Below the pieces are notes generated by a model. That model did not search any database. It was not told the origin of the DNA and saw nothing but the letters and a program-made list of their open reading frames with translations. A stretch of DNA of 64,000 nucleotides from a virus (Duplodnaviria; Caudoviricetes), in IMG/VR virus record IMGVR_UViG_3300008262_000001; one strand, 5' to 3'. A program made the position numbers and the translations under genes. Of the stretch, positions 1-64,000 are shown in pieces. Position 1 is the first letter of the stretch. Each line of letters starts with the position of its first letter.

Positions 1-153
1 TAAAAGGTGTTGAACATCTATAATTGAATAGTAGTAGTCATCAATATCATATCCACCTCCTTCGTAGTTTTTTTTCAATTCACCCTTAAAAAAAGATTTC
101 ACATAATTCTCATACGCCTCATCAATAATCTGATTATATCTTTCTTTACTCAT
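1..153 (-). CDS. Small hypothetical protein, truncated by the window edge (MSKERYNQII...)
   Basis: ATG at 153 preceded by the same AGAAAGTT leader as its neighbours; the frame stays open to position 1. Confidence 0.5.
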   Translation of the reverse strand, partial: MSKERYNQIIDEAYENYVKSFFKGELKKNYEGGGYDIDDYYYSIIDVQHLL

Positions 154-159
154 AACTTT

Positions 160-351
160 CTATTTTTTAATATAACCTCTATTTTCTTTATAGACATAAA
201 GGATTTCATCATCTTTTATTTCAGGAAACCCATGTTGATATGTTTGAACTATAATTGATTTCCAATTACCCTCCATCGGCACATAACTTACTTCTGTCGG
301 ATTATCTAAATTGATTAGAAATGTTGGTTGTGTTACTTGTATTTTATTCAT
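160..351 (-). CDS. Small hypothetical protein
   Basis: 63-aa ORF with the shared repeated leader. Confidence 0.6.
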   Translation of the reverse strand: MNKIQVTQPTFLINLDNPTEVSYVPMEGNWKSIIVQTYQHGFPEIKDDEILYVYKENRGYIKK

Positions 352-590
352 AACTTTTTATTTTTTTGTTTATTAATTAGTTATGAAGAATGTTTTTTCA
401 CACAATTCATACACAATTTTATACCCTCTGCAACTCTAAATGCATGTGATTCATGTTCTGGGTTGTAATTCGCATAATACCAATATAGTTCGTTCATTTC
501 CAATAAAGCATTCTTCATAACATCAGATAAATGTAATTTTTCTATTTCTTCTTTATTCATAACTTTCTATTGTTTCGTTTATTAATTAGC
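349..590 (-). repeat. Imperfect ~37-nt direct repeat forming the leaders of tandem small ORFs
   Basis: CTAATTAATAAAC..AA.AATA.AAAGTTATGAATAA at ~346-380 and ~553-590; partial copy at ~150-170. Confidence 0.6.
381..560 (-). CDS. Small hypothetical protein (59 aa, MNKEEIEKLHLSDVM...), not in the ORF track
   Basis: Manually translated; ATG at 560, TAA at 383-381; shared leader. Confidence 0.55.
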   Translation of the reverse strand: MNKEEIEKLHLSDVMKNALLEMNELYWYYANYNPEHESHAFRVAEGIKLCMNCVKKHSS

Positions 591-600
591 TATAAAACAT

Positions 601-846
601 TTACAGAAACCAATCGTTATTCCAATAACCACCAAAAAGAGAAATTCTTACATCATCGCCAAACGCATACCAAGTTTGTTTGATTTTTACCTTTTCCATC
701 CAACGAATTTCTCTTTTATCCCATTTTTTACAAACGATTGGAAACCACGCAAATTTCACAATTTCTCGTTCTTCTAAATGTTCCTGTTTAATTTTACACT
801 TCATAATAAACGTTTTATAACAAGGTATATGTGAAATAAACATCAA
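601..846 (-). CDS. Hypothetical protein (start may be the internal MKCKIK)
   Basis: 81-aa ORF co-oriented with its neighbours. Confidence 0.55.
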   Translation of the reverse strand: MMFISHIPCYKTFIMKCKIKQEHLEEREIVKFAWFPIVCKKWDKREIRWMEKVKIKQTWYAFGDDVRISLFGGYWNNDWFL

Positions 847-947
847 CCGCTGTTTGTTTACTCATTGTATTTGTTTTTATGAATATGATAGAAATTTTAT
901 TGTTCCTGATGGGGTTGGTTCCGAAATAAGACCAAAAGTAGCTCAAA

Positions 948-1592
948 TCAATCTTCGATATGATGATCCTGAGGTAAAACCAAATTTAGAATAGACCTTT
1001 TTTCCATCAAGTTAAGGATGCTATTTAAAGATATGGGCTTTAATCCATTACCATCGACACCAACGTCCATAGATTTTCCAGGCGATATCCTTTTATTAGG
1101 TGGCAAATGTGTATGACCATGCAAGTGGATTATACCTTCATTCATTCCATCCCAACTGGCAATAGGAAAGTGCATACAAATTATACGAATTTTATCGATC
1201 AGTTTGCCATTTGGAATTCGGAGATCAAGTTTTAGATAGGATTGAACTGAAGAAAATAATTCCTGTATGTCGCCCTTGTTTCTTTCTATGTGATGGTCAT
1301 GATTACCAAGCACCAGGTGAATGTTTTTACATACTATTCTATTTCTAAATTCTGCAATTTTTTCGAATCCCCCGAAACTCCAATCCCCTAAATGTACGAG
1401 ATGATCGTTTTCACCTACTAAGGAATTTATATTATTAACTAAGGCTGAATTCATTTGATCTAAAGAACCAAAATCCCTAGTTAATGTGAGTGAATTTCCC
1501 CACTTGGTTGTTGCTCTGCAAATGTTAGCATGTGAGTAATGGGTGTCGCTTGTAAACCAAACTTTTTGGCCGTTTTCTAATGTGAGTTTCAT
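948..1592 (-). CDS. Calcineurin-like metallophosphoesterase
   Basis: Motifs FTSDTHYSH, HLGD, LGNHD, HFP, HGHTH. Confidence 0.92.
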   Translation of the reverse strand: MKLTLENGQKVWFTSDTHYSHANICRATTKWGNSLTLTRDFGSLDQMNSALVNNINSLVGENDHLVHLGDWSFGGFEKIAEFRNRIVCKNIHLVLGNHDHHIERNKGDIQELFSSVQSYLKLDLRIPNGKLIDKIRIICMHFPIASWDGMNEGIIHLHGHTHLPPNKRISPGKSMDVGVDGNGLKPISLNSILNLMEKRSILNLVLPQDHHIED

Positions 1593-1653
1593 TGAATAAT
1601 TGATATTGGAGAGTTCCTTACCTAAAACTAGGAGTTACTCACAATACATTTTG

Positions 1654-1774
1654 TAGCCAGGACAGGATTCGAACCTGTATGGACACATCTCTTTCCTAAG
1701 TTTCCCCGCTAAGGGATTTGTGAACGAAGCGAGTTCCGCACAACTTTAGCGTCTACCAATTCCGCCACCTGACT
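1654..1774 (-). tRNA. Atypical 121-nt class II tRNA-like RNA; anticodon not assignable
   Basis: Acceptor stem AGTCAGG/CCTGGCT; Leu/Ser/Tyr-type D arm GGCGGAATTGGTAGACGC; perfect T arm ACAGG-TTCGAAT-CCTGT; 70 nt between D and T arms; ends in ACAA with no encoded CCA. Confidence 0.7.
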
Positions 1775-1782
1775 AAAAGTTT

Positions 1783-2124
1783 TTAAAGGGATTTAAAAAC
1801 AGAGAAGACTTCTGAAATAGGAGTTCCGTTATTGAAAACGTGCATTGTATCCCCTGTCATAGTTCTTGCTCTTAGCTCTATACTAATAGTTGAGTGATTG
1901 TAATACATCGCGTATCTATTAGTAAGAGTGTTAAACCAAAGGATATTTCCCATTCCACCATCCTTTGTTTCCTTAACATCGATGTCTCCTTCAGATTTCC
2001 AAATAACGGCACCCATGAGAGCGAGGGCAATTTCTTGGACTCCTTGTGCATGGTGATCAGCACGTTCTAAAACACCATTAAAATACTCCTTAAGCAAATC
2101 TGCTGTTTCAACTTTAACTGCCAT
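1783..2124 (-). CDS. Integron cassette protein VCH_CASS14-like
   Basis: Resembles, from memory, V. cholerae Cass14: RADHHA..V.EIALAL.GA..W, NxLW, RYA.xYNH...IE.R, H.F.N.TP.S...xFKxL. Confidence 0.75.
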   Translation of the reverse strand: MAVKVETADLLKEYFNGVLERADHHAQGVQEIALALMGAVIWKSEGDIDVKETKDGGMGNILWFNTLTNRYAMYYNHSTISIELRARTMTGDTMHVFNNGTPISEVFSVFKSL

Positions 2125-2258
2125 AAAAATAGATTTTAAGATTAATATGGGTAAAAGTAACGAATTCCTCTCAAGGAAAAAAATGTTTTTGGATTTTTCC
2201 AGAAAATTTTTAAGTTTATCGATTGTTCTAATTGACCATAGTTACTGATATATACATC

Positions 2259-2693
2259 ATGCTATTTGCAGATGCTAAAGATATTAAGAGAGCTAATGAT
2301 TTAGGAAAACACTCCGGGGTTGTCAACTTGAGCCCGTTAGAAATAGCCAGAGGCAAAGCTTCTTCGATGGCTACAGCAATAACTGATAAGAGAAAGATCC
2401 TAGGAAGACTGGAAGCAGTTGCCTCAGTGTGGAACGATTTCTATGTTCTGATACCATTCATTGATCGTTGTGTTGATCTTTGGCCAGGTTCCCAATACGA
2501 AGAAGCCTATAAACTTGCTCACAATCTGAGAAGATACTTGAAGAATGACTTTAATTCTATTGGAATTTCTAACAAGATCATTAAAGATAGAAATTTTTTA
2601 AAAAACAGTTCTGGAATCGTCTTAACTGGGCACTCCTATGAGTTTGATGAGTTAGCAAGAACTATATTCAATACATTAATGAGATATAACTAA
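2259..2693 (+). CDS. Hypothetical protein (start probably ATG 2259)
   Basis: GATATATA motif at 2247-2254 lies just upstream of ATG 2259. Confidence 0.65.
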   Translation: MLFADAKDIKRANDLGKHSGVVNLSPLEIARGKASSMATAITDKRKILGRLEAVASVWNDFYVLIPFIDRCVDLWPGSQYEEAYKLAHNLRRYLKNDFNSIGISNKIIKDRNFLKNSSGIVLTGHSYEFDELARTIFNTLMRYN

Positions 2694-2704
2694 GGGTATT
2701 ACAA

Positions 2705-3097
2705 ATGCTTAAGAAGGGTGAAATAAAAAACTTAGGACCTCTCAGCATAGTAATGCCTGATTCTAAAAGTTATAAAACTGGAGACGATACACTTCATTTA
2801 TTAATGCTCAATGGAATGACATTTAAAGAAGCCTTCGAAAATGCGAAATATAATTATCCAGGATGGAGACTTCCAACCATTAATGAATGCAATTATATCA
2901 ATTCATTGAACTACATAGGACCAGGAGGAAAGGGTATTGTAGAATTGCCTTTCAATTTCTACTGGACCTCTGAAGACTACTCTTCGGCTTTAGCTTTTGT
3001 TTACAAACCAAATTATTTGGCAGGAGTAGGGAGGTTTTCACAGATGCTTAAAGAAGAAAAAGTTAAAGTTTTGTACGTCAAAGATTCCCTCATTTAA
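2705..3097 (+). CDS. DUF1566/Lcl-like protein
   Basis: GWRLPTINE and YWTS motifs; paralog of 4596..4910. Confidence 0.55.
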   Translation: MLKKGEIKNLGPLSIVMPDSKSYKTGDDTLHLLMLNGMTFKEAFENAKYNYPGWRLPTINECNYINSLNYIGPGGKGIVELPFNFYWTSEDYSSALAFVYKPNYLAGVGRFSQMLKEEKVKVLYVKDSLI

Positions 3098-3122
3098 CCA
3101 GAAATATATAAAAATAAAAACT

Positions 3123-3722
3123 ATGAGCTACACTAGAGAACAAATTGAAGCTGCAATTAAGAGCAAAGGTTATGCTTGGTTTGAAGGAGAGAAAGACTAT
3201 GATGTGAATATTGTAGGTATTAGAAACTCCTCAACAGGACAAAAAGTAACAAACGTTTTTGATGATGTTCTAACCATTTCTTACAAAGTAAATGGAGAAT
3301 GGAAATTTCATTCTTGGCCAGCCACAACAGATCCAGGTAAAAAAGGCGTTTTAGAATATCACAACTCAGCAGGGGTAGCTAGATTAGTTGAAGGACAATA
3401 TCGTGGATCTCATGCAATTGGTCTTCACCAAGGAAGATATGAAGCTCTTAAGCAAGCTAAAGCTGTTAAAGTCTACAGAGACGCTGATCGTGATCTTGAA
3501 TATGACGAGCAAAGAACTCAAGAGGGCGTATTTGGTATTAATATACACAAAGCAGGGGCAGATTCAACTTATGTTGAAAATTGGTCAGAAGGGTGTCAAG
3601 TTTTTAAGAAGTCAGCAGATTTTGATGCCTTCATGGAAATTTGTAGAAAAGCCAAAGATATTCATGGTAATTCTTTCACTTACACTCTTATTGAATCCTC
3701 AGATTTAGCACCAAAAGCTTAA
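3123..3722 (+). CDS. Putative peptidoglycan hydrolase/endolysin with a YkuD (L,D-transpeptidase)-like catalytic motif
   Basis: NIVGIRN, TTDPG, GINIHKAG...NWSEGCQV (His...S-x-G-C). Confidence 0.65.
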   Translation: MSYTREQIEAAIKSKGYAWFEGEKDYDVNIVGIRNSSTGQKVTNVFDDVLTISYKVNGEWKFHSWPATTDPGKKGVLEYHNSAGVARLVEGQYRGSHAIGLHQGRYEALKQAKAVKVYRDADRDLEYDEQRTQEGVFGINIHKAGADSTYVENWSEGCQVFKKSADFDAFMEICRKAKDIHGNSFTYTLIESSDLAPKA

Positions 3723-3777
3723 TTTCCAATTTCGATCGAAACAATTGTTATTGAAGTCAATTCAATGATAAAAGGGA

Positions 3778-4587
3778 ATGAAGTCGAGATTCAAAATAGA
3801 TTCAATTAGAACGCAAAGGGAAGTGTTGGGTGTAAGAGCACCTTCACGAATCGAGGAGAGAAGATATCTTCTTTTTCCTAAGGATAATGCAGTAACCAGA
3901 TCACTCTACAATAATGAACTTTATGAGCCTTGGCTTTATAACTTTATCTACCTCAACAACATTGATATCAAGTCTACTGAGATCATAGATATTGGAGCAA
4001 ATAATGGACAGATCTCAGTTGAGTTTGGTAATTTAGTTGGTGATAAGGGCAAGGTTCATTCATTCGAACCCCAAAGGATTATTTACTATCAATTGTGTGG
4101 TAATGTCTTTTTCAATGGGTTAGACAACGTTTTTTGTTACAATATGGCTCTTGGAAATACTGAAGGCTATATTGATATCGAAGCACCAGATTACCACTCA
4201 AAAGACTGGGTCAATTTCGGAGATGTTCATGTTGGACTTGGATTTGAAAAATCAGACCGGGTAGAGATTAAAAAGCTAGACAGTTTCACTTTTGAAAATG
4301 TTAGCGTCATAAAAATAGATGTTCAAGGCTTTGAACTTGAAGTGATTGAAGGTGCTGAACAAACTATTAACAAACATCGTCCTGTCATATTTATTGAGAT
4401 AGAAGAAGACCAATTGGGAAAATATGGAAAAACCTCTGATGATGTTATCACAAAATTAGAGTCTCTAGGTTATAGTGTTAGAAGATTCTTAGAGGATCTT
4501 CCTTTTTTTACAGTGTCAGGAAAATGTCTTGATTTTTTTGCAGTGCCTTCTGAAAAATACGATATAAGCTCCATGAAAGACAGATAA
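3778..4587 (+). CDS. FkbM family SAM-dependent methyltransferase
   Basis: IDIGANNG, SFEPQ, IKIDVQGFELEVIEGA, RPVIFIE. Confidence 0.9.
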   Translation: MKSRFKIDSIRTQREVLGVRAPSRIEERRYLLFPKDNAVTRSLYNNELYEPWLYNFIYLNNIDIKSTEIIDIGANNGQISVEFGNLVGDKGKVHSFEPQRIIYYQLCGNVFFNGLDNVFCYNMALGNTEGYIDIEAPDYHSKDWVNFGDVHVGLGFEKSDRVEIKKLDSFTFENVSVIKIDVQGFELEVIEGAEQTINKHRPVIFIEIEEDQLGKYGKTSDDVITKLESLGYSVRRFLEDLPFFTVSGKCLDFFAVPSEKYDISSMKDR

Positions 4588-4595
4588 ATACCTAT

Positions 4596-4910
4596 ATGAA
4601 CTATAGGATTAGCGGTTTTGGAATAGAGATAATGAATAAGGACATTGCCAAGTGTAATTTCGAAGATGCTAAAGAAATAATTGGGGAAATTGGAGAAGGG
4701 TGGAGACTTCCTAAAGCTGAAGAATGCTTTGCAATTTTTTCACTCAAGCAATTAGAATGTGGCAATTTTCATGATTCATTTTATTGGATATCCGATCCAG
4801 TAATGACCAATGATCCTCGGATGAGACACATCTTCAGACCTGACAAGTTTTTTGTTGCAACAAGGAGCAAAAATGATCTTTATTATGTTCGTCCGGTAAG
4901 GGATATATAA
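4596..4910 (+). CDS. DUF1566/Lcl-like protein
   Basis: GWRLPKAEE, YWIS, C-terminal VRPVR. Confidence 0.55.
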   Translation: MNYRISGFGIEIMNKDIAKCNFEDAKEIIGEIGEGWRLPKAEECFAIFSLKQLECGNFHDSFYWISDPVMTNDPRMRHIFRPDKFFVATRSKNDLYYVRPVRDI

Positions 4911-4956
4911 ACAAAGCCAAGGCTACGGATGAAACATCCATGACATTTATAAAAAC

Positions 4957-7416
4957 ATGATACAAAATTATCCTTTTTTTGCGAATCTTTTAGAACTAAG
5001 AAAGGAGCAGTTCGAAAGAAATACTGCTCATATGAATCTTTCTAAAGAGGAAAAAGATAGAAGATGGAGGGTTTTTGAGCAACAGCAAGCTGCAGAAATG
5101 GCGATGGCTATGCACGCTATGAATGGACAATCAAACTTTTCTGCTTTCGAATCAACTTGGAAAACTGACAATACTGTTTCAGCATCTGGATACTTGTATT
5201 CTGGCTCATCAACATCCACACAAGTTAATAGGCCTAGAGCTAGTATATCACCAAATGTAAGTGGAGCAACCGGAAGCACATCACTGACTTTTGCAAGTCC
5301 ACCAACTACCAGCTCTGGGTCTGAAGCTCTGTTTGTGGGTGCATACATTTTTGGAGGTGGCCTTACAGGAGGAACAAAAATTTCAAATATTTCAGGGAAT
5401 ACAATTACCCTTACCCTTCCAACTAGTCGTGTTACAACCAATGCTCAACTCTTCGTTAGCTTAACAACTCTTCCTAATCAAATTAGGTTGCCTTTAGTTT
5501 CAAATGGGAGTTATAATTTTTATGTAGATTGGGGTGATGGAAATGTAGATTTAATAACAAGATGGGACCAGCCAGAAGTTTTGCACACATACTCCACTGC
5601 TGGAACATATAATGTTAAAATACTTGGAAACATTACTGGCTGGAATTTTGCTTTTAATACGGATGCCAATAAAATCATAAAAATAAATAAGTGGGGTTGT
5701 TTAAGGTTTGTAGACCCCTCAAGCAGTATAAGTTCGGGCTTCTTCTGCGGATGCAATGCCCTAGATTTAACCGAAGTATCTGATCTTCCTTATCTTAGAA
5801 ACCTCTCCAGTTTAAAAAATATGTTTGCCTATTTTTGGGCAGAAAGAAGTCAGGGTACATCACCCCCAAGAATTAATAGGCTAAATGAATGGGATGTTTC
5901 CTTTATCCAAGATTTTTCTGGTATGTTCCAACAAAATCAATACTTCAACCAAAATATAGGAGATTGGGACGTATCGAATGCTACAAATATGAGTGCAATG
6001 TTTGCTTCTTACCAGTCAGTAGGAGGAGGGTTGCAACCGGGGATTTTTGATAATGGTGGGAGTGATTCAATTGGTAATTGGAAAGTAGGTAAAGTGACAA
6101 GCATGGCAAATATGTTTCTTTTTCAAGGAAGTTTTAATAGAGCGATAGGAAATTGGGACGTAAGCAATGTAAGGACCTTTTATAGATTTATGAAAGGACC
6201 AGATTTAGGTGCTAATGCCGGTGGTGGAATATTTAACAAGCCTTTGAATTGGAATCCACGAAGTGCAGTCACAATGGAAGAAATGTTCTACTACCAACGA
6301 TCATTTAACCAAGATATTGGAGGATGGGACGTGGGCAAAGTTCAAAATTTCAACTCATTTCTTGCAATTCCGTTTCTGACTGGTACAAATAATGGAGCAT
6401 TTAATAACGGAGGTGCAGACACTCTAAAATATTGGAATACATCCAGTGCTACTACCATGAACAAGATGTTTCAAAAACAACCCCAATTTAATCAAAATAT
6501 TGGAACATGGAATGTCAGTAATGTTACAGACATGAGGGAGATGTTTTATAGTATAGATAGTACAGCTGTTGTTTTGGGGAATTTTAACAACGGAGGATCA
6601 GATTCTATTAAAAATTGGGATGTGTCAAAGGTTACTACATTTAATACAACTTTCTATAATCAACCAAACTTTAATCAACCAATTGGTCAATGGAGACCTT
6701 CGGCATGTAGGATTCTTGATTACATGTTTGGAAACCAAAATATAGGTCAAGGTTTCAATCAAAATATAAATGGATGGGGCGCATACACAGGAGCAGTTCA
6801 ATCCATGGTAGGAATGTTTTATAGGAATAGTTCCTATAATCAGCCGATGGACCAATGGAACACTTCTAATGTCACTACTATGGAAAAAATATTCAATGAT
6901 GCCAATGCATTTAACCAGAACATTGGGTCATGGAACGTAGTTAATGTTATAAGAATGGATTCAATGTTTGAAAGAACAACCGCAGGAGCTGGAGGATTCA
7001 ATAATGGAGGAAGTAGTGATATTAACAATTGGAATATGGTTAACGTTAAAAGAGTAACAAAGATGTTCAAAAATCAAACCTCGTTTAATCAACCTCTTGG
7101 AAACTGGAACATAGCAACTCTTGGAGCAGGATTTACTTATACCGCGCCTTCTGGTTCATACGGAACCTCTGGGACTGTTACTTTGGCTAACAATAGAGAT
7201 CAAGCTTTCCAAGAATTCATGGCAGGAAAAACATTCAACGATTACTCAACCGCAAATTATGATGCAACTCTAATTGGTTGGGCTTCTAGAGCATCTCAAA
7301 CAGCAATAAAAGTAAATTTTGGGACAATAAGGTACACAGCATCAGCAACAACAGCACACGAGACTACTTTGAGAATTGGGCGTGGATGGAGCTTTACTGA
7401 TGGAGGGCAGATATAA
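4957..7416 (+). CDS. DUF285/BspA-like surface-repeat protein with a PKD-like domain; candidate virion fibre/receptor-binding protein
   Basis: Many FNQxIGxWxVSxVTxMxxMF repeats; VDWGDG...HTYSTAGTY. Confidence 0.85.
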   Translation: MIQNYPFFANLLELRKEQFERNTAHMNLSKEEKDRRWRVFEQQQAAEMAMAMHAMNGQSNFSAFESTWKTDNTVSASGYLYSGSSTSTQVNRPRASISPNVSGATGSTSLTFASPPTTSSGSEALFVGAYIFGGGLTGGTKISNISGNTITLTLPTSRVTTNAQLFVSLTTLPNQIRLPLVSNGSYNFYVDWGDGNVDLITRWDQPEVLHTYSTAGTYNVKILGNITGWNFAFNTDANKIIKINKWGCLRFVDPSSSISSGFFCGCNALDLTEVSDLPYLRNLSSLKNMFAYFWAERSQGTSPPRINRLNEWDVSFIQDFSGMFQQNQYFNQNIGDWDVSNATNMSAMFASYQSVGGGLQPGIFDNGGSDSIGNWKVGKVTSMANMFLFQGSFNRAIGNWDVSNVRTFYRFMKGPDLGANAGGGIFNKPLNWNPRSAVTMEEMFYYQRSFNQDIGGWDVGKVQNFNSFLAIPFLTGTNNGAFNNGGADTLKYWNTSSATTMNKMFQKQPQFNQNIGTWNVSNVTDMREMFYSIDSTAVVLGNFNNGGSDSIKNWDVSKVTTFNTTFYNQPNFNQPIGQWRPSACRILDYMFGNQNIGQGFNQNINGWGAYTGAVQSMVGMFYRNSSYNQPMDQWNTSNVTTMEKIFNDANAFNQNIGSWNVVNVIRMDSMFERTTAGAGGFNNGGSSDINNWNMVNVKRVTKMFKNQTSFNQPLGNWNIATLGAGFTYTAPSGSYGTSGTVTLANNRDQAFQEFMAGKTFNDYSTANYDATLIGWASRASQTAIKVNFGTIRYTASATTAHETTLRIGRGWSFTDGGQI

Positions 7417-7430
7417 AATAAAAATTTAAA

Positions 7431-8510
7431 ATGGCAACTGGATATTTTTTATGTACAGATGGAGAAGAAATCTTCCATACTTTCTTTCTTGAAAATCAGG
7501 TTTTGGCTACAGGTCAGCCTATTACAAATAGCTATGCAAGTGAAGAGGCAATGGCAGTAGCTATAGGAACTTATACAGGAATTCCTGGTTACTACTATGA
7601 AAACTTGGTTATACTACCATCTCCTGGTCCATTCTCCCCTCCTCCACCAGGTGAACAACCAGAAACTACATTGACAACAGTCAATACTACTTACGGACCA
7701 ACATTTGCACAAGCGTGGACTGTTACTGGAGAAGATGTAGATTACTTACAAGGCAGAGAAATCCAAATCCAAGAAGGACCTTTCTTAATTACAGGTATAG
7801 TTTCAATTATTGAGTCTTATGCTTTCAATGAAACTCAAACTTATTTTAATTTAGTTTCTCCAAATAGTTTTCAGCCATATATAAACTATCAATTGGAAGG
7901 ATTTACTGGAACTATAACTTCTTTCACAGAAAATGCTTCTGAGTATGGATTTTTCTCAGGAATTACAACCGCTGTTCCTACTTCGCCATCGACTCAGGGA
8001 TTTCAGATGTATGGGGATCTAAGAGATTATGCTGGATATAGAGTATATTATTATGACAATCAGGTTCCTCAGTCAGAAGTTGTGTTAGGAGTGATAAGTT
8101 ATAGCGCAGGAACTTCGTTATGTTATTTGCTCTCTGGAGGATCAGAAATTCCTTATGCTTCAACAGGCAATTTCGTAAGTTTCATCATTACAAACGATGC
8201 AGAATTAGTTCTCCCTCCAGCAGTATCAAGGTTTGAAGGTAATGGAAGAACCGCATATCAAGGCGCAATTCCATCAGAACAATATTTTGATATATTCGAG
8301 GACATTCAAGTTATTCCTGGGTTCGGTTCTTCTCCTATGGAAATTCATATCTTTAAAAATGGGGTAGAAACCGTTGGTATTCTACAAGACGTTTTTTCTT
8401 GGGGTGAGGATGCAACTCCTTATTCTAGAATTTACGTTGAGGTAAGTGGTGTTCCTGTACCTTTTGCTGATCAAGGAACACCAATAACTTGGTATATTGA
8501 TCCGGCCTAA
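7431..8510 (+). CDS. Acidic beta-rich hypothetical protein, paralog of 8525..9592
   Basis: Shared segments such as EIQEGxFxxTGIxSIxESYAFNxTxTxFxLVSPNSFxPY and FxGxGRT. Confidence 0.8.
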   Translation: MATGYFLCTDGEEIFHTFFLENQVLATGQPITNSYASEEAMAVAIGTYTGIPGYYYENLVILPSPGPFSPPPPGEQPETTLTTVNTTYGPTFAQAWTVTGEDVDYLQGREIQIQEGPFLITGIVSIIESYAFNETQTYFNLVSPNSFQPYINYQLEGFTGTITSFTENASEYGFFSGITTAVPTSPSTQGFQMYGDLRDYAGYRVYYYDNQVPQSEVVLGVISYSAGTSLCYLLSGGSEIPYASTGNFVSFIITNDAELVLPPAVSRFEGNGRTAYQGAIPSEQYFDIFEDIQVIPGFGSSPMEIHIFKNGVETVGILQDVFSWGEDATPYSRIYVEVSGVPVPFADQGTPITWYIDPA

Positions 8511-8524
8511 AAAAATTATAAAAA

Positions 8525-9592
8525 ATGCCACAATACTACTACTTAGTTACAGATTCAGATGAAATTTTTTACTATGGATTACTCGAGGACGGTCAACAAT
8601 TATCTACGGGTCTTCCAACAACATTGACCTATAATAATGAGTCAGACTTAGCACAAGGGTTGGGGACAGTAACTGGTAATCCCCTATATTACTATGAAAA
8701 TCAGGAAGAAGACCCAGCGAATCCAACAACTGGGGGTCCAGGGGTTTCAACTTTAGTTACAACAAATGATCCATATGAAATTGCAGCGGGGAGTTTTCTA
8801 CAAACATGGAAAGTTTCAGGAACAGACTTAGATTATTTAGAAAACTCAACAGTAGAAATACAGGAAGGTAATTTTGTTCTTACAGGAATATTTTCAATTC
8901 TTGAAAGTTATGCTTTTAACCAAACCGAAACAATATTCCAATTAGTTTCTCCAAATTCTTTTTTACCCTATGAGTATTATGGTCTCAATGGAATGCCTGG
9001 AAAATTAATAATTTCACCATCATCAGGAGTGGGATCTGATTATAATTACTATTATTTTTCCGGATTATCAAAACAGGAATTTACTGATCCAACTTTTCAG
9101 TATTTCAGGATGCAAGGAAACCTGGATGGCTTTGATGGAGAAAATGTAATTTTAAGATGGGTTGGCTCTGAAATAAGTGGTGTTGCGTTACAGGTTATCG
9201 AACCTTATGACTCAGGATCGAACATCACCCTTTGTAAAGTGGATTCTGCATTCCAAATTTCCGATGTTCCTGTCTATATGATAATAACAATAGATCCAAA
9301 TCAACCATTACCCCCGACTGTTGGACAATTTACTGGGAAAGGTCGGACATCTTTTCAAGACCCAGATGCTTCGATTCAATATTTTGACATTTATGAGGAC
9401 TTCACACAGTTTTCACCTGGAGGTAGTATTAACGTGACAAAACAAGACGGATCTTCTGTTTCTGGTTCTATTTCGGAGGTTTATTTTTGGGGAGAAGAAT
9501 TAACCCCAGTTACTAGAATCTACATTGAGGGTGTAACAGGACCAGCACCTTTCGAAGATTCTGGAACATCAATATCATGGAGAGCAGATTAG
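8525..9592 (+). CDS. Acidic beta-rich hypothetical protein, paralog of 7431..8510
   Basis: Colinear similarity over its full length. Confidence 0.8.
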   Translation: MPQYYYLVTDSDEIFYYGLLEDGQQLSTGLPTTLTYNNESDLAQGLGTVTGNPLYYYENQEEDPANPTTGGPGVSTLVTTNDPYEIAAGSFLQTWKVSGTDLDYLENSTVEIQEGNFVLTGIFSILESYAFNQTETIFQLVSPNSFLPYEYYGLNGMPGKLIISPSSGVGSDYNYYYFSGLSKQEFTDPTFQYFRMQGNLDGFDGENVILRWVGSEISGVALQVIEPYDSGSNITLCKVDSAFQISDVPVYMIITIDPNQPLPPTVGQFTGKGRTSFQDPDASIQYFDIYEDFTQFSPGGSINVTKQDGSSVSGSISEVYFWGEELTPVTRIYIEGVTGPAPFEDSGTSISWRAD

Positions 9593-9598
9593 AAACGT

Positions 9599-11434
9599 AT
9601 GCAAGACTATAAATTTTTCGCAAACATATTAGAACTAAGAAGGGAGCAGTTTGAAAGAAATACTGCTCATATGAATCTTTCAAAAGAGGAGAAGGATAGA
9701 AGGTGGAGAATTTTTGAACAACAACAAGCTGCAGAAATGGCAGCGGCTATGAACCATTTATCGGGTACACATGTGTTTGCACCGTTTGTTTCTAATTGGC
9801 TTACAACTGCAACTTCTGCCGGATCTTCAAATTCCAATCAGGTAAGACTTCCATTGGTATCAAATGGCACTTACAGATTTTTCGTAGACTGGGGAGATGG
9901 ATTTATTAACAGTATTTCATCTTGGAACCAAGCGGAAGTCACTCACACATATTCCACTACTGGAAATTATACCATTACAATCTATGGAATCTGTATTGGT
10001 TGGGCTTTTAATAACACGGGTGACAAATTAAAGATTCGAAATATCACAAGATGGGGTTGCTTGAGATTCGTAAATCCAGGAACAGATATCAATAGTGGGT
10101 TCTTCAATGGTTGCTCTCAGATGAATCTCTCCACTGTCCAAGATGCTCCTTCTTTTTATAATCTCAGTAGCATTCGTAACATGTTTAGAGGGTGTACAAA
10201 CGCATCATTTTCTATAAATAATATCAATTCCTGGGATTTAACTAATATTGCTGATGCGAGTGGTTTATTTTACAATTGCCCGTCTTTTAATCAGGATGTT
10301 GGAAGTTGGAATACAGCCAACATAACGAATATGTCAAACATGTTCAATGGTGGTGGTGTAACTTCTGTCTTTAACAATGGAGGAAGTCCTGCAATTGGGT
10401 CATGGAACACTTCAAAAGTTGCAGATTTTTCAGGAATGTTTGGGGAACAATCAAGTTTTAATCAAAATATCGGAAACTGGAACGTGGGTTCTGCTACTTC
10501 CATGAATAGTATGTTTATGTGCTCAGTAGTTGATGGGATTTTTAATAATGGAGCAAATCCATCTATTGGGGGTTGGAACACATCAAACGTCACAAATATG
10601 TCAAGGTTGTTTGCAGGACAACCTGCGTTTAATCAACCAATTGGATCTTGGAACACCTCGAAAGTGACCGATATGTCATATTTGTTTTATTCATATAATC
10701 TTCCTACAAATAGTAGACTGAAAAATTCTTTCAACCAACCTATCGCAAACTGGGACACTTCCAAGGTTACAAATATGGAATACATGTTTGCTTCCTGTAA
10801 TTTCAATCAACCAATTGGATCTTGGAATACATCATCATTAACCAATTTAACATATACTTTTGCTTATACTAATTTTTTCAATCAAAGCATAAATTCATGG
10901 GATACGTCAAAGGTAACGACTCTATTTGCAACTTTTATTTATGCAGATGCTTTCAATCTACCCTTGTCTGGATGGAACACATCAAATGTTACAACTATGG
11001 CGTCAACTTTCTACAAGGCACGTTTCAACCAGCCAATCGGAAATTGGGACACATCTAAAGTAACAACCTTTAGTAATTGTTTCAGAGATGCACTTGCATT
11101 TAATCAGGATATTTCAAATTGGAGTCTTGCGAGTTGTAACGGACTAGGAGGAATGTTTAGGAATGCTAAAGGGTTCGATAGGAGCTTAGCTGCATGGAAT
11201 CTTGCTCCGGTACTTACAAGAAATTTAGGAGCACTTGCACTGTTTATGGCTCAAAGACCTCCAGCCCAGTACTCAACTGCGAATTACAATGCTTTATTAA
11301 TATCTTTAGCTGCACAACCAGTCCCAAACAATTGTACACTAGACATGGGAACAATAAAATATACCAGTGCAGCTACTACTGCTAGAAATTCGCTACTTGC
11401 GAAGGGATGGACAATTTTAGATGGTGGAATTTAA
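9599..11434 (+). CDS. DUF285/BspA-like surface-repeat protein, paralog of 4957..7416
   Basis: FNQPIGSWNTSKVT repeats; near-identical ~50-aa N-terminus. Confidence 0.85.
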   Translation: MQDYKFFANILELRREQFERNTAHMNLSKEEKDRRWRIFEQQQAAEMAAAMNHLSGTHVFAPFVSNWLTTATSAGSSNSNQVRLPLVSNGTYRFFVDWGDGFINSISSWNQAEVTHTYSTTGNYTITIYGICIGWAFNNTGDKLKIRNITRWGCLRFVNPGTDINSGFFNGCSQMNLSTVQDAPSFYNLSSIRNMFRGCTNASFSINNINSWDLTNIADASGLFYNCPSFNQDVGSWNTANITNMSNMFNGGGVTSVFNNGGSPAIGSWNTSKVADFSGMFGEQSSFNQNIGNWNVGSATSMNSMFMCSVVDGIFNNGANPSIGGWNTSNVTNMSRLFAGQPAFNQPIGSWNTSKVTDMSYLFYSYNLPTNSRLKNSFNQPIANWDTSKVTNMEYMFASCNFNQPIGSWNTSSLTNLTYTFAYTNFFNQSINSWDTSKVTTLFATFIYADAFNLPLSGWNTSNVTTMASTFYKARFNQPIGNWDTSKVTTFSNCFRDALAFNQDISNWSLASCNGLGGMFRNAKGFDRSLAAWNLAPVLTRNLGALALFMAQRPPAQYSTANYNALLISLAAQPVPNNCTLDMGTIKYTSAATTARNSLLAKGWTILDGGI

Positions 11435-11484
11435 CACTGATTTTTTGATTCTTTTTCCTAGATATATACAATAAATTAGGAAAA

Positions 11485-11643
11485 ATGCACTTTAAAAATT
11501 CGTGGGGAAATAAACTGACCCAATGGGATAAAATTCAAATCAAATTTAGAATTTCCCTAGTAACCGTTTTCCATTTAGATGCTGATCTATCTAAGAAATT
11601 TTTCAAATTAACCATTCTAAATTTCAGCATATCAAATAAATAA
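11485..11643 (+). CDS. Small hypothetical protein (52 aa, MHFKNSWGNK...), not in the ORF track
   Basis: Manually translated; follows GATATATA at 11461 and ends 5 nt before the next gene. Confidence 0.5.
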   Translation: MHFKNSWGNKLTQWDKIQIKFRISLVTVFHLDADLSKKFFKLTILNFSISNK

Positions 11644-11648
11644 ATCAC

Positions 11649-12155
11649 ATGAAAAATTTAATTGAATTTAACCAGCATCTTGATTCTTTAAAAGAGAAAA
11701 AATGGATAGCAGGAGCAATCAAAAAAGAAGGAGCTTTAAGAAAGGAGCTTGGAGTAAAAGGTGAAGAAACCTTAACCAAAGGTGATGTTCAAGATGTTAT
11801 TTCAGACATTAAGAAAAAGGATAAAGATAAATCTAAGCCTGGCGTTCAAGGACTTTCAGCAAAAGATCTTAAAACTTACAGAAGAGCTAACCTTGCAAAA
11901 ACCCTTATGGGTTTAGGTGAATCTCATGATGAGAAAGAAAACTATATGTTCTTTGCTAATGTGTCAAATATTCATCGCATGTGTGAAGAAATACTAAGTA
12001 TGGATTCTGCTTTTGTTGATGAGGTTCTAAGCCAAGGACATGGATGGGCAGTTGATCACATTGCAACTTCTAAAGATGATGTTGAAGAGGTTTATCAGTT
12101 TTTGAACTCTGAAAAGAAGCCTCAAGAAATTATTACAGATAAAAATAGCTACTAA
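11649..12155 (+). CDS. Hypothetical protein with a basic KWIAGAIKKEGALRKELG domain; capsid-targeting-like leader
   Basis: Leader MKNLIEFNQHL; basic N-terminal half, acidic C-terminal half. Confidence 0.75.
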   Translation: MKNLIEFNQHLDSLKEKKWIAGAIKKEGALRKELGVKGEETLTKGDVQDVISDIKKKDKDKSKPGVQGLSAKDLKTYRRANLAKTLMGLGESHDEKENYMFFANVSNIHRMCEEILSMDSAFVDEVLSQGHGWAVDHIATSKDDVEEVYQFLNSEKKPQEIITDKNSY

Positions 12156-12157
12156 AA

Positions 12158-14329
12158 ATGAGACACCTTGCTCTTTTCGACAGTTTTGGCTCGCACCAAG
12201 AGGTTTTCAATTTTGATTCAGATGATTCAATCGGATCAAAAATCAACCAAATGCTTTTCCTTAAACAAAATGGATGCGTTGTTGGAATGGACGTGAATGA
12301 ATTCAAAAAAACATTTCGCAGCAATTCACTATTAGAAAGTAAAGGATATGATGAGTCTGAAGCTTTATTAGAAAAGGCACACAGTGTTTATGAACTTGGT
12401 ATGCTTCAAGAATCAAAATCTCATTGGTTTACTAATGAAGCACCAATTTACGAGTATTCAAAAGGAGTAATTTCATATTTGGAGTTTGAAGGCAATATTC
12501 TTCTTTTTAAAGATGGGGAAGCTTTCATGATAAGTGAAAGATCTCTAGGTCTTTGGAAAAATCATGAATCAATCAGTGAAAATCTTTTTGAAGAGATATT
12601 TGGCAACAGCTTAAATGAATTTTGGAGCTGGACAGATAATCCAGTAGTTAATGGTTTACAAAGTGCTGTTGAATGGACAAACACCAATATAGTAGAACCA
12701 ACTAATCAGCTTGTTCAAGATTATGTAATAGATCCACTTAAATCTGCTTGGGACGCTTTAAGTACAGGTGCTCAAAAAATCTATGATTTTTCAAAAAAAG
12801 TACTTAATGCAATCACCACTTTCATTTCAGAGAACTGGCAAGATATAGCATTTTACATAACTGTAGTTTTACAAGTTATAGCAGGAATAGTTGCTTTCAT
12901 CCCAGCAGCAGGACAAATAATAGGACCAATTTTACTTATTGTTGCGGGTGCTTTACAAATAGGGCTAGGATTCTATGATGTTTATGAAGGTGTTGAGATT
13001 GCAAAAGAATGCCCAGTAAATCCCATGGAAGAAGCTGCACCTGAGTTTGCAAAAGGAATTTTAAAACTACTTGGCGGATCAGTTAGTGTCCTTTTAGGAG
13101 TACATGATATTGCTACTAGTGCTAAAGCAGCAATCCCGGGAGCAGCATTAACAAGTACTGCAGTGGCAGTTCCAGCTAAATCTTGGGTAAGTAATGCAGC
13201 TGGTAAATTAGCAACTGCAGGAGCAGCAGTAGGTGTGTTTGAAACTGTCTTAAAATATATTATCGAAGCAGCAGGAAGCGCAGGAACAAAAGCTCTAGCT
13301 AAACAAGCAGCAGGTTATTCCGCTAAAAAAACAGCAATAATAGCTGGTGAAGCCTTAACAAAGGCAGGTGCTGAAGTCATCGGAAAAAAACTAGGGGACA
13401 AATCAATGGAAGCGGTTGTTCCTATTCTTTGTATGGCAGGTCAAAATGCTTTGGGATGGTTATGGGACACCATTCTATCTGCAGTAGCAACAATGGGTGA
13501 ACTCTTAAATGGTCTTTTAGAACTTCCAACTAAAGTTACTAACGGGATCAAAAGTTTTAATGATCAATATAGTGGAACCACATTTGGTTATGTAGTTGGC
13601 GGTGCATTAAGTTCATTCATCGACCCAGTAGCAAAAGTTCTTTCTTGGTTTTCTGAAAACAAAGTTAAGCCAGTAGTTCAACCCATTACTAACTGGATGG
13701 TTTCTTTGAAGAAGGATAACAAGGCAATTACAACCACTATCGAGAGTAAACCAGATTTGAAAGCAGCTCTCAAGGGTGAATCTATTCCTCAACCACAAGG
13801 AACTATTCCTTCAGAAGAATACCAAATTAGCGATTCAGATAAAGAGAACTTAGCAAAAATTCAGACTGCAGAAAGTGGACAAAGCCTCGATAATGCTATC
13901 ATGAAAAAATGGGGTCCATTTGAATCGATCAGAAAGATTGTAAAGGAGCACTTTGAAAAAATAAAGAAGGAACAAGAGAGGCTATTTAGTGAGAAATTTC
14001 CAGCTCTATTAAAAAAGCTCCCTAATGGAAAATGGGATAGACTTAAAGACGGGAGTTTATGCTACAAAGCAAAAGACTACTACAAAGTTGAAGGGGATAT
14101 CACTTTTTACAACAACGGAAGGTACAAGATTTACAGTGGTCCAAATGCTGAAGTTATGGGAGATTATACTGCTGACACCAGAATTAGATTATCTCGACCA
14201 AAGGGAGGATTTAAATTAACTAAAAAGAAAGAAGAGGAAAAAAAGGTTAAAAAAGAAAAGAGTAGTAAGAAGGAAAAGAAAAACGAATCCTTAAATTACA
14301 TCCTATCAAGGGAAGATTTCTTTAATTAA
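12158..14329 (+). CDS. Large protein with Ala/Gly-rich hydrophobic helices; candidate internal/ejection protein
   Basis: 723 aa; hydrophobic segments (IAFYITVVLQVIAGIVAFIPAAG...); leader MRHLALFDSF. Confidence 0.8.
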   Translation: MRHLALFDSFGSHQEVFNFDSDDSIGSKINQMLFLKQNGCVVGMDVNEFKKTFRSNSLLESKGYDESEALLEKAHSVYELGMLQESKSHWFTNEAPIYEYSKGVISYLEFEGNILLFKDGEAFMISERSLGLWKNHESISENLFEEIFGNSLNEFWSWTDNPVVNGLQSAVEWTNTNIVEPTNQLVQDYVIDPLKSAWDALSTGAQKIYDFSKKVLNAITTFISENWQDIAFYITVVLQVIAGIVAFIPAAGQIIGPILLIVAGALQIGLGFYDVYEGVEIAKECPVNPMEEAAPEFAKGILKLLGGSVSVLLGVHDIATSAKAAIPGAALTSTAVAVPAKSWVSNAAGKLATAGAAVGVFETVLKYIIEAAGSAGTKALAKQAAGYSAKKTAIIAGEALTKAGAEVIGKKLGDKSMEAVVPILCMAGQNALGWLWDTILSAVATMGELLNGLLELPTKVTNGIKSFNDQYSGTTFGYVVGGALSSFIDPVAKVLSWFSENKVKPVVQPITNWMVSLKKDNKAITTTIESKPDLKAALKGESIPQPQGTIPSEEYQISDSDKENLAKIQTAESGQSLDNAIMKKWGPFESIRKIVKEHFEKIKKEQERLFSEKFPALLKKLPNGKWDRLKDGSLCYKAKDYYKVEGDITFYNNGRYKIYSGPNAEVMGDYTADTRIRLSRPKGGFKLTKKKEEEKKVKKEKSSKKEKKNESLNYILSREDFFN

Positions 14330-14338
14330 ATAACTCAT

Positions 14339-14364
14339 AAAAAACCCCTTTAAAGGGGTTTTTT
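14339..14364. terminator. Bidirectional intrinsic terminator
   Basis: Perfect 26-nt palindrome AAAAAACCCCTTTAAAGGGGTTTTTT between convergent genes. Confidence 0.85.
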
Positions 14365-14365
14365 A

Positions 14366-15379
14366 TTATCCAAAATATTTTGTCCAGATCTTTTCTGATC
14401 TGAGTGAATACCACCAAAGCCCTATTTTATTTAAGAATTTAAGTCCAGAGAAGGCAAAAGCTAATTTCATTCTGGAGAAAATGCTATCAACCTTTGATGG
14501 GTTAGCAAAGAAAAGAGGATTCACCCAAGAGATTTCCTTAGACACAACCACAGGCACATTGTTATTTACAAAGTCAGCAGTCACAATATTGAAAGTTTCA
14601 GTAAAAGAAACCTGCATTCCCAGGTCCATGGATTGAACTAAATCTATAAATTCGTCATGATTGAGCCATCCATATTCAACGAGTTCATGTTTAGGGTTAT
14701 TTTCGAAAAGCTCTCTTAGATTTTTAAGGACAGGCTCACCTTTTCCTTCAACTCTTTTTACGTTAATATGGAATCTTAATTTTTTATTACAACTGTCAGC
14801 ATAATCAATCGCTGCAACAGCTTGTATTAATTGATTTTTGAGGGGTCTTATTGCTCCAAAACATCCAACATTAATTGTTTTCTTGCAAGATTCTTTTGGT
14901 TTGTTTTTATTGAAGAATCCAACAGGATAATAATTAGGAAGATAAGCAAACTTTTTATTTGTTAGCATTTCAAAGTTTTGATTCGTCTCGAAATCATTCG
15001 ACGAAACAGTAATTTGAGGAAACTTCAAATATTCGTAAATCCACTCCATTGCAATTCCCTCATTGGCTAAAAATGAGATATCACTATGAAGTCTGATTAT
15101 CCACTTAATATCTGGATGTAACTTAGTTAAAATTTCAAATTTCGAAGGAACAATCCATAAAGCTTCTATCACCACATGAGTTGGCTTATACTTAGTCACT
15201 TCTCGATCGATGCAGTTATTATCTCTTACCTCTACCAAATGAGATTCTATCCCATTCTTATTTAGCATGTCAGAAACAAATTTTGCTGAGTTCAATAATC
15301 CGGAGGAAATCGAACTGTAATTTGCATGCGATGTTTGTTTTTTTCTAAGGATAAACAGAACCTTCTTCTCTTTTTTCAT
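14366..15379 (-). CDS. GT-B fold glycosyltransferase (GT4-like)
   Basis: IRLHS, GCFGAIRPLKNQ, SFTETFNIVTAD (E-x7-D). Confidence 0.8.
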   Translation of the reverse strand: MKKEKKVLFILRKKQTSHANYSSISSGLLNSAKFVSDMLNKNGIESHLVEVRDNNCIDREVTKYKPTHVVIEALWIVPSKFEILTKLHPDIKWIIRLHSDISFLANEGIAMEWIYEYLKFPQITVSSNDFETNQNFEMLTNKKFAYLPNYYPVGFFNKNKPKESCKKTINVGCFGAIRPLKNQLIQAVAAIDYADSCNKKLRFHINVKRVEGKGEPVLKNLRELFENNPKHELVEYGWLNHDEFIDLVQSMDLGMQVSFTETFNIVTADFVNNNVPVVVSKEISWVNPLFFANPSKVDSIFSRMKLAFAFSGLKFLNKIGLWWYSLRSEKIWTKYFG

Positions 15380-15582
15380 TTTATTAAGTTATGTGATCTG
15401 GCAAATACTGAAGTTTACCCTTAGCCGTGAGTTATCTCCAAGTCTATTATACCAAAAATCTTGATGTCTAAGGAAATTAAGAACAGTTCAATTCCAAAAT
15501 AAAATCGCTTAATTTTTGTAAGTCCTGTTCAAAGTATATATTAAATGGGAAGATATATATGTGGTCAAACAAACGAAAAATA

Positions 15583-16455
15583 ATGAAAAATAAACACATC
15601 AAAATGTTTGAAGCTTTCTCTTCAGACTTAGAAATCGAAAATCTATTACTAGATAAAATCTATGAAGATTGGAAAGTTGATTACACAACTGACTTTTTAT
15701 TTACAGAAAGCGAGGGAAGTGAAACTGAACTTGATATATTTGATGACACAGAAAATCTAACAAGAGGAGAAAAGGCAGCTGCTGCAAGAGAATTCCAAAT
15801 CATGAGTAAGCCTCAACTTGCAGTTTTATATTTAGCAGCTCTTGGTCAAAATGAAGAAAATGATAAAGGAAAATATCTTGTAGGAATTCCGGGAATGGAA
15901 GGATTCGGCTACACTGACCCAACAACAAGATTCTTCGAAATTAGTGTACCAGCAATAGCAGATTCAATTGGACTTGAATCTTCAAGAACTGCTGCTAGAA
16001 CAATAAAGAAATTTGTTCTTCTGATTAACGGGGTAAGAGAGGCTACTATGGAAGAGTCAATCTATCCTAAGCTTGTAAAAGCTTTTGATGATTTTTCAAC
16101 AGTTAGCATCAAAGAGCTTCAAGCAAGAGTAGGTGGCATTATCCAAAATGCAGATGAGTTTACTCTAAATAGGGACAAGGCAGAAACAGAAAGACAAATT
16201 GCTGCTCAAAGAAGAGAGCAAAAGAAAAATATGGAAATGCAAATTGGGGATAAGGTCTATTCCCTATTTAAAACATTAAGATCTTTCAAAAGAGAGGATG
16301 GAAGTCAACCTTTTGCAAATCCAAAAAAAGCTTTCGATAGAGCAATAGGTAAAATAGCATCCGAAACCGGAATGGCAATCGAAGATGTTACCACTTCGTA
16401 TAGAAACTATCTCAAAAATCGTAAGATTTTAGATATGATCAATTATCCTGCATAA
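15583..16455 (+). CDS. Hypothetical protein with a capsid-targeting-like leader
   Basis: Probable start MKNKHIKMFEAF; GATATATA at 15552. Confidence 0.75.
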   Translation: MKNKHIKMFEAFSSDLEIENLLLDKIYEDWKVDYTTDFLFTESEGSETELDIFDDTENLTRGEKAAAAREFQIMSKPQLAVLYLAALGQNEENDKGKYLVGIPGMEGFGYTDPTTRFFEISVPAIADSIGLESSRTAARTIKKFVLLINGVREATMEESIYPKLVKAFDDFSTVSIKELQARVGGIIQNADEFTLNRDKAETERQIAAQRREQKKNMEMQIGDKVYSLFKTLRSFKREDGSQPFANPKKAFDRAIGKIASETGMAIEDVTTSYRNYLKNRKILDMINYPA

Positions 16456-16904
16456 AAGGATAAACCGAAAAGCAAAGCGTTTACCACAACTAAAAAGATA
16501 GCAAATCCGAAATGGGTTTTGATCTTATAGCTGAAATTGTATTTTTTTCGGCTTAATGAATGGCATTCCTTGAATATGAACTCCCTATCACTTTCAGTAA
16601 CATAGAGGGGATCATCTGGAAAGTTCGGATCAGCACCATTTTCTACAAAGTCACTTTGCATAACTGCTTCATCTACTTCACAGTCCTCAGTTAATTCATA
16701 TCGTAGACGAGCAATGCAATAGTGTTCGAAACACAAAGCTGTTAAAATTAAATGGATAACAAGAGATCCAATAAAATAAAAAGAAACGAAGGCAACCAAA
16801 ATAGTAAGAACTATTGGAGAAATCTTAAGATAAGGAATTGACTTGAACAAATAACCTGTTTCTTTGGTAGTGTCCAAATACTTGTCATAAGAAGATGCAC
16901 TCAT
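16443..16904 (-). CDS. Hypothetical membrane protein
   Basis: Three hydrophobic segments; TACATTTG promoter box at 16936-16943. Confidence 0.7.
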   Translation of the reverse strand: MSASSYDKYLDTTKETGYLFKSIPYLKISPIVLTILVAFVSFYFIGSLVIHLILTALCFEHYCIARLRYELTEDCEVDEAVMQSDFVENGADPNFPDDPLYVTESDREFIFKECHSLSRKKYNFSYKIKTHFGFAIFLVVVNALLFGLSFYAG

Positions 16905-16935
16905 GTTGTTGTTTGTGTTATTGTTATTGTGAGTG

Positions 16936-16943
16936 CAAATGTA
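16936..16943 (-). promoter_or_regulatory. Bacteroidota-type sigma -7 element TACATTTG
   Basis: Matches TAnnTTTG ~30 nt upstream of ATG 16904; similar boxes at 23370, 23918 and 28129. Confidence 0.6.
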
Positions 16944-16974
16944 GATTATTCCATCTTAATAAAAAAATGAAACA

Positions 16975-17003
16975 GAAAAAAAGCCCCTTAAAGGGGCTTC
17001 TTT
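16975..17003. terminator. Intrinsic terminator
   Basis: AAGCCCCTTAAAGGGGCTT hairpin with an A-tract, downstream of 17021..17260. Confidence 0.8.
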
Positions 17004-17020
17004 AACAAATAAAACATGGA

Positions 17021-17260
17021 TTAAGCTGGCATCCAGCGGAAACCACCAGCAGTTTGTCCAATGCCTCTAACCACTCTTGAGATGGTTCCTGAGTTAACCC
17101 CAGTAGCTATAGCTGCCTCATTGATAGATGCGTACTTTTTAATGCGTCGTCCACGATCTGTCATTTGCACAACTGGTTGAACAAAAGCTGTTGTTTGTGG
17201 TTTTCTACCACCTTTTGCCTTCATTGAGGGCTTAATTGATTTGTTTGTTTGCTTACTCAT
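17021..17260 (-). CDS. NUMOD1-type helix-turn-helix DNA-binding protein
   Basis: VVQMT..G..IKKYASINEAA...G...ISRV.RG...TAGGFRW. Confidence 0.8.
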   Translation of the reverse strand: MSKQTNKSIKPSMKAKGGRKPQTTAFVQPVVQMTDRGRRIKKYASINEAAIATGVNSGTISRVVRGIGQTAGGFRWMPA

Positions 17261-17349
17261 TTTTTTATTTTTTTAAGTATACATATTATACTATGAAAAG
17301 TCTTAAAAGTTTCATTTTAATATGGTTTATGTACGATATATAGAGGGAT

Positions 17350-18156
17350 ATGAGAAAGAAAAGAAGGGTTCAAACTTTCAAAAATTGGTTGTTAGCCAGA
17401 GATGCTGCAAGTAGAATTTCTACTAAGTCAAACTACACTTCATTTTTAGAAAGTTCTACAAATAGTGAAATTGACTACAAAGAGGCTATGAAAGTTTTTG
17501 ATCTTATCACAACTACCTCTGAATTTTATAAATTTCAAAACAACTTTGCAGACCTAGGAATTTGGAAAATCACTACTCCAGGTGAGATTAAAAGAATGCA
17601 GTTGTCTTTGAATAAAAAATACTTTAATTCCAATTTTTACAGATTCTTGAAATTGTTAGGGATAAAGGACTACACGTTTCCAGAACAAATCGATATTGAA
17701 ATAGATTCAAACTTAAGTCAAGTTATCCAAAATAAAGGAGTAAAAACTATAGAACCCACCTTAACTTTCTTGAAATTTGTAATCAAGCCAACATTTGATC
17801 TCAAGGAAATAAAACAAATTTCACAATTGATCATCTCATCTATAGTTGACTCATTTGATTTAAAATCTCCTTACAAAAAAGACATGCTTAAAAATTGGGT
17901 TGAAAAATCTGTTTTACAAGGTTCTAAATATGACAATCCTTTAAGAGATTTTGAAAGCGCTTTTGTTGATTGGATGAAAACTGCGCCTAAAGACGAAAGG
18001 GCAAATGCTTACTATGAGATTCTGACTAATGGTGATGAGTGGGATAAAGCAAACATTTCACAAATTAATTCATTGATGAAAGAATCTGGAATTGAAATTC
18101 CTAACAAAGAGGATATAGACTTAGGTTCTAATGTTTTAAAAAGGTTTACTTCTTAG
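17350..18156 (+). CDS. Hypothetical protein of the C-terminal-motif family
   Basis: Leader VQTFKNWLL; C-terminus DIDLGSNVLKRFTS; GATATATA at 17335. Confidence 0.75.
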   Translation: MRKKRRVQTFKNWLLARDAASRISTKSNYTSFLESSTNSEIDYKEAMKVFDLITTTSEFYKFQNNFADLGIWKITTPGEIKRMQLSLNKKYFNSNFYRFLKLLGIKDYTFPEQIDIEIDSNLSQVIQNKGVKTIEPTLTFLKFVIKPTFDLKEIKQISQLIISSIVDSFDLKSPYKKDMLKNWVEKSVLQGSKYDNPLRDFESAFVDWMKTAPKDERANAYYEILTNGDEWDKANISQINSLMKESGIEIPNKEDIDLGSNVLKRFTS

Positions 18157-19135
18157 TTTGTCTTTTTTTGTAGGAAACCTTTGTCTGACCGATTCTATCA
18201 AGAATAAAAACACCCAGATCTTTTTGATCATAGATCTGATAAGGGTTAAGCTTATCTTTTTTCTGATAGATAACTATCGATTCAATACCACTGAGGATAA
18301 AATACTGTTCTAATGCAATAGGTGTCTTGTCTTCTGTCCCAAGTAAAGATCCAACATAATCCAGAAGTTCTTTTTTCTGTATTCTTCTAGTTCTAGTTGG
18401 ATCTATGATTTCTGCTAATTCTAAACTTAACATACCTCTTCCCAACCAATTCCTAAGCGAATTTCGAACTATTGAATAATTAACCAGTTGTCTGGAGGTC
18501 TCAGGACTTATCTTGAAAATCATTTGATCCTCAGTCTTTAATTCAAGTTTCCAAATCTTGCTGTTTAATTCAATGTATCCCCTAGGACAAAGAAAAGATT
18601 CGCAAAAATGCTTCAATCCCTTTCTAAGATCGTTGTTATTTATGTCTGTTAGGCTATTTAAAAATCCACCCTGAACTAGGGCTTGAATAATAGTTCCAAG
18701 GTCGGTGAAAAAAGATGTTGCTTCAGTGAGCCTGAAATTTTCAGCATATGATTTCACCTCAATCTTCCTTTGACTCTGCTTAAATAAGATGTCAGGGTAT
18801 TTTTTTCTACCTGAGTATGAATTTTCAGCTATGAGAAGGCAGAGAATTTCACCCGGTCCTACGTATGAATGGCTCCAATCTGACACAAAAATAAGTGTTT
18901 TGTATCCTGATGTTTTTCTGGATATGACTTGATTGACATTTCTAATGGATTGAACAAACTCAAAGTGTCTATTCTTCTTAATAAAATCCCAAAAATCAAC
19001 GAATGATTTTTTATTTTCCTCAATGTGTGAGTGAAGAGAGGACAAAAATTTCTTACTTAAAACGGGACTAATAGATTTAGAAATAAAATAGTCCTCAAAC
19101 TCCTTAACGGATTGGTTTAAAACTTCTTGAACCAT
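18146..19135 (-). CDS. Putative PD-(D/E)XK nuclease-fold protein
   Basis: GPGE...YPDILF...IEVKSY. Confidence 0.5.
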   Translation of the reverse strand: MVQEVLNQSVKEFEDYFISKSISPVLSKKFLSSLHSHIEENKKSFVDFWDFIKKNRHFEFVQSIRNVNQVISRKTSGYKTLIFVSDWSHSYVGPGEILCLLIAENSYSGRKKYPDILFKQSQRKIEVKSYAENFRLTEATSFFTDLGTIIQALVQGGFLNSLTDINNNDLRKGLKHFCESFLCPRGYIELNSKIWKLELKTEDQMIFKISPETSRQLVNYSIVRNSLRNWLGRGMLSLELAEIIDPTRTRRIQKKELLDYVGSLLGTEDKTPIALEQYFILSGIESIVIYQKKDKLNPYQIYDQKDLGVFILDRIGQTKVSYKKRQTKK

Positions 19136-19172
19136 TCAAAGTCTTATACTGAGAAAGTTCCAATAAGTTACA

Positions 19173-20237
19173 TTAAGAGTTTCGATCCCACCAAGGTTTC
19201 TGGTAAACTGGTTTGATGTTTTTCCAAATTATTTTGGAATAATCTTTCCCGTCGATCATAGCAAATATCAAGGATCTATTCAAAGAAGTTTCTAGGTTTA
19301 AAATATCTGCTATTTCCTTCCTGGATAATTCTTTGTCCTTAATCCTCTTATCCATAATTTCAATAGCTCTATCCTCTCTGACTTGATATTGAATTTTCAA
19401 ATCCCGAATGGTATTTCTAACCCACTTATCAAATTCGTCAGGAACCTTTTCAAGCATCAAGTTTAAATCCTTACCTAAAGACAAAGACTCCCAGATATCA
19501 ACATTTGAAAAATTGGTTATGAGTTTATGAAGTCTAACATATTCTTCCCCTTTGATTTTGATTCTATCACCATTGGAAAATCTAATCACAAAACCTTCCT
19601 CATTATCTTTGATTATGCTTTTAAGTGATTGGTAATCTTTAACTCCATCAAATTTCTTGACAACTTTAAATCCGATGTTGTGAATCAAATTTTTAAGTCT
19701 TATATCTTTCTCTGGATCATGTAAATCAACTTCATAACCAGTTTGTGTATGAACCATTCCTAACATGACCAAATTTTCAAAGTCATATTCTACAACTATC
19801 CTATTTTCTTTGTATATAATTTCAAAAAGATAAGTGTAGTCTTTATGAAGCTTTTCATAATCGTATGCTTTTAATAAATCGGAAGCCTTAAGAGATTGGG
19901 TAGAAGTAAAAGATCCCCTAGATGCCAAAATCCATTGTCCCTCATAATGGAATAAAATTCCTAAAGAACCATCAAGTTTCTCATAAACATCAAAATCATC
20001 AGTGGGTGTAAATCTTGCTTCCTCTAGGTTAAAAAACTTGGGAAAAGTTCGGGCAAGTAAATTTCCTGACTGGTCTAAAACTGTTCCCCTCATGTTTAAG
20101 GTGATATGATCCCAATTTTCAGAAAACTGACATTCTCTAGAATAATTATAAATAGCTATAGGAAATAGAGGATGATCGTTTTTTTCTAACAGACCATCAT
20201 CAACGTACTTTTGAATTAAGTCAATATCATAGGTCAT
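19173..20237 (-). CDS. T4 Rnl1-like RNA ligase (start probably ATG 20237)
   Basis: FPKFFN, motif I YEKLDGSLG, FEIIY, EEGFVI, KIKGEEY. Confidence 0.88.
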   Translation of the reverse strand: MTYDIDLIQKYVDDGLLEKNDHPLFPIAIYNYSRECQFSENWDHITLNMRGTVLDQSGNLLARTFPKFFNLEEARFTPTDDFDVYEKLDGSLGILFHYEGQWILASRGSFTSTQSLKASDLLKAYDYEKLHKDYTYLFEIIYKENRIVVEYDFENLVMLGMVHTQTGYEVDLHDPEKDIRLKNLIHNIGFKVVKKFDGVKDYQSLKSIIKDNEEGFVIRFSNGDRIKIKGEEYVRLHKLITNFSNVDIWESLSLGKDLNLMLEKVPDEFDKWVRNTIRDLKIQYQVREDRAIEIMDKRIKDKELSRKEIADILNLETSLNRSLIFAMIDGKDYSKIIWKNIKPVYQKPWWDRNS

Positions 20238-20465
20238 GGCTAAGTAATTTGTCTTATAATGCAAGAATAACAGAAAAATCCCAAATAAAAAAATCCAGCC
20301 AAAAAAGCTGGATTTTTCTTTATATAGAGAAGCTGAATTAGTGATTTCACTCACTAATTTGCTGAGGATATTGAATATACTGCTCAATAAAGAAAAATTT
20401 CACACATTCGTGAAAATTTCTCGGAGTTCGCGAGAATAATGAATATATAAAGAAAAACCTTCTAG

Positions 20466-21071
20466 ATGAAAAAGTATCAAGATTTTAAAAAAATCCAAGA
20501 AGTTAGAAAACCAAAGAAATGTCCGGTATTAAGTTTCCGCCCACTAAGAGATTCTGAAACATTCCAAGATATGTTGGCAATGGGATTTGTTGAAGCACTT
20601 CCAGAAAAGCCAGCAGGAATCGAAACTGAAGGTCCATCAGAACAAAGAAATTTCAAAGATAGATTAGGTAATATTGCATTTTATCACCCAGATTTTTCTT
20701 GGATGACCAAAAGCACTGGATATCCACACTTCAATATCATGCACAATGGAAGTGTGAGAATAGTAATAGGCAAAACTAAATCTTCAGAATTTCCAGGTTT
20801 AAACCAAGACTTAAGAAGAGCTTGTATGACAGTTGAAGATTACCTATTTAAAATGGGATTCTTGATTAAATATCTTTTAAAAGAAAAAGGACTACAAATC
20901 AATGATCAGGAACTTTATGGAGAGGAGTCTTATAAGGATTTGATTTTAAGAAAAATCAAAGAAGACCCAAGTGCTGCTAAAAACATAGAAATACCTCCAA
21001 GCTTGAAAAAATCTGATGACACTGCTATGGGTGCAAGTGTTATTAAAAGATTTGGTGGATTCGGTGCTTAG
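20466..21071 (+). CDS. Hypothetical protein of the C-terminal-motif family
   Basis: Leader MKKYQDFKKIQE; C-terminus DTAMGASVIKRFGGFGA. Confidence 0.78.
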   Translation: MKKYQDFKKIQEVRKPKKCPVLSFRPLRDSETFQDMLAMGFVEALPEKPAGIETEGPSEQRNFKDRLGNIAFYHPDFSWMTKSTGYPHFNIMHNGSVRIVIGKTKSSEFPGLNQDLRRACMTVEDYLFKMGFLIKYLLKEKGLQINDQELYGEESYKDLILRKIKEDPSAAKNIEIPPSLKKSDDTAMGASVIKRFGGFGA

Positions 21072-21105
21072 TATTTCTGAAACCCATAATTAATTAAACT
21101 GAATT

Positions 21106-21711
21106 TTGGAATTATTACAGATTATAATAACCGGATTATTCTCTACGATTGTTGCATTGGGATCAATCTGGCTAAAACATTATCTTGATCAAAGGAAGAA
21201 AAATTCTGAGGAATCACAATACGAAAGGATTTCGCAGCAGGATGTTGATTCAATGCTAGAAATACAGAATTTCATAGATAACTTTAGAGAGGTATGGAAT
21301 CTGGATCGAGTAGGTATATTTCAGTTCCATAATGGAGGAAAATTTTTCCATGGTGTACCAATGAAAAAGTATTCTCAAACTTTTGAATCAGTTTCCCATG
21401 GTGTATCAAAATCAAAAGAACATAATCAAAGTGTTTTTGTAACTGAGCATCCTTCTTTGATGAAGCACCTAAGTGAAAAAGATTTCTTTTCCGTCAATGC
21501 TGAGGATCCTGTTCTTGATTACATAAGGGGTAGAGTGACAGAGGATGGGATTTTGCAAGTGTCTTCAGCCCCAATCAGGACTCTCTCAGGTCAGTTGATA
21601 GGCTTTGTACAACTACACACAGTTAAGCATAAAATAGAATTCACTGAGGAATTAGAAGAAGCTGTTACAGTTCTTGTTTCTAATCTATCAGGATATCTTA
21701 TCAAAAAATGA
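21106..21711 (+). CDS. Putative holin: single N-terminal TM helix plus GAF-like domain (T4 gpT-like architecture)
   Basis: TM segment IIITGLFSTIVALGSIWL; DRVGIFQFHNGG; SAPIRTLSGQLIGFV. Confidence 0.55.
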   Translation: MELLQIIITGLFSTIVALGSIWLKHYLDQRKKNSEESQYERISQQDVDSMLEIQNFIDNFREVWNLDRVGIFQFHNGGKFFHGVPMKKYSQTFESVSHGVSKSKEHNQSVFVTEHPSLMKHLSEKDFFSVNAEDPVLDYIRGRVTEDGILQVSSAPIRTLSGQLIGFVQLHTVKHKIEFTEELEEAVTVLVSNLSGYLIKK

Positions 21712-22601
21712 AACTAAGAAGACTAAATGAAAATTTAGAAAAATCAGAAGTCATATCCTGGTTAAGGGAGAATGTGGTCACCTATATTAAAGAAGACCAA
21801 ATAGATATCATCGGAGGTGAGGTCAAAATAAACTCCAGGGTTTCTTTTAAGATCAAAACAATCCCTAATTTCAAGTTTTCTGAAATAAATGGGGATGTTA
21901 GGGTATTCAATAGTGAGAATTTAACAGACTTCTCTTGGATGCCTAGAGAAATCAAAGGTGATTTTATTATTACTAAGTGCTCTATTTTAGATTTTAAAGG
22001 ATTTCCAACCAAGGTAGATGGATTATTTGAAGTTGTAGATTGTAAAGGGTTTAAATCTTTCAACGGGTTAAAACTTCACGTCACAGAATCAATTACTTTT
22101 TACAACCTTCCAGATTTAGAATTTTTAGATTGCTACAATGTAACGTTCTCAAAAGGTGGTTTACTAATAAAAGAATGCCCAATTAAGATTTTAGAAGGAT
22201 TACCCAAGATGGTTAATTCTGATAAGTGTCCTTGGATTAATATAAGAAAAGCACTTATAAAGGATTTAGTTGGGCTTCCTTCTTGTGTTGGCTACTTGTA
22301 CATTTCTAATTGTCCAAATCTGGAATCAATAGAAGGAATTCCTTTTGTTGTTAAAAATGTAGAACACGACTCTGCTGGTGATGCTATTGTGATTCAAAGC
22401 CGCAATGAAAAGGTTACAAAAGGATATGAAATCTATTTGGAAACTATTCAAAAATATCCACCAGAAAAAGAAGAAACAAGATCCCAATATATTTCAAGAG
22501 TCTATAAGGATGTTCCAGAAATGGCTACATTCCTTACAAAGGAAGAGATCCCTACAGATTTCTCTGGTGCAAGACTAATTAAAAGGCTCGGGGGTTTCTA
22601 A
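21708..22601 (+). CDS. Leucine-rich-repeat-like protein of the C-terminal-motif family
   Basis: Repeats LxGLPxxV and LESIEGIP; C-terminus DFSGARLIKRLGGF. Confidence 0.7.
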   Translation: MKLRRLNENLEKSEVISWLRENVVTYIKEDQIDIIGGEVKINSRVSFKIKTIPNFKFSEINGDVRVFNSENLTDFSWMPREIKGDFIITKCSILDFKGFPTKVDGLFEVVDCKGFKSFNGLKLHVTESITFYNLPDLEFLDCYNVTFSKGGLLIKECPIKILEGLPKMVNSDKCPWINIRKALIKDLVGLPSCVGYLYISNCPNLESIEGIPFVVKNVEHDSAGDAIVIQSRNEKVTKGYEIYLETIQKYPPEKEETRSQYISRVYKDVPEMATFLTKEEIPTDFSGARLIKRLGGF

Positions 22602-22840
22602 AAAGGAAGATCCATAAGGACCATTTCGATATGGTCTTGGTTTGCTCCATTATCAATCATAGCTTCGACCATTTCTGAAGATTGCATTTTATCAAGGAAA
22701 GAAGACCTTTCTTTAATCAAACATTCAGAAACCTCCTCACTCAAAGAGTCGTCCCATAATTCATAAAAATAACCCAGAGCATGATCCCAACCATAAACGA
22801 ATTTTTTGCTCTCTTCTAAATCTACACTGTATCTGCTCAT
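22598..22840 (-). CDS. Hypothetical protein
   Basis: 80-aa ORF, VYGWDHALGYF. Confidence 0.7.
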   Translation of the reverse strand: MSRYSVDLEESKKFVYGWDHALGYFYELWDDSLSEEVSECLIKERSSFLDKMQSSEMVEAMIDNGANQDHIEMVLMDLPF

Positions 22841-22853
22841 AATAGAATAAAAT

Positions 22854-23216
22854 TTATATCAGTTGTTTTTGTTTATTTTTAAGCTCGTTATTGAGATATT
22901 TTGCTAATACTTGACCATGACAAAGGAAATTCTTTTCGGATCCGTCTGCAGGCTTATTACAGCACCAACAGCCTAGTATCTTGCCCTTTAGTTCACTTAT
23001 ATCATTAATTAGTCCGCTGGAATGAAGATAATTCTCAAATTTTTCAATTGCTTCTTTCCTATTTGCAACTTGGAATTGTGCCTTTGTTTTTTCTAGATCT
23101 TTGTGTGTAAAGGGATTGGACCATTTACTTGGCCTTCCTATATAGACATCATGTGGAAATTTCTTAAAATGAACCACATAAGTTATCCCTTCCTCCCTTT
23201 CAAATTCTTCCATCAT
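22854..23216 (-). CDS. DUF4326 family protein
   Basis: DVYIGRPSKWSNPF, LKGKILGCWC, CHGQVL. Confidence 0.88.
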   Translation of the reverse strand: MMEEFEREEGITYVVHFKKFPHDVYIGRPSKWSNPFTHKDLEKTKAQFQVANRKEAIEKFENYLHSSGLINDISELKGKILGCWCCNKPADGSEKNFLCHGQVLAKYLNNELKNKQKQLI

Positions 23217-23365
23217 TTGATTCTAATTATACTCATCCCTTCAATTTCCCCTATAGAGAAAGTTCCAGACGGAAGATTTCTTAAACATGCCACACAGTAC
23301 ATATAAGCAGTCCACCTTTCTAAAGGCATTCCATTAGCTTCAGGTACTTCTATGATGTTTTCCAT
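23213..23365 (-). CDS. Small hypothetical protein (50 aa), not in the ORF track
   Basis: ATGA overlap with 23216; TACATTTG box at 23370-23377. Confidence 0.5.
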   Translation of the reverse strand: MENIIEVPEANGMPLERWTAYMYCVACLRNLPSGTFSIGEIEGMSIIRIK

Positions 23366-23394
23366 ATTCCAAATGTAATAAAATTATCACAAAT

Positions 23395-23417
23395 AAAAAA
23401 AGCCCGTAAGGGCTTTT
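23395..23417. terminator. Intrinsic terminator directly after the tmRNA CCA end
   Basis: AAAAAAAGCCCGTAAGGGCTTTT. Confidence 0.8.
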
Positions 23418-23857
23418 GGTGGATCCGGGGGGATTCGAACCCCCATCTTGCTCAACAAGTTAATTGCGCTCTTTCACAGGCTTAGTCAATTTTTCTAAAT
23501 GGACAAAATAGCTATCAATTTTTGGAAGGAAGATAACAATCCTTGGTTTTTGCATTTATTTGTCCACTTAATGCTCAGTGGCATTTACTCTTCGGTATGA
23601 GCCGAATTTCATGAGGTTGTAACTTTTTTTAAATCCAGGCAGTTACCGCCTGTCGCTTAAGCTGCTAATAGCAACTCAGCTTCTTCCATTACTGGCACAG
23701 TGTAACCTTTGCGAGAAAGAGAAGTTGGGATACTCATGATATCCTCTACATTGTAAACGTTGCCGTTTGAGGTTTGATAGGTAATTAAAGTGTTTCCATC
23801 TAACACTGCCTGCATCACATCAAAGAACTCTATTGCCAATCAATTCCGATCGGACCC
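23417..23857 (-). ncRNA. ssrA: tmRNA (transfer-messenger RNA), 441 nt
   Basis: 5' GGGTCCG pairs with 3' CGGATCC-A-CCA including a G3:U wobble; T arm GGGGG-TTCGAAT-CCCCC; PK1-like AGTGTT/AACACT stem with GATGG/CTATC; internal frame ending LLLAA-TAA. Confidence 0.93.
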
Positions 23858-23917
23858 ATATATCTTTCATATTTATCCAAATTGACAAAGTTTCTATCCA
23901 TAACAGAAAAAATTAAT

Positions 23918-23925
23918 TATCTTTG
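23918..23925 (+). promoter_or_regulatory. Bacteroidota-type -7 element TATCTTTG upstream of the umuD-like gene
   Basis: TAnnTTTG 5 nt before ATG 23931. Confidence 0.6.
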
Positions 23926-23930
23926 TATCG

Positions 23931-24248
23931 ATGGAAGGATTTAAAATAAACACAAAAACAACAGGATTTGGATCTCCAGCAAGAGCATATGTTGACAAGA
24001 GATTAGATACAAATGATCTCTTAATAAAAGATCCCTATTGCACATTCTTTTTCCTTTGGGAAGGTGAAGAAAAATTTGGAATAAAAAAAGGAGATCATCT
24101 CATTGTTGATCGTTCCATTTATCCAAATCAAGATGACCTTGTTCTTTCAACAGAAGAAGGAAAAATAACAGTAGCATTCTACAGACAAATAGATCCAAAA
24201 AATTTATGGGGTACAATCACATGGAAATTAAATCAGATAAAAAAATAG
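23931..24248 (+). CDS. umuD: UmuD-like protein, short and lacking the S24 catalytic residues
   Basis: GFGSPA...LDTNDLLI...GI..GD.LIVDRS; directly upstream of umuC. Confidence 0.75.
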   Translation: MEGFKINTKTTGFGSPARAYVDKRLDTNDLLIKDPYCTFFFLWEGEEKFGIKKGDHLIVDRSIYPNQDDLVLSTEEGKITVAFYRQIDPKNLWGTITWKLNQIKK

Positions 24249-25411
24249 CCATATTAGATTGCAACAACTTCTATGTGAGCTGTGAAAGAATTTTTAATCC
24301 AGAAATTCTAACAACACCAACTGTAGTGCTTTCCAATAATGACGGATGCGTTATAGCAAGAAGTCAAGAGGTTAAAAAAATTGGTGTTGGAAAAGGAAGT
24401 CCTTATTTTCAAATAGATGACTCGTTAAAAGAAAGCATCAGAAAATTTTCTTCCAACTATTCTTTATATGGGGACATCTCAGATCGCATAAACAATATCT
24501 TGAAAAGATTTTGTAAAGACGTAGAAATCTATTCTATTGACGAGTGTTTCTTAGACGTAAGCCACCTAAGTGAAAAAGATCTAGTGCCTTACCTAACTTT
24601 AATGAGAGAAGAAATTCAAAGGTTAGTTGGAATTCCAGTTTCAATTGGGGTAGCTCCAAATAAAACACTTTCCAAAATAATGAATGGCTTTGCTAAAAAA
24701 AGAACAGAGCTAAATGGTGTGTGTTCATATTGGGACATTCAAAGCATAGATGATATGCACATAAGCGAAGTGTGGGGTATAGGTGATAGGTCTTCAGAAA
24801 AATTGAATTCCCTATCTGTAAATACAATAGGGGATTTTAAAAAATTACAGCCTTTCCATGTTAGAAAATTAATGACAGTGGTTGGCTTAAGAACATGGCT
24901 TGAGCTTCATGAAAACCTAGTCCACCCAATCCAAACAAAGTTTAAAAAACCAAAGGTTGTCTCATCATCTAGAAGCTTCGGAAAATCCGTTTGGCAAAAA
25001 GAACAAGTCCAAGATTCAATATGGACATTTCTCGAGGACTCAATCAAAAAATTAAAGTCAGAAGGGTTAAAGGGTAACACTGTAGTAATCTACGCAACCA
25101 CAAATAGGTTCAAGGATAATTTCTTTGTTTGGTCAAAAAAGATATTCCTAATGAATCCATCGAATAACATCCAAGATGTATGGGATGAATTACAAGAACA
25201 TATGGAAAATCTTCCTCTAAAGCCTTGGGAAAAAGCAGGAGTTATTTTTACAGATCTGGTTCCAGAGAATGTTATATCACCTAGAATATTCCAGGACGAT
25301 ATCCAAAGAAAAAATAGACCAAGCGTAACAAATCAAGAGTGGATGACAAGAAGAGAATTTCTCTCTCCCAAATGGACTACTGACTGGAATGATATCCCAA
25401 AGATAAATTAA
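24206..25411 (+). CDS. umuC: Y-family DNA polymerase, UmuC/Pol V-like
   Basis: LDCNNFYVSCE, VLSNNDGCVIARS, YSIDECFLD, SSRSFG, DUF4113-like tail LSPKWTT. Confidence 0.93.
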   Translation: MGYNHMEIKSDKKIAILDCNNFYVSCERIFNPEILTTPTVVLSNNDGCVIARSQEVKKIGVGKGSPYFQIDDSLKESIRKFSSNYSLYGDISDRINNILKRFCKDVEIYSIDECFLDVSHLSEKDLVPYLTLMREEIQRLVGIPVSIGVAPNKTLSKIMNGFAKKRTELNGVCSYWDIQSIDDMHISEVWGIGDRSSEKLNSLSVNTIGDFKKLQPFHVRKLMTVVGLRTWLELHENLVHPIQTKFKKPKVVSSSRSFGKSVWQKEQVQDSIWTFLEDSIKKLKSEGLKGNTVVIYATTNRFKDNFFVWSKKIFLMNPSNNIQDVWDELQEHMENLPLKPWEKAGVIFTDLVPENVISPRIFQDDIQRKNRPSVTNQEWMTRREFLSPKWTTDWNDIPKIN

Positions 25412-26136
25412 GGTCTGAAGAAGACTTCATCGGCCAATCCTAAATCTACAGTTTCTCTTGAGGTTAGGATGGTATCAAAATTAAGCATCTCTCTTAGTAC
25501 TTCCCTTACTTCTTCTCTTTTCACCTTAAGAGATCTTGAGAATTTGTAAGCAGAATTTCCAGGATTAGGATACTCTCTTGACTTGAGTCTGGTCATAATT
25601 GAAGAGATTATTCTGGCAAGATATCCTGTTCCCTCTTCTTCCTCTTTAGCCATCATGGAATCTAGATAAATGTTTTCCATCTCATAAAGAAGAACCTTGT
25701 TCTCTTCTGACCACTTCTCGTAGATTTTAGAATGGTTGTTTATTGCGTTGTAACCATAGTGTATCATAAATCTAGAATTGGGCATCATTACTCGGTGATC
25801 AGCAGCTTGTAAAATAACACTACCCATACTCATGGCATGACCAAAGACCTTTATAGTACAAAAACAACTAGATGATTTAATTGCATCATAAATTGCCATC
25901 CCATGGTACCAATCACCCCCTGGATTATTCATAATGATGGTCACCCCCTTCTCAGGATCTTTGGATTCTAAAAGGTACATGGCCTTGATAAAATACTCGG
26001 CCATGAAACTGTCAACACCTGACTCACCCTCCGAATTATTGTAAACACTGCCCATGTAGATAATTCTAGAATCTACATCAACGTTGTAATCGAATAAATT
26101 TTGAACTGAGTCGTTATCTTTAATTCTTTTAGCCAT
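25408..26136 (-). CDS. clpP: ClpP-like serine protease
   Basis: NNPGG, AMSMGS (Ser), MIHY (His), DTIL...DLGLAD (Asp). Confidence 0.85.
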   Translation of the reverse strand: MAKRIKDNDSVQNLFDYNVDVDSRIIYMGSVYNNSEGESGVDSFMAEYFIKAMYLLESKDPEKGVTIIMNNPGGDWYHGMAIYDAIKSSSCFCTIKVFGHAMSMGSVILQAADHRVMMPNSRFMIHYGYNAINNHSKIYEKWSEENKVLLYEMENIYLDSMMAKEEEEGTGYLARIISSIMTRLKSREYPNPGNSAYKFSRSLKVKREEVREVLREMLNFDTILTSRETVDLGLADEVFFRP

Positions 26137-26177
26137 CTATAATATTTATACAGTTTAGCCCCCTTCGGAGTTTCTAC

Positions 26178-26567
26178 TTAGAGTCTAACCTCAAACCTTT
26201 CACGCATGATCTCTATTTTATCATCAGGACAGCCATGTATGTTTTGGCCCTTGTGTCTATTTTCTACTATTATAGAAAAAACCACATAACCCAATTCCTC
26301 CGCCATAAGATAGTAAGCACTCATTTCCCAATCCATGGTAAATGTGTTAGAAACTACTACTTTTGGTGAACCCTCTTTCATAGCTGACATGACATTATGT
26401 CTGCACCAATTGTGGGCTTCTTTGATTAGTTCGGGCTTAAAATCATAGCTACCGTCCTCCCCTACAAAAAACATATCAGCTTCAAAGTGATCTCCCCCTA
26501 ACTGTTTTGCAAATGTTGATTTTCCACTCCCAGGTAGTCCACGAACAAGATAAAGTACTCTATCCAT
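26178..26567 (-). CDS. AAA_33 P-loop kinase, polynucleotide-kinase-like (start probably ATG 26567)
   Basis: RGLPGSGKST, VVSNTF, HGCP. Confidence 0.85.
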   Translation of the reverse strand: MDRVLYLVRGLPGSGKSTFAKQLGGDHFEADMFFVGEDGSYDFKPELIKEAHNWCRHNVMSAMKEGSPKVVVSNTFTMDWEMSAYYLMAEELGYVVFSIIVENRHKGQNIHGCPDDKIEIMRERFEVRL

Positions 26568-26568
26568 A

Positions 26569-27264
26569 TTAATAATGTTTTCTAAATAATGAAACCACGT
26601 CCCAAGCATCGTAGATCGAGTCATGTGTAACTATTCCTTCGATTTGGGCTCTTTCTTTACATTGTGCAAGATCAGGAGCAGAAGTGTCGTTTTCCCAATC
26701 AATGAAAAGAACACTCGGATCCAATACGCGTTGTCTGAATCTTACAAGATAATAGAACTTTTCAATTTGGTCTATAAATTTTTTATCAAATGTTGCAAAG
26801 TTCTTACCTGCAGCATTCACAGTTATTGGCCCTTCAGCTTCACGGATTTCTGCAACCATTTTTATTGATTTATCAGATTGCAGTCGATTACACCAATGGA
26901 TAGGATCTAAGAGATTAAGATACTCTTGCTTTTCCTGATGATGAACAAGGTTCCAGAGATAAAAATAAGAAGCGACTGCTGAAGATTGTAAGAAGATGCC
27001 GTTAACAGATTCACCAAAACCTATTTTTTCTTCATCAGTTTTAAGACCCAAAAATCTAGAAATTGAAGCTATGATTTTTGAGTTCATGTTGATGGCATAA
27101 GGGCTTCCAATAATTTCATCCCTTAAAACATAAACGTTAAGTTTAGGACAAGCTTCAAATTCTAACTTTTTTGAAGTGTCCTCCAAAATTGCAGAGAAGG
27201 TTAGAATGTGGTGTTTTACCGGATCCAGTCCTGTTGTTTCTAAATCAATCGATAGGTATTTCAT
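26569..27264 (-). CDS. DEDDh 3'-5' exonuclease
   Basis: SIDLETTG, GKNFATFD, VLD, HDSIYDA. Confidence 0.85.
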   Translation of the reverse strand: MKYLSIDLETTGLDPVKHHILTFSAILEDTSKKLEFEACPKLNVYVLRDEIIGSPYAINMNSKIIASISRFLGLKTDEEKIGFGESVNGIFLQSSAVASYFYLWNLVHHQEKQEYLNLLDPIHWCNRLQSDKSIKMVAEIREAEGPITVNAAGKNFATFDKKFIDQIEKFYYLVRFRQRVLDPSVLFIDWENDTSAPDLAQCKERAQIEGIVTHDSIYDAWDVVSLFRKHY

Positions 27265-27782
27265 ATATTGTTTGTTTTAAAATTAAATACTTTCTCAGAA
27301 TAGCTGTTAATACAAGGCTTACCAGTATTATAGCAGCCGAATACTGTTTTCCAATCCCCATATTTTTTATGAAGCTTTGAAAGAAGTTTCATTGATGTTT
27401 CCACATTGAAATCAATATCATTTAAAATTTTATCGTGTGGTATTTTTTTATTGTCCCACATGAGATTAGCAGTTCCAGGCATTATTTGCATTGGACCTAA
27501 AGCACCTGCGGGAGAAACTAAATTTGGTTTGTAATTCCACTGAAGAGGTCCAGCATATCCTGTTTCAACATAAGCAACACCTAAAGCATATCTTAAAGGT
27601 ATTCCGTATTTTTTTGAATGCTTTTCGATCGAGTTATACATCTGTACACATGCAGGAATATCATTATCAGAAATGCTTGAAAATTCTATTTGTGAGAATT
27701 GTTCGTTACCCAGTACATGCCGTAAGGGAACACTTAGCATACAGGTAAACAGAAGAACTAATAAAATATGGTAGTTTTTCAT
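27261..27782 (-). CDS. Lytic transglycosylase (SLT domain) with an N-terminal signal/anchor
   Basis: AYVETG, GALGPMQIMPGTA, YNTG. Confidence 0.88.
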   Translation of the reverse strand: MKNYHILLVLLFTCMLSVPLRHVLGNEQFSQIEFSSISDNDIPACVQMYNSIEKHSKKYGIPLRYALGVAYVETGYAGPLQWNYKPNLVSPAGALGPMQIMPGTANLMWDNKKIPHDKILNDIDFNVETSMKLLSKLHKKYGDWKTVFGCYNTGKPCINSYSEKVFNFKTNNI

Positions 27783-27787
27783 AATTC

Positions 27788-28105
27788 TTAATTTTGTTTT
27801 TTGTAGTCTGCTTGTAGATCCTTAGCATAGTGGTGAAATATTGAGATCCCCACAGAATCCTGGTAGATAGTAAAATCCCCAGATTTACGATCAATCAGGA
27901 GTAGCTCGCCTCTTTCATTTAAAGCTACAGAGGTTTCAGTAATGGTTTTGATGTCAGCACCCTTCCTGGAAGATTTAGTAAGATGATAAATCTCGCAAGA
28001 CAAATAACCTAAGATGGCAGCAAATAAGAACATACAAACCTTGCCTATCCTATTAACTGCTTCTTTAAAAGAAGAATAAAAACTTGAGAATTTACTAGTT
28101 TCCAT
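27788..28105 (-). CDS. Hypothetical membrane protein
   Basis: Single TM segment; TATCTTTG box at 28129-28136. Confidence 0.7.
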   Translation of the reverse strand: METSKFSSFYSSFKEAVNRIGKVCMFLFAAILGYLSCEIYHLTKSSRKGADIKTITETSVALNERGELLLIDRKSGDFTIYQDSVGISIFHHYAKDLQADYKKQN

Positions 28106-28167
28106 AATCTTTGCTTTTTAAGTTTAGACAAAGATAATAGAAAAAACCAGGATAAAAAAATGTTTTC

Positions 28168-36683: not shown

Positions 36684-38264
36684 TTATTCTAAGGCTTTAG
36701 TGTTCCTAAATTTGAGTTGTTCTAATTCATCCGAATCGAGAAAAGAATCTAAATCTGACCAAATATTTGATCCGTATTTTTTCTCTAATTTTTTCCAATC
36801 GTCATCAGACTTAATAACACTATTGTACCTTTTGATTGTTTCTTCTTCGTCCGAGTTGTATTTGTCCTTTTCCTCTTGTATGAATTTAGCTAATCCAGCA
36901 ATTTGTCCAGAATTATCTACAATTTCTGAATCTTCGTCACCAGTAGTATCAGTTGTAGTTTCTGTTGATTCTGCCCCAGTTACTCCTTCCTCTCCTGTTG
37001 TTGCAGCAAGAGCAACTTGTTCGGGGCTAATTCCGTTCATAGCGTCTTGTAATACCTTTTCATCGATATCATCAAGTTGAATAAGAGCATAAATGAATTT
37101 ACCTGCATTCATTTGTTCCCTCTCAGCTTTAGAGATAAAGTCTTTGTATTCATCATAGTCTGCAAAAACTTGACATCCAGCAGAGTAAGGGCCAACACAT
37201 ACACCAACACCTTTTGTGGAAGATCTATGGATTTGCATTCCACAGTCCTCAACAAAAACCTCTGCAGGTTTGTATGTTTCGTATCTAGTGACTCCTACTG
37301 GATATCTACCGACTTTGATTTTTTCCCCCTCCACCATCATCTTATATTTCTCATCACCTATTGACGAATCTTTTAAATAGTAGATGGTGTCTCCTGGGAT
37401 TTTGATTCCTGTACCCTTCGGATTTAATGGCTTTTTACCGTAAAATGCTAAACTTGGTACTGTTGTTATTTGGTAAGGAACAAATTTATCACCTAAGTTG
37501 ACATTAGTTGCAGTTGATCCTGCACCCAAAAAAGTAGCACCAGTTGTGCCAGTAGCAGCTGCTGTGGCTGCTCCTGTTACACCTTCAGTTTCACTTATGG
37601 AAAGTTTAGGCAGTGATAGATCCTTAGTGTTGTTAAAAGGATCTTTGTCACTCTCGTTCATTTTGGAAAATAGTTCGAAAGAAAGTACTTTTGATTCTTT
37701 CGGTCCTGTAGATGCAGTAGTATTTAGAGCAACTGGTGCACCAGTTGCTCCTGTTGCTCCAGCCGTAATATCACCTCCATCATCTGCATTTCCAGAAATG
37801 AAATACAAAGCATCAGTAAATCTGTCCTGATTAGCAGAATCTTTTTTGACATTTAATCTGTTTCTGATACCAATAATAACAGCTCTTTTTTCATCAAGCT
37901 CCTTTATTGCTCTAGAATACTCTCCAGCATTTTTATCCTCTAAATGTTTTAAAAGGATCTTAAAGGTTTTAACCGAAATTGGGGTTCTTTCCAATTTGAA
38001 CGGCTCACTGGCGCCACATCCTTTATAAGGTCTTGACTCCTTAACCTCCGGTGTTATTTCAATTGATGAATCAACTGAACCTGTTAATCCTTGGACTCCA
38101 CCAAATAGACCTTTTACTAAATCAGCTGCAATTCTTGATTTTGTTTCTCTTTCAGTTTCTGGTCTTCCTGTTCCACTATCATCAGTTGTGGTGGTAGATC
38201 CAGTTACACCAAAGGTGTCTTCATTTAAGAAATATTCATTGAAGGACAGTACAGATTTCTTCAT
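36684..38264 (-). CDS. Putative virion-associated peptidoglycan hydrolase (YkuD-like), paralog of 3123..3722
   Basis: IIGIRN, DRFTD, ITTVPS, QIHRS...PYSAGCQVF; leader MKKSVLSFNEYFLNE. Confidence 0.65.
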   Translation of the reverse strand: MKKSVLSFNEYFLNEDTFGVTGSTTTTDDSGTGRPETERETKSRIAADLVKGLFGGVQGLTGSVDSSIEITPEVKESRPYKGCGASEPFKLERTPISVKTFKILLKHLEDKNAGEYSRAIKELDEKRAVIIGIRNRLNVKKDSANQDRFTDALYFISGNADDGGDITAGATGATGAPVALNTTASTGPKESKVLSFELFSKMNESDKDPFNNTKDLSLPKLSISETEGVTGAATAAATGTTGATFLGAGSTATNVNLGDKFVPYQITTVPSLAFYGKKPLNPKGTGIKIPGDTIYYLKDSSIGDEKYKMMVEGEKIKVGRYPVGVTRYETYKPAEVFVEDCGMQIHRSSTKGVGVCVGPYSAGCQVFADYDEYKDFISKAEREQMNAGKFIYALIQLDDIDEKVLQDAMNGISPEQVALAATTGEEGVTGAESTETTTDTTGDEDSEIVDNSGQIAGLAKFIQEEKDKYNSDEEETIKRYNSVIKSDDDWKKLEKKYGSNIWSDLDSFLDSDELEQLKFRNTKALE

Positions 38265-38277
38265 AAATCTATATATC

Positions 38278-38604
38278 CTATTTGCTTTTCTTAATAATCA
38301 GGGATAAAAACGCAGCTAAAAAAGAAACAAGACCTGATCCGATGAATGAATATAATATTGGGTCTAATGATAATTGAAAATTATGCAAGGAGATTCTGGG
38401 ACTAAGTTCCTGTAATCCAGGCAATGCAAAATATAAAATCATAGATGTCCAAAAAGAAAAGCATTGGTAGCAATCCAAAAGATATCCAAAAAACTCGGAT
38501 TTAATTGTGACCCAATCTCTGAAATTTTGAAGGATTTTAGAAGCAACAACTATGTGAGTAAAACCCCAAACACTAAGTAGATAAAAAAAGAAAATGGATG
38601 TCAT
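38278..38604 (-). CDS. DUF1360-like membrane protein
   Basis: TM segments with CYQCFSFW. Confidence 0.65.
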
Positions 38605-39632
38605 TGGAATATTTCGTTGTCTTTAAGTTCTAGTAAAAATTGTTTTTGCTCTTCAGTTAAGTTTTCAGGGATTTTCACATTAAGTTCAATCAAGAAATCT
38701 CCAATATTTCCAAATCCCATATTTGGGATTCCCTTTTGACTGAATCTAAGTACTGTTCCAGGAATTGTTCCAGGATCAACTACTGCCTTTAACTTTTCCC
38801 CGTTAGGCATTTCAACATCAATATTAGTTCCCAATGAAGCGTCAATAAAGCTGATGGTTCTTGAACTAATTAAATCTATTCCTCTACGAACAAAAGAATG
38901 GTCTTGAATCTCCTTCACTTTAATAAAAAGATCCCCGTTTCTTCCATTACCTTTACACTCGTTACCTTTACCTTCAACTACAAATTGCATCCCATCAGAA
39001 GCACCTGCAGGAATTTTTATGTCAACAATATCTTCAGTATCCTTTAGTCCAGACCCAAAGCACGTGTGGCAATTTTCTAAAACTACCCTTCCCGATCCTG
39101 AGCACGATGGACATGTTTGAACTGAATTTACCTGAACAAAACCATTAGTCTTATTAATGGTAATGAATCCAGATCCTGAGCATTGACCACAAGATATAAA
39201 AGAGGTAGAGTCATAAGCCCCAGTTCCTTGACAAGGTGAACATTTTTTACTTCTTTTTATTTTGATTTTCTTTTCAATTCCATTGAGGATTTCATTTAAT
39301 CCTATTTGAAGATTGATATTAAGAGAAGTTCCTTTTGTAAAATTCTGAGGGTTACCTCCAAATGGACCACTAGTAAATGGATTTCCCCAGTTGAATCCAT
39401 TGAACATATCCTGCAATGGATTTCCACCTTTTCTTGAAAAGTCGTACCTTTTTCTTCTCTCAGGGTCACTTAGATTCTCGTATGCTTCAGATATCTTTTT
39501 GAAATTCTCCTCAGCACCCTGTTCCTTGTTTCTATCTGGGTGGAATTTTTTAGCTAAATCTCGGTAAGCTTTTTTGATTTGATCATTGTCAGCTGTTTCA
39601 GGAACTCCTAATATTTGATAATAATCACTCAT
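38601..39632 (-). CDS. dnaJ: DnaJ chaperone
   Basis: J domain with HPD, four CxxCxGxG repeats, C-terminal domain. Confidence 0.96.
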
Positions 39633-39766
39633 TTTTTAGATTTGAAAAAAGAAGAAATTTTTCCTAGGATCCGGTTAATCTCCAATAAGAGGACTACGAA
39701 ACAAAGAAAGATAAAAGCTAGAATGCCTCCAACTACAAAGAAAACATAAGAAAATAATTTTCTCAT
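39629..39766 (-). CDS. Small membrane protein (45 aa), not in the ORF track
   Basis: Manually translated; hydrophobic; ATGA overlap with dnaJ. Confidence 0.45.
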
Positions 39767-39767
39767 G

Positions 39768-39980
39768 TTAGGCTTCAGGATATTTCTGCATTAAGTAGTT
39801 AAGAAAACTTTGAAGTTTCTCTTTATCCAGTAAATCCTCAAAAACTAAATTCAAATTACCAAGATCCTCCTTGATCTTACAATTAGGAAAATTTTCCTCA
39901 ATTGATTCCTGAATTGAGACTAAGTAAATTTCGTTCTCTGGGATTATTCTAGAGTTGGTTAAATCGAGTTCGTCTGACAT
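39768..39980 (-). CDS. Hypothetical protein
   Basis: 70-aa acidic ORF. Confidence 0.6.
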   Translation of the reverse strand: MSDELDLTNSRIIPENEIYLVSIQESIEENFPNCKIKEDLGNLNLVFEDLLDKEKLQSFLNYLMQKYPEA

Positions 39981-40002
39981 TATTAATTTTCTTTATATTA
40001 TT

Positions 40003-40803
40003 TTATATTCCGATATATGTAAAAATTTCTCCGTCAACCAAGCATATTTTTATTGGCTTGATGTTTTTGGAGATATGTTTTAGTTTTTGTAATTGCTTAG
40101 GATTGGATTTTTCATTCTTGCTGTAACTGGATTTTCCCATTAAAACATCATAGGTGAAGGTAGATTTTACTTCAACGTAGAAATCTTCAAATTCAAAATC
40201 TGGTGTATATGTACCATATTTTGTTTTAATTGAAGATGTAGGTTTTTTTGGAAGATCTAAATTATTTTCGATAAGAATCTCTATATATTTTTTCTCCGCT
40301 GTTCCGTAACATTTTAATCCACCAACTAGAAATTCTTTACATCTTCCTGGGCCATTATGGTAGCTCCCGTTATTTTTCTCTATCCTTGAATTAACCTGTT
40401 TTTGTTTAATCTCTTTTGCATCTTCCCTTTTTGACCAATTTTTATCTGATAATTTTTTCCTTAACTCATCTTTAAATATTGAATCCTTCCATCTTTCCCT
40501 AGTTGTCTCAGAGCATAATTTTTTCCACTGCTCTTTTTCATCATCAGATTTTCTTTCATATAGCTTCTTATTAGTATTTGATATTTTTTCGTTTATTATA
40601 TTTTTTTCAGCATCGGACAATTCCGAAAGATATTTCTTCCTAGAATTTGAGGCTTTAATTCTAAGTTCGTCGTTTTCCCAAATTTTTGATACAGCGCATT
40701 TTTTACACAATGAACCTTTTCTTTCAGCTCTTTTCAAAAAATACAAACCCGAATAAGTTATTTCACTGTTACAAGAGGGACAATTTCTTCTGATTTTTTC
40801 CAT
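40003..40803 (-). mobile_element. Free-standing putative homing endonuclease: Zn ribbon, basic NUMOD-like region and PD-(D/E)XK domain
   Basis: CPSC...CKKC; YTPDF....YVEVKS. Confidence 0.7.
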
Positions 40804-40844
40804 ATGGTATCTATCAGAAATTATCTTTTAATTTACCATCAAAT

Positions 40845-41759
40845 TCAATTGAATTCTTTTAGATATTTAAGTAGAGCCAAATCCTTCATTTTTACCTCCA
40901 ATTCAATTGACAATTCAAATCCATGTGTCTCTATTTTCTGATGTATCCAATCGGAATGTGCAACCTCTTTAGAACTTGAATCCTCAAATAATTTTCTGGA
41001 ATCCGAATAATGGACTAATGGAGTAAAATCTTTCCACGTAGAAACACATATTGATAGCGAATCGTATTCTGTTAGTCCTGAAGGGGGATTGCAAATATTA
41101 TGTAAATAATCAAATGTGATTGGTATTCCTATTTTTGAATGCACAAGATTCATAAGATCTACTGATGTAAATTGTGATTTTTTATCATCAATCTCTACAA
41201 CCAATCTGCTTTTTACATTGTGTGGTAAATCGAGATATATTTTACAAAACCTTTTTGCAGATTCTTGTTTAGTTGGTTTTGTTGTATTAATATGAATATT
41301 GATTGGGTATTCGTAACTTTGATCCAGACCCATTAAATCCATAATCTGAGCATGCTGATTGAGCTCCTTTATTGATTTTGTAACTACATCAGCTCTTTCT
41401 GAAGCTATAACACAATAAGGTGAAGGATGAAAACTTAAACGTTGGTCTAAGGACTTAGATAAATCCCCAGCTTTTTTCAGTGTTATCATTATTTCTTTGA
41501 AATCTGGAAGATCCTCTAATTCATATTCCGAACACCAAGGGAACATATCAGAGCTCATTCTGTACATTCTAATCCCAGATTGTCCATTAAACTCGATAAT
41601 TTTTATGAGATCCCTAACATTTCTAAGAGCAAGTTCTGAAACATAGACCAAACCCCTTTCTAAGAATGTTCTTTTAACCATTCCTCTATTTGTGGTTACG
41701 CCTTGATCTTCTAATGATAAACAGAGACAACAATATCCCATTCTTGGTTTATAATCCAT
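40845..41759 (-). CDS. uvsE: UV damage endonuclease UVDE
   Basis: MGYCCL, YRMSSDMFPW, RLSFHP, INIH, DYLH, HYS, AHSD, ELEVKMKD. Confidence 0.93.
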   Translation of the reverse strand: MDYKPRMGYCCLCLSLEDQGVTTNRGMVKRTFLERGLVYVSELALRNVRDLIKIIEFNGQSGIRMYRMSSDMFPWCSEYELEDLPDFKEIMITLKKAGDLSKSLDQRLSFHPSPYCVIASERADVVTKSIKELNQHAQIMDLMGLDQSYEYPINIHINTTKPTKQESAKRFCKIYLDLPHNVKSRLVVEIDDKKSQFTSVDLMNLVHSKIGIPITFDYLHNICNPPSGLTEYDSLSICVSTWKDFTPLVHYSDSRKLFEDSSSKEVAHSDWIHQKIETHGFELSIELEVKMKDLALLKYLKEFN

Positions 41760-41772
41760 AGTACAAAAATAA

Positions 41773-42522
41773 TCAAAAATTCTTAAGAGATTGGATGATT
41801 TTGAATCTTTCTCTTGCGTTGAGATTGTCTAAGTTGTCTTTCCCAGTGGATCTACGCAAAAGCTTTTTAAACTTAGCAGGATCAGAAGTTGCTCCTGCTT
41901 GGGCTGCAAATTCTCTAACATCTCTTCTTGAAGGAACTAAATCAACAACCCAAACTTTAATTGGAATGTTATATTGCAAAGCCAAGTTTATTCTTCTATT
42001 TCCAGAAAACAAATAATAGCTTGATTCAGAGGATGTTCTTGTTTCACCAAAGTTGATAAATCTAATGACTATCGGAGCAGGAAGATTTAAAGATCCATCA
42101 TTTTTAAGATCCTCCGCAATTTTAATTAAAACATCTCCATATGATTTACCGTAAGCTCCTGTGGTTATGTTATCAAATTCAAATGCCATCAAGTTCTGAA
42201 TTTTGTTGACATTAAATTCATCATCTGATATAATAGGAAGATTCTCATAATGACCCTTCTTAAAAGGCTCAGAGATGTATTTATAGAACTTTGTTGCTCT
42301 TGGGCTAACCTTACCTATATCTTTGTTACCGATCGTGATGTTATGCTGATAGAATTCAAGTTTTGCTTTATCATCATAATGATCTATTTCTTCAGCAAGA
42401 TCTGGTTTTTCCCAATTAATAACAAGGTTACCTTGTCCCTTTTGACCACTGAAAACCTTAGGAGATTCTCCTGTGTTTTTTTCTTCTTGTTCGACAACAA
42501 ATTGGTTTAGACGTAAGATCAT
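41773..42522 (-). CDS. Hypothetical protein, possibly ParB/Srx-like fold, with a capsid-targeting-like leader
   Basis: PAPIV...LFSGNRR; GATATATA at 42528. Confidence 0.65.
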   Translation of the reverse strand: MILRLNQFVVEQEEKNTGESPKVFSGQKGQGNLVINWEKPDLAEEIDHYDDKAKLEFYQHNITIGNKDIGKVSPRATKFYKYISEPFKKGHYENLPIISDDEFNVNKIQNLMAFEFDNITTGAYGKSYGDVLIKIAEDLKNDGSLNLPAPIVIRFINFGETRTSSESSYYLFSGNRRINLALQYNIPIKVWVVDLVPSRRDVREFAAQAGATSDPAKFKKLLRRSTGKDNLDNLNARERFKIIQSLKNF

Positions 42523-42547
42523 TTAACTATATATCTTTTTTTCAAAT

Positions 42548-44329
42548 CTAATTTGATAGCCATTTTTTTCTAGCATCAGAGGAATCCCCAAATGCCATTT
42601 CAAGCTTCTCTTTGCTATCAGAACTTTCTTCTATAATCCATAAGGATTTGTCCTTCATAACCCATTCCCAGTCATCCAAAGCTAACGATCCTAATCCTTT
42701 AAGGTATCTTGCCGTTCCGGATGGCTTAGATCTTTTAAACTCGTCTAAATCCCAAAAGTATTTTCTTTTCTTTCCATCACCTATTGACACCAAAGGAATT
42801 CTTAATGAACCTAACCTTTTATTTTTAACGACCATAGGAAACCACTTGTAAAAAAGATTGATCAAAAGAGCTGTTATGTGTGAACCATCTGGGTCGGGGT
42901 CAGTAGCAATTACTATTTTTTTATAGCCAATTATTTCAGAGTTTCTGGAAGTGGGGTCTAATCCCAAAATGTGCATGAGCTCAAGAATCTCCTTGTTGTC
43001 TGATAAATCCCCTATGTTTTTACAATTTTTTATTTTCCCTTTCAGGGCATAGACACCATCTTCCTTAGGATTTCTCTTCTGTAAAATACTTCCCATAGCT
43101 GAAAGTCCTTCAACTATAAATAGATTTTCGGCAACCGATCTTTGAGCAGGAAAATATTTATGAGAATTTTTGATGTTGACCTTTCTTTTCTCTGCTCTAA
43201 GTTTTTTTACGTAGCCATCATTTTTCCTTTCCTCAACTTTCTTTGAAATTCTATCATAAAGAGGGGTTTTAAAAAATGTTTGTAACTTAGAACCAAACTT
43301 CGACATTAAAAGGGATTCAATTTCTTCCCTTGTAGTAACAAATCTTGTTTTATTCTGGTCACCGAACTTAACATATTTAGGTGGCAAGTTTAAGACTATT
43401 AAACAATCATAGAAATGATGCCCTAGAGTGTCTTCCAATCTTTCATTTACAAAATCATTGACTATTTTTTGGTGTATTCCTGAACAAAGGGCAGAATTCA
43501 CAAAACTTAAAGAACCCGATCCTTCATACTTTTCCCAAATTGAAATCTGTCCAATTTCTGTGTTTATTTTAAAAGACTCTTCTGGTAAGAAATCAAGATC
43601 TAGATCTACCTTTTCTTCATCCCAAAAAAGATCGATTGAGAGCTTATCCAATATGGGATCTCTTTTTATTAAATCATATTTTAGAATCAATATTGAGGAA
43701 AGAACTTCCCTATCCCATTTAGATCCGCCAAATACATCAGAAATAGGAATGAACTTCACAGTTGTTCCTGTCTTGGTAGATTCTTTTTTCTTTTCAATAA
43801 CAGGATCATTTGATTCGTAGTTTTTCCATTCTTGATAATAGGAAAATTTGTCATTTGTTGTTGATATGCTAAAATGTTTGGAAAGTACATTGACCAAGGC
43901 TACACCCATTCCATTTGTACCCACTAAAGATTCTTCTACATCATCGTTTTCAAAATTCGATCCAGCTCTTAATTGAGAAACTGCAGTTTCAATATTGCTT
44001 TTACCACTTGTTGAATTAATTTCTGTTCCTTTATAAAAGCCATTTCCTGTATCCTCTACAGAAACTGAATTAGATTTAGTGTCAATCTTGATAAGGATCT
44101 TTTTCATCTTACCTCCCATCCTTTTGGCTTCATCTAATGAATTAGAAAAAACTTCATCGAAAAGTTTATACATTCCAACAGAGATTGACCTTTGTTCTAC
44201 AAAAACCTTATTCTGTTTGATTATGGGAACTTTTTCATCTGTTGGTTTAACACTTCCAACATAGACAGTTGGCCTTAATAAAATGTGATCCCTTTCAGAT
44301 AAAACTCGAATTTCCTTTTTCGAAGACAT
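42548..44329 (-). CDS. Type IIA topoisomerase B subunit (GHKL ATPase + Toprim; fused T4 gp39/60-like); start probably 44329
   Basis: HILLRPTVYVGS, EVFSNSLDE, GTNGMG, VEGLSA, ATDPDPDGSHI, YLKGLGS. Confidence 0.94.
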   Translation of the reverse strand: MSSKKEIRVLSERDHILLRPTVYVGSVKPTDEKVPIIKQNKVFVEQRSISVGMYKLFDEVFSNSLDEAKRMGGKMKKILIKIDTKSNSVSVEDTGNGFYKGTEINSTSGKSNIETAVSQLRAGSNFENDDVEESLVGTNGMGVALVNVLSKHFSISTTNDKFSYYQEWKNYESNDPVIEKKKESTKTGTTVKFIPISDVFGGSKWDREVLSSILILKYDLIKRDPILDKLSIDLFWDEEKVDLDLDFLPEESFKINTEIGQISIWEKYEGSGSLSFVNSALCSGIHQKIVNDFVNERLEDTLGHHFYDCLIVLNLPPKYVKFGDQNKTRFVTTREEIESLLMSKFGSKLQTFFKTPLYDRISKKVEERKNDGYVKKLRAEKRKVNIKNSHKYFPAQRSVAENLFIVEGLSAMGSILQKRNPKEDGVYALKGKIKNCKNIGDLSDNKEILELMHILGLDPTSRNSEIIGYKKIVIATDPDPDGSHITALLINLFYKWFPMVVKNKRLGSLRIPLVSIGDGKKRKYFWDLDEFKRSKPSGTARYLKGLGSLALDDWEWVMKDKSLWIIEESSDSKEKLEMAFGDSSDARKKWLSN

Positions 44330-44486
44330 TAATTGATTCTTTAAGTATTGAAATAAAAATACCTCTGTACCATCCGCACACCTCGTTGTCATCTTCTTTT
44401 TGGAAATGGAAATGATCTAAGTCTATCTCCCTATCGCTCCAATCGGATTCAAACAATGACATTTTTGATCTGCACTGATATACCAT
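44295..44486 (-). CDS. Possible small hypothetical protein
   Basis: 63-aa ORF filling a gap but overlapping the topoisomerase start by 35 nt. Confidence 0.4.
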   Translation of the reverse strand: MVYQCRSKMSLFESDWSDREIDLDHFHFQKEDDNEVCGWYRGIFISILKESINVFEKGNSSFI

Positions 44487-44518
44487 AAGATTTTAATACT
44501 TAAAGAAGGAAAAGTTTC

Positions 44519-44899
44519 TTAAAAGTGCCTGTAAATCAAGCCTTCATTGATATTATTCCTTTTGCAAGTTCCTCCCAAAAGTTCCACCACAGTATCAGCA
44601 GAATCACAACTGTATTTTAAACAATCATCAGATAAGCAGGGCTCACAGTTGTGATAAATTTTTTTGACTTTACCCTTTTCTATAAAAAGAATATCTAATG
44701 GAATTTCACAATCTTTCATGTGAAATGATCTATTTGCATTGGCCCCAAAATTAAAAAGCATCCCCTCATTATCGAGGAGATGCTTTCTGTTGGATAGGCC
44801 TTGGGGAAAGTCTTTACATTCTTCTAAAACAAAAGTGTGTTCCCCTATTTTTACTAAATGGAAATCTAAAACTTTATTATCTTCTTGAGAATTTATCAT
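44519..44899 (-). CDS. DUF192 family protein
   Basis: GLS.R..L....GMLF, FHMK....PLDILF, VVELLGG. Confidence 0.88.
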   Translation of the reverse strand: MINSQEDNKVLDFHLVKIGEHTFVLEECKDFPQGLSNRKHLLDNEGMLFNFGANANRSFHMKDCEIPLDILFIEKGKVKKIYHNCEPCLSDDCLKYSCDSADTVVELLGGTCKRNNINEGLIYRHF

Positions 44900-45378
44900 T
44901 TGATAAAAACTTCATCAACATTATCAGGATCGATTTCTATTACTACGTTTTTATTCTTCATTGAGTATGGAATTCCAAGAATTACTCCCTTTACCATATC
45001 AACTTCTTTGACTATAAATTCAGAATCTACAAAAATGTTTGATTCCATATCTTCGTCTTCATCTTCAAATCTATCTGCAAATTCATCACCTTCTTCAGGC
45101 TCTACTTCAGTTGGCTTAGCTCTCATGCCCATTTCTGCATAAAGATCTTTTATGTATTGTGGTGCATTTTTACCTTGAGAAGGAATTTCTGCAATGAGAG
45201 TAACTTCTTCTAAGTCCCCAGTCATTACTTGCCCTAATAGATCCTGAAGTTCTGGAAGAAGTCTATTTCTTTTTATAGTTCTTTCTGAATTGAAATCTGT
45301 ACCTCTATATAAAGGAATTCCTGACTCATTGATTGAGTTTGATTCATTTACAAATTGTATAAATCTTAAGATTTGCAT
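44896..45378 (-). CDS. Hypothetical acidic protein with a capsid-targeting-like leader (start probably 45378)
   Basis: MQILRFIQFVNES; GATATATA at 45396-45403. Confidence 0.72.
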   Translation of the reverse strand: MQILRFIQFVNESNSINESGIPLYRGTDFNSERTIKRNRLLPELQDLLGQVMTGDLEEVTLIAEIPSQGKNAPQYIKDLYAEMGMRAKPTEVEPEEGDEFADRFEDEDEDMESNIFVDSEFIVKEVDMVKGVILGIPYSMKNKNVVIEIDPDNVDEVFIK

Positions 45379-45403
45379 TTTATAACTTTTTGAGTTATAT
45401 ATC

Positions 45404-46618
45404 TCAAGATTCAACTGGTTCTGCTACTTCTGCTGGTTGAGGGGTTAAAGACTTCGAATAGAACTCCATATTTTTAGCAATTCTATCCTTCTCGTTTTGA
45501 GGAAGAGCAGCATAAATAGGACTGTTCATAATGACAGCTGTTGTTTTGTATGCCTCTTCAGCGTTTCCATTATAAAATGCTAAAACAGAATATTCATCGG
45601 GCATTCTCCATCTCCAAATGTCATCTTCTACAAATAGGATGTCAGAGCAAGGTCCAGTTTTCATACCAATTGAAGAGAGAGCAAAAGCAAGAGCATATCT
45701 CTTCTTAACACCTAAGAATTTGATCAAGTGATATAAGGCTTCAAGTCTATTAGGACGGTATTCCCAAGCTGAAAGGTAGGCGTCGATGACTTCTGCATCC
45801 GGTGCTTCGATACCTTGCTTTTGTCTTGCTATCCAATATTTAGAAATATAAACTTCTTCGTTCCAGCCACCTAGATCAACTCTTCTTTGGTATGCCTCAA
45901 TGGATCTGTCTGCCATTCCTGCATCTCTATAACTTTGAGCCATGTAGAAAACATATCTTCTCTCAAGGTCCATAGGCATGTTTTCTTTTGGTGTGGTTAC
46001 CAAGGCCTTTTCAAAAATCAAAGCATCATTATAATATTTGTCTTTGCCCTTGATATCTCTGTTGTGTCCAGAAACTGAAGCGTGCATTTCAACACCTTCC
46101 AAAAAGTCCTCTTCAAGTTGTACACCCTCTGGACCTGAAATGTATTCGTGTAGAACTCCGACGTATTTCCAATCTTGATCTCCTCTTACTATTTGAGTTC
46201 TGTAATAGGCTAAAGAGTTAAGTCTGATTTTAACCTTGTAGCAATCCTTTGTAAGATTTTCAAAAGGTGATTTAGTATCATCAACCACTAAAACATCATC
46301 AGCATCAATTACCAAACGATAATCGGCTTTTCCTTTTGAATAGGCAAGACTTTCTGTTCTATTGTGACCATAATCTACCCAAGGTCTTTCATGAAGTTCC
46401 CCAGGAATCCCACATTCTTTCATGTAGTCTTTGATGATGTCCTGAGTTCCATCTGTAGATCCAGTGTCTACTATTACCCAATGATTGATGTGGGCTTTAA
46501 CTGAATCTATACATCTTTTAATAACTTGTGATTCATTTTTTACTATCATCACAAGACAAACTGAGGGCTTCTTTTTAGGTTCCTCCATTACTCCATCTTC
46601 TGTTTTTTTACGGCTCAT
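45404..46618 (-). CDS. GT2 family glycosyltransferase with TPR-like C-terminus
   Basis: CLVMIVKNE, VDTGSTDGT, IDADD, VLHEY. Confidence 0.9.
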   Translation of the reverse strand: MSRKKTEDGVMEEPKKKPSVCLVMIVKNESQVIKRCIDSVKAHINHWVIVDTGSTDGTQDIIKDYMKECGIPGELHERPWVDYGHNRTESLAYSKGKADYRLVIDADDVLVVDDTKSPFENLTKDCYKVKIRLNSLAYYRTQIVRGDQDWKYVGVLHEYISGPEGVQLEEDFLEGVEMHASVSGHNRDIKGKDKYYNDALIFEKALVTTPKENMPMDLERRYVFYMAQSYRDAGMADRSIEAYQRRVDLGGWNEEVYISKYWIARQKQGIEAPDAEVIDAYLSAWEYRPNRLEALYHLIKFLGVKKRYALAFALSSIGMKTGPCSDILFVEDDIWRWRMPDEYSVLAFYNGNAEEAYKTTAVIMNSPIYAALPQNEKDRIAKNMEFYSKSLTPQPAEVAEPVES

Positions 46619-46666
46619 AATTTTTTATTTTAATTTTGATCTTAGACTTTATACGGGGAAAGCTAA

Positions 46667-47260
46667 TTAAATTTCATTCAAACGATCAAAAATATCATCT
46701 GTTATGTGTTCCAATTCTTGTGTTCCGTCTATTTTATAGAAGGATTTAGATTTTCTCATGGATTTTATCATAGGAGATGTTTTTTCTTGATACTCATCCA
46801 TTCTTTTTTGGAAAGCTTTAGGATCAGCATCATCTGCTCTGCCTGAAGTTTTAGATCTTTCTTTGATTCTAGCTTGTAAAGTCTCCTCAGGAACTTCTAA
46901 ATAGAATATATTTACTATTTCCAGTCCATGATCCTCACAGATTTTTTCAAAGAATTTCTTCTGATCCAAGTTTCTTGGATAGCCATCGAAAATGAATCCA
47001 CTTGAATCTTGATTAGAACTTATAAATTTGCTAAGCTCTTCTGCAACAATATCATCTGGAAGTAATTCCCCGGTCTTCATCATGCTTTTAATTTTGGAAC
47101 TTTGAGAATCTCTCAATATTTCACCAGTTGAAACATGTAAGTATCCGGTTTTATTTGATAAAATTTCGGACTGAGTTCCTTTACCACACCCAGGAGGTCC
47201 AACAAACAAAATGCACGGTTTAGACTTCCCGGAAAATTCACCGAATTTTTTAATCTTCAT
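46667..47260 (-). CDS. adk: Adenylate kinase (short LID)
   Basis: GPPGCGKGTQ, HVSTGEILR, FDGYPR, GRADD. Confidence 0.94.
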   Translation of the reverse strand: MKIKKFGEFSGKSKPCILFVGPPGCGKGTQSEILSNKTGYLHVSTGEILRDSQSSKIKSMMKTGELLPDDIVAEELSKFISSNQDSSGFIFDGYPRNLDQKKFFEKICEDHGLEIVNIFYLEVPEETLQARIKERSKTSGRADDADPKAFQKRMDEYQEKTSPMIKSMRKSKSFYKIDGTQELEHITDDIFDRLNEI

Positions 47261-47275
47261 ACCAATAATTATTTC

Positions 47276-49648
47276 TTAAGATCCACAAGCAATACAATCA
47301 TCAGGATTATCAATACTGCAAGTTAAATCACTTAAATTTTCTTCTTCAGTTTTGATCTGAACTTCTTGTACTTTAGACATATCAATTCCTAAACCTTTAA
47401 TAGCTGTGGTAGCTGCTTTAGTCCTGATATAATAACTTCCAGTTTTTAAACCTGCACTCCAAGAATAAAAATGTGCTGAAGATAGCTTAGCGAAATTAGC
47501 ATCTTGTACAAACAAGTTCATGCTCTGACTTTGACAAATAAATGGTGCTCTAGCTGCAGCATGGTCGATTATAATTTTTTGACTCATCTCCCAAGCTGTT
47601 TTATAAATAGCTTTGATATCACTTGGTATTTCATCTATGTCCTGAACAGATCCGTTGTTAATGATAATTTTGTCCCTAAGGTTATCATTCCAAAGACCAA
47701 GCTTAACAAGATCCTTCACTAAGTGTTTATTAACTACTGGAAATTCTCCCGACAGGGTTTTTCTTATATAAATGTTAGAAGTGAATGGTTCAAAACATTC
47801 GGTATTGCCTAAGATTTGACTTGTTGATGCTGTTGGCATTGGAGCAAGAAGTAAAGAATTTCTAGCTCCGCTCTTTAGGATTTTAGATCTAAGAGTTTCC
47901 CAATCCCAACGATCTGATGGTGTTTGACCCCAAAGATCGAATTGGAAATTACCTTCTGACAATGGTGATCCTGGGAAAGATTCGTATGCACCTTCTGTTT
48001 GGGCAAGGTCAGCAGAAGCTTCCATTGCTCCATAATAAATTGTTTCGAAAATTTCTCTATCTAATTGTTTGGCTTCTTCAGAGTCAAAGGCTATTTTCAT
48101 AATAGCAAAAGTGTCTGCTAATCCTTGAACTCCTATTCCTATGGGTCTATGTCTTAAATTAGATTTCTTAGTCTCTCTGGTAGGATAATAATTTACATCT
48201 ATAACCCTATTTAAATTAAATGTAACAGTGTAGGCTATATCTTTAAGAGCGTTAAAATCATACTTTGGTTTTTTGCCAGGAATAATAAATTTAGGAAGAG
48301 CTATCGATGCAAGATTACAAACTGCTGTTTCTTCAGAATTAGAATATTCAATAATTTCAGTACATAAATTCGAGGATTTAATGGTACCTAAATTCTTTTG
48401 ATTTGATTTCTGGTTAGCAGCATCCTTATAAAGCATATATGGAACTCCAGTTTCTATCTGAGCTTCTATAATCTTATACCAAAGATCCTGAGCTTTAAAA
48501 GTTTTTCTTCCCTTGCCTTCTGATTCATATCTAGTATAAAGCTTTTTGAAATCGTCACCATAAACATCAGATAAGCCAGGAGCTTCATCTGGAGAAAATA
48601 ACGTCCAATCACTGTTTTCTTTAACCCTCTCCATGAATAAGTCTGGAATCCATAAAGCTAAAAATAAATCTCTTGCTCTTAATTCCTCTTTACCGTGATT
48701 TTTTCTCAAATTCAAAAAATCTTCAACATCACAGTGCCATGGTTCTAGGTACACTGCGAAAGACCCCTTTCTACGCCCGCCTCCTTGGTCAACATACCTA
48801 GCAGTTTCATTAAAGACTTTAAGCATTGGGATTATCCCATTAGAATTTCCGTTTGTTCCTTTGATATAAGAACCTGTTCCTCTAATGTCATGAATATGAA
48901 GTCCAATTCCTCCAGCATTTTTAGATATCTGAGCAACATCTGAAAGTGTTTTATAAATTCCCTGAATTGAATCCTCGTGCATGGAGATTAAAAAACAAGA
49001 AGATAATTGGGGTCTTCTAGTTCCAGAATTGAAAAGAGTAGGGGTAGCGTGTGTGAAAAATCCTTGACTCATTAAGTCATAAGTTTTGAATGCTGATGCT
49101 AAATCTTCTTTGTGGATTCCGATAGCAACTCTCATTATCATTTGTTGAGGTCTTTCAGCTGGAAGTCCGTCTATTTTTAAAAGATAAGATTTCTCAAGAG
49201 TTTTAAAACCAAAATAATCATAGTCCAAATCTCTATCAGTTATAATCTGTGAGTCAATAGCTTGTGAGTTGTCCATAATTATTTTATAGACATCATCCGC
49301 TATCATAGGAGCTTTATTTCCTGTTTTTGGATCCACATAACTATAAAGCTGCTCTATAACCTGAGAAAAACTTTTAGGCGTTCTTTTATGAAGGGAAGTA
49401 ATGGAAATTCTTGCAGCTAAAATGGAATAATCAGGATGTGTAGGAGTTAAAGCTGCAGCTGTTTCTGCTGCTAAGACGTCTAATTCAACGGAAGATATTC
49501 CATCATATAAACCGTGTATTACTTTTTTTGCAATCTCCATTGGCTCGATATAGTCCATATTCAAACCATAGCATTGCTTTTTAACACGATTTAAGATCTT
49601 ATCTAATTTTACTTTTTCCTTAGATCCATTTCTTTTAATTACTTCCAT
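47276..49648 (-). CDS. nrdA: Ribonucleotide reductase class Ia alpha subunit with an ATP cone
   Basis: [37 protein letters not shown]-terminal CxxC. Confidence 0.97.
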
Positions 49649-49720
49649 TCTTTATACTTTATTTTTGTTTTATCGACTTTTTTCCTACAGTTTCTAAATT
49701 CATTAAAAAATAAATCAGAA

Positions 49721-50335
49721 TTACTGGATTTGTAAAACGTTCACGAAGAAAGATCCAGTACTAATGTTGATTGTTCCGGAAGATCTGTTGGTAAATCTCA
49801 CTTCGACTAAATCGCCTGCAGTAAAACCACAGAAGCAAGTCCAGGAAGCTTTTTCATAAGAGACATCAAAGATAAGTTTTGGAACAACGCTCGAGTTAAC
49901 AATCAGAGAGATCCTGACTGGATCATAGGCATTTCCTGGACTATTGATTGTCATCACAAAATTGGCAGAAACTGTAATCATATACATACCAGTATTACCA
50001 ATAGTAAGCGAAGCATTGGTCGCTCCAAAAACACCATTAACACCCGTGATACCATTTACATTTCCAACCCTACCGGTTGTCCAAGTTTGATTAGCACCGG
50101 GTGTCAAAGAAGAGCTGAATGCACCAGTGGAAGCATTGGAGAATAATTCTCCGTAGTTCCCGCCAAGAAAAGGGCCAGTTGCTCCGGTAGCTCCAGTTGC
50201 ACCTGTAGCTCCTTCGACTGATCCATTATCGGAAAGATTCCAAAAACTGTCTATAAGATCGGAAAAATCATCCTGGGAAACAATATTTCCTTGCGCAAAT
50301 AATTGTTTTAGCTGGGTTCTGGTTTTCTGAGACAC
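49721..50335 (-). CDS. Collagen-like (GAT repeat) fibre protein with a beta-rich C-terminal domain
   Basis: N-terminal LKQLFAQG...DFSDLIDS; EGATGATGATGATGP; own GATATATA at 50351. Confidence 0.65.
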   Translation of the reverse strand: MSQKTRTQLKQLFAQGNIVSQDDFSDLIDSFWNLSDNGSVEGATGATGATGATGPFLGGNYGELFSNASTGAFSSSLTPGANQTWTTGRVGNVNGITGVNGVFGATNASLTIGNTGMYMITVSANFVMTINSPGNAYDPVRISLIVNSSVVPKLIFDVSYEKASWTCFCGFTAGDLVEVRFTNRSSGTINISTGSFFVNVLQIQ

Positions 50336-50381
50336 TCGTTTGCTTTTATTTATATATCGAAAGAGGTCTCAGATTGACAAA

Positions 50382-51362
50382 TTAGAAATCAGCATTCATT
50401 GTGAATTCCTTCGTGCTTTGTGTGCCTTCTTTTGTACTATCCATTACTCCATTTTTCTGATATGATCCCACTCTACCTTCAAAGAAATTGCCTTTGTTTT
50501 CTAAAGCAATGTTGGTCATGAAATCAAATGGACATTTGGTATTCCAAATCTTAGAAAGACCCAAAGAAACAAGCAATCTATCAGCTACAAATTCAATATA
50601 TTGGCTCATCAAATCTGAATTCATTCCTATCAGTCTAACAGGAAGAGAAGATGTGATGAATTCCTTTTCAATTTCAACAGCCTCAGAGATAATTTGTTTT
50701 ACTTTGTCTTCTGAAAGTTTATTTTGAACATGGTCTGTGTACAATAGACATGCAAAATCACAATGAAGACCCTCGTCCCTAGAGATTAACTCGTTTGAGA
50801 AACAAAGTCCCGGCATTAGTCCTCTTTTCTTAAGCCAGAATATAGAACAGAATGAACCGGAAAAGAATATTCCTTCTACTGCAGCAAAAGCAATTAGCTT
50901 TTCTACAAAAGAACCTTTCTCTATCCATTTAAAAGCCCAATCTGCTTTTTTCTTAACTGAAGGTACTGTTTCAATAGCATTAAAGAGATGTTCTTTTTCT
51001 TGCTTGTCAGTGATATAAGTGTCAATCAACAGAGAATAGGTTTCTCCGTGTATATTTTCCATCATCAACTGAAAACCATAAAAACATCTTGCTTCAGGGT
51101 ATTGAACCTGGTTGAAGAAATTAGCTGCTAAGTTTTCATTTACGATTCCATCTGAATTATTAAAGAATGCTAGAACGTGCTTGATAAAGTATCTCTCATT
51201 ATCATTTAGTTTATCTCTCCAATGAGCAACATCTTGAGCAAGGTCAATCTCTTCTGCTGTCCAGAAACTAGCTTCAGCAGTTTTGTACATTTTCCATAAA
51301 TCATGATGTTGAACAGGTAATAATGAGAATCTTTGAGGATTCAATTCTAGTATTTTTTCCAT
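50382..51362 (-). CDS. nrdB: Ribonucleotide reductase class Ia beta subunit
   Basis: [34 protein letters not shown]. Confidence 0.97.
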
Positions 51363-51449
51363 GAAATCTTATTTAGTTTATATATTGAAATGTGTTGATA
51401 ATGCCCCCCGGTTAGTAGAAAAATTTCACATCAAAAGGCAAAATAATTT

Positions 51450-51926
51450 TTAGTAACCTCTTTGCTGTCTATCTCTATTTTCTTTGTTCTTACTCATGTA
51501 CATATTGTACATTTCTTGAGGAGTCATACCAACAGAAATAGCATAGTTCATGAAGAAATGGAGCATATCTATGATCTCGAATTTGCACTCCAATTGATCT
51601 TCCGGAGATAAATCAGAGAATTTTTTATCAGAATAGCTTGTGTATGCTTTTTTCCACTTTTTCCATATTGCGCTTCCTCCAGAACTGATTCCTCCTAGAG
51701 CATCAGTTGCTTCATGAATTTCATCGATCATTGCGTGTGTGTTCATAGACCAGAACTCCATAACTTCCCGAAGGGACATTTTTTCAAAGTCATATCCGTA
51801 CACATTTTTTTGTGTGTCTGCCTGTAAATTCAAGATATCACCAAGAGTGTCTTGGTTAACACCAGATCTTTCAGCCCATAGGTTTTCAATTTCTAATTTA
51901 GCGCAAGTATTATCTGTGTTTGCCAT
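51450..51926 (-). CDS. All-alpha NTP pyrophosphatase (dimeric dUTPase/MazG-like)
   Basis: DEIHEA...EIIDMLHF, YMSKNKEN..RQ..GY. Confidence 0.8.
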   Translation of the reverse strand: MANTDNTCAKLEIENLWAERSGVNQDTLGDILNLQADTQKNVYGYDFEKMSLREVMEFWSMNTHAMIDEIHEATDALGGISSGGSAIWKKWKKAYTSYSDKKFSDLSPEDQLECKFEIIDMLHFFMNYAISVGMTPQEMYNMYMSKNKENRDRQQRGY

Positions 51927-51927
51927 T

Positions 51928-53334
51928 TTATGATTTTTGTTTAATTAATTTTTTAATTTTTTCTATTTCTTTTTCGCACTCGAAATATTTCTTCTTTGTT
52001 GATTTCCTTTGGTTGTAGAGTCCTTGGAGAATTTCTCTTAGAACTGGTTCTTTACCCTCTTTAGAAAAGAAAACTGCTCCTGATGAGGTTTTGATAGCTC
52101 CCTCCGGGATATTTTGTAGATTCTTTCCCAAATAAATTTCAGGAGATATTCCCCATTGAATCATAGTGTTGGGATAAAGAGAAGCAAAGTCAAAGCATGC
52201 AATCCATTCGTATAAACCCTTGTCTGGCTTTTTAACATATGCACCTTCAAACTTTACGTGTGATTCTTCCTTCTTTTCCGATACAATTACCTTTTTCCTT
52301 TCCAGAAATTTTCTCAACATGAGTACTTCGGTAGTCCAAACGGGAGAAAGGGCTCGACTTATTTCCACTCTACTTACTCCAGCTATTTTAAAAAATGTTG
52401 AAAGAGTATCAAGTCTTTGATCGATATAGTGGACAAGAGCACAGTCAACTGCGTTGTAAAAAATAAACGTTTCAAAATCTGATTCATAAAGATCTTTTAA
52501 TGAACCCTGGTAGTGAATCTTTTTAATTCCAATTGCTTGGGTTGCAACGTAATCCAAAGAGTTTGATTCTCTGATCTTAATGACCCTGTCCCACTTTTTA
52601 TAGATCTCAAGGTAGTCGACCATTAGAATGTGCTGAGGAACTTGGTTTTTACCAAGCAAAACAGAACTAGGTGAACAGATTTTTGGATCAATACCTAACC
52701 TTTTACATCGATTGATTATGTAAGGCCAGTCATATCCAAACCAGTTCCATCCAGTAATCAAAGGCATTTTTGGGACTAGCTTTGACAGGAAAGTGTAAAG
52801 CATGTCAAATTCAGATTCGAATTTCCTGTAGTTGAAAGTCCAATCCCCTTTTTGACCGTTAAAGTGGTCTTTGATTCTTTTTTCGATAGTAAGGATCCTG
52901 TCTGGGCTCATGTCCTCAAGTCCCATGACCAAAATTTTTCCATGCGACGAAGCCATACCAACTGATAGGATTCTATTTTTAGCATTCTCTGTGTCTAATG
53001 AATCCGCCCGATTATCTGTGATTTCAACCTCAATATCCACAAAGTACTTCTTGGGAGTTTGGTAATCCCAAAAAGGTTTTGTGACCTGGGGGTCAAAAGA
53101 TTCCAGGATCTCCATTATTCTAAGTCGATCCAATTTATATGTTCCGTGTTTCTTAACTGGATATCCGTCCCATGATTCCCATTCTTTATCTCTGTTTTTA
53201 TCTGATGCAGAAGTTTTTTGCCAAACGAACTGCTGGGATTTTGGAATTGGTATTTTAATGATGTTAACTTCTCCTTCTTCTGTGTAGTGCGAAACGGAAA
53301 GGGAAGATCCTGAACTTTCAATATCAATGATCAT
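51928..53334 (-). CDS. polB: DNA polymerase B N-terminal part (3'-5' exonuclease plus palm region II, ending in the fingers helix)
   Basis: VDIEV, GWNWFGYDWPY, YNAVD, FDFASLYPN; ends RKSTKKKYFECEKEIEK. Confidence 0.92.
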   Translation of the reverse strand: MIIDIESSGSSLSVSHYTEEGEVNIIKIPIPKSQQFVWQKTSASDKNRDKEWESWDGYPVKKHGTYKLDRLRIMEILESFDPQVTKPFWDYQTPKKYFVDIEVEITDNRADSLDTENAKNRILSVGMASSHGKILVMGLEDMSPDRILTIEKRIKDHFNGQKGDWTFNYRKFESEFDMLYTFLSKLVPKMPLITGWNWFGYDWPYIINRCKRLGIDPKICSPSSVLLGKNQVPQHILMVDYLEIYKKWDRVIKIRESNSLDYVATQAIGIKKIHYQGSLKDLYESDFETFIFYNAVDCALVHYIDQRLDTLSTFFKIAGVSRVEISRALSPVWTTEVLMLRKFLERKKVIVSEKKEESHVKFEGAYVKKPDKGLYEWIACFDFASLYPNTMIQWGISPEIYLGKNLQNIPEGAIKTSSGAVFFSKEGKEPVLREILQGLYNQRKSTKKKYFECEKEIEKIKKLIKQKS

Positions 53335-53394
53335 GTCTTTTTTACATTCTATGCTAACAAGGTTTCAAATTTTCGAAAAGAAAGGAATATATAA

Positions 53395-53706
53395 TTGGTG
53401 AAAAACCTCATTAGCTTTAAATTATTCGAACAAGTTTACCTGAATGATGTTAATCCTTTCGCAAAGGAAAATAGTCATCCTAAGGGACTTAGATTTGTCA
53501 ATAAGGAGGAAGCTTTGAAATCTATTAGAAGGTTACAAGACATGATAACCAAAGGTCAAATCAAAATCAAAGATGCAATCATAGCTTGCTATATCATGTC
53601 ACAAAGAGCAGAATTCCACAAGTTCCAAAATAAAGGAATTAAAGAGGGTGGAGAAATCTGGAAGAATTATTTATCGGAACTTAAAAATAAAGAGGATCTA
53701 TCATAA
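53395..53706 (+). CDS. Hypothetical protein with a capsid-targeting-like leader
   Basis: KNLISFKLFEQ; AATATATA at 53386. Confidence 0.7.
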   Translation: MVKNLISFKLFEQVYLNDVNPFAKENSHPKGLRFVNKEEALKSIRRLQDMITKGQIKIKDAIIACYIMSQRAEFHKFQNKGIKEGGEIWKNYLSELKNKEDLS

Positions 53707-53722
53707 TTAAACTTCCTCTAGA

Positions 53723-54061
53723 TTGGATCTACATAAAAAGGTAATACGGGCTTGGAAAAACGAATTTGGAGATTTGAAAAATTCATCAAGTGTTTTAAGC
53801 AATTTATTGTCTTCAAAATTTAACGGAAATGAACCTCCATCAGATGAAGAAATCAATAAAGCATTAAAAGATCTTTCAGATATTCCTAAAATAGCCCCTC
53901 TGGTAGCAATCATTTTAGCTGCACCTATTCCTGGAAGTTCTATTGGTTACTTGGTAATAATGAATTCATTAAAGAAGTTGACCAAAGACAAAATAGATCT
54001 TGTACCTAAAAGATTTGGAGAGATATTCAATAACGAAGAAAAGAAAGATGAAGAGTCTTAA
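53723..54061 (+). CDS. Hypothetical protein with one hydrophobic hairpin
   Basis: DIPKIAPLVAIILAAPIPG. Confidence 0.6.
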   Translation: MDLHKKVIRAWKNEFGDLKNSSSVLSNLLSSKFNGNEPPSDEEINKALKDLSDIPKIAPLVAIILAAPIPGSSIGYLVIMNSLKKLTKDKIDLVPKRFGEIFNNEEKKDEES

Positions 54062-54654
54062 TTCTTTTTAAAATATTGGATAAATGACTTCAGTAGCTCT
54101 TCCAATTTATTACTTTGTTCGTCAGATCCTAAATCGAAATTCGGAGAATTGCTCACAGTATTTTTAAGTAATTTAGAAAGAGCTTTATAAGAAGAAGGCA
54201 CTTCATCAGATTTATCGCTCTTACTAATTTGTTTGATTCCTTTGGAAAATCCCATTAGGAATCTATCCACCTCTGTTTTATCTACTTTTTCTAGATCCGA
54301 GTAATCGAAAAACAGTGAAATAATATCCCAAATATTATTGGAAGTTATTTCATTAAAACCCTTTTCTGTTCTGCTTTTTCCGTCTTTGCCAACAATTTTA
54401 ACTACACAGACAGATTTTTTATCAGGGGCTGATTCTGCTGAAGGATAAAAATCTATTCTTGATTCCTCTTCTTCAACCTTTTCTAATTTTGAATAGCTAA
54501 TCGAAAAATTTCCATTTTGATTAAAAATGAAAAAACCATATCCTGGCTTTTTATCAAAAGATCCCTCATCATAAACAAGAGACCAATTTGCAGTAACCAT
54601 TTCTATCTTTTCAAATAGATTTTGGTATTTTTTAAATTCCAGTATATGCTTCAT
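54058..54654 (-). CDS. Hypothetical protein with a capsid-targeting-like leader
   Basis: MKHILEFKKYQNLFE. Confidence 0.72.
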   Translation of the reverse strand: MKHILEFKKYQNLFEKIEMVTANWSLVYDEGSFDKKPGYGFFIFNQNGNFSISYSKLEKVEEEESRIDFYPSAESAPDKKSVCVVKIVGKDGKSRTEKGFNEITSNNIWDIISLFFDYSDLEKVDKTEVDRFLMGFSKGIKQISKSDKSDEVPSSYKALSKLLKNTVSNSPNFDLGSDEQSNKLEELLKSFIQYFKKN

Positions 54655-54665
54655 ACTCTATATAT

Positions 54666-55046
54666 TTATAGAGCATCCAAATACATTTTAAGCTTCTTAT
54701 CTGATGGTATAAAATCTAGATCATTTTGAACAAATATTCTCCATGCCTCTTTACCATATTTACCAACTCCTGTGAAGAGCTTGGGATCTCTCAGTCCATC
54801 GGACCACTCAAGAGAAAATGACTTTAATCTTTTGGCTTTAACATTTTGGAATCCAGTTGCTTTAATAAAGTCGCTTATGACTTCTGCGTCCTCTTTCATA
54901 AGTTCAAAAGAATTAGGCCACTTAAGAAAGAAACTTTCTATTAGTGGCCTAACCTGCTTGTTGTTTGTTTGATTTAAAAGGATGCAACAAACTAAAACTT
55001 TCCAAGGATCGTTTTTATACTCCTCCTGAATGATTGAAATAGCCAT
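54666..55046 (-). CDS. HhH-GPD (MBD4-like) DNA glycosylase
   Basis: PWKVLVCCILLNQT, GVGKYG..A..IF, PSDKKL. Confidence 0.85.
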   Translation of the reverse strand: MAISIIQEEYKNDPWKVLVCCILLNQTNNKQVRPLIESFFLKWPNSFELMKEDAEVISDFIKATGFQNVKAKRLKSFSLEWSDGLRDPKLFTGVGKYGKEAWRIFVQNDLDFIPSDKKLKMYLDAL

Positions 55047-55055
55047 AAGGCTAAA

Positions 55056-55385
55056 TTACAAAATCTCTATCTCTTTTTTCTTTTCTTTTTTATTTTTATT
55101 GAGATTGAGGAATAATAAGCCGTTTTCAATCTTTGCTGTAATAGGTTCTTCCGAATTAAGGCTTTCATTCGGTAAAACGAACTTCTTGTCAATTTCATAA
55201 TTAGTACCTAAAATTTCTTTTTTTCCTTCCACATGAACTACTCGATTTTCTAAGGAAATTCTAAGATCCTCTTTTGAAAATCCAGGAACTTCTAAAACAA
55301 TCACTCCCGATTTGTGAGTGTAGGTGCCGTAGGAACTTTTAAAGTTCTTCATAAAGAAAGGCAATTCAAATTCTGTTGTTATCAT
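55056..55385 (-). CDS. Hsp20 small heat shock protein
   Basis: EVPGFSKEDL, F.LP, AKIENGLL. Confidence 0.88.
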   Translation of the reverse strand: MITTEFELPFFMKNFKSSYGTYTHKSGVIVLEVPGFSKEDLRISLENRVVHVEGKKEILGTNYEIDKKFVLPNESLNSEEPITAKIENGLLFLNLNKNKKEKKKEIEIL

Positions 55386-55491
55386 AGTTTGTTATTTTTT
55401 CACCATAATATCAAAATGAATTCCGTTCCAAGAAAAACAAAAAATCCAAGTGATTTTGTCACTTGGATTTAAAAAAATATGTCAAAATTTC

Positions 55492-56010
55492 TTATTGGTT
55501 CTTCTTTGATCTTTTAACAAAGGCATCGAAATTTAAAAGGGAAGTATCTAAGGGATCTTTTTCTCTTTTAGTTGTGTCCTCTGTATCAGATCCAAGCATG
55601 ATGTTTTTGTACTTTTTCTTTTTGCCTTTTCCTGCTGCAGGGGTTCCTGCTGTTAATGTCGGAAATTGATCACCAGATCCTTCTTTGCCTGGAGTTGGAG
55701 GCACTACATTGCCCATACCAGGCGTTGCAGCCAATGAAGCAAAAGCACCACCACTTTCATCAATAACTCCTGATATTTTGTTTTTGAAAACTCTATAAGA
55801 TCCTCTGTCCCCTTCGATAACGTATCCAATAACCTCACCAACATTGTTTCTAATAGAATCATCAACTAGACCGGATCTACCATCAACAAGATTAACACGT
55901 TTGCCAACGAGCGGATCGGAACTGTATCTTGAGACTTGAGGAGCTGAGAAACTTCTAATATTATCTGCAGTGGATGAGCATCCACAGTCTTCGTTTAATT
56001 CTTCTTCCAT
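55492..56010 (-). CDS. Hypothetical protein
   Basis: 172 aa; SH3-like middle; C-terminal LLNFDAFV. Confidence 0.72.
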   Translation of the reverse strand: MEEELNEDCGCSSTADNIRSFSAPQVSRYSSDPLVGKRVNLVDGRSGLVDDSIRNNVGEVIGYVIEGDRGSYRVFKNKISGVIDESGGAFASLAATPGMGNVVPPTPGKEGSGDQFPTLTAGTPAAGKGKKKKYKNIMLGSDTEDTTKREKDPLDTSLLNFDAFVKRSKKNQ

Positions 56011-56017
56011 AACTAAG

Positions 56018-56380
56018 TTATTTTTTCTTGCTAATAAATTCTCTGTAATCCGAAAGATTTTGAAGCTTAGATAAGCCAGATTGTTTTTTTGGCTTGTTAG
56101 ATTCAGGCTTCAAGTAAGGATATAGGGTTGGAACTTCTCCAGGATTTCCTTCCTCTGTAGAAGATGACATTTCCTCTTCTTTTAATCCCTTATGTTTGGT
56201 TGAAGCAAAATCTTTAAGAGATTTTTTGGACATATTTTTTGCAATGTCCATGATTTCTTTTCTGTATTCGGATTCAATAGTATTTGGATCAATACCAGTT
56301 TTTCCGTCTGAGTCCATCCACTTACGTACTCCGTAAGCCTGTCCCATTAATCTTTGTTGACTTTTTGTTACGCTTGGCAT
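56018..56380 (-). CDS. DUF3008-like protein
   Basis: MPSVTKSQQRLMG...DFASTKHKGL. Confidence 0.75.
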   Translation of the reverse strand: MPSVTKSQQRLMGQAYGVRKWMDSDGKTGIDPNTIESEYRKEIMDIAKNMSKKSLKDFASTKHKGLKEEEMSSSTEEGNPGEVPTLYPYLKPESNKPKKQSGLSKLQNLSDYREFISKKK

Positions 56381-56381
56381 A

Positions 56382-56573
56382 TTAACTATCAGTGAATTTA
56401 GGTTTCTTACCTATATATTCTTTGAAAGTCCAAATAAACCTACGGTACTTGTCTTTTGTCAAATTAAAACCCGTATCTCCTTTCTGAATCTTTACTGGTG
56501 AAACTGGTGGCTTATAAGCTCCTGTTTCTGGGTATTGATTATCAGAAGAAGATACGGGTTTTTTCTTAGACAT
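56382..56573 (-). CDS. Small hypothetical protein
   Basis: 63-aa ORF tightly packed in the operon. Confidence 0.65.
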   Translation of the reverse strand: MSKKKPVSSSDNQYPETGAYKPPVSPVKIQKGDTGFNLTKDKYRRFIWTFKEYIGKKPKFTDS

Positions 56574-56578
56574 TTTTT

Positions 56579-56806
56579 TTAGTTAATTCCCACTACAGAC
56601 TCAATTTTAGATTGAGCTACTGAAGTAACTTCAAAATCTAAATGGGCAGTAGTGCTTTCGCCTGCAAGGTGTTTATGCAGATTAGCTTCTGCTTCGGTCA
56701 CACTTTCGGCTTCTACCAAGATTTCAGATTTTGAAGCCTTGGCTTTTCCGGTGCTCTTTGAAACCTCACCGGTAAAAAAACTCACTTTACAAATGTAATA
56801 ACTCAT
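56579..56806 (-). CDS. DUF4494-like protein
   Basis: YICKV...G.......LVEAESVTEAEA...F.V.SV....I. Confidence 0.7.
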   Translation of the reverse strand: MSYYICKVSFFTGEVSKSTGKAKASKSEILVEAESVTEAEANLHKHLAGESTTAHLDFEVTSVAQSKIESVVGIN

Positions 56807-56995
56807 TGAAATTAGGCTTGAGTGTTTTTAACTGACTGAACATCAATTCTCAAATCTTGAGCTAATTTTTTAAGGTCTTGACAAGCAGAACGAACTCGTG
56901 TTCCTGCTGACTTGTTACCCTTTACGTAGAAAGCATCAACATCCTTGCTCATGCTTTCAATCAAATCTTTCATCTTGGTGTAATTTTCCATTTTT

Positions 56996-57349
56996 TTATG
57001 ATTTTATATCCTTTTTAGTTGAATTTTTACCAGATGTTTCATTTATCCTTACAGATCTTAATATTCTTTTTCCTAATGTAGTCAAACAAAAATAATTGGC
57101 TTCTTCCTCTTGGATTTTGTATTGGATATACTTCTTATGATTCCTAACCCAAGACATTGTTGGTTTTTTACCAGATGAATCCTCCTCCATAGATTCTAAG
57201 AATTCTAAAAGTTCTTTTTTAGACACTCTTTGTTTTTCCTCTATAAAAGACAAAATAGTGGTCGTTACTTGAGAAGGTTTTGCCCAAGCAATAGCTATTC
57301 TTGATTCGTTGACAAAATCATCGTATTTAAGAATAAAACTATTATTCAT
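56996..57349 (-). CDS. Hypothetical winged-helix-like protein with a capsid-targeting-like leader
   Basis: ILKYDDFVNES; LTTLGKRIL. Confidence 0.68.
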   Translation of the reverse strand: MNNSFILKYDDFVNESRIAIAWAKPSQVTTTILSFIEEKQRVSKKELLEFLESMEEDSSGKKPTMSWVRNHKKYIQYKIQEEEANYFCLTTLGKRILRSVRINETSGKNSTKKDIKS

Positions 57350-57875
57350 GATCTCTTCTCTTATAGATAACAATTTTTGAAGATGGTCCTTCTTGAATAC
57401 TCCATTTGTTATAGCTCCAAGAATCCATTAAATTTTTAACAAAAGACATGTAAACTTTAAAATCCCCTTTTAAATTCAAAGGCATCTCATCATAAATAGT
57501 GGAAACCTTTGGATTATTTTGCAAGTAGTCCTTTATAGCTTCACCAACTATTTTATAGAACCTCATAAACTCAGACTTAGTTAATGAGAAAGAATCGTTT
57601 TCTCTTGATCTGTAATCAGAATCACTTACCAAGTAATCATCCATAATATTTGGAGACATTGGTTGAACTGAAATAACTGCGTAGCTATTCTCAGCAGCTT
57701 CTATTGTTATATTTCTAGATAATTTACCTAAACTAACTATGAATCCGAGTTCATCCTCTTCACCGTCTACTTTGAAGAAATAATTATAAACTTTTCCCTC
57801 TTTTTTTCTTATGAAGTAATCTCTTCCATATCCATCCTCATTGAGGAAATTCTCGTACAATGTTAAGTGTTTCAT
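57342..57875 (-). CDS. Hypothetical protein with a capsid-targeting-like leader
   Basis: MKHLTLYENFLNED. Confidence 0.75.
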   Translation of the reverse strand: MKHLTLYENFLNEDGYGRDYFIRKKEGKVYNYFFKVDGEEDELGFIVSLGKLSRNITIEAAENSYAVISVQPMSPNIMDDYLVSDSDYRSRENDSFSLTKSEFMRFYKIVGEAIKDYLQNNPKVSTIYDEMPLNLKGDFKVYMSFVKNLMDSWSYNKWSIQEGPSSKIVIYKRRDHE

Positions 57876-57878
57876 AAT

Positions 57879-58148
57879 TTAGTTACCTTTTTTTGGAAAA
57901 GTTGCAGAGATATTTGGAATATACTTATTGTTTTTCCTTTTGAATATTTCTCCTCTAACAACGTTTCCGTAGTATTTATCTATCAAATTCCATCCCTCTT
58001 GTAAATCAGTAATATCAGCATCTTCAAGCTTAGAATACTCGTCAATAACTTGTTTAAGTTTTGACATGGCTTCTTCTAATACCTTTTTACTAGGAGAAAG
58101 GTCATACTTGAATGTATGACCTTCCTTTATATTACTGAATTTTTGCAT
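57879..58148 (-). CDS. Hypothetical protein
   Basis: 89-aa ORF in the operon. Confidence 0.68.
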   Translation of the reverse strand: MQKFSNIKEGHTFKYDLSPSKKVLEEAMSKLKQVIDEYSKLEDADITDLQEGWNLIDKYYGNVVRGEIFKRKNNKYIPNISATFPKKGN

Positions 58149-58150
58149 TC

Positions 58151-59719
58151 TTAAAGTTCAGTTCCAAGAGTAACGTTCCATTTTCTTACCAAAGGACCAA
58201 GACATGTTACTATCTTAGTTGCTCTTTCTGGATCGTAATCTCTTTGGTTTTTATCGAATAAGTAAGGGTGATTAGCAGTTAAATTACTTAAAGCTGCTCC
58301 TCCCCATTCAGGTGAACCTACTCTTTGAAGATATGTTGCAAAGTTGCAAACCTCTGTTGGAGTAAGGATCTTTTCTCTACTCATTCTGATGATTCCTGAA
58401 AGGAGAGCGTGAGCATAGTCTGCTCTAGTTTTTCCTTTAGAATCTGTTTTGTCAGGAAGAGGAGCTTTTTCAGGATCGCTGAAAGGAAGAAGTAAATCCT
58501 TAACAGGAATTTCTTTAGCAACTTTATAGAAATCAACAAAAGCAGCTGCTGCTTCATAACCAACTTCAATTTGGAAAGCATTGAGAAGATCCTTATCAGA
58601 AATCTCTTTTACACCTTCACTTTCTAATTCTCTCATTGTTCTTTCCAATCCCACAGCAGCATCAGTCCAAGCTCTTGGCGTTGGGTATTTGATCATCTGT
58701 TTAGAAGGATCTAAGTTGTGGAAATAATCCTGTTGGAAATCCAAGAAATCTAAAAGTTCAGGTAATACAATATCTTTCAATCTGCTACCTTCAATGAATT
58801 TTCTATAAGAAGCAGGAGAAGTAACAAAGTTAACAACAGAGAATCTATCTCTTAAAGCTGTACCCATTGGTTTAACTTCTCTTGGATCATCTTCTGGTCT
58901 GTTACCTGCTGCAACAATATACCATTTCAAAGGAATCTCGTAATTCTGACCAAGTCTTCTAGATTGAGCAAGCTTCATGAAAACTTTGATTACTTCTTGA
59001 GGCATACGATTTAATTCGTCAATAAAGAGTATACCACCCATATTGTCTCTACCATTATCATTCGGAAGAAGGTTTACAGAAACGTTTGCTCTAGTAATAC
59101 CTTTTCCATAAGGATCAGTTTCTGAAGGTTGTGCAATATCTACAACAGAAGGCACACCAGCAAAGTCAACAGGCTCTGCAAATTCACCATCTACAAAAGC
59201 AAGGTTTAATGGTTTACCGTATAATTCTTTTCCAAGTTCGTCACAAACTTGTGCAACGATTTGGGTTTTACCAATACCAGGTGCTCCAAAGATGAAGATT
59301 GGTTTAACATCTCTTGCTCCTTGAGCAGCTGCTTCTGGACTAATATCACCAGCATCGAATTTTTCACCATTTTTCAAGATGTCCTTAAGACGGGTTTTAA
59401 TCATCTTTTTCAATTCCTGTTCTTTAACATCAAGAATATCTTGTGATCTTGGAAATTCCAAAGGAACTTTTGCTTCGTTACTTGCTTCAGCATACGGAGT
59501 GCCTGAGAAAAAATCTAAAAGCTGTGATTCAATTGAACCTTTATCTGGATCAAAAGCCATAGCCATTGGTTTTCCAGCCTTTGGACCGGAAGGAATCATT
59601 TTCATAATTCCAGATTTCAACGCACTCTTTATGGAATCGATCCAACCAGAGATTTTAGATCCGAGTTCCGAAAAATATCCCTCGTTTACGAATTCATTAA
59701 AATTGTAGATCCTTTTCAT
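58151..59719 (-). CDS. MoxR-type AAA+ ATPase
   Basis: Walker A GAPGIGKT, Walker B LFIDELNR, AAGNR, LRDRF. Confidence 0.92.
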   Translation of the reverse strand: MKRIYNFNEFVNEGYFSELGSKISGWIDSIKSALKSGIMKMIPSGPKAGKPMAMAFDPDKGSIESQLLDFFSGTPYAEASNEAKVPLEFPRSQDILDVKEQELKKMIKTRLKDILKNGEKFDAGDISPEAAAQGARDVKPIFIFGAPGIGKTQIVAQVCDELGKELYGKPLNLAFVDGEFAEPVDFAGVPSVVDIAQPSETDPYGKGITRANVSVNLLPNDNGRDNMGGILFIDELNRMPQEVIKVFMKLAQSRRLGQNYEIPLKWYIVAAGNRPEDDPREVKPMGTALRDRFSVVNFVTSPASYRKFIEGSRLKDIVLPELLDFLDFQQDYFHNLDPSKQMIKYPTPRAWTDAAVGLERTMRELESEGVKEISDKDLLNAFQIEVGYEAAAAFVDFYKVAKEIPVKDLLLPFSDPEKAPLPDKTDSKGKTRADYAHALLSGIIRMSREKILTPTEVCNFATYLQRVGSPEWGGAALSNLTANHPYLFDKNQRDYDPERATKIVTCLGPLVRKWNVTLGTEL

Positions 59720-59750
59720 CTATTGTTTTTTATTTATTGTATATATCTTT

Positions 59751-60860
59751 TTAGATAGTATTTACGTCCTTATTAGGTAATGTAATATCAATTCTTCCAC
59801 CAAAAGGAATTTCGTCTGGGAATGGTCTTCCGTTCCAGGTAAGAAGTACCCAAAGACATCGATCTTCGTATTCTCCTATACCATATTCAGAAGCTTTTGG
59901 GAAAGTTGCTTCACCATCTGTGAAATAAATGAAACAAGAAGGATTGATTCCTTTATCTAAAAGATTTTCTTGAGTCCATTTAAATGGAGGATAAAACTCG
60001 GTACCCCCCGATTGTAATTTACCAACTTCTATAGGATCTCCGGGTTGGATATGATCTACTCTATAAATGCTAGTGTGACAGAAAATAACATAAAGATCCT
60101 GTGGAGAATAAGCATCAACTATTGCTTTTGCTTCAGCAAGGAATTGAGCTACCATTTTATCAGATATAGAACCTGATGTGTCAATTGCAATAACAACACA
60201 TTCAAAATCTTCCTTGTATCTTTTGTAACCATATTGTGCTTTACCTTGTGCTAAGAATCTTCTAGCGGGTAAAGCGTATCTTGTTTTAGAGATAGCATTA
60301 TCAATAAAGGTTTCGAGTTCTCTTTTCCAATCAATAACAGGAGCTCTCATTCTATCAAGAGCTGCTCTGATTCCTCCTGGAATTTTTCCTTGTGATTGGG
60401 ACTCTGCAGCAGTTGTGATTTGCTTCCATTCCTCTTTCATCTTCTCATTATCAGTTGGTCCTTCACCTAAAGTTCCAGCAGGCAATACTTCACCTATGAC
60501 TGTTTTTCCTGCTGGCTTTTGCCAAGGTGTAACCTCATAACTGGCCCCAGGAACTTCTGGATCGACTTCTTCCCATCCCTGTCCTTTATCTGTTCCTGAA
60601 CCTGATCCTGATCCCTTAGAAGGTTTTCCTTGGTCGTCTTGACCCTGCTCACCTTTCTTTCCCTTCCCAGATTTTTTATCTTGCTTTTTGTCATCACCTG
60701 GTTTTTCTGGTCCTTCTTGTCCAGGCTGATCTTCTGTTCCTGGTTCGTCAGGTCCTTCACCAAATTGTTCAATATTTTTTGGAGGTTCTCCGCCTTGGCC
60801 ACCGCCTTGGCCACCTTGCTTAGGAACTATTTTTTTAACCTCTGTTATTTTTGCTTTCAT
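59751..60860 (-). CDS. vWA domain protein (DUF2201 C-terminal-like) with a low-complexity N-terminus
   Basis: IDWK..L, MIDAS DTSGS, GGTEF.P.F, YFTDG. Confidence 0.88.
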   Translation of the reverse strand: MKAKITEVKKIVPKQGGQGGGQGGEPPKNIEQFGEGPDEPGTEDQPGQEGPEKPGDDKKQDKKSGKGKKGEQGQDDQGKPSKGSGSGSGTDKGQGWEEVDPEVPGASYEVTPWQKPAGKTVIGEVLPAGTLGEGPTDNEKMKEEWKQITTAAESQSQGKIPGGIRAALDRMRAPVIDWKRELETFIDNAISKTRYALPARRFLAQGKAQYGYKRYKEDFECVVIAIDTSGSISDKMVAQFLAEAKAIVDAYSPQDLYVIFCHTSIYRVDHIQPGDPIEVGKLQSGGTEFYPPFKWTQENLLDKGINPSCFIYFTDGEATFPKASEYGIGEYEDRCLWVLLTWNGRPFPDEIPFGGRIDITLPNKDVNTI

Positions 60861-60866
60861 CTTTTA

Positions 60867-61559
60867 TTACAAATATTTAGAAACTTCAGATTCTGGAATT
60901 GGGTCATATTCTATCTCACCAGATGCTGGATCTATTGATTTAACAACACCATAAGATCCAGACTTAGTATCTCTAATCACATCACCAATTCCAATTTCAG
61001 CATCAGGAGCTTGTCCTGATTGTGGAGGAGTTGGAGGGGGTGGTGTTTTAGCTGATTTTTCAAGCCATTCGTATATTTGCTCTGCTGAAAGATTAACAAA
61101 CTTAGCATCATCAGGATGATATTTACATCCTGGATAAAGTGCCTCTTCAGGCATCTTTCCAACTCCATCGAGTAATTGATTCAAAGCATAGTCAGCAGCA
61201 ACATTCCAAAGATCTGGATCTGGCATTTTTCTAGCAAAGTGAAATAAAACGTTGTGCATTATTTCATGACAAATCACGAATATAATTTCATCTTCAGATT
61301 TTTCAAGAACAAACCCTGGATCATAGTGAATACTAGATCCATCAGTTGCCATGGTTCTAAATCTTAGGTTTCTATTTTCCCTTATTGTTAATTCTGAAAG
61401 AAGCTTTCTAAAGAATGGATATTTAGTGACAATATCAAAACAACAAAGCCTCATCTTTTTAAAGGCATCCTCTGAAATTTGTTTGCCTTTTGGGTCGTCT
61501 ATATCAGCGTAGTTTTGCTCAAAGAGTTGAAATTCTTGCCATCCGAGGAGTCTTTTCAT
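60867..61559 (-). CDS. DUF2201_N-like putative zinc metallopeptidase
   Basis: TMATDG, HEIMH...H, WNVAADYALN. Confidence 0.85.
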   Translation of the reverse strand: MKRLLGWQEFQLFEQNYADIDDPKGKQISEDAFKKMRLCCFDIVTKYPFFRKLLSELTIRENRNLRFRTMATDGSSIHYDPGFVLEKSEDEIIFVICHEIMHNVLFHFARKMPDPDLWNVAADYALNQLLDGVGKMPEEALYPGCKYHPDDAKFVNLSAEQIYEWLEKSAKTPPPPTPPQSGQAPDAEIGIGDVIRDTKSGSYGVVKSIDPASGEIEYDPIPESEVSKYL

Positions 61560-61581
61560 CAGATTTTTATTTTATATATCC

Positions 61582-63585
61582 TTAATCGTTTAACTCTCTT
61601 ACGAATTCGTTGAAAAGAACTGCTATAGGTTTAGGCACACTTGATTTGAATTTTTGGAAATCTGAATTCTGAATATGTGATCTCACTTGACTGTTTTCTG
61701 ACCATCTTGGGGTTTTAAAGATTTCCAATTCCTGACCTCCAAAGTCGTATTTTTTTCTCATCCATTCTCTCTGGAGAATTGTGTTTTCGAAATCTTGTTC
61801 TCCAACACAAACAGATACCGGATTAACCTCATCAATAATAGAATTGATTGCTAACTCTAGAAGTGACTCAGGGATGATTTTATAACCAACAAACAAATCG
61901 TTGTTTTCTGAGATCAGAGATCCAATAGATTTTTTAATTAAATCTTTAGAGAATGGAAATTTAAGCAGTTTTTCATCTGGATGAACAACACACAGGAAAA
62001 TTGGATTTCCGTTTTCCTTCTTAAGTCTTGTACACATCTTTAGGTGTCCATTATTAAATGGCTGAAACTTACCAATTACTAAATTGACTTTTTGCTTCTC
62101 TTCGTTAATGATCTTAATCTTTTTCTTCTCCTTGTTTGTAGAGATAACTTTTTTGAAGTCCTTAAACGAGAAGAATTCAGAAGTGTCCTCTTTTTTCTCC
62201 TCTTCTTTTTCACTTGGTTGTTCTTGTGTATCGACAGAGCTTTCATTAATTTGTTCTTCTACTGGAATATTGTTGTTTTCTACTGCTTCTTCAATCACTT
62301 CTACCACTTCTATTTCTTCATCAGCTTCTTGGGAAACTTTAAATGTGGTTGCTACTTTTTTAAACCACATGAAAGAAGGTACTCCAAGTGATTCCTGAAG
62401 TCTCTCTTTTCTCTTAGCATTAATATAAGCAGCAATCTCTTCCACAACTTTATTGAATTGTTGAATTAATCCTTCAGTAAAGAATCCATGAGGTTTTCTC
62501 TTTAACTTTCTAAATGAATTCAAAATCATTTGCAGAATTTCAGGATAAGCATCATCCTGTTCTATAAGTAAGAGAACATCAGGATCTTGGATAAACTCTT
62601 TGTTTATCGCAAAATTTTCAGATTTAAGGTATTCTGGTTTGTTAAAATCCGTCCCAATGTATTTCTGTCCATTCTTTTCAATGAATCTTTTAAAAACAGA
62701 AAAAACAAAGTTAATATATCTTTCTTCTGGCTCTTCCCCTGTAGCAGGGAAACTCTCCATATTTTCCTCAAGGATAAAATTCATAATGTCTATCAAACAC
62801 AACGAATAGACATCACTAGGAAAATATGTTGAAGCAGCAACCTTTCTATCTTTATTTAGCTCAGAAATTATTGGATCAACAACTTTAGCTAAAACTTCCT
62901 GTTCTCCTTCTTTACCAACAAATCTAAATACTATCGAATCGACTGTCCCTTGTAAATCTTCCCCTAAAGCACTTTTAGAGGCTTTAGGATCGATTAATGA
63001 TATAATGTATTTGGTAAAGCTTTGCGTTCTGAATTTGTCCTTTAAATCCATTATTGGAGTGGAAATAAACTCCAATATTGAAATCTTTTGATCCTGGTCT
63101 AATTTACCTTGAAAAAGAATCGGTGCTTTTTCAACACCAAGTTTATCAGCCCAAGAATCTAACTCCTCCTTATCTTGTATAGATCTAATATTCTCACCAA
63201 ACTCGTCCCTAACTGTGATATGAGTCAGAATAAGGTGATTTCTAGGAATTCTATCGTATTGAATTCTGACTGGTTTCGAATTTGGAAAATAAACCATACC
63301 AAATCTCCAGCCTTGAGGAATTTCTTGTTTTATACTTTCAGGAAGGGATTCTATATAAGTAATAGGTTTTTCATAATAGGTCATTAAAATCCTGTCCACT
63401 CTTGTGATAGGATTGTCTTGATCTTTTTTATAGAAAGAAATGTTATCACCTATGAAATCCTTTTCAAACGAAAAAGCAGAACCATCAAGATTTTCTGTGA
63501 TAGTCACATCATCCTTGAAAAGCTTTTCCACAAAGTCCTTGCCCTGTTTTTCGTAAATATCTGCTAGATTTTTTATTCCTGACAT
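61582..63585 (-). CDS. Fusion of an RNA-ligase-like fold with degenerate motifs and a HIGH-type nucleotidyltransferase-like domain
   Basis: TENLDGS where KxDG is expected; PILFQG; C-terminal GKFQPFNNGH, VCVGE, SQVR. Confidence 0.7.
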   Translation of the reverse strand: MSGIKNLADIYEKQGKDFVEKLFKDDVTITENLDGSAFSFEKDFIGDNISFYKKDQDNPITRVDRILMTYYEKPITYIESLPESIKQEIPQGWRFGMVYFPNSKPVRIQYDRIPRNHLILTHITVRDEFGENIRSIQDKEELDSWADKLGVEKAPILFQGKLDQDQKISILEFISTPIMDLKDKFRTQSFTKYIISLIDPKASKSALGEDLQGTVDSIVFRFVGKEGEQEVLAKVVDPIISELNKDRKVAASTYFPSDVYSLCLIDIMNFILEENMESFPATGEEPEERYINFVFSVFKRFIEKNGQKYIGTDFNKPEYLKSENFAINKEFIQDPDVLLLIEQDDAYPEILQMILNSFRKLKRKPHGFFTEGLIQQFNKVVEEIAAYINAKRKERLQESLGVPSFMWFKKVATTFKVSQEADEEIEVVEVIEEAVENNNIPVEEQINESSVDTQEQPSEKEEEKKEDTSEFFSFKDFKKVISTNKEKKKIKIINEEKQKVNLVIGKFQPFNNGHLKMCTRLKKENGNPIFLCVVHPDEKLLKFPFSKDLIKKSIGSLISENNDLFVGYKIIPESLLELAINSIIDEVNPVSVCVGEQDFENTILQREWMRKKYDFGGQELEIFKTPRWSENSQVRSHIQNSDFQKFKSSVPKPIAVLFNEFVRELND

Positions 63586-63589
63586 CTCT

Positions 63590-64000
63590 TTAATTTAATG
63601 AATAAACGAATTTATCTTTTTTATATCTGAAAATTGTAAAAGATCCAACTTTCAAACTTTTTTCAGGAACAAAATCTGATAAAATAGCATATGATTCTAA
63701 AATCTTAAGAATTTGCTTCACTAAAATAGCAGATCTATATCTCAAATTTGTATCTGAAACCAGAGAGTATAAAATACCTAGATAATCTTCTAAGTTGTTT
63801 TTACTTTCCGGTGTAATCAAGGCTTTGAAAACTTCGTTTTCAATCTTTTCAATTTCCTGATTATCTATAACAATGCTCCAATCTCCCTGCTCGTTCTTAT
63901 AAAATTCCCCTTTTTGTCCTAATAGTGTGTTGAATTTAACGGAATCTCCTATCGGAAAAATTGAAGTGATTTGTCCTCCGATATAATGTTGCAACACATG
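63590..64000 (-). CDS. Hypothetical protein, N-terminus probably outside the window
   Basis: The frame remains open at the window edge. Confidence 0.6.
   Translation of the reverse strand, partial: HVLQHYIGGQITSIFPIGDSVKFNTLLGQKGEFYKNEQGDWSIVIDNQEIEKIENEVFKALITPESKNNLEDYLGILYSLVSDTNLRYRSAILVKQILKILESYAILSDFVPEKSLKVGSFTIFRYKKDKFVYSLN

Follow-up and report, generated by a model that had tools for sequence, protein, structure and literature searches.

The window analysed here, a stretch of phage DNA of 64,000 nt, carries on its minus strand (positions 1654-1774) a 121-nt RNA gene that is read from 1774 to 1654, so that RNA position i corresponds to window position 1775-i. The gene, its parts and its two neighbours are as follows.

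1783..2124, minus strand: upstream gene with a VCH_CASS14 domain, ending in a stop codon 8 nt short of the RNA 5' end
1654..1774, minus strand: whole tRNA-Leu-like chassis RNA gene, recognized from its two constant ends, both unique in the window, and from its membership of a family
1768..1774, minus strand: acceptor stem 5' strand AGUCAGG (RNA 1-7), with U at -1; pairs with 1655-1661
1749..1767, minus strand: U8, G9 and the Leu-type D arm GCGGAAUUGGUAGACGC (RNA 8-26; the D arm is 10-26)
1718..1743, minus strand: insert hairpin 1 (RNA 32-57), with outer UUGU/ACAA, a GCG bulge, inner GAAC/GUUC and loop UCGCUUC, from the frame-constrained minimum-energy fold
1703..1716, minus strand: insert hairpin 2 (RNA 59-72), UCCC(U)/(G)GGGA with loop UUAGCG, from the fold
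1698..1746, minus strand: doubtful closing stem AAGUU (RNA 29-33)/AACUU (RNA 73-77), its letters being present
1681..1696, minus strand: small arm GGA/UCC with a 10-nt loop (RNA 79-94) in the variable-arm position; A81-U92 is replaced by U-A, a compensatory change, in the homologue H270
1679..1680, minus strand: A95 and U96, the latter equivalent to U48, the partner of A15
1662..1678, minus strand: T arm ACAGG-UUCGAAU-CCUGU (RNA 97-113)
1654..1661, minus strand: acceptor 3' strand CCUGGCU and discriminator A73 (RNA 114-121; A73 is position 121)
948..1592, minus strand: downstream gene for a calcineurin-like phosphoesterase, 61 nt after the RNA

The RNA possesses the 7-bp acceptor stem of a canonical tRNA (RNA 1-7/114-120, AGUCAGG/CCUGGCU, with U3·G70 among the seven pairs), a D arm with G18G19 and a T arm with a UUCRANY loop. 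In sequence, its D arm, GCGGAAUUGGUAGACGC, corresponds to that of E. coli tRNA-Leu(CAG). The 5' and 3' constant ends each occur once in the 64 kb of the window, where 0 chance matches are expected.

Between the D arm and the T arm lies a centre of 70 nt, in which we found no 5-bp anticodon stem closing a 7-nt loop with U33 and R37. Across the whole window, ARAGORN with default settings called no tRNA, only a tmRNA, and so did Rfam at gathering score. When the RNA itself was compared with the Rfam tRNA model (RF00005), it obtained 19 bits, over its 3' part only and below the gathering cut-off of 29 bits. Folding of the whole molecule was no better than that of shuffled sequences (z = -0.17), a measure that is uninformative for tRNA-like RNAs. 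The original prediction, made from the sequence of the window, had described intact acceptor, D and T arms, a missing U33-anticodon-R37 loop and a gene that encodes no CCA. The letters and the pairing on the minus strand bear out the first point and the ARAGORN and Rfam results the second; the third is correct as well, because CAAAA comes directly after A73.

The family and its tRNA-like frame

The window RNA is one copy of a huge family, found in uncultivated freshwater phages, in which a fixed tRNA-like frame holds variable inserts. The frame reads AGUCAGG-UG-Leu-like D arm … ACAGGUUCGAAUCCUGUCCUGRCUA, and the window RNA matches both of its ends exactly. A scan of IMG/VR with the 23-nt 3' end retrieved at least 120 stretches, many of them with 2-6 matches; upstream of each match stood the same 5' end (AGUCAGGUGGCGGAAU…), and the centres were unrelated from copy to copy. 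Overall, hundreds of contigs from uncultivated phages were found to contain the frame; a record has 1-11 copies, and the total element length ranges from 54 to 191 nt or more. Among the matches listed, at least 185 unique elements gave 152 insert clusters after pooling of loci; these counts come from scans keyed on the frame and are lower bounds. The full repertoire of the family appears to comprise thousands of different inserts.

Five whole records contained 1, 4, 4, 8 and 11 copies; all copies of a record share one strand, and most of them lie in clusters. Usually the copies are situated inside tRNA arrays, where they alternate with canonical tRNA genes and a few ORFs and have the orientation of the true tRNAs. 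The window copy shares this placement in or at the phage tRNA array, as it adjoins, on the same strand, the phosphoesterase gene that in relatives directly follows the array; in the window, the array position holds only the element. On the minus strand between the two flanking genes we found no promoter-like or terminator-like site; the promoter scan was one for sigma-70 and may not apply if the host belongs to the Bacteroidota.

In an alignment of the locus with contigs from four lake metagenomes, the summed depths of the frame ends were 4,331-36,332 and 608-6,771, with ~0-14 in the flanking bins and 0-11 in the insert bin. The depth of the frame in metagenomes is several hundred to about a thousand times that of the window phage, and dozens of lake contigs join both frame ends across different letters. 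The window element itself was covered without a differing letter by one contig per run in three runs from three studies (2017, 2019 and 2024). A fourth lake run (2018) was without the insert of the window phage.

In 185,579 species genomes, the 3' constant end occurred 17 times, and all 17 occurrences were frame elements in contigs of metagenome bins, nine bins being Bacteroidota. Among cultured phages, blastn against 50,697 phage records returned generic tRNA-end similarities only, and no record with both ends. Literature searches by topic and by frame sequence found no description of the family; a survey of structured RNAs in IMG/VR does mention "tRNA-like" candidates (PMC10690425). The metagenome bins, together with a promoter motif, indicate that the hosts are probably Bacteroidota. 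The motif, a Bacteroidota-type TAnnTTTG box, is situated exactly at -12 in 9 of 183 copies (about 5%), suggesting stand-alone transcription of these copies.

Across about 150 unrelated inserts, conservation of the individual acceptor and T-arm positions amounts to 94-100%, a figure that is unbiased only for the 5' half, the 3' end having served as the search key. U is found at -1 in 83% of copies, U8 is conserved across the family, and the 148 cluster representatives have U48 in 125 cases and A73 in 144. A73 is followed by a C and by A-rich sequence, and in this the copies resemble the canonical tRNAs of their phages, which have N73-C and an A-rich continuation but no CCA. Conservation ends exactly at the tRNA boundaries. 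A D arm is always present, of strict Leu type in 56 of the 148 representatives, Leu-like in 51 and of other kinds in 41. Extra hairpins are tolerated within the D loop, and insertions in general only at sites that spare the elbow, namely the D-loop alpha region and the anticodon/variable region.

Where the acceptor diverges, double changes compensate. An example is AGUCUUG/CAGGACU in phage L211, whose three copies share the 3' acceptor strand CAGGACU, each with a compensated 5' strand; a general sharing of frame variants within genomes was not detected (permutation p = 0.37). Short members of the family include ordinary tRNAs on the same acceptor and T arm, i.e., tRNA-Lys(UUU) and tRNA-Ile(UAU), and many members reach 35-48 bits on the Rfam tRNA model over their full length, the insert being treated as an insertion.

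The window copy contains all the identity elements of an E. coli-type LeuRS listed in PMC9976931 (A73, A14, A15-U48, G18G19, A20a and the D/T-loop pairs). Its leucylation seems plausible, because this set is complete and because charging persists in tRNA-Leu variants that have lost the anticodon and variable arms (PMC9976931). Leucylation cannot be a family-wide function, since the D arms vary and only about 38% are strictly of the Leu type.

Fold, constraint and exchange of the inserts

Among the matches listed, the only true homologue of the window insert is H270 (five contigs, up to ~270 kb), and a pattern search anchored on both insert loops gave, among the matches listed, nothing beyond it. 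The two RNAs differ in 12 alignment columns. Two pairs of the window insert changed in a compensatory manner, U33-A56 to G-C and A81-U92 to U-A, the latter converting the GGA/UCC arm into GGU/ACC. Furthermore, G31·A58 of the window RNA became G-C, A49-U65 became G·U and U3·G70 became U-A.

These data bear on the structure first proposed for the centre. The two hairpins described there (GAAC/GUUC and UCCC/GGGA, with loops UCGCUUC and UUAGCG) are present and letter-identical in H270; being identical, hairpin 2 provides no covariation evidence either way. The predicted GGA/UCC arm is also there, and its replacement by GGU/ACC speaks for it. As for the AAGUU/AACUU stem, its letters exist as stated, but its proposed part as the closure of the insert is not borne out: three of the five pairs are kept in H270, where forcing the stem costs 11.4 kcal/mol (-28.0 vs -39.4), and in the window RNA the resulting fold is 1.8 kcal/mol worse than an alternative in which U32/U33 lengthen hairpin 1 (UUGU[GCG]GAAC…GUUCACAA). 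Two pairs speak for this extended hairpin, one of them compensatory (U33-A56 to G-C) and the other gained. We therefore favour, as the better supported of the two, a predicted fold in which the long bulged hairpin 1, hairpin 2 and the small arm sit directly on the tRNA core. In the positional orthologue group (the L083 type), a closing stem does covary and holds two hairpins inside, which bears against regarding the window fold as settled; the internal wiring of the window RNA is provisional, because just two sequences, the window and H270, define it.

Could the centre conceal an intron? With its intron option (-i), ARAGORN reported the window RNA as tRNA-Arg(gcg) with G32 and a 32-nt intron at 37/38, and the window contains a gene for an Rnl1-type ligase (19173-20387), so that a tRNA-Arg(GCG), or some other decoding tRNA, spliced via the Rnl1-like RNA ligase of the phage could be imagined. 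However, among 151 family members intron-mode calls were obtained for 110 real sequences and for 95-103 after shuffling of the centres (in plain mode, 34 real vs 24-34 shuffled); given a perfect tRNA frame, ARAGORN is nearly always able to find some solution. The homologues received unrelated anticodons (Tyr, Met, Cys), the proposed anticodon stem is not kept in H270, and an Arg anticodon with G32 would sit on a Leu-type body. Moreover, we know of no splicing endonuclease for such sites in bacteria.

We consequently treat the tRNA-Arg(GCG) call as an artefact and a spliced decoding tRNA as highly improbable. The intron search suggested with the original prediction thus yielded a call that neither rises above the shuffled rate nor keeps its anticodon in homologues, and the intron-containing tRNA listed among its options is left without support. 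Another option, a decoy for anticodon nucleases, fares no better, as an anticodon-loop mimic is neither present nor conserved. The remaining option, a synthetase/EF-Tu mimic, is conceivable; all published identity elements for an E. coli-type LeuRS are retained in the frame. Its more general statement that the RNA is not a decoding tRNA as encoded agrees with the absent anticodon loop and the chance-like intron calls.

The inserts are constrained at the level of structure, both within clusters and in the pair formed by the window and H270. In seven clusters with at least three sequences, the insert alignments fold better than column-shuffled controls, with a mean z of -2.6 (individual values -4.3, -1.35, -2.2, -3.65, -0.83, -2.5 and -3.2). 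RNAalifold identified, in three clusters, 4-6 pairs with compensatory changes each, frame and insert taken together.

This constraint is relevant to the idea that the element is a decayed tRNA-Leu pseudogene, which might be entertained because the window has no canonical tRNA and the element occupies the site of the tRNA array of relatives. Homologues lacking covariation in the insert were the outcome that the original prediction had named as speaking against itself and for decay. That objection fails, because the window insert does covary with the insert of H270. In addition, the ends are perfectly conserved around a divergent centre, a pattern that decay never produces, and the element recurs letter for letter in the three metagenome runs mentioned above. 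The observations already contradict a pseudogene, and we consider it extremely unlikely.

As to what the inserts might recognize, k-mer enrichment in 148 insert representatives revealed no common motif, only leakage of D-arm letters. Rfam, at gathering score or at E ≤ 1, placed no family other than tRNA over any insert. Within the window, the longest complement of the window insert measured 11 nt, a length that 78% of shuffled sequences equal. With no Rfam match, common motif or significant antisense target, the action of the insert is a guess. T-arm-like hairpins occur inside 4 of 149 inserts, against 0.4 expected; they are real but rare, and hence not a feature of the family.

Phages exchange inserts, or entire elements, in the manner of cassettes. 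This follows from two kinds of comparison. In the syntenic relative L083, the protein of the upstream gene is 82% identical in amino acids to that of the window and the frame is the same, with an unalignable insert; L084 and L085 have yet other inserts at this syntenic site. Conversely, H270 carries the insert type of the window between flanks unrelated to those of the window.

Such traffic, with different inserts at one site and one insert in unrelated contexts, would also be expected of a selfish or recombination-driven DNA cassette, whose constant ends would act as homology handles and which would have no function as RNA. Assemblies do break at the element, in keeping with this idea. On the other hand, conservation stops exactly where the tRNA does, pairing is maintained by compensatory changes in frame and insert alike, and no target-site duplications or mobility genes were seen. 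We consider a pure DNA cassette very unlikely.

Comparison with known RNAs

The closest described relatives of the element appear to be rnaC of phage T4 and RNA1 and rna2 of phage T5. In all of them, as in the window RNA, paired ends and a T arm enclose a long non-tRNA centre. T4 species 1 RNA (rnaC) and rnaD are, like the element, small stable RNA genes located among phage tRNA genes and on the same strand; their function is still unknown in print (PMC9697503). In rnaC, which measures 139 nt, the non-tRNA centre is long and the T arm, CCGGGUUCGAAUCCCGG, is perfect; after this arm comes an acceptor-like 3' strand, part of which pairs with the 5' end. It differs from the element in having no sequence relation to the frame and no evident Leu-type D arm. 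Furthermore, T4 has one copy each of rnaC and rnaD, and no interchangeable inserts on a fixed frame.

T5 RNA1 surrounds a long insert with a Leu-type D arm, GCCGGAAUUGGUAGACGG, and a T arm, whereas rna2 combines paired 5' and 3' acceptor strands with a T arm, GCAGGUUCGAAUCCUGUC, that is nearly that of the family; rna2 also has an internal T-arm-like hairpin. Both are annotated as misc_RNAs of the T5 tRNA region, in a record that gives no function. Unlike the element, they have other acceptor stems and are single genes of a coliphage, for which no shared frame with hundreds of inserts has been described. Judged from these comparisons, the likeness to the T4 and T5 RNAs is one of design only, without apparent sequence homology beyond a generic T arm.

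From class II tRNA-Leu (RF00005), the element has the acceptor, the 3-bp D stem with a long AAUUGGUAGA loop, U48, the T arm and A73, and it resembles the canonical tRNA-Leu genes of these phages, which are near-identical to it in the D arm and share its CCA-less 3' context. What sets the element apart is the lack of a 5-bp anticodon stem with a 7-nt loop, reflected in a score of 19 vs 29 bits. The acceptor AGUCAGG is found in none of the listed canonical class II tRNAs (Leu, Ser, Tyr) of these phages.

Like the element, tmRNA has 5' and 3' ends that form an acceptor/T domain, with a non-tRNA body between them. The element, however, has no tag reading frame and no pseudoknots, contains U3·G70 rather than G3·U70 and possesses a full D arm, and neither ARAGORN nor Rfam called a tmRNA at its position. 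The window phage encodes a true tmRNA as well, with a different acceptor, an encoded CCA and no frame letters in common with the element.

Gammaherpesvirus tRNA-miRNA chimeras follow the principle of a tRNA body that carries a foreign structured RNA in place of, or after, the anticodon arm. The same principle underlies the engineered "tRNA scaffold" of E. coli, in which the tRNA body confers processing and nuclease resistance on a foreign structured RNA (PMC3753655, PMC3401473). The scaffold is man-made and the chimeras belong to eukaryotic viruses, unlike the natural phage family described here; our literature searches found no natural tRNA-scaffold system of comparable scale in bacterial viruses. 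Finally, the bacterial and phage Y RNA YrlA is also a non-coding RNA with a tRNA-like module (PMC4201824). In YrlA, however, the tRNA-like part lies within the molecule and the ends make up the Ro-binding stem, whereas the ends of the element form the acceptor stem; matches to YrlA were at chance level only (24-26 bits vs 69) and lay outside the elements.

Possible role of the element

The interpretation we prefer, with some confidence, is that of a non-decoding RNA derived from tRNA-Leu, which would be processed like a tRNA and whose insert would be the working part. In such a scheme, the gene would be transcribed together with its neighbours, RNase P would cleave at U-1/A+1, and the 3' end would be trimmed and supplied with CCA, as for the true CCA-less tRNAs of the phage. 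The product would be a stable L-shaped RNA. Its frame would serve processing and stability, possibly leucylation, and its insert (the long bulged hairpin, the second hairpin and the 3-bp arm) would most likely bind a macromolecule of the host or of the phage.

The near-perfect nucleotide conservation of the acceptor and T stems exceeds what processing alone needs, a point against this interpretation.

The main rival, which we regard as unlikely, gives the entire function to the frame: the copies would act jointly as mimics or competitors for a factor that reads the acceptor, T arm and elbow, candidates being LeuRS, EF-Tu, RNase P, the CCA enzyme and a tRNA-sensing or tRNA-cutting defence of the host. 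In that case, the centre would be a tolerated spacer, kept different so that the repeats do not recombine. Conservation of the acceptor and T arm over so many unrelated inserts, far beyond the needs of folding, argues for this idea, as do the confinement of insertions to places where the elbow stays intact and the full LeuRS identity set of the window copy. The compensated acceptor variant common to the three copies of L211 also looks as if it tracked one partner. Yet conserved structure and compensatory changes in the inserts are not expected of a pure spacer; the window phage has a single copy in its 64 kb, and frame variants are not generally shared within genomes, as the permutation value given above indicates.

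Quite improbable, in our view, is a role in RNA punctuation, in which the fold would mainly be a cleavage signal for RNase P and the 3'-end enzymes, separating and stabilising the neighbouring mRNAs. tRNAs play such a part in mitochondrial transcripts. The setting is suitable, in that 8 nt separate the element from the upstream stop codon and 61 nt from the gene that follows on its strand, with no promoter-like or terminator-like site on the minus strand between both genes, and other family members are placed between ORFs in arrays. However, punctuation leaves unexplained the diverse and constrained inserts, the conserved D arm and elbow and A73, and the TAnnTTTG box of some copies suggests that they are transcribed on their own.

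A more far-reaching version of our preferred reading, the insert as working part, is a tentative possibility. The elements might be modular RNA cassettes, each consisting of a standard, possibly leucylatable frame and one of thousands of aptamer-like modules that phages swap through recombination at the constant ends. The tRNA-processing enzymes of the host, and perhaps a single dedicated partner, would read the frame, and the modules would bind or disarm variable host factors, e.g., defence proteins.

Regardless of the precise role, the element is of a kind already known, because T4 rnaC and T5 RNA1 and rna2 show the same design; what is new is one fixed frame with an enormous repertoire of exchangeable inserts. 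The "stable RNAs" of phage tRNA clusters, represented by T4 rnaC and rnaD and by T5 RNA1 and rna2, have been known since the 1970s, and the freshwater phages have scaled up their design. In practical terms, gene finders miss the elements of this family or label them as tRNAs with random anticodons or introns, which corrupts phage tRNA counts. If the inserts are effectors, the family would constitute a large class of phage RNAs, so far unexplored, with regulatory or anti-host roles, and a natural precedent for the engineered tRNA scaffold. Should the modular cassettes prove real, they would parallel, at the level of RNA, the anti-defence gene islands that evolve fast, and would at last provide a role for the 50-year-old "stable RNAs" of T4 and T5.

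RNA-related and neighbouring genes of the window phage

Besides the frame RNA, the 121-nt tRNA-Leu-like RNA that lacks an anticodon loop, we could recognize in the window a tmRNA and an RNA ligase, together with several other protein genes.

Selected genes of the window phage (window coordinates)
4957-7416, plus strand: large DUF285-repeat protein (288 bits)
9599-11434, plus strand: large DUF285-repeat protein (331 bits)
19173-20387, minus strand: T4 Rnl1-type RNA ligase (Pfam RNA_lig_T4_1; phrog_562)
23417-23857, minus strand: tmRNA (58.8 bits; tag EEAELLLAA*)
24206-25411, plus strand: Y-family (ImpB/UmuC-type) DNA polymerase
30257-31240, minus strand: ORF with a weak N-terminal Intein_splicing match, below the Pfam cut-off
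33870-35189, minus strand: ORF with a weak N-terminal Intein_splicing match, below the Pfam cut-off
38601-39632, minus strand: full-length DnaJ homologue

The tmRNA gene encodes the terminal CCA, and its acceptor bears no relation to that of the frame RNA. Among the scanned neighbours of the ligase gene, no polynucleotide kinase was recognized. One of the two ORFs with Intein_splicing matches is a topoisomerase II A-subunit homologue, and the pair may represent split or intein-bearing replication genes. The two DUF285-repeat genes have small Lcl_C-like ORFs and an FkbM methyltransferase gene at their flanks.

Within the phosphoesterase gene, which lies downstream of the frame RNA, metagenome depth was raised about 10-fold over window positions 1282-1363, a short stretch that also contains a common C>A variant (position 1311). 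It is probably a conserved motif that related phages share with this one.

RNA elements in related phage contigs

Scans of contigs from other phages carrying the frame returned further RNA elements.

RNA elements in related contigs
L093 7609-7837, minus strand: group I intron (97.8 bits)
L093 7832-8193, minus strand: tmRNA call (49.2 bits)
L100 4124-4186, plus strand: hit to 'freshwater-1', an Rfam RNA motif (70.1 bits vs a cut-off of 72)
L125 13031-13101, minus strand: ordinary-looking tRNA-Lys(UUU) (66 bits, Rfam tRNA)
L152 4958-5030, plus strand: ordinary-looking tRNA-Ile(UAU)

The intron and the tmRNA call of L093 directly abut or overlap, and this contig may hold a tmRNA gene with an intron. 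The 'freshwater-1' match sits within a phage tRNA array, adjoining frame RNAs.

Frame variants and promoter box

Both ordinary-looking tRNAs are built on the family AGUCAGG acceptor and T arm, with one letter altered in the 3' acceptor strand of the tRNA-Ile, meaning that the frame is not confined to anticodon-less RNAs. The frame itself also varies. Some members (L208 at 396-543, L212, L215, L107, L135 and L081) have a D-loop hairpin, additional to the central insert, between GGAAU and GGUAGAC. In another contig, L211, all three copies (e.g., 662-772 and 1053-1173) share CAGGACU as an alternative 3' acceptor strand; the 5' strands that pair with it, AGUCCUG, AGUCUUG and AGUCCUA, are compensated. 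The shared variant hints either at gene conversion or at recognition of the acceptor stem by a partner.

In the upstream flanks, TAnnTTTG, a Bacteroidota-type -7 promoter box, begins exactly at -12 in 9 of 183 family copies. This placement suggests that the hosts are Bacteroidota and that some copies would be transcribed as stand-alone units.
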